From a virus (lineage: Duplodnaviria > Caudoviricetes), in IMG/VR virus record IMGVR_UViG_2595698524_000001, positions 64,001 through 128,000 of that record: DNA of 64,000 nt; one strand, written 5' to 3'. The notes beneath the pieces are model-generated. The model had not been told where the DNA came from. It ran no database searches and saw nothing but the letters and a program-made list of their open reading frames with translations. Both the position numbers and the translations under genes were made by a program. Below are positions 1-64,000 of this stretch, piece by piece (position 1 is the first letter of the stretch; each line of letters begins with the position of its first letter).

Positions 1-2
1 CC

Positions 3-68
3 AGCGTGGTTAAAGGCTACGAGCAGTGCCGTGCTAATGGCCATAGCAGCATGACCTGCAACCGTTAA
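3..68 (+). CDS. 3' end of an upstream CDS (partial; ...SVVKGYEQCRANGHSSMTCNR*)
   Basis: Open frame from the window edge to TAA at 66-68, with phage-like codons. Confidence 0.4.
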   Translation, partial: SVVKGYEQCRANGHSSMTCNR

Positions 69-141
69 GTAATACCGTAGTACCCGATAAATAAAGTAAT
101 CATACCTTCTGCAAATCTATCTAATATACTTGGAGCTAATC

Positions 142-585
142 ATGACTATCACCGTTAACCACCTGACTGCATCTACTATCACCACCGAAGTTAAAGATTA
201 CGTGCGTAATCACCCAGTTGCTCTGCTGTGCCTGACTAACTACGTTTACTCTGGCCGTGACCTGCAAGAGCTGACTGTAGATGAACTGAGCCGCGTTCAC
301 GATGAGAACGTTGCCAAAGTTTCCCAACTGAAATTGGAAGTACCTGAAGCCGACCAGCCTCAGGAAGTTCTGAATCAGTATTACCATAACGCGATTGTTC
401 ATGCGCTGGTATCTGACGAAATCAATCGTCCTTTCGAAGCGTCTACTATCCCAACGATGGTAGACGAACTGGTTGAACGTGTTCGCACTAGCGACCGCGT
501 TGGTCAGTATTACGCAATCCTGCTGAAGTCAGAGCCGGAGTCTGAGAAATTCTTCGACGACATGAAAGCTTTGATTTTAGAGTAA
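142..585 (+). CDS. hypothetical protein
   Basis: GGAG SD at 132-135 before ATG 142 (ORF track starts upstream at TTG); highly expressed codon style; followed by terminator. Confidence 0.8.
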   Translation: MTITVNHLTASTITTEVKDYVRNHPVALLCLTNYVYSGRDLQELTVDELSRVHDENVAKVSQLKLEVPEADQPQEVLNQYYHNAIVHALVSDEINRPFEASTIPTMVDELVERVRTSDRVGQYYAILLKSEPESEKFFDDMKALILE

Positions 586-593
586 GACCAACT

Positions 594-626
594 GGGGAAC
601 TTCGGTTCCCCCTAACTTTATTTTTT
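594..626 (+). terminator. intrinsic terminator, cUUCGg hairpin
   Basis: GGGGAAC-TTCG-GTTCCCC, then CTAAC-TTTATTTTTT. Confidence 0.75.
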
Positions 627-642
627 CCTGAGGAGTAATCGA

Positions 643-1230
643 ATGACGTTTGAAATGGGCACCGACACTAAAATCCCTGTTCTCAATGCAAAAGGCGTAG
701 CGGCACATCCATACGCCCCGCTTGAAGTGGGTATGCTGGTAAACCAGCGTAACCGTAACGGAATGGCACAACCTGACCATGTCCGTAAATCAGCGTTTGT
801 CTTTAACTGGTTCCGTGAATTCCACTTCATTGAATTGGAAGACGATATGATTGACTGGGTCGATGATTCCCCGTGGTTGCAGAAACCGATTTTCATGTTC
901 CACATGGACCTGCCGGATTACGGTGAACCGCTGTTACGTAATGCCATCAAAGACGTTCCTATTCAGCACGCGCTGCGCCGTTGTGATGGCTACAAGGGTA
1001 TGATTTACACCATCGAAGACTTCGGTGACATTCACGGGAACTTCAAAGAAAGCGTCACGACCAGCCGTGCGAACTTCCTGAACAAAGTTAAGGAGAACAT
1101 CCCAGACTTCCAGTTCCCGACCAGTAACTACATTAGCCCAACCGTCTGGCGTGAGGTATCTCACCTCATCGTTAACGAATACGGTAATCTGGTAGAAACC
1201 GTTGTTCGCGAGCCGGTTGAACGGACATAA
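643..1230 (+). CDS. hypothetical protein
   Basis: 195-aa ORF with GAGGAG SD. Confidence 0.8.
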   Translation: MTFEMGTDTKIPVLNAKGVAAHPYAPLEVGMLVNQRNRNGMAQPDHVRKSAFVFNWFREFHFIELEDDMIDWVDDSPWLQKPIFMFHMDLPDYGEPLLRNAIKDVPIQHALRRCDGYKGMIYTIEDFGDIHGNFKESVTTSRANFLNKVKENIPDFQFPTSNYISPTVWREVSHLIVNEYGNLVETVVREPVERT

Positions 1231-1235
1231 AGCCC

Positions 1236-1290
1236 ACCCCCGTACCCACAAGGGTACGGGGGTCATAAACCTCTTCGGTTTATTTTTTTT
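1236..1290. terminator. terminator between convergent genes
   Basis: 12-bp stem ACCCCCGTACCC-ACAA-GGGTACGGGGGT, a second small hairpin and a T-tract. Confidence 0.8.
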
Positions 1291-1292
1291 GC

Positions 1293-2834
1293 TTAGAACA
1301 AATCTCCGGACATGCCGCCGGTGAACTTATTGATAGAGTTGGCAGTTACTTCAACTTCCTTATCCACATCCCAAGGCAGGATGCAATGGTCTTCAAACGG
1401 TATTACAGTGTAGTGATGTTTTTCAGGCGTGTCGATAATGGTACGATGTTTACCACGCTGCACTTCTAAATAACTACGTCCTTCAATTACACGCTTGTTG
1501 AAGAACATCTCACCGTCGGCTTCGTTATCCAGAGAGGAACAGGTATCGTACAGACCGCGACCCGGTAACGACTTAACGAATGCAGATTCATCAATCGCTT
1601 TCAGTCGTTTACCTTCCGGGCTAATCTGGTGTGGGCCTAAGATGAACCCACGGTTACGTACCACCTGAATGTTACGGGCGATACGATAAATCTCTTTAAT
1701 GTCGGAACCTGCAATACCGTTTCCGTGACCTGCTTTGTTGATGGTACCAAAGTAGTCTGCACGAATCCCAACAACATGATAACCACGACGCTTCGCATCG
1801 CTGATAAGGTCATTGAGGTAGTGCACTTTGAAATCGGAGTTGGTATGTTTCTGGAACTCATAGTTCCATCCGTTCCGGTTCAGTTTCGAACAGACGTAAT
1901 CTGCCATCGCAGTGACGTCCTGATTCACCATGTCCGCTTTCACGCCTTCGAAGTGACCATACAGCATCTGATAAGCAGTTGCGATATTGATATCGAGTTC
2001 GTTCTCAAGCGACAGGTCAAGAATCATTGGCTGCAAATCACCCTTGACATCTTTCATCACGTATTCCGGTGTGTTGAATACCGGAACCGAGATTGCCATG
2101 CAAAGACTAAACAGAGACTTACAGTTAAACGGCAGAGCGGGCATCAGCCACATCTCTTCGGTAATCCCGCCATTACAACCCATCATACGGTTTATGGATT
2201 GCCAGCCCGTACGTAAGCCGTGACCCGCTGCTTTATCTTTGATGGAGCTAAACACTTTCGCAAACGGTGCAGCGTTCGCTGTGTTCAGTGTGTTCACCAA
2301 AGATGGAATCTTATTATGACTACGTTCAGTGAACGTGGAGATGGAGTCACGAAGATTACCTAAAGCGGTGCTGAGGTCAATACGGGTCTCGGTACCGTTC
2401 AATGCACCAAATGCTTGACCCAGAGTTTTACGCAAAGTAATCGCGTTTAATGACTGGCGCAATTGGAAGTAATGACGCGATACCATCTTATTGAGGTAAG
2501 CAACACGCTCCTCGGGTTTTGTGTCGTCCGGTATATCGTCGCCCGCGATAAATTCTACTACGGTATCGTATAGGGGACGATTCTGCGTTGTTGCCAGTTT
2601 TAACTGGCGCATGACGGCATCGTGATCGTATGTAACCTGTCCGTCAATGATGGGTTCGATAATCGCTTTGATTTCGGTGAGTGCGAGACGTTCGTCGTCC
2701 TCATCGACATAATCCGGAAGACGAGATTCCGCCAATACCTTTCTTATGACCTCATGATCAGTTTGAGGTTCGGTTAAAAGGCTTTCCGCGTGCAAAGTGG
2801 CTAATGCGGTAATCAACATCGTCTTAATATTCAT
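1293..2834 (-). CDS. DnaB-like replicative helicase (phiKZ-type)
   Basis: TGWQSINRMMG, variant Walker A ALPFNCKS, LSLENE, ADY, HQIS and RGKHR motifs; lies just upstream of the capsid gene as in phiKZ-like phages. Confidence 0.85.
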   Translation of the reverse strand: MNIKTMLITALATLHAESLLTEPQTDHEVIRKVLAESRLPDYVDEDDERLALTEIKAIIEPIIDGQVTYDHDAVMRQLKLATTQNRPLYDTVVEFIAGDDIPDDTKPEERVAYLNKMVSRHYFQLRQSLNAITLRKTLGQAFGALNGTETRIDLSTALGNLRDSISTFTERSHNKIPSLVNTLNTANAAPFAKVFSSIKDKAAGHGLRTGWQSINRMMGCNGGITEEMWLMPALPFNCKSLFSLCMAISVPVFNTPEYVMKDVKGDLQPMILDLSLENELDINIATAYQMLYGHFEGVKADMVNQDVTAMADYVCSKLNRNGWNYEFQKHTNSDFKVHYLNDLISDAKRRGYHVVGIRADYFGTINKAGHGNGIAGSDIKEIYRIARNIQVVRNRGFILGPHQISPEGKRLKAIDESAFVKSLPGRGLYDTCSSLDNEADGEMFFNKRVIEGRSYLEVQRGKHRTIIDTPEKHHYTVIPFEDHCILPWDVDKEVEVTANSINKFTGGMSGDLF

Positions 2835-2845
2835 GGAGCAACCTT

Positions 2846-3388
2846 ATGCTAATTCGTTTTAGTCCGCCGTGGGAAGATGGTCCTGACATAGATAAAGGTG
2901 CTAGTGTAAAAAAGTTAGCAGACCTTCAGGCCATGTTCTTTAATTGGCTCTACGATTGCCAACAAGGTTTCAGTTCTAAGACCTTACCCGAGCAATCCCC
3001 TGTTCGACTGTTTGAAGTGTTCATGGCCCGCCCTGAGTGTTCGAGCAGTTATTATGACTACCTACTCAACTTAGTTGAAACGGGTGGAAAAGTGACTCTG
3101 TCTGATTTATATGGGATAGAGTTTCCTGAAAGTCGACTCCGTTGGAAGTTTAAACTCCTGGACGACAAAACGGTTGTAGCGAAGTTGGTTGGTGAATCAG
3201 ACCTATCATGTGGGTTCGACGTTACCGACGAGCTAACTGCAAAAAAGATGTTCTGCGCAGAACTTTTTAAATTCATGCGTCCGAAGACTCGCGTCGTCGA
3301 CGACACGTATAGCACTTCTACGCAATTCGCGCAAAACGAAGTGTTAACGGCGTTATACGCATGTCATCTAACTGAAAGGGTATTATGA
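2846..3388 (+). CDS. hypothetical protein, probably virion-associated
   Basis: 180-aa ORF with GGAG SD, coupled to the MCP start by an ATGA overlap. Confidence 0.75.
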   Translation: MLIRFSPPWEDGPDIDKGASVKKLADLQAMFFNWLYDCQQGFSSKTLPEQSPVRLFEVFMARPECSSSYYDYLLNLVETGGKVTLSDLYGIEFPESRLRWKFKLLDDKTVVAKLVGESDLSCGFDVTDELTAKKMFCAELFKFMRPKTRVVDDTYSTSTQFAQNEVLTALYACHLTERVL

Positions 3389-5643
3389 TGAAAGAAAGTC
3401 GTATCATTAAGCTGGAGTCGCTGATCGACGTTGGCCAAAAAATGGTTGATAACGCTAAGCTTAGCGGTAACTCCGAAGTGCTGTGGAAAACCATGGTAGG
3501 GCGCGAGTCCATTAAAGGCAGTCGTGATCTGATGAAAACTCAGACCGAAACCGCGGTCGCCAATTATCAGGAAGTCGACGGTAAGAAACTGGGCGTAGCT
3601 GCACAGCGCGCATCCAACATGATCCTCGCTGCGGCTCACAACCCAATGGGCTTCGTCACCACCGTGGCGCAAGAGTCCCTGAAGGCTGACTACGACAAGT
3701 TCCAGTCTGCTTCTTTCGCCGGCGCAACCGACGTTGACTACGGCAAAAACTTCATCGGTGCAGAATACTACTCCGATAAAGACCTGGACAAAAACCTGGG
3801 CCTGAGCTGGACTCTGAACGTACGTGCACTGGAAACCCAGTCCCGTTTCGCAGAAACCCTGTATCCGACCATCACCGTTGACAGCAACGATGTTGGTATC
3901 ACGATCCGTACCAAAATCACCACTGTAACCCGCGGCGTCATGAACGCACTGCTGGCCAAAGACAGTGTTGAAGATAACCGTCGTCCGCTGCACGATGCGC
4001 TGACCGACCACCGTGTTCTGCAGGATGATGCAATCCGCATCGTTCCGTACATCATGGAAGACGGCAAAAACGCCGAGTTCTTCGTTGACCCTAACATCAT
4101 CGAAAACACCACTGTACAGCTGGGCCGCGTGCCGGCGTATCCGACTAACTACCTGAACTTCGAGCAAACCCAGCTGAACCTGTTCCGTCTGGCCGCTCAC
4201 CCGGGTATCGTTACCGAAGGTTACGACGAAACCGACGAAATCGCACCGGGCGCAGCTCTGGGCGAAATCCTGCTGTCCGTGCGTAAGAAAGGCGAAGCGA
4301 TCGCTGATGGCGCGCTGTTCAAAATCAACACCCGCGACATGCAATACTCTACTTTCCAGCGTCCTGCTGAAGGTGGTGGTCGTGAGCTGCTGCTGAACTT
4401 CCGCGCAACTGTGTTTACCATCAACGGTAAATCCAAAGACTGGAAAGGCAACGAAATGCCTGCCCTGGACGCGCTGAAAGCGAACGGCTATAGCCTGCGC
4501 TTCGTGATTTCTGTGAACATGAGCATGCACACCACTGGTGACCGCTCTGGCTTCGTGGACATCACTGGTAAGTCTCTGCGTATCGACTCCGTGGTAACTG
4601 CTGACGGTACTAAACTGCCGATCAACGAAGGCTCCGTGAAAACCATCCTGGACAACATCCAGCTGGAACTCTACGGCTGGCGCTTCGATGGTACTCGTAC
4701 CAACGAAAACCGTCGTACTCAGGGCCTGATGCTTGACCCGATCTGGGAGCAGGAAAACTACAAACTGCAGTACGGTTCTCCGCTGCTGACCAAATCTCCA
4801 ATCGGTCAGGAGTACGATGACGCTGAGCGTCTGGATGACCTGATCTCTGCGGTTAACATCCGTAACGAATCCCTGGCTGTTAGCCAGACTCTGAACTACA
4901 CCGAACAGCTGCGCGAAGTTGTTGCTGCTAAAGTTACGGCGTACGACAAGTCTGCTATCCGCGGTCTGGGCCGTCACTGGGTGTCTGCATGGTTCGAAGA
5001 GCTGGAATTCGATGTGTCCAAACACATCCAGACCTCCGATACCAAAGATGCGCTGGTTAACGCCCGTCAGGGTCTGCTGAACCGTCTGGGTGATCAGGTT
5101 ACCCGTGCAATTCAGGAATCTCGCTACATGCCGGCTCTGCGCCTGCTGACTGCGAACCCTGACGCACGTCCGGTAGTTGTGATTGCAACTGACGAGCCGA
5201 CTGCTTCTATGCTGCTGCTGCAGCAGGGTGAAACCCGTATCCTGGGTGACCGCTACCAGTACGAAGTCGTTACCACTAACGATGACCGCTGGCGTGTGAA
5301 AGACGCGGATTACAACTCTGTAACTCGTCGTCTGCAATGGGTGCTGCGTGTTGACCAGGAGAACGACGGTTCTTACTGCGTTCTGAACTGGGGTAACCAC
5401 TTCTGGTCTCCGGTAATGGTAACCAACATCAACATCCAGCGTAACGGTGGTGTGTCTAAAGAGCTGGCAGTTCAGCCTCGTAACGCGCACATCAACCACT
5501 GCCCAATCGCCGGGGTTATCCTGATCAAAGGTATCACCGAGTTCGTTGCGAAGAAACTGGCTTACTATGTCGAGCTGGCTAACGCACCGACCGACGACAC
5601 CAATCTGGGTCCGGTTGACGGTTCTGATGGCGCTGGCGCGTAA
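3385..5643 (+). CDS. major capsid protein precursor (phiKZ gp120-like)
   Basis: 752 aa; extreme codon optimisation; LYPTITV and HINHCPI motifs; N-terminal A/G-x-E protease sites (AQE, GAE); synteny. Confidence 0.9.
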   Translation: MMKESRIIKLESLIDVGQKMVDNAKLSGNSEVLWKTMVGRESIKGSRDLMKTQTETAVANYQEVDGKKLGVAAQRASNMILAAAHNPMGFVTTVAQESLKADYDKFQSASFAGATDVDYGKNFIGAEYYSDKDLDKNLGLSWTLNVRALETQSRFAETLYPTITVDSNDVGITIRTKITTVTRGVMNALLAKDSVEDNRRPLHDALTDHRVLQDDAIRIVPYIMEDGKNAEFFVDPNIIENTTVQLGRVPAYPTNYLNFEQTQLNLFRLAAHPGIVTEGYDETDEIAPGAALGEILLSVRKKGEAIADGALFKINTRDMQYSTFQRPAEGGGRELLLNFRATVFTINGKSKDWKGNEMPALDALKANGYSLRFVISVNMSMHTTGDRSGFVDITGKSLRIDSVVTADGTKLPINEGSVKTILDNIQLELYGWRFDGTRTNENRRTQGLMLDPIWEQENYKLQYGSPLLTKSPIGQEYDDAERLDDLISAVNIRNESLAVSQTLNYTEQLREVVAAKVTAYDKSAIRGLGRHWVSAWFEELEFDVSKHIQTSDTKDALVNARQGLLNRLGDQVTRAIQESRYMPALRLLTANPDARPVVVIATDEPTASMLLLQQGETRILGDRYQYEVVTTNDDRWRVKDADYNSVTRRLQWVLRVDQENDGSYCVLNWGNHFWSPVMVTNINIQRNGGVSKELAVQPRNAHINHCPIAGVILIKGITEFVAKKLAYYVELANAPTDDTNLGPVDGSDGAGA

Positions 5644-5670
5644 GCGTTTATGCCATTGAGCTGGTAAAAA

Positions 5671-5738
5671 ATACGCCGAGAAATCGGCGTATGGTATTCG
5701 GGAGTCCCTTCGGGGGCTCCCGTATATTTTTATTTTTT
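5671..5738 (+). terminator. tandem hairpins and terminator after MCP
   Basis: ATACGCCGA-GAAA-TCGGCGTAT, then CGGGAGTCCC-TTCG-GGGGCTCCCG and a T-tract. Confidence 0.85.
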
Positions 5739-5785
5739 ACGTGATGAGTATGTCTTATGCAAGAGAGGTGCAGTGTAAAAAAACA

Positions 5786-5807
5786 TAGACATATGTTATT
5801 TTCGTGA
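5786..5807 (+). promoter_or_regulatory. putative early (virion RNAP) promoter, 22-bp motif
   Basis: TAGACATATGTTATTTTCGTGA matches copies at 24182, 30039 and 42477. Confidence 0.6.
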
Positions 5808-5834
5808 CATCCTGCAATAAAAGAGGTCTACGTT

Positions 5835-6842
5835 GTGAACTTCCAGCAACAACGGCCCTCTGCAATAGCGACTATAATGCCAGCTTATCAACCGTTCAGT
5901 AGGACGGTGGTCTATGAGAATCGTACGGGCTTTCCAATTACAGCCAGTCAAGCTCATGGCGAGTACGTGGTTATTCACCCGTTGAATGAACAAGTGCCGA
6001 AGATGGAATTTAGCGTCTATGTACATTACCACGCAAGAACCGAAGCAAACCTTGCGGGTTTAAAGGGGGCCTTAACCGATACTGAATATAGTTTGGTTAG
6101 GGATGGAATCGTAGAGCGCGGTCATGCCACGTTGAAGTATTGCGTGACAGATTTCAGTGCGTTCGCGTTGGAAGAGGGAATCCATCTTCCTGCGGTGGGG
6201 GTTGCGTTAGTGAAGGGTGTGGTAACGAACCATGTCTATCCGACGGAGAAACCTGCAGTAAGCGAATCATTGGGAAGTTCTCACTTACAGATTGCCGTAA
6301 GTGTAGTAACAGACCAAGTCCTACGGACAGAACGAAAATACATTCGATTTCTCTCTAGCGTTATTGAGGTGCAACCTCAGGCGAGTTCAGTTTACGAACC
6401 TGGCGTATACATCATGATTAATCCTAATGGGCCAAAACCCATGATGGAGTTTTTCCCACTTGGCGACAGACGATGTCCGTTCCAAGTGTTCCCTAGTCGA
6501 GCACAAGCAGAGGCATTTGAATGGGAGGATAGTTCTCCTGAGTATTTGTCGATGCTGAAAGAACAAATTGCTCGAGATAGGATACTGTTAGATAAGGAGG
6601 CTACAGAGAAACGCAATGAGTTGGAGCTTGCACATAAAGCACAACTCGATGACCTTGCGCTAAGAAAAGAAGAGATGAGCATGGAACGTAAGGAGCGTGA
6701 GTACGAATTCAAGACGCGCCTAGAACAACAAAAGGCGTATTACGAAGAACGTTCATACGCACGAAAGGACTCTTCAGAGCTGCTGAAGTGGCTACCTGCA
6801 TTAATAACAGGTGCAGCAGCATTGTTTGGATTTTTAGCTTAG
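5835..6842 (+). CDS. conserved jumbo-phage protein with C-terminal coiled coil and hydrophobic tail anchor
   Basis: GTG start with AGAGG SD; E/K/R-rich helix, then WLPALITGAAALFGFLA. Confidence 0.8.
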   Translation: MNFQQQRPSAIATIMPAYQPFSRTVVYENRTGFPITASQAHGEYVVIHPLNEQVPKMEFSVYVHYHARTEANLAGLKGALTDTEYSLVRDGIVERGHATLKYCVTDFSAFALEEGIHLPAVGVALVKGVVTNHVYPTEKPAVSESLGSSHLQIAVSVVTDQVLRTERKYIRFLSSVIEVQPQASSVYEPGVYIMINPNGPKPMMEFFPLGDRRCPFQVFPSRAQAEAFEWEDSSPEYLSMLKEQIARDRILLDKEATEKRNELELAHKAQLDDLALRKEEMSMERKEREYEFKTRLEQQKAYYEERSYARKDSSELLKWLPALITGAAALFGFLA

Positions 6843-6853
6843 CGAGGCAATCA

Positions 6854-8629
6854 ATGTTTAAGGACGCAATAGATTTGTTAGTGTCCTCGGGAGACGTTCC
6901 TAAGTTTAATAAAGCAATTGCGGAAGGTGTGGGCTTTACGCAAGCTAAGGACGGCATCCACAAACGAGTACATTCTATCCTTAAGCGTGAGCTCGTTCAC
7001 AGCAGTGATAACCCCAAACTTCCCGAGGGTTTGGAGTACGTAGGGCTACGACATATGTCGCCGCTGGAAACCTACGTCTTTAGCCTTAAGGATGACAGTA
7101 ATAAGAAGTCACGTCGACGCGGTGTTGCCATCTCCCCATCTGATAAATACATGGTGGCGTTGGAATTCAAAGTGCCGGGTGTCGGACAGTCGGTGTGGCG
7201 TCAGTTATTCTTACCGTTCATCCGTCGTGGTGGGTTTATGTACTCGTGGGGTACGTTGTATCACGTGGCACCGGTAATCCACACACCGGGCATTGTACGC
7301 GAGCACGGTGGTCTCTTCATTAACTTTGACTTTACCCGTAAGGTTACGTTGCAGTTCTGTGACCGCACGGTGAAGATTCTGGTCAATGGTCGTGAAGAGC
7401 AACTCTTCATCCCGGGTTCTTCCACGCTGTACGGTGGTAAAGGACAAGGCGGTGCAGAGAACGGTCCGAAAGCATTACCTTACTGGATATTCGGCAAGTA
7501 CGGGTTCACAGAAGGTATTAAGCGCATGACCGGCGCAAACGTCTTTATCTATCCTGCACATCGTGTCCATGAGCTGGACTTGACGAAGTATGTGGTCATC
7601 CAATCGGGTGAACGTGCGCACTCTCGTGAAATCCAATATGTTCTGGTCACCGACGCGGCAACAATGCCTTCGTCGACACGCGGGGGTTGGACCGAAGATG
7701 AACACGTCTTACTGGTGATGTGTGCGGCATTCTTCCGCGCAGCGCACTTCTATGCTGGTAAACGTATCGGAAGACGCGGGGGAGGACGTGAATTAGCACC
7801 GCTGTTCACCCGCCTCGAGTTAGAATCCGAAGCGGAAGATTTAGCGAACTTAGACTCCGCCGATACATGGAAGGAGATTCTGGGTCGTAGCTGGCTGGGG
7901 AATAAACCAACGGACATTGATGTGCTTCGCAGTATGGAAACACACTTCTCTGAATGTGAACGTTATCTGACGTCACAATTCCGCGGGGAACTGATGATTA
8001 CCGACCCGGAAATTAAACCGGACATTGACTTCTTCGAATTCCTGTTCTACATCGTGAAGTTAATGACGCGTACTCGTCTGACTCGTCAACGTGATATTTC
8101 GTCCATGTATGGTAAGCGACTGACTGTGACGGATTATTTGTTGTTGGGTAATAACGGCTTTACAGCTACTATTTCTAAACTACGTTGGCGTCTCGAAGGA
8201 CTTGATAAGTTTAGTAACAACGGTGAGCGTGCAAACCTCGGTAAAGTCATCACCGACCAACTGAATCGGAACATTATTGCTAACCTCGTTCAGCGTTCTG
8301 AATCGAGCAATGGTGGTATCAGTACATTCAACGCATCCACCGAGTCTCTGGTGCTGGCTATCTCTACGCATGCTATCTCACAAACGGAAACGGATGTGAA
8401 GAAAGGCGGCAGTGGTAAGACGGTTAACCTCAGCGACAAAACGAAACAAGTAAGTGCGTCCATGGCGGAAAACGGTAACGTGTACTACGTGCCGAAGTCT
8501 GCACCGTTTAAATACAACATGCTGAACACTTACATGAAAACCACACCAACGCTGGTGATGGTGCCTAACCCGAAATTGCGTCCGATAATTTCGGTGATTG
8601 AAAACGATTTGGCCAAAATCGGTAATTAA
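6854..8629 (+). CDS. non-virion RNA polymerase beta subunit, N-terminal part (phiKZ gp123-like)
   Basis: LPFIRRGGFMYSWGTLYHVAPV resembles the beta LP..G.F..G region; position two genes after MCP; GAGG SD before ATG 6854. Confidence 0.75.
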   Translation: MFKDAIDLLVSSGDVPKFNKAIAEGVGFTQAKDGIHKRVHSILKRELVHSSDNPKLPEGLEYVGLRHMSPLETYVFSLKDDSNKKSRRRGVAISPSDKYMVALEFKVPGVGQSVWRQLFLPFIRRGGFMYSWGTLYHVAPVIHTPGIVREHGGLFINFDFTRKVTLQFCDRTVKILVNGREEQLFIPGSSTLYGGKGQGGAENGPKALPYWIFGKYGFTEGIKRMTGANVFIYPAHRVHELDLTKYVVIQSGERAHSREIQYVLVTDAATMPSSTRGGWTEDEHVLLVMCAAFFRAAHFYAGKRIGRRGGGRELAPLFTRLELESEAEDLANLDSADTWKEILGRSWLGNKPTDIDVLRSMETHFSECERYLTSQFRGELMITDPEIKPDIDFFEFLFYIVKLMTRTRLTRQRDISSMYGKRLTVTDYLLLGNNGFTATISKLRWRLEGLDKFSNNGERANLGKVITDQLNRNIIANLVQRSESSNGGISTFNASTESLVLAISTHAISQTETDVKKGGSGKTVNLSDKTKQVSASMAENGNVYYVPKSAPFKYNMLNTYMKTTPTLVMVPNPKLRPIISVIENDLAKIGN

Positions 8630-8664
8630 TTTAATACACTAAAACATAATGGAGTAATCAAGAC

Positions 8665-10209
8665 ATGTCTATTACAGCTCAACACCTGAAAGATCTGCTC
8701 ACTGCTGCTACTTCCGGTAACCCACGTCTGAAGACCATCATCGATGGCGCAACAGCGAAAGGTGTTAGCATGGATAACGCGGCGAAGGCAGCTATGATTG
8801 TTGCTAACCTGATGTTCTCTCAGAACACTCCGCCGAACATCGTATCTGCTGCTACAGTACGTACGTTCGAAGCGGTTCTGTACGTTGACCTGTCTCAGGC
8901 GACGGGTATTCAACTCGATAATGCAACGCATAACGAGCTGTTGAACAACCGTCAGCAGGCGCTGGACTTTGTGCAGAAACAAAACGGCAACAGCGGCAAC
9001 CCATTCACCAGCGGTGGCGGTAGCAGCAATAACCCGTTCTTGGGTAGCAGCAACAATAACGCAAGCAACAACAATCCGTTCCTGAGTAATAACAGCAGCA
9101 ACAATACTCAGGGCACCACCAACGATAATCCGTTCCTCGGCACCACCAGTAACAACGGTAACGAAGGCGAAAACATCTTTACCTCCGCGCCGTCGGCACC
9201 TGAAAAGCCAGCGGCACCTGCACAACCTGCACCACAGACTACTGTGGAGCCGGCCAAACATAAAACAATCAAGGCGGGAACCTCAATGGAAAAGTATCAA
9301 GACCATGAGCTGAACGTGGACTATACGACTGCGGCACAACCTCCTCGTAAGACTAACGAAACCCTGAAACAGTTCAAACTGAACGGTGACTGGGCTGAAC
9401 GTGTGTGTAATGCGCTGGACGAAGGCAAAGTCATTATCAACTTTGACGACGCAGAAGTCCTCGGCAAACTGATGGTTGATCGTCGTACCTTCAGCGGCTT
9501 CAACGAGCAGACTCAGGATAAGTTCAACGACTGGATTGAAAAGCATCGTCAGGCTATCAACGATCTCGATGGTCTGCAGGAGCAAGATGACATTCAGATT
9601 ATCATGAAGAAAGTCATCAGCACCATGCACACTCTGCGCGACAACGCGATGGAGTATTTCCGTTACGTTGAAGAAGCTGGCGTACCGAACACGGTGAAGA
9701 TGGATGTCTCTGCGCTGGTTGCGTGTTACCTGAATCGTCTGGAAGAGCTGGTACTCAACGGCTTCCGTATCGGTTCTGGCCAGTGCCATACTCCGGACGG
9801 TCGTCGCTTCGGTATTAAGAATACCTTTGCTGACCTCGCCGACTTTGCTGATAGTGTGTTCAATCACTTCTGCGACAATAACGGCGTGTGCATGGAGCAA
9901 GACTACTTCCGCGAGCTGTATCTGAGCGTTGCTGCGCAGCTTAAGAAACTGCGCCTGAAAGTTCAGGAAGCAGGTGAAGTGGATGTTGAGATGGTAACCT
10001 TCGAAGTCGTCACCGCAGGTAACTACACGAACTACGATAAAGATAACGTGGTAACTGTAAACTCCTTCGGCCCGCTGGCAGAAGTGTTGTCTTCTATCTA
10101 CGAAGTGATCGCTGAAAAGGTACCGTACGCGTCTGTAACCGTACAGTTACCAACCGGTAATATCGAACTGCTTCAATCCCTTGACCTGGGTGCGCCGATT
10201 CGTTATTAA
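8665..10209 (+). CDS. hypothetical protein with Asn/Ser/Gly-rich NPF-repeat region
   Basis: 514 aa; GGAG SD; four NPF plus one NIF in N/S/G-rich spacers, then a Pro/Ala linker. Confidence 0.85.
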   Translation: MSITAQHLKDLLTAATSGNPRLKTIIDGATAKGVSMDNAAKAAMIVANLMFSQNTPPNIVSAATVRTFEAVLYVDLSQATGIQLDNATHNELLNNRQQALDFVQKQNGNSGNPFTSGGGSSNNPFLGSSNNNASNNNPFLSNNSSNNTQGTTNDNPFLGTTSNNGNEGENIFTSAPSAPEKPAAPAQPAPQTTVEPAKHKTIKAGTSMEKYQDHELNVDYTTAAQPPRKTNETLKQFKLNGDWAERVCNALDEGKVIINFDDAEVLGKLMVDRRTFSGFNEQTQDKFNDWIEKHRQAINDLDGLQEQDDIQIIMKKVISTMHTLRDNAMEYFRYVEEAGVPNTVKMDVSALVACYLNRLEELVLNGFRIGSGQCHTPDGRRFGIKNTFADLADFADSVFNHFCDNNGVCMEQDYFRELYLSVAAQLKKLRLKVQEAGEVDVEMVTFEVVTAGNYTNYDKDNVVTVNSFGPLAEVLSSIYEVIAEKVPYASVTVQLPTGNIELLQSLDLGAPIRY

Positions 10210-10214
10210 TCGGT

Positions 10215-10264
10215 AAAAAAAATATAAAGAGATACACCCCCGGTTGGGGGTGTATTCTTTTTTT
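10215..10264. terminator. bidirectional terminator
   Basis: A-tract, ATACACCCCC-GGTT-GGGGGTGTAT, T-tract, between convergent genes. Confidence 0.85.
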
Positions 10265-10272
10265 GTTTCGAC

Positions 10273-13011
10273 TTAGAACTTCAAGTCGGGGTCGGTGCCG
10301 TCGTCTGTCCCGTCACCTTCAGTACCATCATCCTCGGTACCATCCCCTTCCGTGCCGTCATCCTCAGTACCATCGTCTTCAGTTCCATCCCCGGCGTCGG
10401 TACCGTCATCCGTTGTATCGTCGTCAAGCGACATATCGTCCGCGTTATCGTTCATGCCGTCGTCTTCGGTAGTATCGCCCGTTCCGCCAGTATCATCGTC
10501 AAATCCAGTATCGCCGCCACCTGCATTATCACCGAAGCCCATGTCACCACCTTCCTGTCCTACACCGGCTTGTTTAGCAACCGTTTCAACTTTACCGGTC
10601 GCACGCTTAGCCATCTGCAGGAAGAACTGTGCCACTTTCTGAGTTTCGTCTGTGATAGTCTTAATAACATCAGCACGTTTCTCTTCATCGAACAGGTCGA
10701 AGAAGTCAGATTCGATACCGTTGTTCTTAAGCCAGCTGCGCAGGTAGTAGTTCTTAACCATCGCCTTCAGGTCATCCGGCTGCATTTCAATGTTGTTCTC
10801 AGACAACAGTGAAGTCAGCTCTTCAGACATTACAGTATCCGCAATCTTCTCGAGGAATTCAACGCGCTTGTCGAACTGCTCCATCTGAGAGGACGCTGCA
10901 GAGGTATCCGGCGGCGGTAAGGTTACCAACAGATTCTCGGTGAAACGTCGAACGACCTGACTGATTTGTGGCATCAGGTTTTCGATGTTCAAATCCGGTT
11001 TCTGGGTTTTGTAGAACTCAACAACTTCTTGCAGCAACTCAGCCTGCAGTTTCGGTGACGCTGTGGTCATCGTTTTGCAGTACAGAGTAATCGGCTTAGA
11101 GAGCTGTTCTTGTTTCTTGGTAACCTGCTGGGTAGTAATCAACGACTTAGAATAAATCTGGCTGGCGAACTCAAGGTTCTCCGGGGTCAGTACCAGATCC
11201 GGGTCAACCCCGGCGATAGCACACGTACGACGCAGAAGCTTATCATCCAGTTCGGAATCCGGCTCTTTATAGTCAGGCGTGTTATCTGACACAGACACTT
11301 TGTGCGAAGCGTAATGGTCGTTACCTTCAACGTTAAACGCAATACCTGCGTTCGTGGCGTTGGCGAAGGTGTCGTTCATGTCGCCCCACATTGGCATACG
11401 ACGTGCGTAAGAGTTAATGATGTCCGATTTGATACGGTCAACAGACTCCTGCGGGTTCATGTCATCCGGAGACAACTGAATATCGTACTGTAAGTGACGT
11501 GCAGAGTTCAGAATCGCGGTGTTCATGCCTGCGAACAGTAATGACATGCGAATGGTCGAGATAACGAACGAGCGCTCGGTAATCGACACACCGATACCGT
11601 CTTCATTGAAGTCGGTTGCAAAGTACGGCATGTTCTCAGCAGGAACGTACAGCACTTGGGTGTGTTCTTTCGCCAGATGGCGACCGAGCATTACACGACC
11701 AAAGTCCTCGCTGATATCTACGGAAACATCACCGCCACCCAATGCCGTGGAAATCATCCGCGACATTTGGTCTTCGGCCAGCTCACCGTAACGGGCAATC
11801 AGTTTGTTAGCGATGTCAGGCGATACGCTGCCTTGGTTGCCAAGGTTAAGACTCGTGCGGTTAACAATGGAGTCCACCTGACCATCGTTGGTCAAGTAGT
11901 TCATGAATGTAGCATCGCCGTAGATAGACGATTTCGCACTCACGAAGTTACCGATGTCATCCAGAATCAATAACCAACCAATCGGATTTCTTACGTCGCC
12001 AGACAATACTACGGGTAACGCACACTCTGGAGGAACGCGTCGACGAATAGGTTCAAGTCGGTTCTTTTCCCCAAACTCAATCAGCGGTGCTTCTTTATAA
12101 GTGTGCAGTTCGAACTGACGATCGTATTTCGGGTTTAAATCCGCACCAGACATCAGTTTCTTTTCGTCAGCCTGGCCTTGCAGAAGATTCCCACCGCTCG
12201 GCTCAGATAACGTACCCTGCACGCCATTATATGACGGCACGCCCATCTGCTTGCGCAATGCGCCACGCGCGCTCTCCGTTGCTAAACGGCGACGGAAGGC
12301 TGCAAGCTGAGTAATCTGCGGGTTGTCAGTCACCGTTATTTTTTGGGTTGCCAGTTCTTCTTTGAACAGGCCATCCAGTTTTAAAACGAATTCCTGAGGT
12401 TTCTCCGAAGCGCTTGCTGCGTTCAGGATAGACTCCAGCCCAGCGAGTTTTTTCTCTGGGTTGATGTTGCGAAGGATGCCGAGTTGTCCTTCGAACGTGG
12501 ATTTAAGTTTGGTACGAAATGATTCCTGCGCCACCTGCTCGTTGAGGTTAAACATCTCATCGAAGCCGGAGTCGGACGTAATCAGAATCGGCGTTGCACC
12601 TTTCGAACGCTGGGCGTCATAAAGCCACTCGTAAAGGTTACGCGGCAGGTTGTCTACGTCATTGAAGAAATCCCGGACGCGGCGAACCATGTTTGTACGC
12701 AAATCCAGTGGAATCTCATCGTCGAGACATTCGTAAACCAATGACGTTGTTACGAGGTCTTTTGTTGACAGAAGAGATGAGGTAGAGATTGTAACAATCG
12801 TCTCTAACTCAGGCAGTGCGTCGAATATTTTTTCGGCATTACGAATGGCGCGAATACGCGAGCCTGCCATACCTACCAACTCACCACGGGTGGGAGTTAC
12901 ACCGCCCTGGTCACGTTGGCCGCGTCGCTGTTGCGGCGCTGGGCTCGTGGTCTTTCTCAGTATAGCGCTCATCGATTCGTCTTGCGCTGTTAATTTCTTT
13001 AAATCGTCCAT
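10273..13011 (-). CDS. portal protein (phiKZ gp129-like) with acidic tail
   Basis: About 910 aa, minus strand, divergent from a virion gene as in phiKZ-like phages; AQE/GLE/ATE processing motifs; start set at ATG 13011 with GGAGA SD. Confidence 0.75.
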   Translation of the reverse strand: MDDLKKLTAQDESMSAILRKTTSPAPQQRRGQRDQGGVTPTRGELVGMAGSRIRAIRNAEKIFDALPELETIVTISTSSLLSTKDLVTTSLVYECLDDEIPLDLRTNMVRRVRDFFNDVDNLPRNLYEWLYDAQRSKGATPILITSDSGFDEMFNLNEQVAQESFRTKLKSTFEGQLGILRNINPEKKLAGLESILNAASASEKPQEFVLKLDGLFKEELATQKITVTDNPQITQLAAFRRRLATESARGALRKQMGVPSYNGVQGTLSEPSGGNLLQGQADEKKLMSGADLNPKYDRQFELHTYKEAPLIEFGEKNRLEPIRRRVPPECALPVVLSGDVRNPIGWLLILDDIGNFVSAKSSIYGDATFMNYLTNDGQVDSIVNRTSLNLGNQGSVSPDIANKLIARYGELAEDQMSRMISTALGGGDVSVDISEDFGRVMLGRHLAKEHTQVLYVPAENMPYFATDFNEDGIGVSITERSFVISTIRMSLLFAGMNTAILNSARHLQYDIQLSPDDMNPQESVDRIKSDIINSYARRMPMWGDMNDTFANATNAGIAFNVEGNDHYASHKVSVSDNTPDYKEPDSELDDKLLRRTCAIAGVDPDLVLTPENLEFASQIYSKSLITTQQVTKKQEQLSKPITLYCKTMTTASPKLQAELLQEVVEFYKTQKPDLNIENLMPQISQVVRRFTENLLVTLPPPDTSAASSQMEQFDKRVEFLEKIADTVMSEELTSLLSENNIEMQPDDLKAMVKNYYLRSWLKNNGIESDFFDLFDEEKRADVIKTITDETQKVAQFFLQMAKRATGKVETVAKQAGVGQEGGDMGFGDNAGGGDTGFDDDTGGTGDTTEDDGMNDNADDMSLDDDTTDDGTDAGDGTEDDGTEDDGTEGDGTEDDGTEGDGTDDGTDPDLKF
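10291..10410 (-). repeat. 15-bp degenerate tandem repeat encoding (D/G)DGT(E/D) pentapeptides
   Basis: Units such as agtaccatcatcctc, ggtaccatccccttc, cgtgccgtcatcctc and agtaccatcgtcttc. Confidence 0.85.
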
Positions 13012-13026
13012 CCGGAGTTGTCTCCA

Positions 13027-15198
13027 ATGCAAAGATACAATATATTCGTTGGGCAATGTATTGACTTGGCAGACTCAATGATTATTAAATCAGAGGCAAT
13101 TGCCGATGCCATGAACAGGCCCCTTCTGGAATCCGGAAAACAGATTCCTACGGACAAGTCACAATGGCGTTATTATCAACATCTCGCCGGTCAGCGGTTG
13201 AGCACCGACAGTCCGGTGATGATAACGTCACTGGATGATCAGAAGTCAATTGAGCTTACGGTTGAGAACCTTGCTCGCCATAAGAAGACTTCTAATGTGT
13301 ATCGGGCCAATCCCACGTATATTACCGCGTTGGTGTCCGATTACCCTGACATGGTTGTCTACATCAAAGGCTGCTTCACACCGATTCCACTGTCTGAATC
13401 CTTAGCCGCCCCCGACTGTACCGTTATGCGCTACAGTAGGCTGTTGGTTGAAGAGCAAGAGCAGTCTATCATCAGTGACCTCCAGACGTGGATACTCGCG
13501 TCACACCGACGTTGGATGTCGGAAGGGTGGAAGGTACACAACGATGCTTTTGAAGCGGCATTCTATGCACAACTGTATCCACAAATTCCCGGTAAGATTA
13601 TGGAACTGCGGATGGCACGATGCCACACGCCGGAAGTCCATAGCTACCACGTCGAGGAATTCTTAGCCTCTCACCAGAAGCTTAACGAGTTCCTTCCTTA
13701 CCTGACACCGGCTCAAAAGTTCACGTTGTATCGCAACATCCGTTATTGGGAACGTAACACCGGTAAAGATGATATCTTTACATGGTTAGTCGACGTCTTC
13801 CTGACAGGCTGGAACATGCCAACGGTGGCCTACGACGTGGGCCAGCAGATTCATGATGCGTCGGATGACAATCACCTGCGCCCGGAACCGGTCGGGTACA
13901 AAGTCCCACTTAACTTTGATGAGATTCAGGGCGGTCGTGACCTGCAGTTGGTGTCGACTACTGAAATCATTAATAAAGAGTACGGACTGGCTGACGAGAA
14001 CTACCTCTATCAAGAGGAGATGCTCAACGAGCTCAATGAGAACCTCTCGCTGACTCAGTACCCTGACCAGCCGACGAAGCTCATTGAAATCACAGCGATT
14101 GACCCCGAAGCTGTGGAGCGTGACCAGCTCGATATGACGCTCTTTAATGAGCTGTTACATCTGGCTTGTCTGGGGCGTTACAATATCCAACACGAAATCA
14201 TTAACCCGACAAACGGTGATACGATGCGCATGTCAACCAAAGAGTTGATTGCGCTATACTTGTACGCTGGCTTCCAAGGTTATTCGGGCATCACGCTCGA
14301 ACACATCCCGACATTGAACTGTCAGGGTGTGCTGATTAAACGTTGGGTTACCGTTGATGAGTTAATGGCGTTTCTGCCAGAATCTTATCCGGGTCGTTGG
14401 ACGCCTACTGTTAACTATTATGTTGACACGCACACAGAGATTTACAGCAACTTATTGAGTGCTGATGAGTTTTATGAGTCGGTCGCGAAAATCCTCGAGA
14501 TGAAACGCAACCGGTGGAAGTACACACATAACCGTCGTCGTGGCACGGATACTATCGCAGGTCAGCTGCTGTATCAGTATTACTACCGCAGTTACGAGTG
14601 TGACTTGAAACTCAACTTCGAGAATTACGCTGAGTTCTTTGCGAAGTTTGCAATGGACTACGAAATCATTTCCTCCGAATCCTGGGCCGACATTGCGGTT
14701 GATGCGTTCAATATCTTGACTGCGTACGAGACAAACACCTCGGTTACGCAGAGCGAGATTCAGCGTGCAATGGTGCGACTGCTTTCAATGCTGTCGTCGT
14801 ATACGATTCACTTTGCGACACGTATGGCGTCAGACTCCTTTATCGTTACCGAACCGGTGGTGATTAAGCCCGATGAAACCTTAACGTCTGCATCGTTAGG
14901 TGAAGTGATTATACAGGAAGCTATCGAGCCCATCGATAGCAAAATAAAAGCACGTGGGAATATTGAAATCGATTCACCGATGCCCGATGTGGTAGAAGTG
15001 AATATCCCACAGAACTTTAATTTCTTCTTTAACATGCGTCCTCGTATCGAGGTGCAGGTCGAAACCAAACTGGACGTATCGATTGACCAACCGCTGGCAA
15101 TGCCTGACGTGACATCAATTGATCGTATTCCGTGGGATGGTCGCCGACTCGTTGAACGCGTTGTTATAAGGGATAACGGGCCGTATACCGCCCCGTAG
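13027..15198 (+). CDS. virion structural protein, putative baseplate (phiKZ gp128-like)
   Basis: About 723 aa; WRYYQHLAG and LYRNIRYW.RNTGK motifs recalled from phiKZ-like baseplate proteins; GGAG SD at 13014. Confidence 0.7.
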   Translation: MQRYNIFVGQCIDLADSMIIKSEAIADAMNRPLLESGKQIPTDKSQWRYYQHLAGQRLSTDSPVMITSLDDQKSIELTVENLARHKKTSNVYRANPTYITALVSDYPDMVVYIKGCFTPIPLSESLAAPDCTVMRYSRLLVEEQEQSIISDLQTWILASHRRWMSEGWKVHNDAFEAAFYAQLYPQIPGKIMELRMARCHTPEVHSYHVEEFLASHQKLNEFLPYLTPAQKFTLYRNIRYWERNTGKDDIFTWLVDVFLTGWNMPTVAYDVGQQIHDASDDNHLRPEPVGYKVPLNFDEIQGGRDLQLVSTTEIINKEYGLADENYLYQEEMLNELNENLSLTQYPDQPTKLIEITAIDPEAVERDQLDMTLFNELLHLACLGRYNIQHEIINPTNGDTMRMSTKELIALYLYAGFQGYSGITLEHIPTLNCQGVLIKRWVTVDELMAFLPESYPGRWTPTVNYYVDTHTEIYSNLLSADEFYESVAKILEMKRNRWKYTHNRRRGTDTIAGQLLYQYYYRSYECDLKLNFENYAEFFAKFAMDYEIISSESWADIAVDAFNILTAYETNTSVTQSEIQRAMVRLLSMLSSYTIHFATRMASDSFIVTEPVVIKPDETLTSASLGEVIIQEAIEPIDSKIKARGNIEIDSPMPDVVEVNIPQNFNFFFNMRPRIEVQVETKLDVSIDQPLAMPDVTSIDRIPWDGRRLVERVVIRDNGPYTAP

Positions 15199-15221
15199 CG
15201 GTCCTAATTACTGGAGGAATC

Positions 15222-15737
15222 ATGAGTTACCGCCTAGACATGACCTTGCGACCCGAGGTCATCTTGCGTTCGTTAGTTAACTACCGTAACCACACGAACT
15301 ATAAAGAGAACCAATTAACATGGCACCCGAGTGGGGCGCGTGAACTCGAAAAACGCTTGCGTGATACGTTGGTACCGCGTTGCGATACTTACGCGTTGGC
15401 GAGCTTCTCACACGGTTATATCGGTTCGCGAAACTTTACCTACCTGCGTGTAGACCTCGACGAAATGTTCGACGGTCAGGTAGCGTACGCGCCTGCGAAT
15501 GAACACACAGAAACTGACGAGCTGCTGCCTTATATCCTCGCCGACCTCGGTGTTAGTCTGACCCGTAAAGACATTATCCCTCTGTTGATTCCTGAAGATG
15601 CAGAGGAAGTAGATGTTTTGATTGCGCCTCGTCATCTGACGTATAAAGGCAAGATTACGGTCTCGCTGACAGGTGGGAAGAAGCGTTTGGTGGAGCGCGT
15701 GTTGATTACTGACGTGGGTCCTTACCCAACTGCTTAA
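15222..15737 (+). CDS. virion protein, single-domain member of the tail/baseplate paralog family
   Basis: GYIGSRNFTYLRVDL, LGVSLTRKDI and YKGKITV match motifs of the 50.7-64 kb array. Confidence 0.75.
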   Translation: MSYRLDMTLRPEVILRSLVNYRNHTNYKENQLTWHPSGARELEKRLRDTLVPRCDTYALASFSHGYIGSRNFTYLRVDLDEMFDGQVAYAPANEHTETDELLPYILADLGVSLTRKDIIPLLIPEDAEEVDVLIAPRHLTYKGKITVSLTGGKKRLVERVLITDVGPYPTA

Positions 15738-15748
15738 TGGAGCAATAA

Positions 15749-16630
15749 ATGTCTAAGGTTTATGATGGGAAACTCTCGACGCCTACTCTCAGTGCCATGC
15801 GTTTAGCAATGGCGTTGATGACCGGCTCGCTGATTAAGTACCCCGAGAAATCAACTCTGAACGAACACTTTAACTTGCTGGCAAACCGTATCCCGGATGG
15901 GACGGAACGTGCAACGTTGAAGTATCTCTGTATCGGCAACCGTGGCCACGTCGCGCAGACTGAAAGCGACGGCTTTACTGACTTCGTACCTGTCGGTAAA
16001 GTGGCGAATGCCTCGGGGATGTTTAACGCAGTGCCGTTCGTGCTGCGTGAACTTGATAATGACCTGAGCGATGCACAGCGTAAGAACTATGCGTTCCGCA
16101 CACAGGTCAACATCAATGGCCGTAACTACTGGGCGTATTACCTCAAGCGTATCGACATGCGTACCGTGGAAACCAACGACTACCTGATTACCAAGCAAGG
16201 TTCAGTGCAGACGGTGGTTGACCACGTGTACACCGACAATGAGCTCTTCCCTAAACCAATTGAGCTGCCGGAGTATGACTACGACGATGATCAGCGCGTC
16301 GATATCCCGGACGGTCGTTACGTAACCTCGAACGCAGATATCAAAATTGTCTTCGATGAGTTCGACGTGCAGGAGTACATGAACGTCACCGCGATTATGC
16401 GTGGTAGTTCGCGTTCTTCTGTTATCTCGGAAATCGCGTTGGCCTCAGGTATTGACGGCGTAGCGACGGGTGAATCTGCAACCGGTTCTCCGTTCTCTTA
16501 CGACGAAGCGCTGGGTGTGCAGGTCCTGTACTACATTACGCTGTACAGCAACCTCGCCATCACCAACGAAAACCTGAACATGACAGTGAAAATCGGTCAG
16601 TCATCGCCGTTCTTTATTGGAGCGGTCTGA
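15749..16630 (+). CDS. virion structural protein (baseplate/tail)
   Basis: KYLCIGNRGH, PFVLRELDNDL and YWAYYLKR motifs typical of phiKZ-like structural genes; operon context. Confidence 0.7.
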   Translation: MSKVYDGKLSTPTLSAMRLAMALMTGSLIKYPEKSTLNEHFNLLANRIPDGTERATLKYLCIGNRGHVAQTESDGFTDFVPVGKVANASGMFNAVPFVLRELDNDLSDAQRKNYAFRTQVNINGRNYWAYYLKRIDMRTVETNDYLITKQGSVQTVVDHVYTDNELFPKPIELPEYDYDDDQRVDIPDGRYVTSNADIKIVFDEFDVQEYMNVTAIMRGSSRSSVISEIALASGIDGVATGESATGSPFSYDEALGVQVLYYITLYSNLAITNENLNMTVKIGQSSPFFIGAV

Positions 16631-17295
16631 TGCTAATCCCTGCTCCGCGCAAGCCAGAAACCATGCTGCGTATTGTTGGGGTCGACCCCGGCACTTCGCA
16701 TCTTGGTCTTGCAGTTCTGGACTGGGAGTGGGGTGCCGAGCAAGCTGAAGTGGCTTGGTCCAAAACGATTCACGTGAAAGATGCCACCCACGATTCTGAT
16801 TTTACCGAGAGTTGTGGGAAACGTGATAAACGACTTCAGCAACTGAAGGACGCGTGGTCTGAGTTCTTAGACTTAGTCGGCGGTACGTTCTTCATTACTG
16901 AAACCCCGTTTATGCTGCGCAGTAAGTTAAGCGCTTATGAATCCGGCGTCGAGTTACAGAAAATGTTAAGAGAAGGTCTGTGGGATAAACACCCGCAGAA
17001 ACTCTTGCATGGCATTAACCCGATAATGGTAAAGTCTTTTGTAGGAGTTGCGGCAAAAGGGACGACCAAGGAAGATATGGCAGTAGCAGTAACTAAGCTG
17101 TACGCCAATCACACCTTGATTGACCTCTCAGTTTTAGACGAACACTCGATAGATGCCATCGCAGTTGCGAACTACTTTGTACGTTCGTCGCTGCTTAACC
17201 TTAACACTCTACTACCGCCGAAGGAAAAGAAACCGGAAAGTGGTGTGGGTGGGAAAAAGAAACGGCGTGGTCGTTTCAGGAGAAAGAAAAAATGA
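16630..17295 (+). CDS. ruvC: RuvC-like Holliday junction resolvase
   Basis: VGVDPGTSHLG, ETPF and EHSIDAIAVA catalytic pattern; basic C-terminal tail. Confidence 0.85.
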   Translation: MLIPAPRKPETMLRIVGVDPGTSHLGLAVLDWEWGAEQAEVAWSKTIHVKDATHDSDFTESCGKRDKRLQQLKDAWSEFLDLVGGTFFITETPFMLRSKLSAYESGVELQKMLREGLWDKHPQKLLHGINPIMVKSFVGVAAKGTTKEDMAVAVTKLYANHTLIDLSVLDEHSIDAIAVANYFVRSSLLNLNTLLPPKEKKPESGVGGKKKRRGRFRRKKK

Positions 17296-17879
17296 GTGAA
17301 GTTGCTGAGGCCGTGAAGACTGTAAGTGCGCCTTCTGCCCATGACGTGGTGGGACCGATTCTTGATATCCTCATCAAAGCTGGTACGGATAAGATTGCCA
17401 ACGATGAAGATGCCAAGAAAGTTGTGGACGCCGCGAAAGACGCACTGGGTGTCACGGTGGATGTCACCAAACCCGCTTCGGAGATTCTCGGTAATCTCCG
17501 TCCGATGATTGTGGGGACGGTTGGGCAGATGTCCGATGTCTTCGCAAACAAAGCTGCTGCCGCAGTCGATAACCTCAATGAAATCTACGGCAAAGAAACC
17601 CTGCTGACGATTTACCCAACACTTCAGTTCGCCCAGAAGCTGCTAATTTGGCTGTTCTTCTTGGCGTCGTGTGGTGTGTCCGCAGCCCTGACGTTGGATT
17701 TCATCAAAGCCCCCGCGTACGATTACTTCGACCTTATCTTTGCGGCCGGTTGGCCGGTGCTGGCTGGTTTCGCGTTCTGTACGTGGCCAATCAAAACGCT
17801 GGCACTGACCTCGCTGCAGATTGGTTCGAAGGCTGTCGCGATTAAGCTTGAACGTACTGCGAAAAAGACGAAAGTCTAA
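17292..17879 (+). CDS. membrane protein with two TM helices; holin candidate
   Basis: LLIWLFFLASCGVSAALTL and LIFAAGWPVLAGFAFCTW segments, basic C-terminus, near the endolysin. Confidence 0.6.
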   Translation: MSEVAEAVKTVSAPSAHDVVGPILDILIKAGTDKIANDEDAKKVVDAAKDALGVTVDVTKPASEILGNLRPMIVGTVGQMSDVFANKAAAAVDNLNEIYGKETLLTIYPTLQFAQKLLIWLFFLASCGVSAALTLDFIKAPAYDYFDLIFAAGWPVLAGFAFCTWPIKTLALTSLQIGSKAVAIKLERTAKKTKV

Positions 17880-17885
17880 TAGGCT

Positions 17886-17921
17886 GGCCAGTCACCTCGG
17901 TGGCTGGTCGCTTTTATTTTT
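17886..17921 (+). terminator. intrinsic terminator
   Basis: GC-rich hairpin (ggccagtcacctcggtggctggtc) then TTTTATTTTT. Confidence 0.7.
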
Positions 17922-17963
17922 AAACATCAATTCTCCATTATGTGTAAATTAATGAGGTGAACT

Positions 17964-18563
17964 ATGGACATTCGTATTGTTTATCGGGATATCTTAATCC
18001 CCGTGCGCGGTTTGAAGAAAACTATTCCTACCGGGCGCAAGTACCGTATCACTGAAGATAAAAAAGAAGAAATTATCTTAGCCGCTTTCCGCGACTGGTT
18101 CTCCATTACGCGCCGTTGCCAACATGCTGACGAGGTGGATACCCCGAAACCTGCCAGCAGGCTCGTACCGGTGCTCGCACAATTGCCGTACACTGACGAA
18201 GAGCGGAAATATATCGCGTCGATGTTGCCTGTCGAGATAGAGAAAATCCTGCGCACGATGCACATGGACACGGTCGATTTTGGTGGTGGTATTACCTGTG
18301 CGTTTTGGGGTGAGAACATGTATTCGTTACGCTTTACTCGTAACTGTGTTGTGTTCCGCTTCCCTCGGGTGTATCGCGATTACAAACTGATTACCGCGAA
18401 TCACTATATTGACGAATGCGTCCGTAAAGTCTCTCTGCGTTTGAAGATGAGTCAGAACGAGGTCTATAAAGAGTTAACCGCACTGACTGGCAACGATTTA
18501 CTTAAACCTGATATCACCAATGTGCTGACCGAAGCTATCCGCACTCGCTTGAACATTATTTAA
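17964..18563 (+). CDS. hypothetical protein
   Basis: 199-aa ORF with GAGGTG SD. Confidence 0.8.
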   Translation: MDIRIVYRDILIPVRGLKKTIPTGRKYRITEDKKEEIILAAFRDWFSITRRCQHADEVDTPKPASRLVPVLAQLPYTDEERKYIASMLPVEIEKILRTMHMDTVDFGGGITCAFWGENMYSLRFTRNCVVFRFPRVYRDYKLITANHYIDECVRKVSLRLKMSQNEVYKELTALTGNDLLKPDITNVLTEAIRTRLNII

Positions 18564-18571
18564 GGACCGCT

Positions 18572-19048
18572 ATGTATCTCATCGATGTTGAACGTGACAA
18601 AATTCCAGTCGGGACATTCCCCGGCCTGAATGAATGGTTAGACGATATTAATTCGGTTCGCTCGACACCGGTAACCTTTACGTTAGCGGTAGAAGACGAT
18701 GTGGCTGTGGGCGTGTGTATCCATGAGCCCGGTCACATTCTGTATCTGATCGTGGCGAAAGACGAACGTCGTCAGGGTTACGGGTCTACGTTATTGAAGA
18801 ATGTAACCAACCTCTCTAAAGGCCCTGTATGGCTCCGTATCGAACCGAATAACTGCGAAGGTATTTGCTTCTTTACCTCTCACGGAGCGGTTATAGACCG
18901 CGTACACGTCGCAGAAGAGGGTGGTGTGTTTCATCGTATGGTACTTGGTGCCAAATCGAAACGCGCAACCCCGCCAGAGGAGACTTCTTTACTACATTAT
19001 TTAGCTAACACACCTGTGTTCGTTTCGGTGGCGGGTAAGATCGTATAA
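18572..19048 (+). CDS. GNAT-family acetyltransferase
   Basis: Acetyl-CoA motif A: LIVAKDERRQGYGSTLL. Confidence 0.8.
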   Translation: MYLIDVERDKIPVGTFPGLNEWLDDINSVRSTPVTFTLAVEDDVAVGVCIHEPGHILYLIVAKDERRQGYGSTLLKNVTNLSKGPVWLRIEPNNCEGICFFTSHGAVIDRVHVAEEGGVFHRMVLGAKSKRATPPEETSLLHYLANTPVFVSVAGKIV

Positions 19049-19072
19049 TTTACCCCTGGGAGCGAAGTAACT

Positions 19073-19597
19073 ATGAAACGTGTTGTCTATGAAAAATGGA
19101 TTTCATGCGAAGAAGGGCCCAAACGGGTTCGTTGTGTGGATGTAGTACCGACTTACGAAGTCAACGAAGCCGCATCCACTCTTCGTGGCTCGACTGTAAA
19201 CTTTCTGAGTGTGAAGTCTGTTGAATTGAAGCTGCCCCAACAGCCTCGACCGACAACCAAATACTCAGGCCCGCAGTTCGAGCCTTTGCGACAGCACCTT
19301 TATCGGCACTATCGACGTTCATCTTGGCGCGCCTGCGTTGAGTTGCTAATCGATGATCTAATAGTTGACCTAGAATGGGACAGGGTCGTGGCACAAGCTG
19401 GCTATGACCAGATCCCATTTCAGGTACGCTGGAATAAATTTAAAGAGGCCTACCACAAGGAACTGTACTGGTCACCTAACACACGCAACATGATGCGCCG
19501 TCTTGAAACCATGCCGTGGCTTCAACCTTATCTTAATCAGAAACCTTGTCATAATGCGAATGTACTGATGTCGACCCCAGACCACGCCCCCGTTTAA
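19073..19597 (+). CDS. hypothetical protein
   Basis: 174-aa ORF in operon. Confidence 0.7.
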   Translation: MKRVVYEKWISCEEGPKRVRCVDVVPTYEVNEAASTLRGSTVNFLSVKSVELKLPQQPRPTTKYSGPQFEPLRQHLYRHYRRSSWRACVELLIDDLIVDLEWDRVVAQAGYDQIPFQVRWNKFKEAYHKELYWSPNTRNMMRRLETMPWLQPYLNQKPCHNANVLMSTPDHAPV

Positions 19598-19626
19598 TAT
19601 GACCTTCGGTTATCGGGAGATTGGTT

Positions 19627-20301
19627 ATGTCAAAAGAGCTCTACACTCTCATCCAAGAACGGATGAAGAAAGACCTCGTCTACACCGCCAAGGTTGACGG
19701 TGTTTGGGGTGGCGGAAGTGAACGCGCTTTTGCTACGGGTATCGCGCGGGGAATCGATTATGCCGATGGTCTGTTCGACATTGCATGGTCTGCAAAAGTG
19801 TCCCCGGAGTTTGTCCGTAAGCTTAAAGGGATTGCACAACAGCTACAGCTTACTAAAAAAGGTCCGGACGAAATGATGGGCTGCATGGCTTTTGAGTCTG
19901 GTGAGACGTTCAGTCCTACCATTCGCAACGGAGCCGGCGCGCCGTATTACGGCATCATTCAATTCGGTGAAGACGCAGCGAAAGATGCAGGTACTACTTT
20001 ATCTGCTCTGTTGAAGATGACTGCTGAAGAACAGCTCGACTACGTGTACCGTTTCTTTAAACCGTACACCGGCAAGCTGCATGATATCAGCGACATCTAC
20101 ATGCGCATCCTTTGGCCTGCTGCGGTGGGTAAACCGTTGAACTCGGTCCTTTGGGACCAGAAGACACGGCCAACCACGTACGCGCAGAATAAAGGTCTTG
20201 ACTTGAACTTCGACAAAGTCATCACTAAAGCCGAAGCTGCTGCAAAGGTACAAGAAAAACTGAACCGTGGGATGTCCCCACTTTTCCGTCGGCCATTATA
20301 A
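19627..20301 (+). CDS. endolysin (short peptidoglycan-binding motif plus lysozyme/transglycosylase-like domain)
   Basis: VDGVWGGGS PG-binding motif; MAFESG catalytic Glu; GIIQF; EQLDYV. Confidence 0.8.
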   Translation: MSKELYTLIQERMKKDLVYTAKVDGVWGGGSERAFATGIARGIDYADGLFDIAWSAKVSPEFVRKLKGIAQQLQLTKKGPDEMMGCMAFESGETFSPTIRNGAGAPYYGIIQFGEDAAKDAGTTLSALLKMTAEEQLDYVYRFFKPYTGKLHDISDIYMRILWPAAVGKPLNSVLWDQKTRPTTYAQNKGLDLNFDKVITKAEAAAKVQEKLNRGMSPLFRRPL

Positions 20302-20310
20302 GTGTGTCTA

Positions 20311-20339
20311 TAAGGGGGCGTTTGCCCCCTTATTTTTTT
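20311..20339 (+). terminator. intrinsic terminator
   Basis: TAAGGGGGC-GTTT-GCCCCCTTA then T-tract. Confidence 0.85.
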
Positions 20340-20376
20340 GTCTCAATTACTATGACTAGGGCGAAGGAGTAGTAAA

Positions 20377-20907
20377 ATGGGTTACGTTATTAATTTTGGA
20401 ACTAAGCATGATACGTCGCTCTTAGAGAAAATCAACGCGATAAACGCAGCCACTGTAGGCCGGAAGCTGAAGGTTGAGGATATCGAAATCGTTGAATTAA
20501 GCGAGCTGCCTTCCGGGGCATTTAGCGTGGAGTTAATCAACCGTGAAGACCTGACGGATACAGTGGTCATTTCACATGAGAAGCTCGATTTAGCGGATTT
20601 TCTTAAGCATGAACTGGCAGATTTAACATGGTGGGACCCGGACAACTTTGATGCAACACGCGATACCGCGGCTGCAACGGTGATGTTCAACAACGCCATT
20701 ATCAAAGCAGGTATTATCGCCTCCAACGCATGGGAACCCGGCAGTGGCAAAATAGCAATCGTCTACGATGCCGCCACGTCGCAATACACCATGGTGTTTA
20801 CGTGTACATCGCACGTGTGGAAAGAATACCGCTTCGACCTGCCGCGCAGTTTTGCTAGTGTGTTCTCTGAGCAAGTTCTGCCGGGGTTTGTAGCTGACGA
20901 CGTCTAA
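20377..20907 (+). CDS. probable virion protein, divergent member of the tail paralog family
   Basis: LLEKINAIN, EKLDLADF and C-terminal SVFSEQVLPGF resemble family motifs; AAGGAG SD. Confidence 0.65.
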   Translation: MGYVINFGTKHDTSLLEKINAINAATVGRKLKVEDIEIVELSELPSGAFSVELINREDLTDTVVISHEKLDLADFLKHELADLTWWDPDNFDATRDTAAATVMFNNAIIKAGIIASNAWEPGSGKIAIVYDAATSQYTMVFTCTSHVWKEYRFDLPRSFASVFSEQVLPGFVADDV

Positions 20908-20914
20908 GAAATGC

Positions 20915-20954
20915 AGAGAGTATCTTCGGATACTCTCTTTTTCTTTTATTTTTT
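20915..20954 (+). terminator. intrinsic terminator, cUUCGg hairpin
   Basis: AGAGAGTATC-TTCG-GATACTCTCT then T-tract. Confidence 0.85.
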
Positions 20955-20998
20955 ACAACAGACCTGTTTGATATAGATGAGCAGCGAGGTGAGGTCTA

Positions 20999-21595
20999 AT
21001 GGGAGCCGCAATTCGGATAGCCATTATTGGTTCAAGAAAAACTGACGGGGAAACCATGTCAGAGATGGGGAAGGTCATGGCGGCAATGATTCGTAAGGCC
21101 GTCAGTATGGAGATACCCATCGAAATTACATCCGGAGCTTGTGCGGAAGGACCTGACCAAGTACAACTCATGTTGTCGCGCATATTCGACGACGAGTTGG
21201 TAACGTTCACTGCGTATCTACCGGACGATAAAAAGCTTTGGCTTTCTAAAGTCTATCCTAGGGTTAAGTTTGTTGTGGGAACAGACGATGACCGCCATCG
21301 AGCGACAGTCGAAGAACTGCATCCTGCCCCACAGAACTTAAAAGATTATGCGTACAAACTACACGGGAGGAACTTAGAGATAATAGCTGGCGAGAGTTTA
21401 GGGGACCTCGTCGACGCAGTCTACTTTTCAGCACCTGAGAACGAAAAGGGAATTGTTTCAGGTGGCACAGCAATGGGGGTATCGTACGCACGACAGCGTA
21501 ACGTCCCTACATTCAACGCATCTACACCTGACGGAACTGATGCTTTTATTAGACATGTGCGTACTCTCATCCGTAACTACTCACGGAAAGAGTGA
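20999..21595 (+). CDS. SLOG-superfamily (DprA/Smf-like) nucleotide-binding protein
   Basis: IAIIGSR, ITSGACAEGPD, GRN and SGGT motifs. Confidence 0.7.
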   Translation: MGAAIRIAIIGSRKTDGETMSEMGKVMAAMIRKAVSMEIPIEITSGACAEGPDQVQLMLSRIFDDELVTFTAYLPDDKKLWLSKVYPRVKFVVGTDDDRHRATVEELHPAPQNLKDYAYKLHGRNLEIIAGESLGDLVDAVYFSAPENEKGIVSGGTAMGVSYARQRNVPTFNASTPDGTDAFIRHVRTLIRNYSRKE

Positions 21596-21653
21596 CAGTC
21601 AGAACGGAGTTATGTGATAGAGAGTGTAGCAGTACAGCCCACTGGGGGTTACT

Positions 21654-22901
21654 ATGCTTTCCATCAGCAACGCGAATCTGGAGATGGTTCGTCGCTTTTG
21701 TACTGTAGAGACAGCAATACACACGTGCCCTGACACGGTATTAGACCTCGATAAAAACGTGGTCTTAGAGATGCTTGCCACTAACGAGATTTCTAAGGAA
21801 GTGGCATTGCGTGCAGCGTATGTTTTAGGATGCACTTTGGGAACGGTTCGGGACATGACCCTGTTGGAGCGTATTGCTTCACTGAGTAACCCTGCCTACG
21901 CAAAGAGCTGGTATAGCATGAGAGACTACTGGTCTCGCCTGCTTTATTGTAACCCAGAAAATTCCGACCTGCTCTCCGTGGTCTTACGTCATTTGAATCC
22001 TGAGGATATCAGACGTCATGACTACAGTGTTGAGCGGTATTTGGCCGCGAAGGTGCCTTTTATCGGCGACATTGCTGGTGCGCCTTCCAGTGCGACGATT
22101 CGCTATGCCCAACCGAAGTTCGAACCGAACGACCCGGTATTGGCTGAATGGCGTCGTCGTCTCACTCCCGCCATGGCAGTTAAATTGTTTGATAGTACCG
22201 GCTGGGATATTTTCAACCCGGCATCGGATGACTACATCATGGTTGACACCACTGATGAGCAAACCGAACTGTTGTTGGATTCTGATAAACCGTTAACCGT
22301 GGTGGTATCTCGCGGACGTTGGACACGGAGTAACATCGAGCGTATCTTGAGTCGAATCGAGAACTCGCCTGCACGAGACGGGCTGATGATTATTCTGTAC
22401 GAACGTGTTTGCGAATTATGGGGAGATTCTTCTGTTCTGGCGAAATTGGTCCGTGACCATCTTCGTTACGCAGCCATTATGGATGCTGAACATGTGCAGA
22501 AGATTTATACCACCGGTTGGCATTGTTGCGTGCCGCCAATCCATTATTACTTGGTTAACGCCAACTATTTGGATTTGCGTCGTTTGATTGAAACGAATTT
22601 CAATGCCCGGGTAACAATCTTTGACATCGTTAGGAACGCCACGCCAGAGGCTATTCGAGCAGTAGGCGTAGAAGCCGTTCGCTGGCTCGTGGAGTACCAT
22701 CCGCACGACTACAAAGGTATCCGTAACGTGTTAAACGTTATTGCCAATCACACGACGTCCGTTGCGTGGTCGGAAGATACTGCTGCGATTATGATGCGTG
22801 GTCTGCGTAGAACCTACACGAAAAAACTGATTCTTCAGTTTATTCTGATGTCGACTTTCCCACACGAGTTAAAAGAGGAGCTCGTGCAATTACCGTGTTA
22901 A
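21654..22901 (+). CDS. hypothetical protein
   Basis: 415-aa ORF, no recognised motif. Confidence 0.75.
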   Translation: MLSISNANLEMVRRFCTVETAIHTCPDTVLDLDKNVVLEMLATNEISKEVALRAAYVLGCTLGTVRDMTLLERIASLSNPAYAKSWYSMRDYWSRLLYCNPENSDLLSVVLRHLNPEDIRRHDYSVERYLAAKVPFIGDIAGAPSSATIRYAQPKFEPNDPVLAEWRRRLTPAMAVKLFDSTGWDIFNPASDDYIMVDTTDEQTELLLDSDKPLTVVVSRGRWTRSNIERILSRIENSPARDGLMIILYERVCELWGDSSVLAKLVRDHLRYAAIMDAEHVQKIYTTGWHCCVPPIHYYLVNANYLDLRRLIETNFNARVTIFDIVRNATPEAIRAVGVEAVRWLVEYHPHDYKGIRNVLNVIANHTTSVAWSEDTAAIMMRGLRRTYTKKLILQFILMSTFPHELKEELVQLPC

Positions 22902-22947
22902 CAAACTTTCCTCTTGGTATGGTTGTACTCGCCTAGGAGAGAAAGGT

Positions 22948-23220
22948 ATGAAAGCTTCACTTGTTAACGTGGGACTGGCAGTGCTTAAACTGCTTTCATT
23001 AGTAAAGCGTCCCAAACCCGTGGCCCGACATGAGCCGTGGGAGGGTTCTGAGGAAGACTTCTTTGACAAAATGCTCAATGAAGGTACGTACGCGGTATCT
23101 GACAACACTGCACGCGCGGTGGTTACCACGTATCACGACAAAGAGACTCACGAACAACTGGGAATGGCTGTTCGCTGGCCTAACCGTCATCTCTACTTCG
23201 AAACCACGCGGAAGAGTTGA
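22948..23220 (+). CDS. hypothetical protein
   Basis: 90 aa with AGGAG SD; hydrophobic N-terminus; followed by a hairpin. Confidence 0.65.
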   Translation: MKASLVNVGLAVLKLLSLVKRPKPVARHEPWEGSEEDFFDKMLNEGTYAVSDNTARAVVTTYHDKETHEQLGMAVRWPNRHLYFETTRKS

Positions 23221-23365
23221 GGTATCGGCACCCAAAGCCCCGTGTTAGCACGACGTTGATACGGGGCTTTTATCTTAAAACAAATTCTCTCCCTTATTGT
23301 GAGCAGTACAAATCTCTCTTACCGTATTGGTAAGACATTTTGACTACAACAGTAAGGTGCGTGCT

Positions 23366-24118
23366 ATGGGACGTGAAAAACAACGTGTAGGTCGTAAAGC
23401 TCGTCAGCAGTCTGGTAAAGGGCAAGTTATCCCGTTCCCTGACCAAGACCTTGATGAATCGTTGCCGCAGTTAAAACGCGATACCAGTCCGATTGAACCA
23501 CGCAATCCGTGCCAGCAACATTACATGCTCGCACTGGAAACGAAAAATCTTATCTTCGCCACCGGCGAAGCGGGGTGTGGGAAAACGTTTATTTCCGCCG
23601 CATACGCTTGCGAACGTTTGCTGGCCAAAGATATCGAACGTATCATCGTCACTCGTCCGGTGCTCTCCGCAGATGAAGATTTAGGCTTCCTGCCCGGCGA
23701 CGTTGCCGAAAAATTCGCCCCGTACTTCCGCCCTGTTTATGACGTTCTTCAAAAACGTCTCGGTAGCCGCTACCTGCAATACTGCCTTAAGCCCGGTATC
23801 GACAAAGTGGAGATTGCTCCTTTTGCGTACATGCGTGGCCGCAGTTTCGAAAATGCGGTTGTCATTTTAGATGAAGCTCAGAACACTACTGCTCAGCAGA
23901 TGAAGCTCTTCCTGACACGTATCGGGGAGAACTGTATCGTTATCGTAAACGGTGACGTCACACAGTGCGACTTGCCCAAAGGGGTGAAGTCTGGACTGGC
24001 CGACGCGTTGACCCGTTTCGAGGAAGACGATTTAGTTGGCGTCGTTCGTTTTACGAAAGACGACTGTGTGCGCTCTTTGCTTTGTCAGCGTGCGTTGAAA
24101 GCGTACGGGGACGAATAA
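23366..24118 (+). CDS. phoH: PhoH-family ATPase
   Basis: GEAGCGKT, RIIVTRP, LGFLPGD, YMRGRSF, DEAQN and GDVTQCD; closely resembles enterobacterial PhoH; start at MGREKQ. Confidence 0.95.
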   Translation: MGREKQRVGRKARQQSGKGQVIPFPDQDLDESLPQLKRDTSPIEPRNPCQQHYMLALETKNLIFATGEAGCGKTFISAAYACERLLAKDIERIIVTRPVLSADEDLGFLPGDVAEKFAPYFRPVYDVLQKRLGSRYLQYCLKPGIDKVEIAPFAYMRGRSFENAVVILDEAQNTTAQQMKLFLTRIGENCIVIVNGDVTQCDLPKGVKSGLADALTRFEEDDLVGVVRFTKDDCVRSLLCQRALKAYGDE

Positions 24119-24123
24119 AAAAA

Positions 24124-24158
24124 GTGAGGGGCTTTTGCCCCTCACCATTTATTTTTTT
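24124..24158 (+). terminator. intrinsic terminator
   Basis: GTGAGGGGC-TTTT-GCCCCTCAC then CATTTATTTTTTT. Confidence 0.8.
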
Positions 24159-24181
24159 CATTTTGCGAACGAAAATAATCT

Positions 24182-24203
24182 CAGATATATATTACTTTAG
24201 TGA
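24182..24203 (+). promoter_or_regulatory. putative early promoter
   Basis: CAGATATATATTACTTTAGTGA contains TATATTAC, the phiKZ early promoter consensus. Confidence 0.7.
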
Positions 24204-24248
24204 ATAACAATGGTTATTCTTTATTCAACTATCGTGGAGATTTCATTT

Positions 24249-24725
24249 ATGTTCGCTATTCAATCTTTCAATTTCGAAAAGGTTTGTGATGTGGTTCGTG
24301 AAGACGGCTTTTACAATAAAGCCAAAGACGGGCTGCCGAAGAATATGCAGGTGCTTGAGAAAGCCACTGAGCAGCAGCTCGCTGCATTCGCCATTCATCG
24401 TACCGGTATTAATGAACATGTTCTGCCGTGGCTGCCGACCCTGAACATTATCCCTTCGCCGATTAAGAAGTATCAGGCGTTGATTGTGGTCGACCGTGGG
24501 AATAAAACTTTCCTTGAAACAATGGAAGGTTTCAAAGTTGCACGTGTAGTCCGCGTACCGCACGGTACCGCTGAGCCAATACTGCACGAAGGCAAAAGCG
24601 TTATTATCAACCTGTCTGAGCACAAAATCGCGTTCAGTCGTATTGCCCTGTTCTTTACGGGGTTCTGGGCTGCGTATCAGGAAGGTAAAAAGAATGCGTT
24701 ACTGAAACGCATGTTTCGTAAGTAA
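24249..24725 (+). CDS. hypothetical protein
   Basis: GGAGA SD before ATG 24249. Confidence 0.75.
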   Translation: MFAIQSFNFEKVCDVVREDGFYNKAKDGLPKNMQVLEKATEQQLAAFAIHRTGINEHVLPWLPTLNIIPSPIKKYQALIVVDRGNKTFLETMEGFKVARVVRVPHGTAEPILHEGKSVIINLSEHKIAFSRIALFFTGFWAAYQEGKKNALLKRMFRK

Positions 24726-24772
24726 GTTGTAGTAACAGTAGTACAAAAATAATCGATTAATTAGGAGCTATC

Positions 24773-25204
24773 ATGGAATACACTTTTGAAAATGTCACTA
24801 CTCGTAAATATACCGTTGGCGTGTGCACCATCACGTGGATGGATAACGGTAATCAGCGTAAAGCAACCCTGTCGCTGAACGGGAAGGAAATGTGCAAGTG
24901 GGAAGAGAACGAAGAAGGTCGCTGGATTGCCTCCGCCGCTATTGAGTTCATGGACCGTTTGAAGAAACGCAAATTCTCCCACGAAAATACCTTCTGCATC
25001 TACGCCTGTATCGGCCGTATGCTGGAAGCGCCTCATGCTGGCCTGCACTGGCAGGATTTCCACCGCCCGGGTTCTGTTGGTTCGGCTATCGTCCGTGCAC
25101 AAGCAATGTGCGGGTTGATTTTCCGTGTTAACAAGAAGTACCAAATTCCGAGCACCGTCTCCTCCATCAATACTGCCGATGTGTCTCGCGCCCATCTGCA
25201 CTAA
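24773..25204 (+). CDS. hypothetical protein
   Basis: AGGAG SD; followed by a UUCG hairpin at 25228-25247. Confidence 0.8.
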   Translation: MEYTFENVTTRKYTVGVCTITWMDNGNQRKATLSLNGKEMCKWEENEEGRWIASAAIEFMDRLKKRKFSHENTFCIYACIGRMLEAPHAGLHWQDFHRPGSVGSAIVRAQAMCGLIFRVNKKYQIPSTVSSINTADVSRAHLH

Positions 25205-25301
25205 GCATTAGTGGCTGTCGACGTTTAGCCCCTACTTCGGTAGGGGCATCTTTTTAATTTCTTCGTGTCAAACAATCTATCTAACTTATCTGGAGCTAAT
25301 C

Positions 25302-26090
25302 ATGTTTAAATTCGAACCTACTGACATTCTGCACAACATCGACAACAACGCACTGGAAAACAACTATGCGGTTAACTGGGAAGCGCTCGACGCTGCTGGT
25401 TTCCGCTTCGACGCCTACAAAGGCGAGAAAGAAGGTACCGAGTATCTGCTCATCGTCGCCGGTCGCAACGTGGGTATGATTACGCGCACTAAAGGTGTGG
25501 TCGAAGCGATTCGTGTGGCTGACGACGCACAATCTCGTCAGGCGCTGGAAACTCTGATTGAGAAGAATCTCGATTGGCGCTTCTACGAGAACGGTAGCTT
25601 AGGCTATACCGTGCAAAAACCACGCGCTTTCCTGAGCCGTCTGTTCGGTAAGAAAGCATCCAATATCGCCGCTGTTAAAGAAGAGGTAAATGCACAATTG
25701 AAAAACGCACAGGAAAAACTGGCTAAAGCCAAAGAAGCGTTAAAAGACGATACTTCTCCTGAAGCAGCTGCGGCTGCAGAAGCAGTTGAAGGTTTAACGC
25801 AGGTTGTACAGGCGATGAGTGACGACGTTAACTCGCCGGAAGTCAAAGCGGAAGAAAGCCAGAGTGAACCTAAGCGCAACCTGTCTATGGCAGTGGCTGC
25901 GATTAATCACAACGGCCAACCGCTGGCTGACCGTCTGGCGGCAATGCGTCTGCTCGTCGATATGGAAGAGTTCGCTAACGACCCACAACTGCCTGCACTG
26001 CGTGTCAACCTTGGCCAATCGGTGATGGTGAAAGTGGAAGTCGAAGTAGAAATTCCTAATCCGGATGCGGTCGCCGCATCTGCGAACTAA
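25302..26090 (+). CDS. hypothetical protein with coiled-coil/Ala-rich segment
   Basis: 262 aa; strong codon bias; leader shared with the gene at 142. Confidence 0.85.
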   Translation: MFKFEPTDILHNIDNNALENNYAVNWEALDAAGFRFDAYKGEKEGTEYLLIVAGRNVGMITRTKGVVEAIRVADDAQSRQALETLIEKNLDWRFYENGSLGYTVQKPRAFLSRLFGKKASNIAAVKEEVNAQLKNAQEKLAKAKEALKDDTSPEAAAAAEAVEGLTQVVQAMSDDVNSPEVKAEESQSEPKRNLSMAVAAINHNGQPLADRLAAMRLLVDMEEFANDPQLPALRVNLGQSVMVKVEVEVEIPNPDAVAASAN

Positions 26091-26160
26091 GAATAAGGGG
26101 CTCCGGCCCCTTTTCTTTTTTTGCCCTTTGATATGTATCCCTCAACCTCCGAGACAAACT

Positions 26161-27213
26161 ATGGACCTTTTAGACCATGACTTGGACAGAGACTTTGCCG
26201 TACTGTCGGAAGACTTCGAAACAGTGCTGGCACTCGAGTCCTTAGGCGTTAAGCCGCATGACGTAGCACTGCTCACCATTGCTAACCGTTGGGTTGCTCG
26301 CGAGTATTACGGCGAAGGTGGCGTTGCATTAGGTAAACGTATCACGAAAGATGCGGCGAAAGCCGCACTCCGTGGTGCGGCAACTGGCACTAAGAAACTT
26401 TCATCACATTTGGCCAATACTTTTATGGAGTGGGCTAAAGCACGCGACGGACAAATCCGCGCGAAGCTTGCCGACGCCACATCGAAGGGCGAAACCCTCC
26501 GGGGTAAAACGGCTAAACTCCAATCGCACGTTCTCGGTTTGAAGTCGCTCAATAAGCACGACGTGAAAACCGGGAGCTGGACCTCCAAAGTTTGTCAGGA
26601 AGATAAGGTCAATGTACAAGCATGCATTCAATTGGCTCATGGCCATGCTAGTCTCGACGATATTGTCGAAGCCTATACCGTATTCACCAAATCCGTTCTC
26701 AAGGGTCCGGCCAAACGTGAAGGTAATGGGCTTACCAAACTCGGCCACTCCACCGCCAGCGCTGTAAAACGTGCCTCAGGCATTCTCGGCTTATTGCACA
26801 CCAAATCCGTTGATGGGTATCCACTGCCCGGTAACGTCTTTGTTGTGGTGTCTAATCCCGGCACCCGCACTGAGCGTGTACAGTTCGCTGTAGCCCGTGA
26901 TGGTGAATATGGCGACACTGTCCCGTCGTTATCCTTGCAGCAGTGTAAGGACGCGTTAAATGCCGCAGAGACGCTCAGTAAAGCTATCTATCAGCGCGGT
27001 ACGAAACGTGGCGTATTTTCCTACAGCGGCATTTACGACAACATCCAATCTATTGAGGGTGAACTCGACCGCGACGACATTTCCAATCGTGAAGTGCATG
27101 AGATTACTCAGCGCTACAAAAACGCGATTGAAATCGAGGATGCCATTACCACGGCGTTGGTACGTGTAACCGAAGGGTTGCTGGAATACGTCCAGCGTTC
27201 AATCAAATCCTAA
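26161..27213 (+). CDS. probable processed internal head protein
   Basis: Acidic N-terminus ending in LALES (A-x-E prohead protease motif); own TATG leader and terminator. Confidence 0.6.
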   Translation: MDLLDHDLDRDFAVLSEDFETVLALESLGVKPHDVALLTIANRWVAREYYGEGGVALGKRITKDAAKAALRGAATGTKKLSSHLANTFMEWAKARDGQIRAKLADATSKGETLRGKTAKLQSHVLGLKSLNKHDVKTGSWTSKVCQEDKVNVQACIQLAHGHASLDDIVEAYTVFTKSVLKGPAKREGNGLTKLGHSTASAVKRASGILGLLHTKSVDGYPLPGNVFVVVSNPGTRTERVQFAVARDGEYGDTVPSLSLQQCKDALNAAETLSKAIYQRGTKRGVFSYSGIYDNIQSIEGELDRDDISNREVHEITQRYKNAIEIEDAITTALVRVTEGLLEYVQRSIKS

Positions 27214-27264
27214 ATAAAGGGGCTTCGGCCCTTTTATTTTTTTAATACATGAAGGTGTCCTTAT

Positions 27265-27741
27265 ATGGGCGAAATACGAGATGTCGAATTTGTGGTGTTT
27301 ACGGATATGGAGAGTGGTCTGTATCGCCAGCTTGAACCGCAACTTTTGAAGTTGCAGGAAGAGTTAACAAAGCAGGAGCTGACATCTAGCTTCGCCGCTT
27401 TAGGGATTGACATGGGTGACTTTACCATCCCGCCCGTGAATCCGGGTTGGTGGAAAGGTTCCCTGTTGGTTGCTTACAATGAAGACCGTGTCCATGGGAT
27501 GCTTAGCATTCGTCCAGACACCTCGGCTGAGCAGGCTAAGATTACCAATGTCATCGTCCATCGAGACTCTCGCGGGTTTGGTATTGCAACGGAGCTTATG
27601 AACCGTGCGACTGAACAAGCAAAGGGTGAAGGGTTTACTACCGTCACTTTGGATGTGATGCACGACAACACAATTGCTGAAGAGTTCTATCGGAAGTTGG
27701 GTTACGCGCAGCTCACCAAAAAGATGTTTAAATACCTTTAA
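27265..27741 (+). CDS. GNAT-family acetyltransferase
   Basis: VIVHRDSRGFGIATELM and N..A..FYRKLGY motifs. Confidence 0.9.
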   Translation: MGEIRDVEFVVFTDMESGLYRQLEPQLLKLQEELTKQELTSSFAALGIDMGDFTIPPVNPGWWKGSLLVAYNEDRVHGMLSIRPDTSAEQAKITNVIVHRDSRGFGIATELMNRATEQAKGEGFTTVTLDVMHDNTIAEEFYRKLGYAQLTKKMFKYL

Positions 27742-27799
27742 GTTCAATAAAAACAATAAGTTACTGTAGTATGGATACGCAAGCAGAGGAGTTTTTGGT

Positions 27800-28432
27800 A
27801 TGGTTTGTATTAAAAACGCTGTTGCAAGCGAAGGACGCCGCTACACCTTTAAAGTTAAGCGCTATTCGCTACCAGTTCATCTAGGCTGGACTGCCGTGCG
27901 GTTGTGGGGTAGGATTTGGAACCTCCCGCCCGGTTTGACTCGCCACCTCGAAGTGGAGTATATCGACCGTGTCTTTCGAGACGGTCCATCTCCACAGCTC
28001 CGTAACTTTGAATCCGTCTGCGCGTTACGTCCTACTGGGCAGACTACAGACGCGACAAAGCCGGGGGTGTATTGGGACGGCGCTAACCTTTTTCACGTTG
28101 GTCGAAAATGCTCTAAACCCAGTGTTACCGAAGTGATAGTGGAAACCGAAAAACAACGCTTCATTGGAATCGAAATCGCAGTCGAGAAAGACGGGGCCGA
28201 GTTACGGTATCAACTACTTACTGATAAGGACGTGGATATTAGGACGTTCTACAAATATCTCTTATTTCAGAAGCACCGTATTTCGGTGCGCGGCGTATCT
28301 GGCGCGTTTGGTAATTTCGCCACGATGCGTTTTGGACGTGATAAACGTTTGGAGGGTGAATGTATTACCACGAACTTAGACGGTACACGACTGCGCTTGC
28401 CGCAGCCCGAACCGCAAAAGATAACAGCCTAG
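27800..28432 (+). CDS. hypothetical protein
   Basis: AGGAG SD, 210 aa. Confidence 0.7.
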   Translation: MVCIKNAVASEGRRYTFKVKRYSLPVHLGWTAVRLWGRIWNLPPGLTRHLEVEYIDRVFRDGPSPQLRNFESVCALRPTGQTTDATKPGVYWDGANLFHVGRKCSKPSVTEVIVETEKQRFIGIEIAVEKDGAELRYQLLTDKDVDIRTFYKYLLFQKHRISVRGVSGAFGNFATMRFGRDKRLEGECITTNLDGTRLRLPQPEPQKITA

Positions 28433-28731
28433 CCGATGTCAAGGCTGCACTGGAGTCGATTGAGAACCCCCCGATTGTTATTCTGCAGGAGCGGAAAATC
28501 GGACGGTCTACTCAGGCGCATCTGCGTGTGGCTATCGGTAATGACTGTTTTCACTTGCGTTGCGTTATCAGCGAGCTTGCGTTTGCGATAATGCGTTCGA
28601 GTGTGAGTATCGATGGCACGAGAAAAGAGTGGTGCTGGAATAACAAACCAGTGGACTTTAAATTTGATGCAACAGACGAAGAACGTCAGACGCTGCATTC
28701 GTTTATAGCCGCAATCATTAACGCGTTATAG
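28360..28731 (+). CDS. hypothetical protein
   Basis: GGAGG SD; overlaps the previous gene by 73 bp. Confidence 0.65.
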   Translation: MYYHELRRYTTALAAARTAKDNSLADVKAALESIENPPIVILQERKIGRSTQAHLRVAIGNDCFHLRCVISELAFAIMRSSVSIDGTRKEWCWNNKPVDFKFDATDEERQTLHSFIAAIINAL

Positions 28732-28739
28732 GTGCTGTT

Positions 28740-29342
28740 ATGATTTTAGAATCTCTTTTACGAATTACCAGAGCTCGCTTTAAAGAATCTGGGAAGTTGC
28801 CTGCACACGTGACTATCCGTCGTCACGGTTTTGAGCGTAAGTATCACATCACAACTATCGTGGCTATCGCCTCCCGTATCGCCGGTAAGAAGCGTACGAT
28901 TGGCGTTAGTGATGAACAGAACGCGGCGTGCATGATCCGTATTGCCAGTCGTGAAATGTATAAGTACCGCAAACAGTCCCCGGTCGCTTGCTGGGCTTTG
29001 CGCGATGTCGAAAAAACTCCGTTGCCTGCGGCGGCACGTGTTATCGACCTGCGTGAAGACTATTGCAACGTCGAAGGTCTGGTGCTTGACCGCTTAATGC
29101 GTGTCATTAAAGCCGACCAGTCAGGTGAGTGTTCGCAACAGCACGGTGTCGCGGCAGTTCAAAAGCTGCTGGAAACGGACATCATCATTGTTAACACCCC
29201 GCTCGAATCTGCACGTATGCAAGATTACCTTGCTCGTCGTGTTCTCAAGCCGGTCGTGGTAACAGGGGAAGAAATCGCGGGTTACTACGACGCGCCGGTT
29301 ACAAAGGGCGAGTGGAGTAAACCCACTGTAGCGTACGGTTAA
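28740..29342 (+). CDS. hypothetical protein
   Basis: 200-aa ORF in operon. Confidence 0.75.
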   Translation: MILESLLRITRARFKESGKLPAHVTIRRHGFERKYHITTIVAIASRIAGKKRTIGVSDEQNAACMIRIASREMYKYRKQSPVACWALRDVEKTPLPAAARVIDLREDYCNVEGLVLDRLMRVIKADQSGECSQQHGVAAVQKLLETDIIIVNTPLESARMQDYLARRVLKPVVVTGEEIAGYYDAPVTKGEWSKPTVAYG

Positions 29343-29346
29343 TAAA

Positions 29347-29994
29347 ATGCAAAAGCCTTTTGTTATTGCTATAGGCGGTCCCGATTATGGTGGGAAGTCT
29401 ACTTTTTGTAAGTCAGTAACGGAACTACTGGCCGCGTCTGGGTACAAAGCAGTGACTATCGGTTTCCCTAGCACGACTGAGCTAGGTCTGGCTGCCCGTG
29501 AATCTATCCGGGCAGGTGAGCCTGCTGAAGTGCAAGCGGCGAAACTGATAGCCGACTTCAAATCGCACCTGAACACGTTCGGGAAAAGCGATGCGGATGT
29601 CATCCTTCTTGACCATTTCGTTATCTCAACGATTATGCATCAGGGGGACGCTGGAAAAGCGGCTGTCTTTAACAGTGCGATACTGCGCCACAACTACGCC
29701 CCGTCAGTCTTCGTGGAAATTACCTGCGACTACGAGACAATGCTTCAACGTGCGAAAGCGCGCTTCGAAGAGAAGGGTGAAACGTGGGACGATGTGTTGA
29801 CTGCGAAATACACCGCGTCACCGGAGAAGTGGGAAGCCTTAGTGCAGCGAAGTGAATTCGCCCACCGTATAGTCACCGAATCAGGAGAACGTCGTGAGTG
29901 GATTCGTCTGAGTCCACATTGGCAAACCAGCGATGCGTTGCAGCTGGTCCTGAAGTTGGTGAATACGTTTGAGCACGAACGCCAGCCTGCTTAA
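29347..29994 (+). CDS. tmk: thymidylate (dNMP) kinase-like protein
   Basis: P-loop GPDYGGKST; FP...LG; LLDHF..ST..HQG (canonical DR..S..YQG). Confidence 0.75.
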   Translation: MQKPFVIAIGGPDYGGKSTFCKSVTELLAASGYKAVTIGFPSTTELGLAARESIRAGEPAEVQAAKLIADFKSHLNTFGKSDADVILLDHFVISTIMHQGDAGKAAVFNSAILRHNYAPSVFVEITCDYETMLQRAKARFEEKGETWDDVLTAKYTASPEKWEALVQRSEFAHRIVTESGERREWIRLSPHWQTSDALQLVLKLVNTFEHERQPA

Positions 29995-30000
29995 GATGTG

Positions 30001-30038
30001 CGTCCTGACTTCGGTCAGGACGTCATCAATTATTTTTT
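30001..30038 (+). terminator. intrinsic terminator, cUUCGg hairpin
   Basis: CGTCCTGAC-TTCG-GTCAGGACG then TTATTTTTT. Confidence 0.8.
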
Positions 30039-30060
30039 CAGATATATTTTATTTTGATGA
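30039..30060 (+). promoter_or_regulatory. putative early promoter
   Basis: CAGATATATTTTATTTTGATGA, 18/22 identical to the copy at 24182. Confidence 0.7.
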
Positions 30061-30109
30061 AAATAACATGGTATCGCCATGCTATGCCGAAGAACCGTGG
30101 AGCTTTAAA

Positions 30110-30967
30110 ATGAAAACCGTGGAATTAACTTTGTCCCATTTACATCGCAGTGAATGGATTAAGCAACTGAATGCGATGTCCGATAAGTACCCTGTTCGTA
30201 AGACGTTACTCGACATGAAAAAGAAAGACGTCAAGATTGCGATACAGGTAACAGACGATAAAAAGCTCCTTGCCTTTTTAGCCATGATGGACGGCGTACA
30301 GGAAGGCGACGCTGTGGGTCTGTGCTTCGGCAATGCGCCAGCCGCTACCGCTGATTTTGCTGGAGAGGCCATGCGCCTTTTCAACTACAAGGTACTGCGT
30401 ATGCAAGTACCACAGAAACACTTCCACCCAGAAGCAGAACGTCTGGGCATCCTGAAGAACTTTACCATGCTGCATCGTCGTGGCGTGTATGACGGTGAAC
30501 CGGTTGAAGATGTTGAACTGGTAAGTGGGGAAATATTCCCGTCAGTAGATGCGCGTGACATTGTTAAGATGCGTGACTTACTGACGTATGCGGTGAGCGT
30601 GGAGGAGAAATTCGACCGCTTAGGCCGTGACCACTTAAGTCACTATAGCAGCCAGCATGTGATTGGGCGTATGGAGAGCTTTGGCTTCTTTGCGCTTGTC
30701 CATCGCTGTGAAGGGGAAGTGGTGGGGATGATTACGGCACAAGCCGGGTCAGAGTTTATAGAAATTAATGGCTTGGCGGTGGCAGCAGAACACCAACGCA
30801 AAGGCATTGGCACCAAACTGGTAAAAGGTCTGATGCATCTGGTCAAAGAGTATTACGACCAGACCGCTGCAATGGTCTTTACCAATAACGTAGGTTCGAT
30901 TGCTCTGTTTGAAAAATTAGGATTCGTTGAAGAGTCCGCCCTATTCATGAAAATCATTGAGGATTAA
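30110..30967 (+). CDS. GNAT acetyltransferase, probable tandem double-GNAT
   Basis: LAVAAEHQRKGIGTKLV and NVGSIALFEKLGF; GGAG SD before ATG 30110. Confidence 0.85.
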   Translation: MKTVELTLSHLHRSEWIKQLNAMSDKYPVRKTLLDMKKKDVKIAIQVTDDKKLLAFLAMMDGVQEGDAVGLCFGNAPAATADFAGEAMRLFNYKVLRMQVPQKHFHPEAERLGILKNFTMLHRRGVYDGEPVEDVELVSGEIFPSVDARDIVKMRDLLTYAVSVEEKFDRLGRDHLSHYSSQHVIGRMESFGFFALVHRCEGEVVGMITAQAGSEFIEINGLAVAAEHQRKGIGTKLVKGLMHLVKEYYDQTAAMVFTNNVGSIALFEKLGFVEESALFMKIIED

Positions 30968-30970
30968 TTA

Positions 30971-31828
30971 ATGGAATATGCACTGTTAGATGTCACCAGT
31001 AACGACCCGATGCCGCTGGTACCGGAAGAAATGCAGCATGCTATCGTTGGCATGACAATGCAAGGCGGTAAGGTTTTCGTTGCTGAAGATAAAGAAGCCG
31101 GCGAAGTCCGCGGTATTCTTGGTGTATTCCCTTCCTACATTCCGACTGCGCTGGAAATCGGGATGATGTACACGTTCGGCGATGAGAACGCTATCACGCC
31201 GGAATTCATTAAGCACGTGCTCACCACGCTGGAGTGCGATACGTTACGTTGTCAGATGCGTGATGACCCTTCCCGTGAAATGGTGGCGGCTCTGGGCTTT
31301 AAGCAGGAAACCACTATCTACGCAACTGACCTCGCGGACGGCGACACCGAAGCGGATATCGTGTCTGTTGCCGGTGATAAGTTCGATTACCTGACGCCCG
31401 AGCAGGTTGAGCAGATTCGCATGCTCATTCGCGTCGGTGGGGCTGAAGAAGCTTCCTTTACAGGTAAGCCACATACCCCGTCCGATGAAGACATCGAAAT
31501 CATGCTGCAGACCGTCAAAGATGCACAGGTCGATTTGCTGCTGCGGATTATCGATGAGAAGGTCGTTGGGTTGTTGGCCGTAGAACCCTGCCCGGGCCAT
31601 GCGACTATTACTTGCTTGACGGTACACCCTGAATATCGTTTACAGGGTATCGGTCGTAAGCTGGTGAATCGTGCGGCGATTGAGTACATCCGCAATGACG
31701 GCGAACTGCTACTGGCAAACGTAATGGAATGCACTCCGCATCTGAAAGAGTTTGCCTACTCGATCAAGATGGTGCCGGTTGCTACAGTTCACAAATTCGT
31801 TCTGCTGGAGGAGAAGGAGGCAGCATGA
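30971..31828 (+). CDS. GNAT acetyltransferase, probable tandem double-GNAT
   Basis: LTVHPEYRLQGIGRKLV; N-half has VFVAED..GEVRG and AALGF. Confidence 0.85.
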   Translation: MEYALLDVTSNDPMPLVPEEMQHAIVGMTMQGGKVFVAEDKEAGEVRGILGVFPSYIPTALEIGMMYTFGDENAITPEFIKHVLTTLECDTLRCQMRDDPSREMVAALGFKQETTIYATDLADGDTEADIVSVAGDKFDYLTPEQVEQIRMLIRVGGAEEASFTGKPHTPSDEDIEIMLQTVKDAQVDLLLRIIDEKVVGLLAVEPCPGHATITCLTVHPEYRLQGIGRKLVNRAAIEYIRNDGELLLANVMECTPHLKEFAYSIKMVPVATVHKFVLLEEKEAA

Positions 31829-32712
31829 TTGTTGCAGGACACAAATCGGATCTCCCGTTAGTAGTCTGGGAGAGTGCAAGCAAGAAAATGCCGGATGAGC
31901 TTCTCCGGCAGTCTCGTTTCCCTAACGTCAAGTTCATTATTGAAACCGACGACGACGGGGAAGTGATTGCTTTTGCCGCTGGCGAGTCGACGATGGTTTA
32001 TTACGTCATGGCCGGCATTTACAGTGTCAACGATTCCCCTAGTCCAGAGTTCATGGAAGTGGGGATGCGACAACTCAACCTTCAGGTTGCGACGTTGCCG
32101 GTAGAATCCGATGAGCACGTCTTCGAACAGATGGGCTTTAAAGTAATCCACCGGTTGTACGCCTCGACCCCGGAAGTGCCACTCCAGACTCCTGAGTTTA
32201 TCACGAGTATGGATATGGTGCCGATGATTGATTGGCCAAAGTACGAAATGTTGATGGCAATGGATTTGGAACTGGCGCAGCCGACAGAAAGTGGCCGCGG
32301 TTACGAAAAACCAATGCGTGAGCTTTTCGAGCAGATAAAAGCCAATCCCGAACTGGCGATCGTTAAACTGAAAGACGGGCGACTGCACGGGGTCATGATG
32401 TTGATGAAATCCCTGATGCGCCCCGACGATTGTACTCCGTTGTTGCAGACCGAATTGTACGTCCCTAAGGCGTTACTCTCACTGCCAACGGATGACGGAA
32501 TCAGCAACCCTAATGAGATGCTGCACTACGCAACTCGTCTTTTAGAGTCGCAAAATAAACGAATGGTCATCCAATCTGAAGACCCTGCGGGCGAATTATA
32601 TTTGCGCGATACGCTGAAATACCAATATATTTACAGCACGTGCCAGTATTACGTTCCCGACGAGTCTGAAGTGACCGAACCTGCCACACATGCTATGGAC
32701 GACCCATCCTAA
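31825..32712 (+). CDS. degenerate GNAT-fold paralog
   Basis: DDDGEVIAFA and VFEQMGFK; similar size to its neighbours; ATGA coupling; lacks a clear motif A. Confidence 0.55.
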   Translation: MIVAGHKSDLPLVVWESASKKMPDELLRQSRFPNVKFIIETDDDGEVIAFAAGESTMVYYVMAGIYSVNDSPSPEFMEVGMRQLNLQVATLPVESDEHVFEQMGFKVIHRLYASTPEVPLQTPEFITSMDMVPMIDWPKYEMLMAMDLELAQPTESGRGYEKPMRELFEQIKANPELAIVKLKDGRLHGVMMLMKSLMRPDDCTPLLQTELYVPKALLSLPTDDGISNPNEMLHYATRLLESQNKRMVIQSEDPAGELYLRDTLKYQYIYSTCQYYVPDESEVTEPATHAMDDPS

Positions 32713-32791
32713 GGCAATACCGCTTAATAAGCGGACGTGTGGGAATTTTATTCTCAACCAAGCTTGCGCAATAATCCATTATGGAGTAACC

Positions 32792-33058
32792 ATGAGTCAG
32801 AATATTAACCGCAAAGTCAGTGCCAAGAAAGACGTGTACTATGCCGTAGGTGAAGTCGTTCGCGCGGTAATCGATAAGGAGCAAGTCCTTCACCTCGCAG
32901 TGCCTAGCGAAGTCACACGTGCAGATCGCCGCATGTTGGACAAGCTGGTCATCAAAGCAAAAGCGCGCGACGGTGTTCGTAGCGTCAAGGAAGTCCCGGG
33001 TACTGTGATGGAACTGGTAGACGGTGAGATCCATGTAAGACGTGGCGCGGCGGCCTAA
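32792..33058 (+). CDS. hypothetical protein
   Basis: GGAG SD before ATG 32792. Confidence 0.7.
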   Translation: MSQNINRKVSAKKDVYYAVGEVVRAVIDKEQVLHLAVPSEVTRADRRMLDKLVIKAKARDGVRSVKEVPGTVMELVDGEIHVRRGAAA

Positions 33059-33266
33059 GGCTGTCTACGAGCACCTGAGCGACGACTATACGTCACTCAA
33101 GGGGGTTCGTATGGCTGTATCTATCCTGACGGGTGCATTAATCTCCGCGTTCGTATGGGAATGCTTATCTTGGTTTTTCAAACTGGGTGGTGTTCCCGTA
33201 CTTCAGCGTGTGGGTATGATGGGCATGTGGTTTGGCTTCTACTATGCCCTCTTTCACATTGATTAA
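33042..33266 (+). CDS. small membrane protein with two TM helices
   Basis: Two hydrophobic segments; start uncertain. Confidence 0.55.
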   Translation: MARRPKAVYEHLSDDYTSLKGVRMAVSILTGALISAFVWECLSWFFKLGGVPVLQRVGMMGMWFGFYYALFHID

Positions 33267-33305
33267 AAATAACAAGCTTCACGATTTCTCTGGGAGTGGA
33301 GAATC

Positions 33306-33494
33306 ATGTCGTATAACGTAGCAATCGTTCCACAACGTAAATTTGGAGCGGCGCGTCGTATTAGCGCAATTCAACTTTACGCACAGCGCAATAATCTCGA
33401 CTACAACGTAGCAGCAAGTCAGCTGGCGCAAACGCCTCTCAACGATATCCTTCGTGAGCTCGGTCTTTTACCGAAACAAGAAGCTGCAGTGTAG
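33306..33494 (+). CDS. hypothetical protein
   Basis: GGAG SD; followed by a UUCG terminator at 33502-33541. Confidence 0.7.
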   Translation: MSYNVAIVPQRKFGAARRISAIQLYAQRNNLDYNVAASQLAQTPLNDILRELGLLPKQEAAV

Positions 33495-33550
33495 CACTCA
33501 GGCGTCCTCTTCGGGGGACGTCATTTTCTATTTTTTTATTTGGAGTAATC

Positions 33551-33970
33551 ATGAAAACTTCTCGAATGTTAGAAGATGTGTTAATGGGACATGGGGCACA
33601 GGGCCATATCGTTGATGACTTCATTGCAGCATCTCGCGTAATTTATCGTATTCGACCGAGCAAGCTGAAACCCGGCCAGCGGGACATGGTCTTCGGTCAC
33701 GGTGCTTTGAAGATATCTTACATTCGTCTCAATCTGGGCAAGATGTTAGACGGTTACAATATCGTGGTGTATAACCCAGAAGACCCGCCGATTGATATCA
33801 TTAGTCGCACCTTACACCTGCAGGACTTACAGGACTTAAAGGTCAGCCCAATAAAGTACGACAAGAAACGACGCAAGCATTTTATTTCTATTGCGGCTAT
33901 ACGTGGTTCAAACGTTTACGTCGGTGGTGGTAGGGTATACTTACATCTCGTAGACCCCAATGCCAAATAA
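33551..33970 (+). CDS. hypothetical protein
   Basis: GGAG SD; terminator at 33979-34019. Confidence 0.75.
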   Translation: MKTSRMLEDVLMGHGAQGHIVDDFIAASRVIYRIRPSKLKPGQRDMVFGHGALKISYIRLNLGKMLDGYNIVVYNPEDPPIDIISRTLHLQDLQDLKVSPIKYDKKRRKHFISIAAIRGSNVYVGGGRVYLHLVDPNAK

Positions 33971-34031
33971 AAAATACATTAGTGCGCAAACTTATGCGCA
34001 CTAAACACTTTATTTTTTTGTGGAGTATCCA

Positions 34032-34466
34032 ATGGATAATAAAGGTTATGTTGAATGTTCGAAGGTGGTGCATGAATACGCTGCCCGCTCAGAACAAAAA
34101 TTGTTAGCGCTAGGTGTTATACGTGGCGTTGCTTCATTAACCGATGAAGATCTAATCGCCACAGGTTACCGCGAACGTTTTGATATTATTCTCATGACGT
34201 TGGGCGCAGCGGGTTTGGAATTGAACCTCACCCCTGATGAGATAACACTGGGTCTCGAAGCACCTCTCGCTAAAGGTGAGACGGTTGTTGGGGTTGCATG
34301 GGAAATGGCCACGGCGTTGACTACCGCCGTTAATGACCCGACCAATGCACTTGAGGCGTATATAGCCGCATGGGGCTGCATCAAGACTTTGATGTCGTTA
34401 TGCATGCTTGACTTTGAAGAGTACATGCAGACTTTCTCGTTTTTAAGAGGTTTGAAATCCGAATGA
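34032..34466 (+). CDS. all-alpha hypothetical protein, paralog A
   Basis: GGAG SD; similar to the next gene. Confidence 0.75.
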   Translation: MDNKGYVECSKVVHEYAARSEQKLLALGVIRGVASLTDEDLIATGYRERFDIILMTLGAAGLELNLTPDEITLGLEAPLAKGETVVGVAWEMATALTTAVNDPTNALEAYIAAWGCIKTLMSLCMLDFEEYMQTFSFLRGLKSE

Positions 34467-34885
34467 ATATTGAACACTTTGTCGTCCGTGCTCGTCAGTT
34501 TGATAATAACGAGCCTAATAAAACCCCTGCCAATAAACTAGCATTGGACTTCGCCGCCCACGTCAACTTCATGACGACAACAGACTACGCTCGCACCCGC
34601 GCAGTTGAACATGCTGAGGCCGCATTACGCATTGTGACTCTGTTGGGTATTCGTCTTGGCTTAGAGGATGATGATATCGAACTGGCTTTACATACGCCGG
34701 GCACCACTCTCTACAGCCACATGTTTGAGGCAGGTTTTGCCAGTGTTTCTGCGGCAATCGAATCTATTTCAGATGAGCGAATGAAACTTCGCAGCTGGCT
34801 TTTTGCCGTGTGCTCTTTCAAAACGTTATTGACTATCCTCAATATCGACTTCGACAAAACGTTAACCGATTTCATTCTGGTGTAA
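34463..34885 (+). CDS. all-alpha hypothetical protein, paralog B
   Basis: ATGA coupling; LGLEDDDIELAL and KTLLTILNIDF align with paralog A. Confidence 0.75.
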   Translation: MNIEHFVVRARQFDNNEPNKTPANKLALDFAAHVNFMTTTDYARTRAVEHAEAALRIVTLLGIRLGLEDDDIELALHTPGTTLYSHMFEAGFASVSAAIESISDERMKLRSWLFAVCSFKTLLTILNIDFDKTLTDFILV

Positions 34886-34894
34886 GGAACGACT

Positions 34895-35908
34895 ATGAAA
34901 CAGTATCAAGATTTAATGGCTGAAGTCTTTGCGAAAGGTACGCCGAAGAAAGACCGTACCGGTACAGGCACGCTTTCTATCTTCGGCCACCAGATGCGTT
35001 TCAACTTGCAAGAAGGTTTCCCGCTGGTAACGACCAAGCGTTGCCACCTGCGCTCTATTATCCATGAACTGCTGTGGTTCCTGAAAGGCGACACCAATAT
35101 CCAGTACCTGAAAGATAATGGTGTAACCATTTGGGACGAATGGGCGGACAAAAATGGCGACCTCGGTCCGGTATACGGTAAGCAGTGGCGGGCATGGACT
35201 GCGCATGATGAGGTCCATACTGGCAATAAGAAAATTATTGCTGAGATGGAAGAAGATGGGTGGGAAGAAGCGGGTTATCGCGAAGCTTCGATGCTGCTGA
35301 CTAAAGATATCGACCAGATTGCCAAAGTCATGGGCCAGTTGAAAAACGACCCGGATAATCGGCGTATCATCGTTAGTGCATGGAACGTAGCTGACCTTGA
35401 CGATATGGCCTTAGCTCCTTGCCACGCCTTCTTCCAGTTTTATACTCGTGAAATGTCCTTGGATGAGCGTGTACAGTGGGCGGAAGAAAACGACAACGAG
35501 CTGTGGTCTGATTACATCCACGCCACGTTTGTGGATGAAAACACCCGTCTCGGGTGGCTGGATAAAGCCGGGGTTCCTACGCGTAAGTTGTCTTGTCAGC
35601 TCTATCAGCGTAGTGCCGACGTGTTCTTGGGTGTGCCGTTTAACATCGCGTCGTATGCTCTACTGATTCACATGTTTGCACAGCAGGCGAATATGGCGGT
35701 GGGCGATTTCGTCTGGACCGGCGGTGATGTGCATCTGTATTCTAACCATCTGGAACAGGCACGTACTCAGTTAGGTCGTACTCCGCGTGCGTTGCCTAAG
35801 CTGATTATCAAACGTAAGCCGGACTCTATCTTCGACTATAAGTTCGAAGATTTTGATATCGAAGGCTACGACCCACACCCGGCTATTAAAGCACCGGTGG
35901 CGATATGA
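34895..35908 (+). CDS. thyA: thymidylate synthase with two insertions
   Basis: [24 protein letters not shown] and KAPVAI; near-colinear with E. coli ThyA. Confidence 0.97.
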
Positions 35909-36171
35909 GTAATAAATCTCGCTATCAAGAGCCTAGGCTCGGTATCACCATTCGACTAGCTAAAAAGGACGTTATGGCTAAAGGTGACCATTTCTCTCAG
36001 GAGCAGTGGGAGGCGCTTAAAAAGCTACGGCCAGATATCACCGCGTCGTCACTCGTGCAGTTGGCCTTAGCTGAGTACGCTAAGATTCTTCCCGATATCC
36101 TTATTCAGGAGCAGGAGAAGGAGCTGGAAAGACTGCGTGAACTCAAAAACTATCTCTACACGACGGATTGA
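35905..36171 (+). CDS. hypothetical protein
   Basis: ATGA-coupled to thyA. Confidence 0.65.
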
Positions 36172-36353
36172 TTATGGCCAGTGATAGACCGGCGCAGGAA
36201 ATCGTAAGCGATATTCTTGCCGACTATAATGAGCGCGGATTACAGCAAATCACTTTACACAGCACGGGCGAGTTTATTCACGTCTCTGCTGTGGATGTGA
36301 AACGTAAACGCGTAGTTAATACTTACGCCCGTACGGAGCCTAAACGCCGATGA
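36168..36353 (+). CDS. hypothetical protein
   Basis: Short ORF coupled on both sides. Confidence 0.55.
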   Translation: MIMASDRPAQEIVSDILADYNERGLQQITLHSTGEFIHVSAVDVKRKRVVNTYARTEPKRR

Positions 36354-37081
36354 GCAGAATCCCGCAGTATGACGATAAGAACCGACTTTATTACCCAATC
36401 ACTCTTATCGACACAGAAGGCCGTTTTACGATTAACGGTATTAGTTATGCGGTGGACGTAGACAACATTGAAAACTTCAGTGTGTTTAAACGTCCCAATG
36501 TTTATGTTGAGTTAGAACATCCGGCGCGTTTACCGACGATGTCTGACGAAGACTATCGTCGTCGAAATGCCAGCATCGAAACTCAAAACGTGGTGGGCAC
36601 GGTCGACGTAACTATCCTGCGTCCGAGTCGCAGTCGTGTTGTTGTAACAGGTAACTTCTACCCGGGCAACCTCAAACCTGAAATCCGCGAAGCCTTTGAA
36701 CGCGGGGACCTTTCGTTAGGTGTTCGTGCCCGTGTCACGACAGACCGGTTGGTGGACATCATCACGTGGGATTTGGTGTTCCTGCCTGAACGTGAACTGC
36801 GCCATGTGGAATGCGAGCGACCGCCGTTAAATACGACGCTGTTCGTTTCTTCCAATCGGGGCTATACGTGGTTCCCGGCAATGTTTCTCTGGATAGGCGA
36901 GAAAACGTTTGTCTGGCGCAACATGGTAGGTGGTGCGCAGGCTGATAACGAAATCACCAACAACAACCGCTTCACGTACTTCATGTGGTCACCTGTACCT
37001 GAGGGTGTTGAATTAAAAACGTATAGCGGCAATGATGTGCCCGATTTCCTACGCAAAAGGAGTGATGCGAATGCTAATTAA
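36350..37081 (+). CDS. prohead-protease-like paralog, probably inactive, with an extra C-terminal domain
   Basis: VELEHP..P.M...Y..R..I...NV, LGVRA and IITWDLV resemble T4 gp21/phiKZ gp175 motifs. Confidence 0.55.
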   Translation: MSRIPQYDDKNRLYYPITLIDTEGRFTINGISYAVDVDNIENFSVFKRPNVYVELEHPARLPTMSDEDYRRRNASIETQNVVGTVDVTILRPSRSRVVVTGNFYPGNLKPEIREAFERGDLSLGVRARVTTDRLVDIITWDLVFLPERELRHVECERPPLNTTLFVSSNRGYTWFPAMFLWIGEKTFVWRNMVGGAQADNEITNNNRFTYFMWSPVPEGVELKTYSGNDVPDFLRKRSDANAN

Positions 37082-37559
37082 AGAATTGGATGACCGCATT
37101 AACTTTATCGATAAGAACGATAACTTTGTGGGCATCGAGCATGCTAAGCAGCATCACGGCCTGTGCGCGTTTGATTGGTGGATTACTGACGATGAACGTG
37201 AAATCGGTACGTTGAAGCCACGTCAAGACCGCTTCATGCTTCGCGACGGTAGCATGGTAGATGTGAATGAACTGGTGTTTGATACTCGCTCAGACATCTT
37301 TCAAGGTAAACTGGTGTTGAAAGGCGTCAGTAATAAGCACCCAATGATGGGTGACCGTGAAGAGCTTGAAACTAAGCACTATATCGTCGCCGTCAAAGTT
37401 CGTGACCAGTACGATATTGAGCATTGGCTGGTTATGACCAATAACCATAACGGCTGGTACAGCCTAGGCTGGAAATCAAATCTGATTCCCGGCGAGGTTG
37501 ATATTAACGACAGCAACTTCTATCAGGAAGATTGCGACGGTAATACTCTGGGGATTTAA
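37071..37559 (+). CDS. hypothetical protein
   Basis: AGGAG SD; NNHNGWYS motif. Confidence 0.7.
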   Translation: MLIKELDDRINFIDKNDNFVGIEHAKQHHGLCAFDWWITDDEREIGTLKPRQDRFMLRDGSMVDVNELVFDTRSDIFQGKLVLKGVSNKHPMMGDREELETKHYIVAVKVRDQYDIEHWLVMTNNHNGWYSLGWKSNLIPGEVDINDSNFYQEDCDGNTLGI

Positions 37560-38090
37560 ATGTCAGATAAAATCGTACCCTTCACACCGCGCCCGTCTAA
37601 CGGACCTTCACTGGATGTGAACCCAGTTGATGTGTCCGAGGTTGCTCAGTTCAGAGATTATGACACTGGCCGTATTGAAGTACCGCAGGCTGATGGCTCA
37701 ACCCGTTCGGTTATCTTCAACATGGATTTAGTTGACTGGTGGCTGGCATTGTCTGAGCGGTTTGTTAAAACGATGCCAGAAGGTCCGTATGGCCGCGCTT
37801 TCATCGGACTGAACAAACTCGAACACGCGGTTACGGATGTTTTCACGAACCGCAAGCGTCATCTTGAAATGGAGATTACGCGCCAGCAGTTCGAACAGTT
37901 TGTTCAGGCGGTTCCATGTCAACTGATGGAGACCACCCATCGTACCTGTCAGTTGAGCGTAGCGGAGTTCGTTATTGAACACGTTGAAGATAACATCTTC
38001 GCTAAGCAAATTCCGGCTGACCTTGAGTCAGCTATTTTCCTCTATCAAGTGGACGGCGAACGCTTCCGTCTCCACTACGTCGAACAGTAA
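37560..38090 (+). CDS. hypothetical protein
   Basis: 176-aa ORF abutting the previous stop codon. Confidence 0.75.
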   Translation: MSDKIVPFTPRPSNGPSLDVNPVDVSEVAQFRDYDTGRIEVPQADGSTRSVIFNMDLVDWWLALSERFVKTMPEGPYGRAFIGLNKLEHAVTDVFTNRKRHLEMEITRQQFEQFVQAVPCQLMETTHRTCQLSVAEFVIEHVEDNIFAKQIPADLESAIFLYQVDGERFRLHYVEQ

Positions 38091-38099
38091 GGGTAAGTA

Positions 38100-38336
38100 A
38101 TGAAAGAACGTAACGGTGTTGTAGATAACTCGCACATCTCCCTCGGTCGCGCTACCTCTTTAACAGGTGACCCGGTCGATGTCGCTCGCGGTCAGACCAC
38201 ACAGTTCCAGCATGCGGATGACTCGGCCTTCGATTTGGACGCTATCCCCGGCCTGGACCCTGAGGCAGGCGTCGAGGGCGGTGTCGACCCGTCCAAGGAA
38301 GACGATAACTGTACGGGAGGCGCATGCAAGATTTAA
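38100..38336 (+). CDS. small acidic protein ending in an NrdA-like redox tail (EDDNCTGGACKI)
   Basis: 78 aa; fills the gap in the operon; C-terminal CxxxxCKI. Confidence 0.75.
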   Translation: MKERNGVVDNSHISLGRATSLTGDPVDVARGQTTQFQHADDSAFDLDAIPGLDPEAGVEGGVDPSKEDDNCTGGACKI

Positions 38337-38809
38337 AGCCCGACAACACGGTCGCGCAACAAACCGCCGAGTTAATGGAAGAACACGCCCGAATTAACGA
38401 ACGTTACTCTCCTGACGACGGGGTGAGTTGGTTCGGAACACGTCGCCAGTTGGTAACCAAATACTACGCGGAATCGTTGCCATCGATTTGCTGGCAAGAA
38501 GTCAGTGAAAAGATTCGTACCCAGCGCGTGATTGTTTGCGCTGCGCTCCGTTACCCGGATTTGGATTTGGTGATTCCGGGTGCCCGTCACTATAGCCCAG
38601 ACATTGGTCGTTTACTCGACCGTCTGGAGAAGTTCGGTGTAATGCCCAAAAAGAAACAGCAAGTCGTTGGCGACAACCAAGGCTTCATTGACAACTTCGG
38701 TAATTACTGGACGCGTGAAGAAGCCCTGATAATTGCTAAAGCCGCCAGTCAGGTTAACCCTGATAAGTGCGGGCGTGAAAACGAGCTGTATTCTGAAGAC
38801 CTGTATTAA
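38324..38809 (+). CDS. conserved phage protein of unknown function
   Basis: IVCAA..GARH..QGFID..G...TREEA..LYSEDLY pattern; GGAGG SD. Confidence 0.8.
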   Translation: MQDLKPDNTVAQQTAELMEEHARINERYSPDDGVSWFGTRRQLVTKYYAESLPSICWQEVSEKIRTQRVIVCAALRYPDLDLVIPGARHYSPDIGRLLDRLEKFGVMPKKKQQVVGDNQGFIDNFGNYWTREEALIIAKAASQVNPDKCGRENELYSEDLY

Positions 38810-38858
38810 TCCCCGAGCCCTAGCATCTCGTTAGGGCTACTCAAAAGAGAAAACTAAT

Positions 38859-39314
38859 ATGTCTACGACTCCAGATTTTGATTTGGTAGTGCAAGAGCTT
38901 AGTAAGAACATGTATCCCCTTGACGGTGTCGTTGCTAAAGCAACGCCGTTTCCGCGCGATTATCTACTCTCGGAGTTTAGAACCATTAAACTAGGGGCGG
39001 GGCGTGAGCAGGGTATTGGGGCATGGGCGGTTAAGAAGTTTATTGACCATCCGGGTAAAACTTTAATGTTGTGCGCTAATCAGGGTGTTTCTACCGACTT
39101 CATCGAAGAAATAAAATTCGCTGATGGCGAAGACGCCCTTAAACGTGGGATGGTATTACACAACGATTACCCCGACCATGTGCGATTCCACAAATTCGAT
39201 CAAGTTATCATTATCTCTGCCGGTTATTATTTTAATCGCTATAAGCACAGCAAAATCTATAAACTTCTTGCTGAATGCGTAACCGATGATGTAATTATTT
39301 ACCACCTTAATTAA
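38859..39314 (+). CDS. hypothetical protein, possibly a degenerate P-loop fold
   Basis: GAGREQG, TLMLCAN and FDQVIII. Confidence 0.65.
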   Translation: MSTTPDFDLVVQELSKNMYPLDGVVAKATPFPRDYLLSEFRTIKLGAGREQGIGAWAVKKFIDHPGKTLMLCANQGVSTDFIEEIKFADGEDALKRGMVLHNDYPDHVRFHKFDQVIIISAGYYFNRYKHSKIYKLLAECVTDDVIIYHLN

Positions 39315-39327
39315 TGGAAATAACGAA

Positions 39328-40209
39328 ATGACCCGTCAAACTTTTCAAGTACCTGTAGCGTATACCATCATCAAACCGACTGATGGTGTGTTGGGTGACC
39401 TTATCCCCTCCATCAACAAATGGTCTGCGCAACAGGCTGCGCATCTTTCCGGCCCGGGCGTTAAGCTGGAAGCCCTGAAAGAGATCGCCATCAACAACGA
39501 AACCAAGCAGTGGCGTATCTCCGGCCGCGAAGCCATTAATGGCGACGTGTGGTTCTGGATGACTCCAACTGCACTGGTGTTTGAACATGAAGTGGTCGGT
39601 AAGACTACTTACCCGCGCGATGTTCCGCTGTTCAGCGTCGCTGAGTGTGTGGAAAATGTTGTAGGTTGGTCTACCGCTCGCGGTATTCTGGAAAACGGTC
39701 GTTGGGCTACGCAGGTCACTAAGTTCTACGAAGAAGACGGCGAAGCGGCAACGGGTATCAGCAAAACCCAACGTCAGGCTATCATGGACGGTTTAGGCGA
39801 TGCGCTGGTTGTACTGGTTAACATTACAGCGCTCATTGACTGGACGCCGAAGGTTATCGCAGTTATGCTGGATCGTGCCCGCGACCGTATTGAAAACAAT
39901 GTGCCTTTCGGTGACTCTCACCGCCTGTTCCACAAAATGCGTTTGAACTTCACGTTGATGAATGACGTTATCTATAACGCGTGCGATATGTATCCACTGA
40001 AAGATAACGGCAGACCTTTACTCGGTAACGATGAAGGTATCGAATTCGAAGAACTGATGTTGAAATCTCTCTGGTACATGGAAGCATTGGCCCGTGCGTA
40101 TGAAGTGACGCTGGAACAATGTTTCTCGCTGGCGTGGGACGAAATCAAAGACCGTAAAGGTTATTTGAACGCAGACGGTATCTTCATCAAAGAAGCTGAC
40201 GCGAAATAA
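39328..40209 (+). CDS. MazG-like nucleotide pyrophosphohydrolase with N-terminal extension
   Basis: W...RGI, KFYEEDGEA, DGLGDALVVL and AWDEIKDRKG..GIFIKE. Confidence 0.8.
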   Translation: MTRQTFQVPVAYTIIKPTDGVLGDLIPSINKWSAQQAAHLSGPGVKLEALKEIAINNETKQWRISGREAINGDVWFWMTPTALVFEHEVVGKTTYPRDVPLFSVAECVENVVGWSTARGILENGRWATQVTKFYEEDGEAATGISKTQRQAIMDGLGDALVVLVNITALIDWTPKVIAVMLDRARDRIENNVPFGDSHRLFHKMRLNFTLMNDVIYNACDMYPLKDNGRPLLGNDEGIEFEELMLKSLWYMEALARAYEVTLEQCFSLAWDEIKDRKGYLNADGIFIKEADAK

Positions 40210-40268
40210 CAAAAACAACTGGGTGATGCTTTATGCGTCACCCCTTTTATTTTTTTGAGGATTCAACG

Positions 40269-41714
40269 ATGAATATCATCATGGAGTGGTATAACCTCCT
40301 GACCGATTCTCTGAAAGCTTACCCTTCCCTACAGGCAGCGTTCTTAACAGTCATGTCAGGCGGCGTAATGGCTGCAGTAGGTTTCGCTTTAGTGCGATTA
40401 CCTCGCAGTGTCGCCACGTTCTTTCGCAATCAGTGCCTCACATCTCTCGTTTTCAATACAGCATCGTCCGGCTGGTCTGAATACAACCAGATGCAGTACG
40501 TCGCTTTTATTAAGTGGTTCTCAAAGAATCGCTGGTTCGGTTGGTCGCGCACTATCACTTTCGACTCAGACGGGCGAAAGGATGGTGACGGCGTAGGCCC
40601 CGGCTTAGGTCGCCATTTCTTTTTTCATAACTGGCGATTGTTTATCTTCTCCATCAGTGAGATGGACTCGCAAGGCACCAGCAGCCAAAAATATAAAGTC
40701 AGCCTGTCTTGTGTAGGTCGTTCAAAGAAACCGATTTATGCGGTGATGGAAGAGTTCATGGTTAAGCCTGACCGTGAGAATCGCATCGGGGTTTATCGTA
40801 ACGGCACCGACGGTTGGAACTGGGTCACCTATGCGAACAAACGCTCTTTACGTTCGGTGATTATGTCGCCCGAGCTCGAAGAAGAACTGGTAGGCTCAAT
40901 GACAAACTTCGTGAATAACGAAGCGTGGTATCGTGAGCGGGGTCTGAACTATAAGCTGACCTACCTACTCTACGGACCTCCGGGTACGGGTAAGAGCTCG
41001 CTGGGGCGTGCGTTAGCATCACACTTTAACCGTGACCTTTATATCCTGAGTCTGTCGGAGTCTTCAGACCTACTGACCCTATTGCAAAACGCAAAAGGCG
41101 GCATGGTTCTCATTGAAGATATCGACGGGTTCAGCGCAGCACGCAAACGTACCGGTAAGAAGAACCAAATCGAATCGCCGAAGTCGGGTAAGAAAACCGT
41201 TGAACAGATTCACTTCGACGGTAATGGCGAACAGATTGCGCCGGCTAACCCGAGCAAGAACCTCGAAGACATTATGGCAGAATGGGGCGGGATGAATACC
41301 TCAGCACTGCTCAATGCTTTAGATGGGGTTGTTGGGCTGGACGATGTCATTATTCTGCTGTCCACGAACCATCCGGAGAAACTCGACCCGGCGCTGATTC
41401 GTGATGGGCGTGTGGATATCCGTGTAGAGGTCGGTCTGCTGCGTTCTGCCGAAATCCACCGCTACATTAATCTGTTCTTCCCGGACTTTGTTGTGCCGGA
41501 AGAGATGGTGTTCGCAGACATGCCGGGTTGTACCGTGCAGCGTCACTTCATGGAAAACAAAAACAACCCTGAAGGGTTTGTGCAGGCGTTATTGGATGCC
41601 TCAGACGGCGGTAACTTTACCACCAGTCCGATTCGTCCAGAGCTTGCTTTCAGTGAAGCGAACAACCGTTATTTGGTTGACCCGGATGCGCCTAAGGAGG
41701 TTGTCAATGCTTAA
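40269..41714 (+). CDS. Bcs1-like membrane-anchored AAA+ ATPase
   Basis: N-terminal TM; WYRERG..Y...YLLYGPPGTGKSS; IEDID; LLNALDG; TNHPEKLDPALIR.GRVD. Confidence 0.85.
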   Translation: MNIIMEWYNLLTDSLKAYPSLQAAFLTVMSGGVMAAVGFALVRLPRSVATFFRNQCLTSLVFNTASSGWSEYNQMQYVAFIKWFSKNRWFGWSRTITFDSDGRKDGDGVGPGLGRHFFFHNWRLFIFSISEMDSQGTSSQKYKVSLSCVGRSKKPIYAVMEEFMVKPDRENRIGVYRNGTDGWNWVTYANKRSLRSVIMSPELEEELVGSMTNFVNNEAWYRERGLNYKLTYLLYGPPGTGKSSLGRALASHFNRDLYILSLSESSDLLTLLQNAKGGMVLIEDIDGFSAARKRTGKKNQIESPKSGKKTVEQIHFDGNGEQIAPANPSKNLEDIMAEWGGMNTSALLNALDGVVGLDDVIILLSTNHPEKLDPALIRDGRVDIRVEVGLLRSAEIHRYINLFFPDFVVPEEMVFADMPGCTVQRHFMENKNNPEGFVQALLDASDGGNFTTSPIRPELAFSEANNRYLVDPDAPKEVVNA

Positions 41715-41931
41715 GTATTTAAGCTGGGCGCTGGTTGAACTGGCGATGTTTATTCTGGTGGGGTTGGGTATGGTGTTGTCTATCCTCCCCGCCCTGTGTT
41801 TCATGATAGGCTTTGCCGGTCAAGAACGTGCCGAGTTCGAACGTGTCAAGTTGCGCTCTGAACTGGGCATCCGTTGGCGTGAACGTAACCGTGCTGCAAA
41901 CCAAAGGGCGTGTGGAAAACGCCCTAATTAA
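41707..41931 (+). CDS. small membrane protein with basic tail
   Basis: AAGGAGG SD; start overlaps the AAA stop; long hydrophobic N-terminus. Confidence 0.7.
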   Translation: MLKYLSWALVELAMFILVGLGMVLSILPALCFMIGFAGQERAEFERVKLRSELGIRWRERNRAANQRACGKRPN

Positions 41932-41979
41932 GCACTCTTTATGAGACCACACCCGTGGTGCCACTTAGAGGAAACTCCC

Positions 41980-42468
41980 ATGGAGAATATCGACTTGACT
42001 CAACTCGAGTCACATGACTACGACCTTGCGGTTCGAGATGAGGCTGGTGCTGATGCGAACACGCTGCTGTCTCGCTACCATGAGTTGTTCACTGGTGAGA
42101 AGGTCGACGACGAACTGTTGTCTAAATTCGAGAAGCTGCTCGTTGCGCTGCTGCGTAGCGACACTGAAAACTCGGCTATGCTCACCGAATTAGGCTTTGG
42201 CGGTATTTATGCCTCTGACCTTCAGGCTATCCTGCAACAGGCCATCGTCCCGCCCGACGACATTCAGGATGAAGCCATGGTTCTGCGTGGTAAGTTCGAA
42301 GAGCTTGCTGAGCGTTACGCTGAACATTTATCAGGGCTGGAAACGCATGGGCCTATCGGTGAACCGCTGCCGAGCCCGGAAGAAACTAACAAATACAAAA
42401 TGCGTCTCGCGGTGTTTGTTGTTGCTTCGTTGCTGACCGCCATCCCTGAAGACCCGGACGATGCGTAA
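41980..42468 (+). CDS. acidic hypothetical protein
   Basis: GAGGA SD before ATG 41980. Confidence 0.75.
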   Translation: MENIDLTQLESHDYDLAVRDEAGADANTLLSRYHELFTGEKVDDELLSKFEKLLVALLRSDTENSAMLTELGFGGIYASDLQAILQQAIVPPDDIQDEAMVLRGKFEELAERYAEHLSGLETHGPIGEPLPSPEETNKYKMRLAVFVVASLLTAIPEDPDDA

Positions 42469-42474
42469 AGTTTT

Positions 42475-42498
42475 TACAGATAGATATTATCTGTATGC
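42475..42498 (+). promoter_or_regulatory. putative early promoter overlapping an 8-bp inverted repeat
   Basis: CAGATAGATATTATCTGTATGC resembles the 22-bp motif; TACAGATA-N5-TATCTGTA palindrome. Confidence 0.5.
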
Positions 42499-42535
42499 AC
42501 TAAGCACATTAACCTTTTAAATGGAGTCGTTGAAA

Positions 42536-42871
42536 ATGCAAGAACTGATTAAGATTGTTGGCCTGCTCCCGTTCGTCAATGGTAAATCTGAACTGCGTGT
42601 TCTGGATGTCAAAGGTAAAGATTTCACCATCATGGCCGATGTAACTGCCGAAGGTAACCCGATGGGCATTCGTGAATTCACTATCGAATCCCCGACGCTC
42701 AAAGAGCTGCGTATCGGCAAAGGCGAAACCGCCTATCTGGTTAAGACCGATTCGAGCGAAGAAGGTGTTGGCCCGTACGCAGTTGAGTACACTGCGCCGG
42801 CTAAAAAGGTTGCATCTGAATCTGTTGGTACCGGTCGCGGCGCGACGCCGAACTTCAGCATTCAGCGTTAA
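42536..42871 (+). CDS. hypothetical protein
   Basis: GGAG SD; strong codon bias; UUCG hairpin at 42880-42903 downstream. Confidence 0.75.
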   Translation: MQELIKIVGLLPFVNGKSELRVLDVKGKDFTIMADVTAEGNPMGIREFTIESPTLKELRIGKGETAYLVKTDSSEEGVGPYAVEYTAPAKKVASESVGTGRGATPNFSIQR

Positions 42872-42934
42872 GCAGTAAATAGGTAGTCCTTCGGGACTAC
42901 CTAGCACCTATTATTTTTTCGTGGAGTATTCAGA

Positions 42935-43438
42935 ATGACAACTGTTTTCGTTTGCAGTGACTTTATTGTCGCAGACCGTGTATTGACGCGAGGCGACGAA
43001 ACGATACACGCTGATTTTAAGAAGCTACATCTCAATCGTGAGAAAACGATTGCTATCGCGGCAGTGGGTAACGTGAACTTTCGTAATCACCACAAAACTG
43101 TGGTTGACCATTTCTTCAAGGTGGTGGAGCAACGCTACACGGGGATTCCATCGCCCATGTTGTCTAAGAACGATGTGGCGGTGTTGGGCGACCTCCAGTT
43201 ATACGTTCTCACTGCACTGGATGTGTTTGTGATTACCCGTGACCAGAACGTCCAATGGGTTGGGGACGGCATGGTGGAAGGAGCAGGTACTGGATACCCG
43301 CTGGCTTGTGCAGCGTACTCACTCGGTGCTAAACCTGAGCATATCGTGCCACTGACTGCGAAGATTGACCCAATGTCGTCCAGTAAGTTCAACATCATCT
43401 ATCGCCGCGAACTCAAACGCATTACCCCGAGGAAATAA
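42935..43438 (+). CDS. hslV: HslV/proteasome-beta-like Ntn protease
   Basis: M-T-T start (Thr1 nucleophile), ADR, KK, GAGTG (equivalent to AIGSG) and A.ID..S. Confidence 0.7.
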   Translation: MTTVFVCSDFIVADRVLTRGDETIHADFKKLHLNREKTIAIAAVGNVNFRNHHKTVVDHFFKVVEQRYTGIPSPMLSKNDVAVLGDLQLYVLTALDVFVITRDQNVQWVGDGMVEGAGTGYPLACAAYSLGAKPEHIVPLTAKIDPMSSSKFNIIYRRELKRITPRK

Positions 43439-43440
43439 CC

Positions 43441-43989
43441 ATGGATATTGCAGCCATTGTCACGAAGAAAGAACTCTTTATCCGCAGTGTCCATTGGGCC
43501 GCAGGTTTACCACAGCCGTTAAACATGGATGTCTGCTATACGCCATTCGGCTTTATTTTCCCCAGCAATAATTTCCAACCTGTTATCGATGCATTAAATA
43601 CAAAACAGGTTGATGCTATGGCGTCCGGTTTGTTACGTTGGGCTATCTTAACCCATGACAATGAACTCCGTTTCGGACGGATTAATTCGGAGTTCTGGAC
43701 ACTTAATACTGTATCCAAAGACCAGCGGTTTTATTGTTTTGCAGATGAGGCAGAATCGCATTATTTGGCGGTAATGATTCACCTGATGTCCAGTAACGTT
43801 ATCGAAGAAGAGATGCAGTTGAAAGACACTGCCCCTCAGCTGTTACGTCGACTGCGTAAACACTGGCCGTTAGTTGGCGACTATCTGAAGTTCAACCGTA
43901 ACGAAATCGTAGCAGAGTTAAACAAACGCTATCCTCATCCTGAAGAGATTCTTTTCCATTCTAAATTCACACGAGTAATCAAAGACTAA
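43441..43989 (+). CDS. hypothetical protein, possibly an inactive Ntn-fold partner
   Basis: Size similar to the HslV-like gene; weak pattern similarity only. Confidence 0.7.
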   Translation: MDIAAIVTKKELFIRSVHWAAGLPQPLNMDVCYTPFGFIFPSNNFQPVIDALNTKQVDAMASGLLRWAILTHDNELRFGRINSEFWTLNTVSKDQRFYCFADEAESHYLAVMIHLMSSNVIEEEMQLKDTAPQLLRRLRKHWPLVGDYLKFNRNEIVAELNKRYPHPEEILFHSKFTRVIKD

Positions 43990-43990
43990 T

Positions 43991-44737
43991 ATGGCTAAAT
44001 CTAAATCCCCACGTAAAAAGAAACCCGCTAACTCCAAACACGCTGCGCGTCACATCGTGCTGGCTATCAAAGCGGCGTATAACAAGCTGTTCTTCATGGG
44101 TTCATCTAACTGCCCTATTCAGGCGTTCAAGACCAATACCCTGCGCATGCACCTGAAACCGAACGACGTGCGTTTGGCTATCCCAACGCTGTTGGATGAG
44201 CTACGCTTCTTCCCACGTGACTGGCATCTGTGGGTCGGGGTGTTCTGCGAGAAAGACGGCGAGCAGTGGGTTGAAACCTCCGTTTGTAAAATGCCACAGT
44301 TCGTTATCAAAGACTTCTCTGACAACGCTGAACATATCGTTCGCGGGGTAATGGCAGAAGAGGCGGTAGAACACATGGTCGGTTATGCGTATTTGGTCGC
44401 GCCTAACGATTACTACAACCTTGAAGTCATGTCCGATGCGTTGTGTGATGAATGGGTTGAAGCGAAAATCTTCGACAAGTCAACACACCTGGACAAAGAC
44501 CTGCTCAAAATGAACGAGCACGATATCGCCGCCGCCTTCATGGGCTTACCGAACTTTGTCATGAAATCCCGTGACAAAATCGTGCAGAAAACTATCGAGC
44601 GTCTGGAGGCGAAAGGGGTGAAGGTGACTGAAGAGTTTGTCCAATCTCACTTCGACCAGGAAGAGATAGTCACCGCGTTAGTACCCGGAACCACGCAACG
44701 TAACCCGTTCAGTCTGGACAAAGGAAATCCGCTATGA
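43991..44737 (+). CDS. hypothetical protein with basic N-terminus
   Basis: MAKSKSPRKKK; 248 aa. Confidence 0.8.
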   Translation: MAKSKSPRKKKPANSKHAARHIVLAIKAAYNKLFFMGSSNCPIQAFKTNTLRMHLKPNDVRLAIPTLLDELRFFPRDWHLWVGVFCEKDGEQWVETSVCKMPQFVIKDFSDNAEHIVRGVMAEEAVEHMVGYAYLVAPNDYYNLEVMSDALCDEWVEAKIFDKSTHLDKDLLKMNEHDIAAAFMGLPNFVMKSRDKIVQKTIERLEAKGVKVTEEFVQSHFDQEEIVTALVPGTTQRNPFSLDKGNPL

Positions 44738-44967
44738 TTGGTGCGCAATATAATGACCCTTCTCATCCTGATTATGTCCCCGCGCTACAACGGGTGATGT
44801 CTTTGGCGAAAGAGAAAAAACATGATGTGACTATTGTCTACTCAGGTTCGCAAGATGCATGGAGCGTTGATATCGGTAACGACTATTATAGTCGAGTTTT
44901 GCCTACTGCAAACAACACGCTCTCTGAAGTGATGGCTACCACGATTAACCATCTCGAAAAGCTTTAA
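44734..44967 (+). CDS. hypothetical protein
   Basis: ATGA-coupled; AAGGA SD. Confidence 0.65.
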   Translation: MIGAQYNDPSHPDYVPALQRVMSLAKEKKHDVTIVYSGSQDAWSVDIGNDYYSRVLPTANNTLSEVMATTINHLEKL

Positions 44968-45032
44968 AAAATACATTTATACCCCTTACTTTGTGTAAGG
45001 GGATATAGTTATTTTCTTCGTGGAGAAGTCAA

Positions 45033-45353
45033 ATGAAAAAGAAACTGTTGCTACTTTTGCCGCTCATCGCGCTGGCAGGGTGCGATACAGCTCCAACCAA
45101 CGCTTATCAAGACCAGGCGTTACGGCGTCAGATTTTCAAAGAGTGTCTGGAGTCAATTCCGAAAGGTCCGGAAAAGATTGATAACTCTAACGACTGGCAG
45201 GAAGTAGTGGAAGAGTGCGGTGACCAAGCCGACAAAATGTCTTCTTTCAATGTTGAGATTCCGGGCAACACTGGCGGCCAGACGTACTACTTTAACGACA
45301 ACATTAAGAGTGGCGAAGAAAAGCCACGTGAAAGCTGGAAACCGCAACTATGA
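45033..45353 (+). CDS. lipoprotein
   Basis: MKKK, hydrophobic stretch, lipobox LAGC. Confidence 0.85.
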   Translation: MKKKLLLLLPLIALAGCDTAPTNAYQDQALRRQIFKECLESIPKGPEKIDNSNDWQEVVEECGDQADKMSSFNVEIPGNTGGQTYYFNDNIKSGEEKPRESWKPQL

Positions 45354-45607
45354 AAACAACCTTACTCGCAATTACAGTCGCAGTATTGTCACTGACCGCT
45401 TGTGACCAGAATAAAAAGCAAGCAGTGTACCAGACAGATGAGGTCAAGGAAGAACGTTTGTATCTGGCGTGTCTGGACGCAGTAAAGGTGAAAGTAAAAG
45501 CTGGTGAAGACAATCTTGAAGATGGTATCACTGCATGCCGTACTAACGCTAACGCACTTTCCTCCAAACTGGTTTATGTTCATGCTGATGGTAAAAATGC
45601 TCGTTAA
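45350..45607 (+). CDS. lipoprotein
   Basis: MKTT, hydrophobic stretch, lipobox LTAC; ATGA-coupled. Confidence 0.85.
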   Translation: MKTTLLAITVAVLSLTACDQNKKQAVYQTDEVKEERLYLACLDAVKVKVKAGEDNLEDGITACRTNANALSSKLVYVHADGKNAR

Positions 45608-45695
45608 GACTGGCGCGTACGCTGTCGGTACTGTCGGAGTTGTCGTGGGGTCTGCGTTCTGCGTATACCTGCTTTCTTATTACGTTATTGTGTAA
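45597..45695 (+). CDS. small single-TM peptide
   Basis: 32-aa hydrophobic ORF overlapping the lipoprotein end. Confidence 0.4.
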   Translation: MLVKTGAYAVGTVGVVVGSAFCVYLLSYYVIV

Positions 45696-45741
45696 ACTGT
45701 CACCTGCCTACTATGTGTGGGCGGGTACTAGAGGATAAAAA

Positions 45742-47805
45742 ATGAAAGGTCCGAACGGAATTATGTCTCCCGTTGAGATGGTAAGCGTTTTTGATAAGTC
45801 AGTGCGTGGGCAGGAGGAGGCGAAACGTCAATTGTCTATTGCGCTCTTTAACCGTCATCGACGTGCAAAGCTGTCTGCAGAAGACCGCAAGTACGTCAAG
45901 AAACAGAACATCCTCATCGAAGGGCCAACTGGTTCTGGTAAGACGGCGTTAATGCGTGTACTGCGCGAAGACTTCGGTCTGCCGGTGTTGGAAGTTGACA
46001 TTACGGAATATAGCGAAGCAGGTTATCACGGTAAGTCAGTTGACGACATGATTAAAGAGTTGCAGGGTATCGATTTCCGTGTGCCGAAGTGGTTTAACGA
46101 GAAGCCGCCGGTTAAGAAAGCTGAACCTGTTAAGCTTGAAAGCAACAATGACAGCTTCGACCCAACGTTCGTTCGCGATAAAAAGACGGCGCGTGAAATC
46201 TTCATTGCGATGCGTATTATGCTCATCGGCATGGTGGGTGCACGGGTTTATCCGATGCATGTTTTCAGTGACCCTAACGCAGGCTCTATGCTACATCGTA
46301 CCGTGGAAGAAAACGCCGAAGAAAATCCAGATGAACTGATTCGTTTCTTCCGTCGCGGTGTTGATTTGGTCATGTCCAAAGATATCCCGTTGACCGGTAA
46401 GTTCATGGAGCTGGCTAACCACACCGCCGAGTCACTGATGACCATGGACGAAATCGGCAACCCTGAAGCGGAAATCACCGACGAGTTCTTTGCCAAGTTC
46501 CTACTGCCGCAGCAAACACTGGTTGGGATGGTCAGTTCATTAGTGAACCTTGACGTAGCAGACTACAACGCGATTTGGGATATCAAAGTCCCTTATCAGG
46601 AAATCAACGAGTGGCCGAGCAGTGATTTAGCTGGCGACAAGTCAGGTTTCTATCGTGAGCGTTTGAAAGCAGCCATGGTTGCGTATTTCTTCCGTGCGCT
46701 CATCGCGGGTCTGATTAAGACCGGTGTCAGCAAAGTAGAAGACCACGCTAGCAAGACAATGGCCATGCAGCGTTATAACGGCAAAGACATGGCGAAAGAA
46801 GTCGCGTCGATGTTCGGGTTGGGCTTTGATGCTGCAGCGCAGTCTCAGGAGAAACTGAAAGAGCAGGTTCGCGCAGGTATGCCTTGTATGGCGCAGGAAC
46901 GTGTTATTCAACTGGGCCGTAGTTTCCGGGCGTGGACTAACCAATTGTCCAAACTCAAGATGGTTGGTGAGTCGAAGGTTATCTTCCCGGCGAAGATGAC
47001 TGCCGCGTGGGAAGAGTTGAAAGAAATGTCTTTCGATGATTTCTGGAAGCTGGCCACTGCAGAGATTGCCCAACGCAGCGCTAAACAGATTCGTGAAGAC
47101 GTTCAACACGCGTCATTAATCTTTGCACCGAATGCGGACACGCCTGATTTTGGTGGGATGACATTCCGTCCAATGGGTCGTCCAATGGGTGGTTTGGGCA
47201 TTCCGGGACTGGGCCACATCTTTGGCATGGGTGGTGGGGCATCAGTGTCAGGCGATAGCAAAGAGTTCCTTGAGAACTTTGCTGTGGTCTTCATTGATGA
47301 AATCGATAAACTGATTCAGGAACCGGGCCGTTCGGGAGATGTTTCTCGAATGGGTGTGCAACGTGGGCTGTTAAAACTGGTAGAAGGGGGTGTGTACGCA
47401 GGTATTGATACATCCAACATTCTGTTTGTTGGTGCAGGCGCGTTTTCCGGGACTTCCCCCGCCAAGCTGTTGCCTGAACTCGTTGGTCGCTTCCCAATTC
47501 GCGCACGTCTTAAAGCATTGACGAACGAAGACTATGTGGCCATCTGTAAACTGGAGCGTTCTCCGTTCAACATGTATTGTAAGATGCTGGGAACGGATGA
47601 GGTGAAGGTCAAATACGACGAAGATACATTCGAATACATTGCTCAGTTAACCGAGCTTGAGAACCAAGAGTTCAATCTTGGCGCTCGTCGTATTGAAGGT
47701 ATTATCGAACGTGTTTTTGCGCCGGCTATGTTCGAGCCGGAGAAATATTTAGAACACGGATTTGATATTCGTGGTGAAACACTCCGTAAAACCTTAAGAG
47801 GCTAA
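45742..47805 (+). CDS. hslU: HslU-like AAA+ unfoldase with enlarged I-domain
   Basis: V.GQEEAKR.LSIAL.NR.RR, GPTGSGKT, EAGYHG, FIDEIDK, PELVGRFPIR and NLGARR. Confidence 0.88.
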   Translation: MKGPNGIMSPVEMVSVFDKSVRGQEEAKRQLSIALFNRHRRAKLSAEDRKYVKKQNILIEGPTGSGKTALMRVLREDFGLPVLEVDITEYSEAGYHGKSVDDMIKELQGIDFRVPKWFNEKPPVKKAEPVKLESNNDSFDPTFVRDKKTAREIFIAMRIMLIGMVGARVYPMHVFSDPNAGSMLHRTVEENAEENPDELIRFFRRGVDLVMSKDIPLTGKFMELANHTAESLMTMDEIGNPEAEITDEFFAKFLLPQQTLVGMVSSLVNLDVADYNAIWDIKVPYQEINEWPSSDLAGDKSGFYRERLKAAMVAYFFRALIAGLIKTGVSKVEDHASKTMAMQRYNGKDMAKEVASMFGLGFDAAAQSQEKLKEQVRAGMPCMAQERVIQLGRSFRAWTNQLSKLKMVGESKVIFPAKMTAAWEELKEMSFDDFWKLATAEIAQRSAKQIREDVQHASLIFAPNADTPDFGGMTFRPMGRPMGGLGIPGLGHIFGMGGGASVSGDSKEFLENFAVVFIDEIDKLIQEPGRSGDVSRMGVQRGLLKLVEGGVYAGIDTSNILFVGAGAFSGTSPAKLLPELVGRFPIRARLKALTNEDYVAICKLERSPFNMYCKMLGTDEVKVKYDEDTFEYIAQLTELENQEFNLGARRIEGIIERVFAPAMFEPEKYLEHGFDIRGETLRKTLRG

Positions 47806-47810
47806 GCATC

Positions 47811-48851
47811 ATGCAATTTGCAACTGTCGAAGAACTGCAATCTTTCTTGGCGAGTTCTTCTATAAACGAGCGCATGAACTGGGCCAGAGAAATGCTCATT
47901 AATAACGATGGTTGGCTGACCTTTACGGTTCCCAACCTTATCGATATTGGTGACGACCTTGTAGCGGCGAATTGCCGCTCTTGGGGCGGGAAACAAAAGC
48001 GTGCCGCACGCCTGACTTTCACCCGCCACGATAGCTTTCTCTGGAGTGACATTGTTTATAACCGGGCATTGCGCCAGACGTCGGATTCGTATTTTTCCTC
48101 GATGTACCGCAACGCAGCAGAAACTTTTCGTCACGCCACTGACGCGTCTATTATCGAAATCGTATACATAATTGCGAGAAAGTTAATGGACACCAAAGAA
48201 GAGTACAACATGGTTTACGAGTTTCGTGACTGTGCTGATAAACTCTTCGCCCATTTTGAGTTGCCGCGCAAACCTGACCAGCGCCGTAGCATTCAGGCAA
48301 TTCTTTTACTGGCACGTATGTTTCCCGGCCGTGAGATTAAGGTTGGGGATTTTGAATGGCAGAAACAATTCTCTGAGTTACTCCCGGAGGACAGTGCGCC
48401 GGCGAAGTTGTTGCGTACGCAAATGGAAGACGGTGTCGCGTGGCAGCAGACCGGCAGTTCCCATAGCGAGACTGGCTTAAGTTTCAGCTACACTACGTTG
48501 GGTCTTTCTGCAGGTAACCGCTCTGAAATACGCGTCGTATTTGAAAACTGCAACCGTAGTCATCCTGATACCTTTTCGAATTTGCTCGACGCGGGTACCA
48601 ATATCCAACGTGAGCTATTAGGGGGTATCACGGACATCCTGAAACGTGAGTGCGTCTATTACGGTGTGGACGTGCAGAACGTGCAGCGGGACATCCGTCT
48701 GTACCTCCGTGAGAAGGGGTACAAACTCGATGTGGGGGGAACAACGACGATGTCAATGCCGTTAGCAGGGTCAGTGTTCCCACAGGCCGTACAGGTGTTC
48801 AAGGTAGACCTTACCCATGAAAGCCTACACGATAAGCCTGTCGAAGCATAG
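47811..48851 (+). CDS. hypothetical protein
   Basis: 346-aa ORF with GAGG SD. Confidence 0.75.
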   Translation: MQFATVEELQSFLASSSINERMNWAREMLINNDGWLTFTVPNLIDIGDDLVAANCRSWGGKQKRAARLTFTRHDSFLWSDIVYNRALRQTSDSYFSSMYRNAAETFRHATDASIIEIVYIIARKLMDTKEEYNMVYEFRDCADKLFAHFELPRKPDQRRSIQAILLLARMFPGREIKVGDFEWQKQFSELLPEDSAPAKLLRTQMEDGVAWQQTGSSHSETGLSFSYTTLGLSAGNRSEIRVVFENCNRSHPDTFSNLLDAGTNIQRELLGGITDILKRECVYYGVDVQNVQRDIRLYLREKGYKLDVGGTTTMSMPLAGSVFPQAVQVFKVDLTHESLHDKPVEA

Positions 48852-49203
48852 AGTCGCGAAGGGGAAAGGAATCCCCTTAGTTGACATCACCGTAAAGTCT
48901 GGCATAAAGGAATTTGCACCCGATTGGGATTTCTTGATGGAGTACAAGAAGTCAAATCAGGATGCAGAAGCCCAAGCGATTTATACTGAGAAATATTACG
49001 CCAAACTTAATAGAGTATGGCGGGAGAAACCCCAGTTATTTTTATCTCTGTTTGAACAATACCCGGACGAAGTAGCATATGCCTGTTACTGTCCAGAACA
49101 TGCCTGTTTTTGCCACCGCTTCCTTTTCGTTAAAGGGCTAGCGAAAATGGCAAGTAAACTAAACCTCCCGTTCGAAGACGGAGGTGAACTCACAGCAAAT
49201 TAA
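48817..49203 (+). CDS. DUF488-like protein
   Basis: DITVK..FAPDW, Y...Y...L and C-terminal ACYC...FCHR. Confidence 0.65.
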   Translation: MKAYTISLSKHRVAKGKGIPLVDITVKSGIKEFAPDWDFLMEYKKSNQDAEAQAIYTEKYYAKLNRVWREKPQLFLSLFEQYPDEVAYACYCPEHACFCHRFLFVKGLAKMASKLNLPFEDGGELTAN

Positions 49204-49220
49204 ACCGTGGAGCATTAGCG

Positions 49221-49739
49221 ATGGAACTGAACTTTTACACACCGCGCGAAAAAGCGTATCTGAACGGCCAGATTCAGGCGGGGAAAGCCAACATTAATAT
49301 CGAACCCCTGAAAGAAATCGTGGCCCGTAAATTCCCGAACGATAACTGGGACCGTATATATTTTGTAGCAAAGGCCGTAGGCAATGCCTTGGCTAGTCTG
49401 GCGGCGATGAATACCTGCCACCGCGATAAATGGGAATGGTATGTACCAAAGACCCCATCGAGCATTTACATCGATGGATTTCAGCATCCCATCTACACCG
49501 TGGCGCACAACAAAGCGGCAAGTGATTTGCTGAAAGTCATTTGGGACCGTCCGCGCCGTGAACTCGTCGCAGCAGTTGAAGTATTAAAAGAAGCCGGATA
49601 CGAGGGACTAACGGGAGTATGGATTGACGAAGAGGACGACAAAGGCGAATACCTCACGTTAATCTGGCACGGTAAACGTGTACCCTCCACTCGTAACATG
49701 ATCTACTTGTACAAAGGCAGTCAGGGACGTCCTAACTAA
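49221..49739 (+). CDS. hypothetical protein
   Basis: GGAG SD. Confidence 0.75.
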   Translation: MELNFYTPREKAYLNGQIQAGKANINIEPLKEIVARKFPNDNWDRIYFVAKAVGNALASLAAMNTCHRDKWEWYVPKTPSSIYIDGFQHPIYTVAHNKAASDLLKVIWDRPRRELVAAVEVLKEAGYEGLTGVWIDEEDDKGEYLTLIWHGKRVPSTRNMIYLYKGSQGRPN

Positions 49740-49770
49740 ACGTGACGGTCCCTGTCTGACAGGTGACCGT

Positions 49771-49980
49771 ATGTTTTCACGTTTGTTTTGGTGTATCGTC
49801 CAGCGAGTGAATAAGCGTAATGCTGAACTCATGAAGCGAAACAATGACCTGACCGCTATGCTGAATAGCGAGAAGCTCGCACACGTCCAGACAAAGGATG
49901 AAGTATTGGGACTCAAAGAGATTATTGCCCGGCACGAAGTGGGTATGGCGGACTTAGTAAGGAAGCTTGACAATGTGTGA
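49771..49980 (+). CDS. hypothetical coiled-coil protein
   Basis: 69-aa ORF. Confidence 0.55.
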   Translation: MFSRLFWCIVQRVNKRNAELMKRNNDLTAMLNSEKLAHVQTKDEVLGLKEIIARHEVGMADLVRKLDNV

Positions 49981-50317
49981 TTTGTGCAAGTTTTTAGACG
50001 ACGGGGTACTGGACCAACTCCATACCTCGTTAGTAGTGGTTCAGATGCTGCCTCAAAAGGGTTGGCGTCAGCGCAAAATGTCAGTCCGCATTATGTCGCT
50101 TCTAACGCGCTACAACGCGCTGAAAGATTTAATGGTAGAAAGACTCGAAGCGGACTATCAAACGTCCTTAGAACGCTATAGGGAAGACCCTAATCAGCGT
50201 AACGAGCTCTTCTTTAGAGAACTGCAACACGCCCGCTCGCAATGGCTGATTAAGCTCGGTGAAATCAAAAAGATGATTGCGAACGCGGAGCCGTGGCTGA
50301 CCGTAATGGAGGCGTGA
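49973..50317 (+). CDS. hypothetical protein
   Basis: AAGGA SD; coupled to neighbours. Confidence 0.65.
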   Translation: MCDLCKFLDDGVLDQLHTSLVVVQMLPQKGWRQRKMSVRIMSLLTRYNALKDLMVERLEADYQTSLERYREDPNQRNELFFRELQHARSQWLIKLGEIKKMIANAEPWLTVMEA

Positions 50318-50601
50318 TGGTAGACGGTCGTTTGTTGTTAAACGATATCATGCTTGGTAAGAAAATTGAGGATACGCACGAGAATGCTGACGCATTACTC
50401 CAGATGTTTATCCCACTCACCTCCGAGCATTATGAAATCCTCCCGATTGGCGTCGAGTATATTTTCCGTTCTCGCGACAAAAAATATGAAGCCGCCCGCT
50501 ACCCGCGGACGTTGGGTGGTCTGATTTTACTCCAGGCTCAGTTCGAAGGTGCGTTGGCGAGAATCCTCGTCTACTACGCAACTGGCGGGCAGGGGTTTTA
50601 A
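50317..50601 (+). CDS. hypothetical protein
   Basis: GGAGG SD; TGATG coupling. Confidence 0.7.
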   Translation: MVDGRLLLNDIMLGKKIEDTHENADALLQMFIPLTSEHYEILPIGVEYIFRSRDKKYEAARYPRTLGGLILLQAQFEGALARILVYYATGGQGF

Positions 50602-50605
50602 TCGT

Positions 50606-50640
50606 GGGAGCCTTCGGGCTCCTTACCCTTTTATTTTTTT
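50606..50640 (+). terminator. intrinsic terminator, cUUCGg hairpin
   Basis: GGGAGCC-TTCG-GGCTCCT, spacer, then TTTTATTTTTTT. Confidence 0.75.
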
Positions 50641-50711
50641 GTCTTCTCGACTTAACCCTATTCGTATGTATCCACGAGTTACTTTTTAACTTTGTCATAA
50701 GGCGCTTCAAG

Positions 50712-51512
50712 ATGAGGTCAGGCACATTAGAGAATTTAATCTCGCTAATTAATCTCGCTAACTCAGCTGAAACACCCATCGCACTTGAAGATGTCGACGT
50801 TTCAGCACCGTACGAGGTTAACAAAGACGGCTGTAATACCGAGGTAGAAGTTACCGTTAAGCCGTCCTATTTCCCTCTGCGTGGGAAGCAGACGTTTCGT
50901 TATAATCGTCTCCCCATTGGTACAGTGGTAAAAGGTGATTTGGAGCTGTACATGGACCCTGAGATGCGGAACAGTTACGACATGATTCCGTTCTTAAACC
51001 AACAGCTCGGTATTGAACTGACTGAAAGCGACGTCATTAACGACCCGGTGGTGGGCGAGCAGCATACCTTCCGTGCTGCGTCCACATCTTACCAATGGAA
51101 CGACATGGCGTTGGTGTTGTTAAAGCAAGCGACACCGTTGGATGAGGTTATCCTCGCGACGGAGCTTGACGGCTTGAAATATCCTGACACGCAAGAACCA
51201 AAAGGGCAGGCATCAATTTATTCCTACGGGGTGGATTGCTCGCACATCGCATCGTTCCTTTGGGTAATGGCAGCAGGTATTGATTTTGACGACACGGCGT
51301 TGGCGGTGGAGTTCAACAAAGTTGTCCCTGAAGTATGGGTTTCAGTTCCCGAGCCGGCTCCTTGGAACCTGCGTGACTCGAAGTGTGTCTACGAAGGGTT
51401 AACCTCCAGACTGCCCGGTGCCAATACTGACTTCCAACGCGTAGTGTCCATTGAGTTAGGTGCGCTTTGCACGAACTTTGCAGGCACTCTTAACCTACAT
51501 TACAACCCGTGA
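50712..51512 (+). CDS. tail/baseplate paralog family protein 1
   Basis: NT.V.V, G...F.YNRL, LDGLKYP, KGQASIYSYG.D and C-terminal LHYN. Confidence 0.85.
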   Translation: MRSGTLENLISLINLANSAETPIALEDVDVSAPYEVNKDGCNTEVEVTVKPSYFPLRGKQTFRYNRLPIGTVVKGDLELYMDPEMRNSYDMIPFLNQQLGIELTESDVINDPVVGEQHTFRAASTSYQWNDMALVLLKQATPLDEVILATELDGLKYPDTQEPKGQASIYSYGVDCSHIASFLWVMAAGIDFDDTALAVEFNKVVPEVWVSVPEPAPWNLRDSKCVYEGLTSRLPGANTDFQRVVSIELGALCTNFAGTLNLHYNP

Positions 51513-51521
51513 GGTTAGAAG

Positions 51522-52364
51522 ATGGCTAAGTACACTAAAACCTCCGACGCAATGTTGCTCGACGCGATTAATATCGAGAACAACCTGCAAAATGACCCGC
51601 TGACGTGGAATCAGATTGCAGCGGGTTTCCCAGAGAAGGTTACCACCCCAGGCGCTGACCGTAACACCCGTCTCTTGATTTACGGGTTAAAACAAGGTGG
51701 CTATAAAGGTACGGTAACTTTGCAATACGACCGTATTTCGCTGCCGGAAATCTTCCGCAATGTTACCCCTGTGGTGGTAACCGAGCCTGTCAATTTACTC
51801 AGCCAATTGTTACCTCAACTCAATAAAGCCTACGGGCTGTCCATTACTGCCGACGATATTATCGAGCAGTCTGTTGCTGGGTTGGGTGACGATTTCCTGA
51901 TTAATGTGCAGCTCCGCGCCGGGTGTTTAGCATGGGAAGGGGATTTCGAATTACGCTTTACCAAATTCCGTCCGAAATTAAAAGATATCATCGCAGACGC
52001 TGTGCTGGATGTTATCGTTGCACCGTTCCCGATGGGGGCGAAGCCTCGTGCTGAGTATGTGGCCTACGGGTACGATTACTCCACGATGGGAGAAACGTTT
52101 AAAACGTGGGCTATTAATCGGACATTGACGCAAAACGATATTGATGAACTGAACGAAACCGTGCAGGGGTTAAAGCTGGTCAACAAGACTGGTGCCAACG
52201 CCGCTGCCGGGGAGATAGCGTTGTCGGGGGCGAAAGTCACTACGATTACCAACGTTACTGAAGGCAGTTTGTTTAACGTCGCGTACGAGAAGGCAATCGT
52301 AATTACGCTGGCCACAACCAGTAACTACGAGGGTCAGCTTATCATCCACTACTCATCGCTTTAA
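51522..52364 (+). CDS. tail/baseplate paralog family protein 2
   Basis: RNTRL, GYKG..YDRI, LNKAYGL, AYGYDY and IHY. Confidence 0.85.
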   Translation: MAKYTKTSDAMLLDAINIENNLQNDPLTWNQIAAGFPEKVTTPGADRNTRLLIYGLKQGGYKGTVTLQYDRISLPEIFRNVTPVVVTEPVNLLSQLLPQLNKAYGLSITADDIIEQSVAGLGDDFLINVQLRAGCLAWEGDFELRFTKFRPKLKDIIADAVLDVIVAPFPMGAKPRAEYVAYGYDYSTMGETFKTWAINRTLTQNDIDELNETVQGLKLVNKTGANAAAGEIALSGAKVTTITNVTEGSLFNVAYEKAIVITLATTSNYEGQLIIHYSSL

Positions 52365-52372
52365 GGATTGCT

Positions 52373-53218
52373 ATGCCTATCTTAAAACGACCCGAGCAGT
52401 TAATAGTCGATCGGATTAACCTTGAGAATAAGACCGACTTAAAGCTTACCGACGTAACTTTATTTACGCCGCGTACGCCAACCACTGCTGACGAGATACA
52501 GACCGCGCAAGGTCGTAACACGGTCGTCCGTATCGCTGCGACACCGCTGGCTAATGCGACCGGGGCGACGTTTGTGTACTATAACCGCCTTGACTTCACC
52601 GCAATGTTCACTGATGCCGATGGTATTCAACCGTTGGTGGTTCCAGTAAACTTTGACACGGTGTTTACGGCGTGGGATGTTGTGTCGTTCATTAACCAGT
52701 ATTACGGGCTGATGCTCGAGACGAAAGATGTGTTGGAAGAGACCATCAATCGTGCTGAATGGACGGTGCAGCTGAAGGCCCATCCTGAGTCCCTTGGCTG
52801 GATTGGCGAAGTGCCTGTTAAACTGGTGCGTGGCGATGCGTTAATTCCAACGAACTTCACCAATGTGCAAATCGCGCCATATGCCTACCCGCACTTCAAC
52901 ACGAAGGTCGGACAGGGTGCCATTTATTCGTACCCGTGGCGTTTTGATGAGTTCGCGGCGGAGCTGCGAGATATGGGCATTACAACCAACGAAGTACGCT
53001 TGGCGCAAATGCTCAAGAAAGTCACTGCGGACAGCTGGATGGTGTACCGTAGTCCGGTTGATTTCAATCTGAAAGAAGCACGGGTCGTGTATAACGGCAA
53101 AAACAGCCGTGACCTACCGACCAACCCCTCAGTTGACAACGTGATGATTATCGAGTTGTCGCTGTACTGTCTCAACTTTGGCGGGCGCTTGTACCTGCAT
53201 TACAATGACCCTGAATAA
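52373..53218 (+). CDS. tail/baseplate paralog family protein 3
   Basis: RNTVV, YNRLD, INQYYGL, PESLGWIG and LYLHYNDP. Confidence 0.85.
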   Translation: MPILKRPEQLIVDRINLENKTDLKLTDVTLFTPRTPTTADEIQTAQGRNTVVRIAATPLANATGATFVYYNRLDFTAMFTDADGIQPLVVPVNFDTVFTAWDVVSFINQYYGLMLETKDVLEETINRAEWTVQLKAHPESLGWIGEVPVKLVRGDALIPTNFTNVQIAPYAYPHFNTKVGQGAIYSYPWRFDEFAAELRDMGITTNEVRLAQMLKKVTADSWMVYRSPVDFNLKEARVVYNGKNSRDLPTNPSVDNVMIIELSLYCLNFGGRLYLHYNDPE

Positions 53219-53231
53219 GGAATATCGTTAA

Positions 53232-54152
53232 ATGAAACCGTTAAACAAAACTGCCGACTTGCTGGTACTGGACCTCATCAATGAGGCCAACGTTGATGCG
53301 AACCTCGACCTGTCCAAAGTCGTTCTGCTTCCTCCTGTTGATAACGACGAAGAAGACGCGATTCGTAACTCCAAGCTGACCGTTAAAGCCCGTAAAAACT
53401 CCGGCTTTATCAAAACACAAGACGTGACCTACGACCGTCTGGTGGGTGAGGCTCTGTTCCGTAATGTGGCGGCGTATCTGGATGTGAAACTGCCAACTAA
53501 GTCAGAAGACCTGTTGGCGACGCTGAACAAACAATACGGCCTGAAGATTCAGCCGGAGGACATTGTCTCTGCGCCGATTGCTCCGGATACCAACCCACCG
53601 CTGGAAGACCCGGAAGCTGATGCACCGCCTGCCGTACAGCACACCATCACCTTCAAAGACGATTGCTATGCGTTTAAAGGTGCTATCAATGTGCTTATCG
53701 GTGAGCGTCCTCAGGTAGGTGAGCGCCTGTCTCTGGTCATCACCAAAACTAAACTGGATGGTATCGCATACCCGGATGGTCACAGCGCCAGCAAAGGTCA
53801 GGCGTACATCTACTCGTACGGTACCGACTGCACTGCGATTCAGGGCTTCCTGAGCAAACTCGCAGTGGGTACGGCGTTGGACGACACCGCCACAGCTACC
53901 GAGCTGAACAAAGTCTTCCCGGAAGAGTGGGTGGCGGTAGAAGGTACTGCCGACTACAACCTGAAAGGGGCAACTGTAGTCTACGCGGGTTCTACTACTG
54001 AAACTGTTACAGACCCGAAAGATTCCGGGTCTACCATTCAGCAGGATGTGCCGGGTGCCGATATGAGCTACAACTCTATCGTCAAGCTGAAACTCGACGA
54101 TTCCAACTGCGCCAACTTCCAGGGCGAATTGTTCCTGCACTTTAACGCGTAA
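53232..54152 (+). CDS. tail/baseplate paralog family protein 4, probably abundant
   Basis: Family motifs; optimised codons; followed by hairpin at 54160-54181. Confidence 0.85.
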   Translation: MKPLNKTADLLVLDLINEANVDANLDLSKVVLLPPVDNDEEDAIRNSKLTVKARKNSGFIKTQDVTYDRLVGEALFRNVAAYLDVKLPTKSEDLLATLNKQYGLKIQPEDIVSAPIAPDTNPPLEDPEADAPPAVQHTITFKDDCYAFKGAINVLIGERPQVGERLSLVITKTKLDGIAYPDGHSASKGQAYIYSYGTDCTAIQGFLSKLAVGTALDDTATATELNKVFPEEWVAVEGTADYNLKGATVVYAGSTTETVTDPKDSGSTIQQDVPGADMSYNSIVKLKLDDSNCANFQGELFLHFNA

Positions 54153-54215
54153 CAACACCCCGGGGGAGATCACTCCCCCGGTTCATCTGCTATTTTTGAT
54201 TAGAAGGATGGTATT

Positions 54216-55235
54216 ATGCCAAGTCCATATGCCAAGCCCTCGCAGCAGTTATTTTGGGATTTGGTAAACCGTTCGAATCCTCAGCTTAAGATTCCTTTGT
54301 CAGACGACAACTGCGTTATTTACGGCTACCCTGTGAGTGTTACCCCGAGTGCTGCGACGGGTATGCGTAACACCCGCATTCGTTTGTATGCCAAAGTCGG
54401 CAAAGGGTATAAAGGGGAAATATTCCTTTACTACAACCGCCTGAGCATCACCTCGTTCTTTACGGGCATAGGCACAGTCGTGACCAATTACGCGGCCTAC
54501 AACTATCTCCTGGTTCTGGCGGCTTTCAATAATACTTACGGATTATCCCTCACCAGCACTGACCGAACTTATAACACAAGCCGGAACCCGCCGCCGTGGA
54601 CACTGGGGATGACCATCCCAGACATTATGCGATATGACGGGAGTTACTCATTAGGTAGCTCGGGTGCTGATAACACCATGCTCTTTACCACCTGTCCAGA
54701 ATCACTATGCTGGATTGGCGGTCAAAATATAAACATTAGCCGTATCCGCGGCAACCCTGACTTCGGAACCTTGATTACCAAGCCTGAGATTGCGCAGATG
54801 CGTAAAGTCCCAGTAATGCCGGAAGGTACGTATGACACCGCCCTGCTGACGTGGGGGTACGACTTCACGGATAATTTACCGACGATCTCAAACTTTTTGG
54901 GCAACCCATCGAGCCGCACGTATCAAGTCAACCTCGCCGCAATGCTGGCACAAGTGACGGGTCTACCGTTCGCATGGGGCAGCGGCAACGCCGCCGGCGC
55001 GTTAGACCTGCAAGGGTTTACGTATAACAATTACCAGCAGGCGATTGGGTCGAGGGCGCATTACAATTCCGACGATTTCAACCGGTGTCTGGTAATATAT
55101 CGTGATTATTCCGCAGCGTCCCCACCGCTAGGTTCGGGCTGGTCTACCGAAGGGTGGCAGGGGATGAGTCCTGACCAAGACGATGTGAATGTCACGTTAT
55201 TCCGCCACGCTGTTTTCATGCACTACAACGTCTAA
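54216..55235 (+). CDS. tail/baseplate paralog family protein 5
   Basis: RNTRIRL, GYKG..YNRL, PESLCWIG and MHYN. Confidence 0.85.
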   Translation: MPSPYAKPSQQLFWDLVNRSNPQLKIPLSDDNCVIYGYPVSVTPSAATGMRNTRIRLYAKVGKGYKGEIFLYYNRLSITSFFTGIGTVVTNYAAYNYLLVLAAFNNTYGLSLTSTDRTYNTSRNPPPWTLGMTIPDIMRYDGSYSLGSSGADNTMLFTTCPESLCWIGGQNINISRIRGNPDFGTLITKPEIAQMRKVPVMPEGTYDTALLTWGYDFTDNLPTISNFLGNPSSRTYQVNLAAMLAQVTGLPFAWGSGNAAGALDLQGFTYNNYQQAIGSRAHYNSDDFNRCLVIYRDYSAASPPLGSGWSTEGWQGMSPDQDDVNVTLFRHAVFMHYNV

Positions 55236-55249
55236 CCGGAGTAAAAAGA

Positions 55250-56143
55250 ATGTCACGTAACCTTTTCTATTACACCGGATTAGAACGTGTGATGCGAGCA
55301 ATCTCCTTGGCGAATGGGCTTAACCCCACCGTAACCGTCGATAACTGCATCATTTCAAAACCTGCGCCGGTGGCAGGGAGCTGGAAAGAAGTGACCACGA
55401 CCAAAAACACCGTGGTGAAAATTTCCCAAACAGTTCCGGCCGTCACGTACAACGGTAAAAACTGGGTTGTGTACGACCGCGTCCCTATTTCTGCGATGCT
55501 TAATCGTTTACCTGACCCGACGGTTCTACGAGTTGACAATCCGAAAACCGTAAAAGATCTACTGCGCGCAATTAACCGACGTTGGGGTATCGGGTTAGAA
55601 GACCGCGATATTATTGACGACCCGATCGTTTTGGACAGCGATGGGAAAGCGACGGTCACGATGATGATTCATCCGGACAGTTATCTCTACACGGGCAGTT
55701 TCACGTTCAGTGTGGTACCGGGCGATGCCATGTTAAGTGAGAACGTTACCACAACGGCACAAGCTGGCTTTACTTATCCTGACGGTAATATCGACTATGT
55801 CGGCGGTCAGAAGGGTTATGCTCAGCCATACAGCTACAGTTTTGACTTCACTTTAAAAGAGACAGAGCTGCGTGCGCTGAAAGTCGGTACCGACCTCACT
55901 GGTCTGGCGGATATCCTGACCTATATCACGAAGACAACATGGACAGACTCGGCATCTGATGCCGATAACGCCTACACGGTTACGGGTGCTGAGATTCTGT
56001 ACAACGGACTGAACAGTACGGACTACCCAACCAGTTCGGCCTTTAAATATCTGGTGATTGTGAAGATGGGTCCAAAGTGTAAGCTGCAAGGGAAGATGTA
56101 CCTGCAGTTCAACGACAAGGATGACCCGAACTCCCCTAACTAA
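55250..56143 (+). CDS. tail/baseplate paralog family protein 6
   Basis: KNTVVK, YDRV, YSYSFDF and YLQFNDKDDP. Confidence 0.85.
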   Translation: MSRNLFYYTGLERVMRAISLANGLNPTVTVDNCIISKPAPVAGSWKEVTTTKNTVVKISQTVPAVTYNGKNWVVYDRVPISAMLNRLPDPTVLRVDNPKTVKDLLRAINRRWGIGLEDRDIIDDPIVLDSDGKATVTMMIHPDSYLYTGSFTFSVVPGDAMLSENVTTTAQAGFTYPDGNIDYVGGQKGYAQPYSYSFDFTLKETELRALKVGTDLTGLADILTYITKTTWTDSASDADNAYTVTGAEILYNGLNSTDYPTSSAFKYLVIVKMGPKCKLQGKMYLQFNDKDDPNSPN

Positions 56144-56154
56144 CGGAGGCTGCT

Positions 56155-56973
56155 ATGGCTTTGTATAGCCAGTCTCAGCAACAGTATCTGGTGGATGCTA
56201 TTAACGCCCAAAACCCGGGCGCTATTGACTTACTGACGTTGAAGAACTGCTTCATCGGTAAGCCTAAAGCTATCACCCAGAACTTTCCGACCGACCCGAA
56301 TACCGAAATCACGGTACGTGGTCGTCCGGGGAGCGGGTACAACGGTTCGCAAACGTTCCGTTACACTCGCTTGTCGCTGAGTGATTTGTTCAAAAACTTT
56401 ACGCCTGTGATTACCATGCCGGGTATCGGCACAACGTTACAAGCGGTAGCCAACATTAACGGGCGGTACGGGTTAAACCTTTTGCCTGAAGATGTGGTGT
56501 CGTATTACTTGTACCGCAACTCTTTAAGCCCGTTGCGGGTTTACGGAACCAGTTTGCAGTACACTGGTAGCGTGAATATCAAATACGTGCCGGGCCCGTA
56601 CAGCTTGGAAGAACTGGTGGTAAACAACATCTTAAATGAGTTGAACCACCCGATTGACCCTGACGACGGGAAAAAATGCGGGACAATGCTTGCCTACGGT
56701 GTGGACTTTACTGATGAGTACCAGCTACTCAGCTCGTTTACCGCCGGACCGTTGGGTACTGGAGATAACTTCACCTCTGGCCGTAGTCAGGCGCTGGTTG
56801 ACATGATGGAATCACACGGACTCCCACGTTGGGACTTTACCGGCGCTCGTGTACAAGTGAAAACCACTGCCAATGAAACCCGTGCCGATAAGCGATTCGA
56901 CCGGGTACTTGTTATTACGCTAGTTAACGACCCCGACGTGGCAGGCGATTGGCTACTCCACTACAATATTTAG
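56155..56973 (+). CDS. tail/baseplate paralog family protein 7
   Basis: NTEITV, GYNG..YTRL, AYGVDFT and LLHYN. Confidence 0.85.
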   Translation: MALYSQSQQQYLVDAINAQNPGAIDLLTLKNCFIGKPKAITQNFPTDPNTEITVRGRPGSGYNGSQTFRYTRLSLSDLFKNFTPVITMPGIGTTLQAVANINGRYGLNLLPEDVVSYYLYRNSLSPLRVYGTSLQYTGSVNIKYVPGPYSLEELVVNNILNELNHPIDPDDGKKCGTMLAYGVDFTDEYQLLSSFTAGPLGTGDNFTSGRSQALVDMMESHGLPRWDFTGARVQVKTTANETRADKRFDRVLVITLVNDPDVAGDWLLHYNI

Positions 56974-56985
56974 TAGGAAACGAAA

Positions 56986-57864
56986 ATGGCAATTTATCAA
57001 CCATCGAAAGAGGTGCTGTTGGCCGCTGTTAATGCTCAGAACTCCTTGAACATTAAGCTGACCGACATCACCTATAGTGCCCCCAAAGACATTCGCGGGA
57101 CTGACCAGGCAACCACAACCCAGCGTAACACTCTGGTAAAAATCACCGCCACACCGACCGGGTCGTGGACAGGTAAAAAGAACCTCTTCTATACCCGTCT
57201 GAACATTGAAGATATCCAACAGCTGATCGGTGACACCTTGCAGGTTGGCGGTGTTGAAAAGCTTCACGATGCGCTGATTGGGCTGAACAACCGTTACGGT
57301 TTTGCGTTTGAGCCCGAAGATTTGGTGAATACCGATTTGGAGTGGGAGCCTGACGGTCAAACAGGTTTCTTAGACGTCACCGCCGAGGCTGACTCGCTCG
57401 GTTGGATCGGCACTGCCCGCTTTAAACTGGTGAAAGGTGATGAGTCGCTGCAAACTGCGGTTACCACGACCACCCTGAACGGCCTGAAGTATCCGAACGG
57501 CGATATGGGCTCTGTCAACCAGACGGCTATCCTTGCCGAGGTTTACTCCTATCCGTTCGACTTCACCACACAGCGCGATGCGTTGCTGGTGTTCGGGACG
57601 GGCGTGTTGGCAGCAGGCGCTACCCTCAACAACCTTGTCGGTATCCTCAACCCAATTACGGGTACCACGTGGGTGGCGTCGAACGCAGCATCGTGGGGTC
57701 TGTTGGGTGCGGAAATCACTTACAACGGCCTCAACAAAGCCGAGTTCCCAACCAACAGCAAGTACAAGTACGCGATGGCAATCAAACTGCCAGCTACTAC
57801 CACTAACATCAAGGGCACGCTGTACGTCCAGTATAACGACCCTGACGACCCGAACGAGGTGTAA
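56986..57864 (+). CDS. tail/baseplate paralog family protein 8
   Basis: RNTLVK, YTRL, DSLGWIG, YSYPFDF and YVQYNDPDDP. Confidence 0.85.
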   Translation: MAIYQPSKEVLLAAVNAQNSLNIKLTDITYSAPKDIRGTDQATTTQRNTLVKITATPTGSWTGKKNLFYTRLNIEDIQQLIGDTLQVGGVEKLHDALIGLNNRYGFAFEPEDLVNTDLEWEPDGQTGFLDVTAEADSLGWIGTARFKLVKGDESLQTAVTTTTLNGLKYPNGDMGSVNQTAILAEVYSYPFDFTTQRDALLVFGTGVLAAGATLNNLVGILNPITGTTWVASNAASWGLLGAEITYNGLNKAEFPTNSKYKYAMAIKLPATTTNIKGTLYVQYNDPDDPNEV

Positions 57865-57867
57865 TCC

Positions 57868-58695
57868 ATGTTGTCCTACAAAAAGCCCTCTAATGAGCTG
57901 GTATACGACCTGATTAACCTCGCCAACCCCGACTTGCCGATTCCGGTTGATGCTAACAACGTTATCATCGAAAAGATTACGGAAGTCGCGGTGAACGCTG
58001 CGTCTAATAACCGCAACACCTCCGCGCGTTTGCGTGGGGTGCAAGGGATGGGGTATACCGATTCGGTAACGTTGTTTTACGACCGCATCGATTTGAAAGC
58101 GATTCTCCCACTGTACACTCAATCGAAAGCCGGCTTTACGACGTTTACAGCTACCAATGTGCACTCTGCTTTAGCGGCAATCGAAGAAGCGTTCGGCGTC
58201 AAATTCGGTACCATGGACGTGGTGAATACCGGTTTATCCGGTGCTAATACGCCAGATTACACGTACCAGTTTAATCTGACAGCACAGCCCACCTCTCCAG
58301 CGTACCGCGGTTCTCAGGCAGTGCGTTATTACCGGGGTAAACCTGTGTTAGATACGTCGATTACCAAAGACGCGTTGGATGTCTTAAAGCATCCGATTGA
58401 TGAAACGTTAGGTAAAAAGTGTATCGACCTGTTGACTTACGGTATCGACTTCACGGCGTACAAGAACCTGCTGAACGTGACCTCTGCGGGACTACCAAAC
58501 TGGGCAGGATTGCGCACGGTACTGGATCAACTGGGGATTCCGCAGTACGATGGGCCGCTGAACTCTAACACCGTGCAAGATGTCGCAACTTCCACCATGC
58601 CAACGGCGAACAAGAACTTCGACCGCGTTGTGGTGCAGACCGGCATTGACGACACTGGCGTTAAAGGCGTGGCTTATTACCACTATAATAGTTAA
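57868..58695 (+). CDS. tail/baseplate paralog family protein 9
   Basis: RNTSA, YDRID, TYGIDFT and YYHYN; terminator at 58701-58730. Confidence 0.85.
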   Translation: MLSYKKPSNELVYDLINLANPDLPIPVDANNVIIEKITEVAVNAASNNRNTSARLRGVQGMGYTDSVTLFYDRIDLKAILPLYTQSKAGFTTFTATNVHSALAAIEEAFGVKFGTMDVVNTGLSGANTPDYTYQFNLTAQPTSPAYRGSQAVRYYRGKPVLDTSITKDALDVLKHPIDETLGKKCIDLLTYGIDFTAYKNLLNVTSAGLPNWAGLRTVLDQLGIPQYDGPLNSNTVQDVATSTMPTANKNFDRVVVQTGIDDTGVKGVAYYHYNS

Positions 58696-58743
58696 CCGTG
58701 GGGAGAGGGGAAACCCTCTCCCTCTTTTTTGAAGGGTATTGCA

Positions 58744-60060
58744 ATGGGACCTTTTAATTTACCCTCTGCGGAACTTGTTTGGCAACAGGTTAACCGGGAC
58801 AATCCTCAATTACCGTACCCCGTAAACGGGAAGAATGTGGTGTTATTGCAGGGCCCTTTTACAACCGGACTAGGGGACACTGGCCGAAACACGCGCATCA
58901 TTGTGAATGGGCAGGGTGCTCAGTATTCCGGTAAAACCACGTTGTGGTATGACCGCATTGCGTTAGGCAGTCTGTTCAGTGGCTTGCGTGTGCCAGTAAC
59001 GATTCCTTATCATGCGACCACGCTACGCGAAATTATCGCGTCGGTATCCGAGACATGCGGTGTGCTTTTAACCGCTGACGATTTAAATGCGCCAGATATG
59101 AACATTGGCGCAGTGACCGTCAACACCGCGAACTTAAACATCGCCGTAAAAGCAGAATGCCCTGCATATACGGGGGTGTTGCCGATAGTGTGGACACGTG
59201 AACCTCCGAGTTTGGTTGACTTATATGCAGACACAGAAACGACGGCGTGGGAGTTGCCTGATATTTACACGACTGTGTATCAGTTAGACTGGACCCCGTA
59301 TACCTCGCAGCTGACGGCGCTGGCCACGAATGCGGGACTTACTCGTAACTCAGCAGGGGTTATTAACTTCGTGGGCGCACTTGCGGCCTGGTCAGGCATT
59401 CCGTTTACCATCGGTACCGCCCCGAACGATGACCCTTACGACCTTTATGGGTACATTGCATCGCGCGACACTAATCCGGGTATTAATCCCGAGATGCGTG
59501 GTGAGTTTAACGGATGTCTTAAACTGACGCCGCCGGCGGCGCTGCTTAACATGCGTCGACCTTTATACCTTCACTACTCTCGCAAAGATGGTAAGGTCTA
59601 TTTGGCGCAGGAGGCCGATTTGCAGCGTTATGCAAATGCTAAGGGTATCGAAACGCCGAGTTTTACCGGTCCGGTGGTTGCTAATACCGGGAAGCCGGTG
59701 CTGGCACGAACGCCGTTGGCAGTTGCCGCCGACACGTTGTTAGGCACACCGTACGGTTCTTATATGCTGGGCAACGTGTACTGGCCACGGTTGATGCAAC
59801 ATGCATACCCTACACAGGCGCTATATGAGGCAGCGGCAGCTAAAAACCTCCTAACGATGGCCCTGTGTACGTTAGTAACGTTTGCTTCCACGACGGTTCC
59901 TGGGTTGGCGCGTAACGGCTATACAAGTTTGGCTGCAACGTCCACACAAGGGTGGAAGTTGACGCAATTCGTTTACTACGACAGTGATGCGGGTGGTTAT
60001 AAAACGTATGATCCGTTCAGTAAAACAGCACCGGTTAACTGGTACCCACCGTATGCTTGA
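58744..60060 (+). CDS. tail paralog family protein 10 with extra C-terminal domain
   Basis: RNTRII, WYDRI and LYLHYS, then about 160 aa of extension. Confidence 0.85.
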   Translation: MGPFNLPSAELVWQQVNRDNPQLPYPVNGKNVVLLQGPFTTGLGDTGRNTRIIVNGQGAQYSGKTTLWYDRIALGSLFSGLRVPVTIPYHATTLREIIASVSETCGVLLTADDLNAPDMNIGAVTVNTANLNIAVKAECPAYTGVLPIVWTREPPSLVDLYADTETTAWELPDIYTTVYQLDWTPYTSQLTALATNAGLTRNSAGVINFVGALAAWSGIPFTIGTAPNDDPYDLYGYIASRDTNPGINPEMRGEFNGCLKLTPPAALLNMRRPLYLHYSRKDGKVYLAQEADLQRYANAKGIETPSFTGPVVANTGKPVLARTPLAVAADTLLGTPYGSYMLGNVYWPRLMQHAYPTQALYEAAAAKNLLTMALCTLVTFASTTVPGLARNGYTSLAATSTQGWKLTQFVYYDSDAGGYKTYDPFSKTAPVNWYPPYA

Positions 60061-60068
60061 GGTGAATC

Positions 60069-62237
60069 ATGGCATTTGAACCTGATTTAGTAACGGCCGT
60101 TATACGGTCGCTAAACCGGAAAAATTTAGTCCCCTCCGCTAGGGCCGCTAATCCGAATGATGTGCGGCTGGTATCGGTTGTTGTCCGTGATGAACGTACA
60201 CTCGATGTTACGGTGGAAGGCAAGTCAAATAAACCCACTTACGGCCGAATTACGGCACAAGTGTTTCGCCAAAACATTGCCGACTATTTTGCGAAGATAA
60301 CGCTAACGGCCATCCCGACAGTTACGAGCGTGCATAAACTGCTGCCCGAGTTGGCGACGTTGGTGGGGTTGAGTTTTTTGCCTGAGGACTTTGAAGACTT
60401 GCCAATCGTTTGGGTCGACAACAAAGCCAAAGTAACTTTCCAGTCAAAGCCGGGGAGTTATTTTTGGTACGGGTCTATAACACTGGATGTGGAAAACGGC
60501 GATGTGGATATCAACACCGTGTACACGTACAGCAACTATAACCCGACGGCAAAAACCCTGAACAAACAGCAGTGGGTTGATAACTACTCCGCGTTATGCA
60601 AACGAACACTCGATCTCAACAAAGTGGAAGTGAGTTTACCGCAGAAGCCGTCAGACCTCGGCATCAGTTCGGCGTATAACACCATTGTGACGTTAACTGC
60701 GAAACCGAACTCCGGACTGTTTGGTGTAAAATACGTACATTTCACCCGTATCAACCTTGCCAGCTTTGAAGGCCAAACAACCGCGGTTCCTGATGATTTC
60801 ACAGGTGACCTGTACGATGCATTAGCGACCGAAAATATTGGCTTTCGAACGTATCTTGATGTTAACGAGGTTGAGCGGTGCCCACTGGATACCAGTAGCT
60901 GGCCTATTGACGTTCAGTTGAAAGCGAAACCCGACTCTTACAGAGCGGTCGGTGTCGCGAATATCAAAGTCGGGCGTTATGCGGACGATACAAAATCTAT
61001 CACGATAGACTTCAATAGCAACAACATCGCAATGACGGCAACAACCATTGCTGACATTTGTAGGGCACGGGTAGCTAAGGCCGCGCAAGTTAATTTAACG
61101 ATTAACGTCGCGGCGGGTGTTTACCTGGTTGGTGCAAAAGTCACCGATTACGCGTTAACTATCCCGTATATGTCCCAGTATGCCAACGTAAATGTTGTGC
61201 TCAACAACCGAGGTTTCATTACAGGACGCGGTGCGCAGGGTTCGGATACGGGCTGGCCAAACGCCGCAGGTAACGGATTATTTATCGATCCTAAATTTAA
61301 AGGCAGTGTGGCCATCAATAATCTCGGGACAATCGCCGGTGGTGGTGGCGGTGGTGGGATGTCGTCGGCATTGAATTACGTCGGTGGTGGTGGCGGACAA
61401 CCTTTAGGGGCAGCCAGCAATACTAAAGATTCTGGTAACTTCTATGCTGGTCCTGCGGCGACCCTGACTGCCCCAGGCGCGAGTCGTGAAGTCTGGAGGT
61501 CAGATACACTCTACTATTTCGGTGGGGCAGGCGGTGGGCTTGGGCAGCCCGGTAAGATTCCCGGGCAGCGTAACGGAAACCCGCCTTATTACGCCGTGAA
61601 TCAAACCACAGCGCCCGGCGACCCTGGGAAGTCAGTTGTCGATACGGCAAATATCGCGACTTGGATTACGGCCGGCATCGTTATGCCGCCTGTGGTTGAT
61701 CAGCAGGAGTTGCTTAATCAGTGGTTGGATGTTCAAGATGCGAGGGTCGTTAGCGACACCACGGAATTGGATTTACTCGAAGCTGACGGTAAATTTATTG
61801 TTCAGTTAGATAGTAAAACCAATTTCTATACCGATCGCGACGGTTGGACTTTAGCGTCTAAGTTGCAGTGTTACGGACAAGTGTGGGGTCAACCGGTCGG
61901 TAGAGTATTCTACTCGCGTATTCCGGGCATGCTTCAGCTCGGTATGGAAAATGAAAACGTTTTCTATTACAACTACCGAAAAAACAACCGGGTGTATTTC
62001 GAGTTTGAATCAACTCCTACACGGGTCGCGACTACGGGCATTTATCGTAACTTCACCCAAGGTCAGGCGTTGACTACTGCGCAAGAGCAAGTGCGGTTAA
62101 AACGCATTGTATATTACGACCCATGGCGCGGTTATGTGGTTGATGTAAACCCATATCTGAAAACCATAGAACGCTTCACTGGGTTCGTGTCCGATCTGTC
62201 GAAAGCCCAAGATACACTAGACGGGTTTAAAAAGTAA
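60069..62237 (+). CDS. tail fibre / receptor-binding protein: duplicated family domain plus gp38-like glycine-rich adhesin
   Basis: Two family repeats; ITGRG, INNLGTIAGGGGGGG, GGGGGQPLG, LTAPG and GGAGG motifs. Confidence 0.8.
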   Translation: MAFEPDLVTAVIRSLNRKNLVPSARAANPNDVRLVSVVVRDERTLDVTVEGKSNKPTYGRITAQVFRQNIADYFAKITLTAIPTVTSVHKLLPELATLVGLSFLPEDFEDLPIVWVDNKAKVTFQSKPGSYFWYGSITLDVENGDVDINTVYTYSNYNPTAKTLNKQQWVDNYSALCKRTLDLNKVEVSLPQKPSDLGISSAYNTIVTLTAKPNSGLFGVKYVHFTRINLASFEGQTTAVPDDFTGDLYDALATENIGFRTYLDVNEVERCPLDTSSWPIDVQLKAKPDSYRAVGVANIKVGRYADDTKSITIDFNSNNIAMTATTIADICRARVAKAAQVNLTINVAAGVYLVGAKVTDYALTIPYMSQYANVNVVLNNRGFITGRGAQGSDTGWPNAAGNGLFIDPKFKGSVAINNLGTIAGGGGGGGMSSALNYVGGGGGQPLGAASNTKDSGNFYAGPAATLTAPGASREVWRSDTLYYFGGAGGGLGQPGKIPGQRNGNPPYYAVNQTTAPGDPGKSVVDTANIATWITAGIVMPPVVDQQELLNQWLDVQDARVVSDTTELDLLEADGKFIVQLDSKTNFYTDRDGWTLASKLQCYGQVWGQPVGRVFYSRIPGMLQLGMENENVFYYNYRKNNRVYFEFESTPTRVATTGIYRNFTQGQALTTAQEQVRLKRIVYYDPWRGYVVDVNPYLKTIERFTGFVSDLSKAQDTLDGFKK

Positions 62238-62248
62238 AGGGGTAACCA

Positions 62249-63778
62249 ATGGGTTATTACGACAAAACATCTCTCGACCTGTTAGGTCAACAGATAAACC
62301 GTGATAACCCCGTTCTTAAAGGCCAGCTGAGCGGGGCGAATATCATCGTGCTCGGCGGGCCTTATACTTCTGCTTTGGGGTCGAGCGGGCGCAATACTCG
62401 CATTGTCCTTAATGGGAAGACGGGGTCAGGCATTGTCGGTAAGAAAGAGTTTTTCTACGACCGCCTCAACATCGGTGCGCTCTTTAACGGCATCACTGTT
62501 GTCTTTGCAGCAAAAGGAGATTCTGCAACGGTCGCTGACCTATTACCGGCGCTTAATGAGCAGTACGGTTTAGGGCTAACGGCTGCAGACATCACCAACG
62601 GCGCTACAAAGCTCGGTACAGGGTATAAGCCCACACCGGTGACACTTACCATTGCTGCGACGTCACTGGCCTATACAGGCTCTCTGAACGTGATTTGGAC
62701 ACGTTCTCCAGTAGGGTACTTCCCAGACTCCGGGCCGGGTAGCAAATACCTGCTGGTTGGTTCGTTACAAGAAGGCTATTTCGGTACTGTTACCGATGCC
62801 GAACTTATCCGAACTGATATTCTGTTGTTCCGTTTGAACACTGCAGCCAAACAAAACTATGGCGCATCCACGGCGGCGAGTTCTGGCTTGTGGTATAAGT
62901 TCGCTAAAGATAATAAAATTTATTATCTGGCAGGTTCGCAGGCTTCGGTCATTCGCTGGACAGAACTGTATCAGCTAGGCGCGGTGTATGAAATAGATAC
63001 ACCGGAGCAAGACCATCGTCCGGTTGACGGAACCATTATTACGCAGGATGCGTTGGTTAACGTCACTGAAAGAGGTAAGTCATGGTACCTGTCACCGTGC
63101 TTACCGCTGTTGTCTGAAACCGACCCGTGGGATTATCTCCCTGCAAACGGCACACCTAACCCAACAGGTGACGTGGCGAGACTTTTCACCAAGATTAGTC
63201 GTAACACGCCATACGGTACGAGTGAATGGGAGTCGACTGCTTTAACAGCAGTCGCTGCAATCTTCCGTAACACGGACAAGAACGACCCGACCAAATACCC
63301 GATCTCCACGCTGTACGGAACCTCACAGTCACTGGCGGTGAAAGCAACCAGTCAGCAGTGGTGGGTACCGATGTTGGAGTTGGTTGATATTCAGGCAAAC
63401 CCGGTCAAACTCGAAGAAGTTAACTACGCCGTTATCGGCAGGCCACGTGCCCCGCTGTTAACGATTGACACGTCGCGTGACCCGAATATCCCAGTCCCTG
63501 TGACCGATATTCAGTCTACGTATAACCTGTCGATTCGTCGTCCGTTCCTGAAACCGTTCGTCACTGAACCGGTTAAGGCGGTATCCAGTGTTATTGCTAG
63601 TAGTCGTATAACGCTGCGCAGCTTTAAAACTTATAGCGTGGTGTCTAATCCACTTAAAGCAGTGCAGGACGTTCATCCAGTAAGAACACTGCGACCTATT
63701 GGTTTTACGGCAACCACAGTTGTGCGTGAAAAGATTAATCTCTCCACCACTTCCGGTGAATTAGACGGATTCATTTAA
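62249..63778 (+). CDS. tail fibre-associated protein: family domain plus phiKZ-type GPG...GYFG domain
   Basis: RNTRIV, YDRL, PDSGPG..LLVG....GYFG and C-terminal GELDGF. Confidence 0.8.
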   Translation: MGYYDKTSLDLLGQQINRDNPVLKGQLSGANIIVLGGPYTSALGSSGRNTRIVLNGKTGSGIVGKKEFFYDRLNIGALFNGITVVFAAKGDSATVADLLPALNEQYGLGLTAADITNGATKLGTGYKPTPVTLTIAATSLAYTGSLNVIWTRSPVGYFPDSGPGSKYLLVGSLQEGYFGTVTDAELIRTDILLFRLNTAAKQNYGASTAASSGLWYKFAKDNKIYYLAGSQASVIRWTELYQLGAVYEIDTPEQDHRPVDGTIITQDALVNVTERGKSWYLSPCLPLLSETDPWDYLPANGTPNPTGDVARLFTKISRNTPYGTSEWESTALTAVAAIFRNTDKNDPTKYPISTLYGTSQSLAVKATSQQWWVPMLELVDIQANPVKLEEVNYAVIGRPRAPLLTIDTSRDPNIPVPVTDIQSTYNLSIRRPFLKPFVTEPVKAVSSVIASSRITLRSFKTYSVVSNPLKAVQDVHPVRTLRPIGFTATTVVREKINLSTTSGELDGFI

Positions 63779-63787
63779 GGAATTATC

Positions 63788-64000
63788 ATGGCTCTTAAAT
63801 TGACGTGGAAGAACAACAACGTTGTTGCTAACACAATCAAAATCTATCGTGGGGATGCTAAGCTCGACCCGGCTAACCTCCCCGCACCTTTGGTGGAACT
63901 TACTAACGGTGAAAACGAGTGGGTTGATACTACCGCAATCTACGGCAAGACGTATTTTTATATCTTAGCTGTAGTAACGGCAAACGATTTCATCCCGACT
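63788..64000 (+). CDS. virion/tail protein with FN3-like N-terminus (partial)
   Basis: AAGGA SD; MALKLTW..IKIYRG...WVDTT..YGKTYFY; open to the window edge. Confidence 0.75.
   Translation, partial: MALKLTWKNNNVVANTIKIYRGDAKLDPANLPAPLVELTNGENEWVDTTAIYGKTYFYILAVVTANDFIPT

What the first reader, a model, noticed from the sequence alone, without database searches (positions are those of the whole stretch)
38100..38336. Free-standing peptide carrying the ribonucleotide reductase (NrdA) C-terminal redox tail
Seen: a 78-aa, acidic, probably disordered protein ending EDDNCTGGACKI. Known: class Ia RNR alpha subunits end in a flexible CxxxxC tail (E. coli NrdA ...DDGCESGACKI) that carries electrons from thioredoxin/glutaredoxin to the active site. 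Here the tail has no catalytic barrel and lies among nucleotide genes (thyA upstream, MazG-like downstream). Inference: a trans-acting electron shuttle that boosts host or phage RNR, or a decoy that sequesters Trx/Grx or blocks the host RNR active site. The middle segment RGQTTQFQHADDSAF has the spacing of the T4 terminase Walker-B region (RGNSFAMIYIDECAF), so the peptide may be a mosaic of fragments.
Basis: partly seen in the sequence, partly recalled or inferred. Interest (0 to 1): 0.85.

Follow-up and report, generated by a model that had tools for sequence, protein, structure and literature searches.

The report
Phage peptide copying host RNR tail
A small, acidic, disordered phage protein ends in a copy of the cysteine tail that bacterial ribonucleotide reductase uses to receive electrons, and such free-standing tails turn up in many phages that lack that enzyme's large subunit, which suggests that these phages tap into the host's DNA-precursor supply.

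Summary
The ORF is real: 38100..38336 (+), 78 aa, pI 4.2, ending EDDNCTGGACKI. It lies between thyA and a MazG-like gene in a 224-kb jumbo phage related to Erwinia and SPN3US-type phages.

Its last 15 residues match the class Ia NrdA tail of 80 of 80 Enterobacterales species at 10 positions. The best PDB profile hits are the E. coli R1 tail peptide bound to glutaredoxin (1QFN) and E. coli R1 itself, but with weak E-values (0.1-0.3).

It is not a remnant. Homologues keep both Cys and about 30 C-terminal residues, while synonymous sites are near saturation.

A back-translated scan of IMG/VR for CxxGACKI-stop gave 125 matches:
- 62 free-standing small ORFs
- 4 fusions to non-RNR domains
- 56 true NrdA ends
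- 3 tiny or truncated

None of 60 tail-bearing phage records encodes an RNR large subunit, thioredoxin or glutaredoxin. Six carry a lone, catalytically intact NrdB. ICP2-like phages place the tail between tk and nrdD. In 37 of 41 records with thyA, the tail gene lies within 5.1 kb of it.

Best reading (about 0.45): a portable redox tail, recharged by host Trx/Grx, that supports host class Ia RNR turnover. A decoy/inhibitor or a general Trx/Grx-recruiting tag remain possible. The Walker-B "mosaic" idea is not supported. No binding test was possible.

The parts
38100..38336 (+). Gene for the 78-aa acidic peptide (stop codon included); a member of phrog_24014
   Evidence: ORF list and sequence. 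phrog_24014 E 1.2e-42 with no Pfam family. 15 homologues in the 5.8-billion-protein set and 88 phage records by tblastn.
38089..38094 (+). Shine-Dalgarno-like AAGGGT, 5 nt upstream of the ATG; it overlaps the stop codon of the upstream ORF (37560..38090)
   Evidence: Read directly from the sequence. This is an inference, not a tested site.
38217..38261 (+). Residues 40-54, DDSAFDLDAIPGLDP: an acidic-aromatic motif followed by IPGLDP. It is the second conserved element, and its target is unknown.
   Evidence: P50, G51, D53 and P54 are invariant and D41 and L52 nearly invariant in 16 homologues. An acid-acid-x?-aromatic-acid motif occurs in 17 of 45 peptide bodies, against 4.3 +/- 1.9 in shuffles. 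The sequences are related, so this is not a probability.
38280..38333 (+). Residues 61-78, GVDPSKEDDNCTGGACKI: a copy of the class Ia NrdA C-terminal redox tail, anchored at the C-terminus
   Evidence: A profile of the family hits 1qfn_B (the E. coli R1 tail peptide) and E. coli R1 residues 746-761, end to end. 10 of 15 residues are identical to the tail of 80 of 80 Enterobacterales NrdAs. G61, V62, D63, C71, G74, A75, C76 and K77 are invariant.
38310..38312 (+). Cys71 codon (TGT); corresponds by alignment to E. coli NrdA Cys754
   Evidence: Alignment. Invariant. The role of Cys754 is taken from the literature and recalled, not tested here.
38325..38327 (+). Cys76 codon (TGC); corresponds by alignment to E. 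coli NrdA Cys759
   Evidence: Alignment. Invariant.
38324..38809 (+). Downstream gene (161 aa, phrog_839, function unknown). Its ATG lies inside the tail codons, a 13-nt overlap that suggests translational coupling. It is context, not shown to be part of the function.
   Evidence: This neighbour is not conserved next to the tail in SPN3US or Caitlin.
34895..35908 (+). Thymidylate synthase (thyA), the conserved genomic companion of the tail gene
   Evidence: PF00303 E 1.1e-117. In 37 of 41 tail-bearing records that have thyA, the tail gene lies within 5.1 kb of it.
39328..40209 (+). MazG-like nucleotide pyrophosphohydrolase (context)
   Evidence: phrog_7855 E 1.1e-115, with a weak Pfam MazG hit. 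The same synteny holds in SPN3US and Caitlin.

Best explanation
The gene encodes a small, intrinsically disordered, strongly acidic protein. Its C-terminal 15-18 residues reproduce the redox-active CX4C tail of class Ia ribonucleotide reductase alpha (NrdA).

The phage has no RNR, thioredoxin or glutaredoxin. The proposed mechanism has four steps, all inferred:
1. Host Trx1/Grx1 recognise the peptide as they recognise NrdA's own tail.
2. They reduce its Cys71/Cys76 pair.
3. The reduced peptide is steered by its upstream acidic-aromatic/IPGLDP motif.
4. It delivers the electrons in trans to the oxidised active-site cysteines of host NrdA (or to NrdA's own tail). This speeds the re-reduction half of the RNR cycle and so raises dNTP supply for a 224-kb genome.

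Shown here:
- The gene is real, conserved and under purifying selection.
- The tail is the NrdA tail.
- Such free tails are widespread in phages and always occur without an RNR large subunit.
- They sit in nucleotide-synthesis or replication modules.

Inferred and not shown: reduction by Trx/Grx, any contact with NrdA, and the direction of the effect (support rather than inhibition).
For: (1) Identity of the tail.
- A profile of 16 homologues hits, end to end at the C-terminus, the E. coli R1 tail peptide solved in complex with glutaredoxin-1 (1qfn_B) and E. coli R1 residues 746-761.
- 80 of 80 named Enterobacterales NrdAs end ...DD[GD]CESGACKI.
- The window peptide shares 10 of 15 residues with them, but only 31-33 of 48 nucleotides.

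(2) Selection.
- Both Cys and about 30 C-terminal residues are conserved in 16 homologues while the N-termini vary.
- In the IPGLD family, the last 30 codons give pN/pS 0.27 at pS 0.70.
- Tail codons vary synonymously across 60 records.

(3) Spread. Of 125 CxxGACKI-stop matches in IMG/VR, 62 are free-standing ORFs of 36-130 aa, 4 are fusions to non-RNR domains and 56 are NrdA ends. Independent N-terminal contexts include:
- a zinc-ribbon-like domain (Vibrio phage ICP2 gp68)
- Phage_gp49_66
- phrog_10453

(4) Link to RNR.
- PF02867 is found in 0 of 60 tail-bearing records, 41 of them at least 90% complete, while it is found in 5 of 5 positive-control records.
- No contig holds both an NrdA and a free tail.
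- The base rate of RNR in dsDNA phages is 128 of 685 (abstract of PMC3653736).
- Six records of a roughly 60-kb phage family carry a lone NrdB. Its iron ligands, radical Tyr, pathway Trp/Tyr and a typical alpha-binding C-terminus are all present, and there is no NrdA. Such phages depend on an active host alpha, which argues against the peptide being an alpha poison.
- In ICP2-like phages the gene order is tk, tail, nrdD.

(5) Context.
- thyA lies within 5.1 kb in 37 of 41 records that have it, in genomes of about 190-320 kb by completeness-corrected size; several of these records are incomplete contigs of 19-124 kb.
- In the roughly 60-kb family the tail gene precedes a P-loop kinase-like ORF, a ThyX-like ORF and a dUTPase-like ORF (named by eye from motifs).
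- Elsewhere it sits next to dUTPase, DNA polymerase A, primase-helicase or a 5'-3' exonuclease.

(6) Dependence on host reductants. Trx is found in 0 of 60 and Grx in 0 of 60 tail-bearing records.

(7) Precedent. A genetically separate C-terminal redox domain exists in split class II RNR, NrdJa+b (PMC5704485, passages seen).
Against: - No binding or activity evidence of any kind.
- Host NrdA already has its own tethered tail, so the kinetic gain from a free one is unproven.
- In the one related test seen in print, a separately expressed class II C-terminal domain did not restore activity to the truncated enzyme, although that domain was poorly soluble (PMC5704485).
- The loop between the cysteines differs from the enterobacterial host (T-G against E-S). 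The mimicry is therefore not exact, and the tail may derive from a phage nrdA rather than the host gene.
- Fusion of the tail to several unrelated domains and its place among small early genes of T7-like replication modules fit a general tag or a host-takeover inhibitor equally well.
- The idea that the upstream motif imitates the NrdB C-terminus, and so docks on alpha, is not supported. A strict regex matches 2 of 45 against 2.3 in shuffles. A beta-tail HMM gives a mean score of 0.06 against -0.99 +/- 0.55, within the range of shuffles, and only 3 of 53 peptides beat all of their own shuffles.
- The absence of RNR in 60 records is not 60 independent events.
- The single-sequence search against the PDB did not find NrdA, and the profile E-values are weak (0.1-0.3).
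Confidence: 0.45

Rival explanations
1. Decoy or inhibitor. The peptide acts as a pseudo-substrate. It either soaks up reduced host thioredoxin/glutaredoxin or occupies the site on NrdA where the native tail docks. Either way it throttles host RNR or redirects reducing power, in the way yeast Sml1 blocks R1 regeneration.
For: - The tail is the known Trx/Grx recognition element, solved with Grx1 in 1QFN.
- The protein is small, very acidic and disordered, like many phage inhibitors of host proteins (the comparison is recalled).
- In small phages the gene sits among early replication-module genes next to DNA polymerase A, primase-helicase and exonuclease.
- Small disordered RNR inhibitors exist in yeast. 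Sml1 was seen in passages of PMC6382339; Hug1 only in the listing and abstract of PMC4245953.
- A separate redox domain failed to work in trans in one class II test.
Against: - The tails occur only in phages without their own class I/II RNR: 0 of 60. These phages need host RNR most. An inhibitor would be expected in phages that bring their own enzyme.
- Six carriers encode a lone, intact NrdB that can only work with host NrdA.
- The gene is linked to biosynthetic genes: thyA, ThyX-like, dUTPase, tk and nrdD.
Confidence: 0.22
2. A portable Trx/Grx-recruiting tag or adaptor unrelated to RNR catalysis. The tail is a module that brings host thioredoxin or glutaredoxin, as reductant, chaperone or cofactor, to whatever the N-terminal part binds or is fused to. 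In the free peptides, the acidic-aromatic motif would be the second binding site.
For: - The same tail is appended to unrelated parts: phrog_10453, two other domains of 263 and 296 aa, Phage_gp49_66, a zinc-ribbon-like domain and a 123-aa protein.
- Most phrog_10453 homologues lack the tail, so it is an add-on.
- The free peptides have a conserved second motif at a roughly constant distance upstream.
- In one family the gene follows DNA polymerase A. T7 DNA polymerase is known to use host thioredoxin (recalled).
Against: - It does not explain the complete mutual exclusion with RNR large subunits.
- It does not explain the tight linkage to thyA, nrdD, tk and ThyX-like genes.
- No candidate partner was identified.
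- The phrog_10453 domain has no recognisable fold match: Foldseek gave no hit at E<=0.001, and VIA gave best Z 5.3 on a helical part only.
Confidence: 0.15
3. A non-functional remnant of a lost phage nrdA, or a chance ORF.
For: The tail is probably derived from an nrdA 3' end at some point. Split and truncated nrdA genes are common in viral contigs.
Against: - There is no NrdA-like sequence upstream of the tail in any free peptide, whereas true NrdA ends carry ...K-T-L-Y-Y....
- The ORF has its own start and an SD-like site.
- It is conserved across 88 phage records with both Cys kept.
- Synonymous sites are near saturation while the protein is conserved.
- There are 62 free-standing copies in diverse phages, exactly one per genome.
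Confidence: 0.03

Closest known systems
C-terminal redox tail of class Ia RNR alpha (E. coli NrdA Cys754/Cys759), as solved with glutaredoxin-1 in PDB 1QFN
   Same: The same C-terminally anchored motif, acidic stretch plus C-x-[GS]-G-A-C-K-I, with both cysteines and G, A, K and I invariant. Flexible or disordered.
   Different: It is not attached to any catalytic barrel (no PF02867 in the genome). It is encoded by a phage rather than the cell. It carries its own upstream acidic-aromatic/IPGLDP motif. The loop residues are T-G instead of E-S.
NrdJb, the genetically separate C-terminal cysteine-rich domain of split class II RNR (NrdJa+b, Pseudomonas aeruginosa)
   Same: The redox C-terminal part of an RNR is encoded as a separate polypeptide (PMC5704485, discussion passages).
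   Different: NrdJb is a folded zinc-binding domain, encoded beside a catalytic subunit that lacks it, in the same organism. Here the piece is a disordered peptide of 40-80 aa, the catalytic subunit belongs to another organism (the host), and that subunit keeps its own tail. Only ICP2 gp68 has a zinc-ribbon-like part.
Small intrinsically disordered RNR regulators of yeast (Sml1, Hug1, Dif1, Spd1)
   Same: Short, disordered proteins that act on RNR subunits. Sml1 is reported to compete at the site used for R1 regeneration (PMC6382339 passages citing Zhang et al. 2007). Hug1 binds Rnr2 (PMC4245953 abstract).
   Different: There is no sequence relationship. Those are cellular inhibitors without a CX4C tail. 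The genomic context here points to support of dNTP synthesis rather than inhibition.
Phage auxiliary nucleotide-metabolism genes (phage NrdAB, NrdC thioredoxin of T4, ThyA, MazG)
   Same: Same genomic neighbourhood and presumably the same goal, feeding phage DNA synthesis.
   Different: Those are complete enzymes or redoxins. This is only a substrate-like appendage of an enzyme. It is found precisely where the phage lacks class I/II NrdA, Trx and Grx (0 of 60 each), although 6 of the 60 carry a lone NrdB and 2 carry a class III NrdD.
PHROG families phrog_24014, phrog_38753 and phrog_14561
   Same: The window protein matches all three (E 1.2e-42, 1.1e-18, 1.1e-17). The fused forms and other free tails match phrog_14561 through the tail.
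   Different: All three are annotated 'unknown function'. The families say nothing about mechanism.

Membership tests
Class Ia ribonucleotide reductase alpha subunit (NrdA) | Catalytic ten-stranded barrel (Pfam PF02867 Ribonuc_red_lgC) | tested here: not met
   No Pfam family in the 78-aa protein. No PF02867 match anywhere in the 224-kb genome, with the control ringing in 12 of 14 genomes.
Class Ia ribonucleotide reductase alpha subunit (NrdA) | C-terminal redox tail: an acidic stretch followed by C-x4-C-K-I at the very C-terminus | tested here: met
   End-to-end alignment with E. coli R1 residues 746-761 and 1qfn_B. 10 of 15 residues identical to 80 of 80 Enterobacterales NrdA tails.
Class Ia ribonucleotide reductase alpha subunit (NrdA) | Tail cysteines are reduced by Trx/Grx and reduce the active-site disulfide | not testable with these tools
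   Needs biochemistry.
Split RNR redox domain (NrdJb-like) | Folded cysteine-rich zinc-binding domain upstream of the redox pair | tested here: not met
   The window peptide has only 2 Cys and no predicted structure. Only ICP2 gp68 has two CxxC pairs, and its zinc-ribbon hits are weak (E 0.003-0.05, below cut-offs).
Split RNR redox domain (NrdJb-like) | Encoded together with a catalytic subunit that lacks the domain | tested here: not met
   0 of 60 tail-bearing records encode a class I/II large subunit.
Thioredoxin / glutaredoxin / NrdH redoxins | Thioredoxin fold with a CxxC active site | tested here: not met
   No PF00085 or PF00462 match in the peptide or the genome. The cysteine spacing is CX4C. 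The model is disordered.
phrog_24014 (phage protein family of unknown function) | Full-length match to the family profile | tested here: met
   E 1.2e-42, residues 1-78 on profile positions 1-80 of 80.
NrdB C-terminal alpha-binding peptide (as a model for the upstream motif) | Sequence likeness to the last ~14 residues of class Ia NrdB beyond composition | tested here: inconclusive
   An HMM of 24 distinct NrdB C-termini gives an observed mean best score of 0.06, against -0.99 +/- 0.55 in 30 shuffles (highest shuffle mean 0.17). 3 of 53 peptides beat all of their own shuffles. A strict regex matches 2 of 45 against 2.3 expected.

The most novel reading that the evidence does not exclude
Phages that lack the class I/II RNR large subunit have repeatedly evolved or exchanged a free-standing, disordered 'redox tail'. 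It is only the electron-accepting appendage of the host's class Ia RNR. Host thioredoxin/glutaredoxin recharge it, and it plugs into host NrdA in trans to speed the re-reduction half-cycle.

If so, this would be a previously undescribed class of viral auxiliary factor. It supplies a catalytic appendage of a host enzyme rather than an enzyme. Some phages pair it with a lone NrdB, so that the phage upgrades the host alpha subunit from both sides.
Probability: 0.4. Interest if true: 0.9.

Novelty: new variant of a known kind. Interest (0 to 1): 0.8.

Why it matters
RNR is the bottleneck for DNA precursors, and it is a long-studied enzyme whose re-reduction half-cycle is still poorly understood structurally.

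If phages supply free copies of the alpha tail, three things follow:
- There would be a natural trans-acting probe of how the tail reaches the active site and how Trx/Grx recognise it.
- A set of conserved 'hypothetical' small genes in SPN3US-type, Erwinia, Vibrio ICP2-type and many uncultured phages would be explained.
- A new way for viruses to reprogram host metabolism would be defined: donating a disordered functional appendage instead of an enzyme.

If the peptide is instead an inhibitor or decoy, it would be a first bacterial-virus counterpart of Sml1-type RNR regulators and a lead for peptide inhibitors of bacterial class Ia RNR.

Either way the finding is directly testable with existing E. 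coli RNR assays. No description of such free-standing tails was found in the held literature. Supplementary files were not opened, and subscription journals are mostly not held.

Tried and rejected
**Complex prediction.** No binding evidence exists either way.

**Single-sequence search against the PDB**. It returned only an unrelated designed protein at E 0.34. NrdA appeared only with the family profile.

**Upstream motif as an NrdB C-terminus mimic.** Considered because NrdB tails in NrdAB-bearing loci look similar by eye. It is not supported by shuffling tests and is kept only as an untested idea.

**Many independent peptide families.** Rejected as stated. With the last 10 residues removed, 54 distinct free peptides fall into only 6 BLAST clusters, and 47 of them sit in one cluster (low-complexity acidic matches may contribute). 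Independence is claimed only for the different N-terminal domains and for the diverse phage types.

**Fold of the fused phrog_10453 domain.**
- The AF2 model is good for residues 1-261 (mean pLDDT 78.8).
- Foldseek against the PDB gave no match at E<=0.001.
- VIA-align wide gave best Z 5.3, on the helical part 178-264 only.
- The ESM Atlas gave nothing usable.
- No function was inferred.
- The fused N-domains are not detectably related to each other or to window ORFs by BLAST.

**Selection on the last 8 codons** (pN/pS 0.075). This is biased, because the search pattern fixed those residues. Only the 30-codon figure for the IPGLD family is used.

**Expression.** Contigs from RNA-type libraries, 85-95% alike, cover the ORF: X16 record 5 at 37087-38995 and X18 record 21 at 38196-38406. 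One RNA library holds a 224-kb contig, so DNA carry-over cannot be excluded. This is not counted as evidence of transcription.

**Cultured relatives of two uncultured families.** None of use in the phage collection.

**Walker-B 'mosaic' idea.** Not pursued beyond showing that the segment is not conserved.

**Weak HNHc_6 hit of the upstream ORF** (E 0.016, below the cut-off). Not taken as evidence of a homing endonuclease.

**Paper PMC1892911** (Zhang et al. 2007) is not held. It is cited only through passages of PMC6382339 and from recall.

**A correction.** My note said 12 free-standing SG-type tails. The recount gives 10. My regex misfiled L028, L053 and L035 as fusions. By their C-terminal sequence they are NrdA, so I counted them as NrdA by hand.
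Full report
**The observation**

The ORF at 38100..38336 (+) is present as described. It starts with ATG, encodes 78 aa and ends ...SKEDDNCTGGACKI. An AAGGGT sequence lies 5 nt upstream of the start. The start codon of the next gene (38324) lies inside the last codons.

The protein is acidic: D+E 15, K+R 6, pI 4.23. It has no Pfam family. AlphaFold2 with a 16-sequence alignment gives mean pLDDT 56.5 with no helices or strands.

thyA lies upstream (PF00303, E 1e-117). A MazG-like gene lies downstream (phrog_7855, E 1e-115).

The window is bases 64001-128000 of a 223,989-bp virus record estimated 99% complete. Its nearest cultured relatives are Erwinia jumbo phages pEa_SNUABM_38, EarlPhillipIV and Derbicus, at about 81-86% nucleotide identity over parts.

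**Is the tail really the NrdA tail?**

A profile of the family searched against all PDB sequences gives as best hits:
- 1qfn_B, the 25-residue E. coli R1 C-terminal peptide
- E. coli R1 itself, aligned end to end at residues 746-761

The E-values are weak (0.1-0.3), and the single sequence alone did not find them.

Independent support comes from named genomes. 80 of 80 Enterobacterales NrdAs fetched with an E. coli-type NrdA end ...[PA]S[IAV]QDD[GD]CESGACKI. Against these, the window's PSKEDDNCTGGACKI shares 10 of 15 residues but only 31-33 of 48 nucleotides. The likeness is therefore at the protein level and not a recent DNA transfer.

In the phage's own genome, this is the only one of 3958 open frames of at least 30 aa that ends C-x4-C-x-x.

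**Conservation**

- tblastn finds the peptide in 88 phage records, mostly Salmonella SPN3US-type and Erwinia jumbo phages. The synteny thyA ... peptide ... MazG-like is the same in SPN3US (gp234) and Caitlin (gp246).
- The large protein collection holds 15 homologues.
- In the alignment, P50, G51, D53, P54, G61, V62, D63, C71, G74, A75, C76 and K77 are invariant, while the N-terminal half varies or is absent.
- For the IPGLD family, the last 30 codons give pN/pS 0.27 with pS 0.70. The figure for the last 8 codons is biased by how the sequences were found and is not used.

This disposes of the remnant/chance reading.

**The phage has nothing for the tail to serve**

The genome has no match to any of the following, and each search had positive controls in reference genomes:
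- RNR large subunit (PF02867)
- RNR small subunit (PF00268)
- Anaerobic NrdD (PF13597)
- Thioredoxin (PF00085)
- Glutaredoxin (PF00462)

Any RNR or redoxin partner must therefore be the host's.

**A much wider phenomenon**

I back-translated C-x-G-G-A-C-K-I-stop, and its two C-x-S-G-A-C-K-I-stop versions, and scanned IMG/VR. This gave 88, 10 and 27 matches.

Reading the frame upstream of each match (three rows reassigned by hand, as told under Tried and rejected) gives:

| Class | Matches |
|---|---|
| Free-standing ORFs of 36-130 aa | 62 |
| Fusions to non-RNR domains | 4 |
| True NrdA C-termini, whole or split | 56 |
| Tiny or truncated | 3 |

Nearly all free peptides carry a net charge of -8 to -15. 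They also have an acidic-aromatic stretch some 25-35 residues before the cysteines. The motif [DE][DE]x?[FWY][DE] is found in 17 of 45, against 4.3 +/- 1.9 in shuffles. The sequences are related, so this is descriptive only.

With the tail removed, the 54 distinct peptides form 6 BLAST clusters, 47 of them in one cluster. Most acidic peptides may therefore be one family. The tail also occurs on clearly different N-terminal parts:
- a zinc-ribbon-like domain in Vibrio phage ICP2 gp68
- a Phage_gp49_66 domain
- a 123-aa protein
- fused at the end of phrog_10453 proteins (P0016, P0017), whose other homologues lack it
- fused to two other domains, of 263 and 296 aa

A Stenotrophomonas jumbo phage has a 46-aa version. 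Each of 60 tail-bearing records has exactly one copy, and the reversed control pattern has none.

**Link to RNR**

- None of 60 tail-bearing records has a PF02867 match. This covers the window's genome, 47 IMG/VR records, 10 more IMG/VR records, ICP2 and BUCTxx100. 41 of the virus records are at least 90% complete.
- All 5 NrdA-bearing records included as positive controls were found. One locus, L091, was not held and not searched.
- No contig in the three scans holds both an NrdA end and a free tail.
- For comparison, 128 of 685 dsDNA phage genomes encode RNR (abstract of PMC3653736).
- The 60 records are not independent, so the strength of this exclusion lies somewhere between suggestive and strong.

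Six of the 60, all from a roughly 60-kb phage family, carry a lone NrdB without NrdA. Aligned with E. coli-type and other NrdBs, it keeps the columns of the iron ligands, the radical tyrosine, the pathway Trp and Tyr, and a typical acidic-hydrophobic C-terminus. The residue roles are recalled from the E. coli literature. Such a beta subunit is useful only with host alpha. This makes it unlikely that the tail peptide in the same genome poisons host alpha.

Two of the 60 (ICP2 and an ICP2-like contig) have a class III NrdD. In the contig it starts 188 bp after the tail gene, which itself follows thymidine kinase. No tail-bearing record encodes thioredoxin or glutaredoxin (0 of 60 each), whereas one NrdAB-bearing control does encode a thioredoxin.

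**Context**

- Of 41 tail-bearing records with thyA, the tail gene lies within 5.1 kb of it in 37 and within 9 kb in 38. The exceptions are at 48, 66 and 71 kb. I worked out these distances from the coordinates.
- In the roughly 60-kb family, the tail ORF is translationally coupled to an upstream 222-aa ORF. It is followed by a P-loop kinase-like ORF, a ThyX-like ORF and a dUTPase-like ORF, and NrdB lies 11 kb away. These three were named by eye from motifs, not by a family search.
- In small phages the neighbours are a T7-type primase-helicase, DNA polymerase A, a 5'-3' exonuclease, dUTPase and a RecA-like protein.

The gene therefore belongs to the nucleotide-synthesis or replication module in several kinds of phage.

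**Mechanism**

Established knowledge:
- In class I RNR, the alpha C-terminal cysteine pair re-reduces the active-site disulfide.
- That pair is in turn reduced by thioredoxins or glutaredoxins.

These points come from PMC11903788 introduction passages and the PMC4078304 abstract.

The best-supported reading is that the phage peptide enters this relay as an extra, untethered tail. It would be reduced by host Trx/Grx and would pass electrons to host NrdA.

The evidence for this reading is comparative only: the identity of the tail, the exclusion with phage RNR, the lone NrdB, and the biosynthetic neighbours. Reduction by Trx/Grx, contact with NrdA and the sign of the effect are all inferences.

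A precedent for a separately encoded RNR redox domain exists in NrdJa+b. However, the one attempted in-trans reconstitution seen in print failed, and that domain was poorly soluble (PMC5704485).

**Rivals**

- *Decoy/inhibitor.* It fits the small acidic disordered nature and the early-gene position in T7-like modules. It has a eukaryotic parallel in Sml1 (passages of PMC6382339). It fits poorly with the restriction to phages that depend on host RNR and with the lone NrdB.
- *General Trx/Grx-recruiting tag.* It explains the fusions to unrelated domains and the second motif. It does not explain the exclusion with RNR or the thyA/nrdD/tk linkage.
- *The upstream motif as an NrdB C-terminus mimic.* I tested this idea and found no support beyond composition.

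**What is known, and novelty**

The three PHROG families that the peptide matches are all 'unknown function'. Seven full-text searches found no description of free-standing NrdA tails in phages. The library lacks most subscription journals, and I did not open supplements.

The thing is a new variant of known kinds: RNR redox tails, split RNR domains, and viral mimicry of host motifs. If the trans-shuttle reading holds, it would be a new class of viral auxiliary factor.

**Verdict**

- The 'mosaic' idea is rejected.
- Interest is high. The feature is widespread, strongly conserved, unannotated and directly testable with standard E. coli RNR biochemistry.

Noticed in passing
L130 (G002:C1:38500-52500), NrdB at 957..2069 (-); also G011, G016, G028, G035, G039: A roughly 60-kb phage family encodes a lone class Ia NrdB. 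It is 62-64% identical to E. coli-type NrdB, with all catalytic columns kept and one surface loop deleted. No NrdA is found anywhere in the record. This implies a phage beta subunit that works with host alpha.
   Followed up: partly
L131 / G033:C1:19620-21621 and L003 (ICP2, HQ641345.1 48007-48748): In ICP2-like Vibrio phages the gene order is thymidine kinase, zinc-ribbon-plus-tail peptide (gp68), then class III nrdD. In the ICP2 GenBank record only a 111-aa open frame matching the C-terminal end of the NrdD profile (positions 487-562 of 562) is found, about 0.9 kb from the end of the linear record.
   Followed up: partly
L031:1886-3744 (a 45-kb viral contig, 59% complete): A 42-aa free tail ORF sits between an IscS-like cysteine desulfurase (Aminotran_5, E 1e-91) and an IscU-like scaffold (NifU_N, E 1e-55). 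This may be a phage-borne or host-derived Fe-S assembly operon with the tail gene inserted.
   Followed up: no
G007, G017, G023, G037, G044, G045, G046, G047, G053: In these nine tail-bearing records the thymidylate synthase match comes in two pieces: profile positions about 1-170 and about 150-266. In seven of them both pieces lie in one longer open frame of 359-464 aa. In G047 and G053 they lie in separate frames. This suggests insertions or split thyA genes (intein, intron or homing endonuclease).
   Followed up: no
window 36350..37081 (+): A 243-aa ORF in the nucleotide-metabolism region has marginal to weak matches to phage head-maturation protease families: Peptidase_S80 at E 1.6e-5 (24.7 bits, just over Pfam's 23.4-bit cut-off) and phrog_7478 at E 1e-9. 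Its main family, phrog_22315, is of unknown function.
   Followed up: no
window 40233..41714 (+): A 493-aa BCS1-like AAA ATPase (AAA E 1.3e-17, BCS1_N E 5e-10) lies just downstream of the MazG-like gene. It is conserved in the Erwinia phage relatives.
   Followed up: no
window 38324: The start codon of the downstream gene (phrog_839, function unknown) lies within the codons for the A-C-K-I residues of the tail. The last 13 nt of the peptide gene are therefore dual-coding in this phage.
   Followed up: partly
L028, L053, L047, L032, L034, L042, L062, L063: Many viral contigs carry C-terminal pieces of nrdA as separate ORFs of 166-467 aa. Some begin with sequences ending in ...HNC, which look like intein or homing-endonuclease junctions. 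These are split nrdA genes, distinct from the free tails.
   Followed up: no
L079:3390-4346 (+): A PhuZ/TubZ-like phage tubulin (Tubulin E 1e-10, TubZ_C_2 E 1.5e-10) lies 1.4 kb downstream of a free tail gene in a 95-kb fragment of an uncultured, probably jumbo, phage.
   Followed up: no
Census of tails: Free-standing tails mostly have G-G before A-C-K-I (52 of 62). All 80 Enterobacterales host NrdAs have S-G. Viral NrdA ends are split (30 G-G, 26 S-G). The free tails may therefore descend from phage rather than host nrdA genes, or the G-G loop may be functionally preferred.
   Followed up: partly
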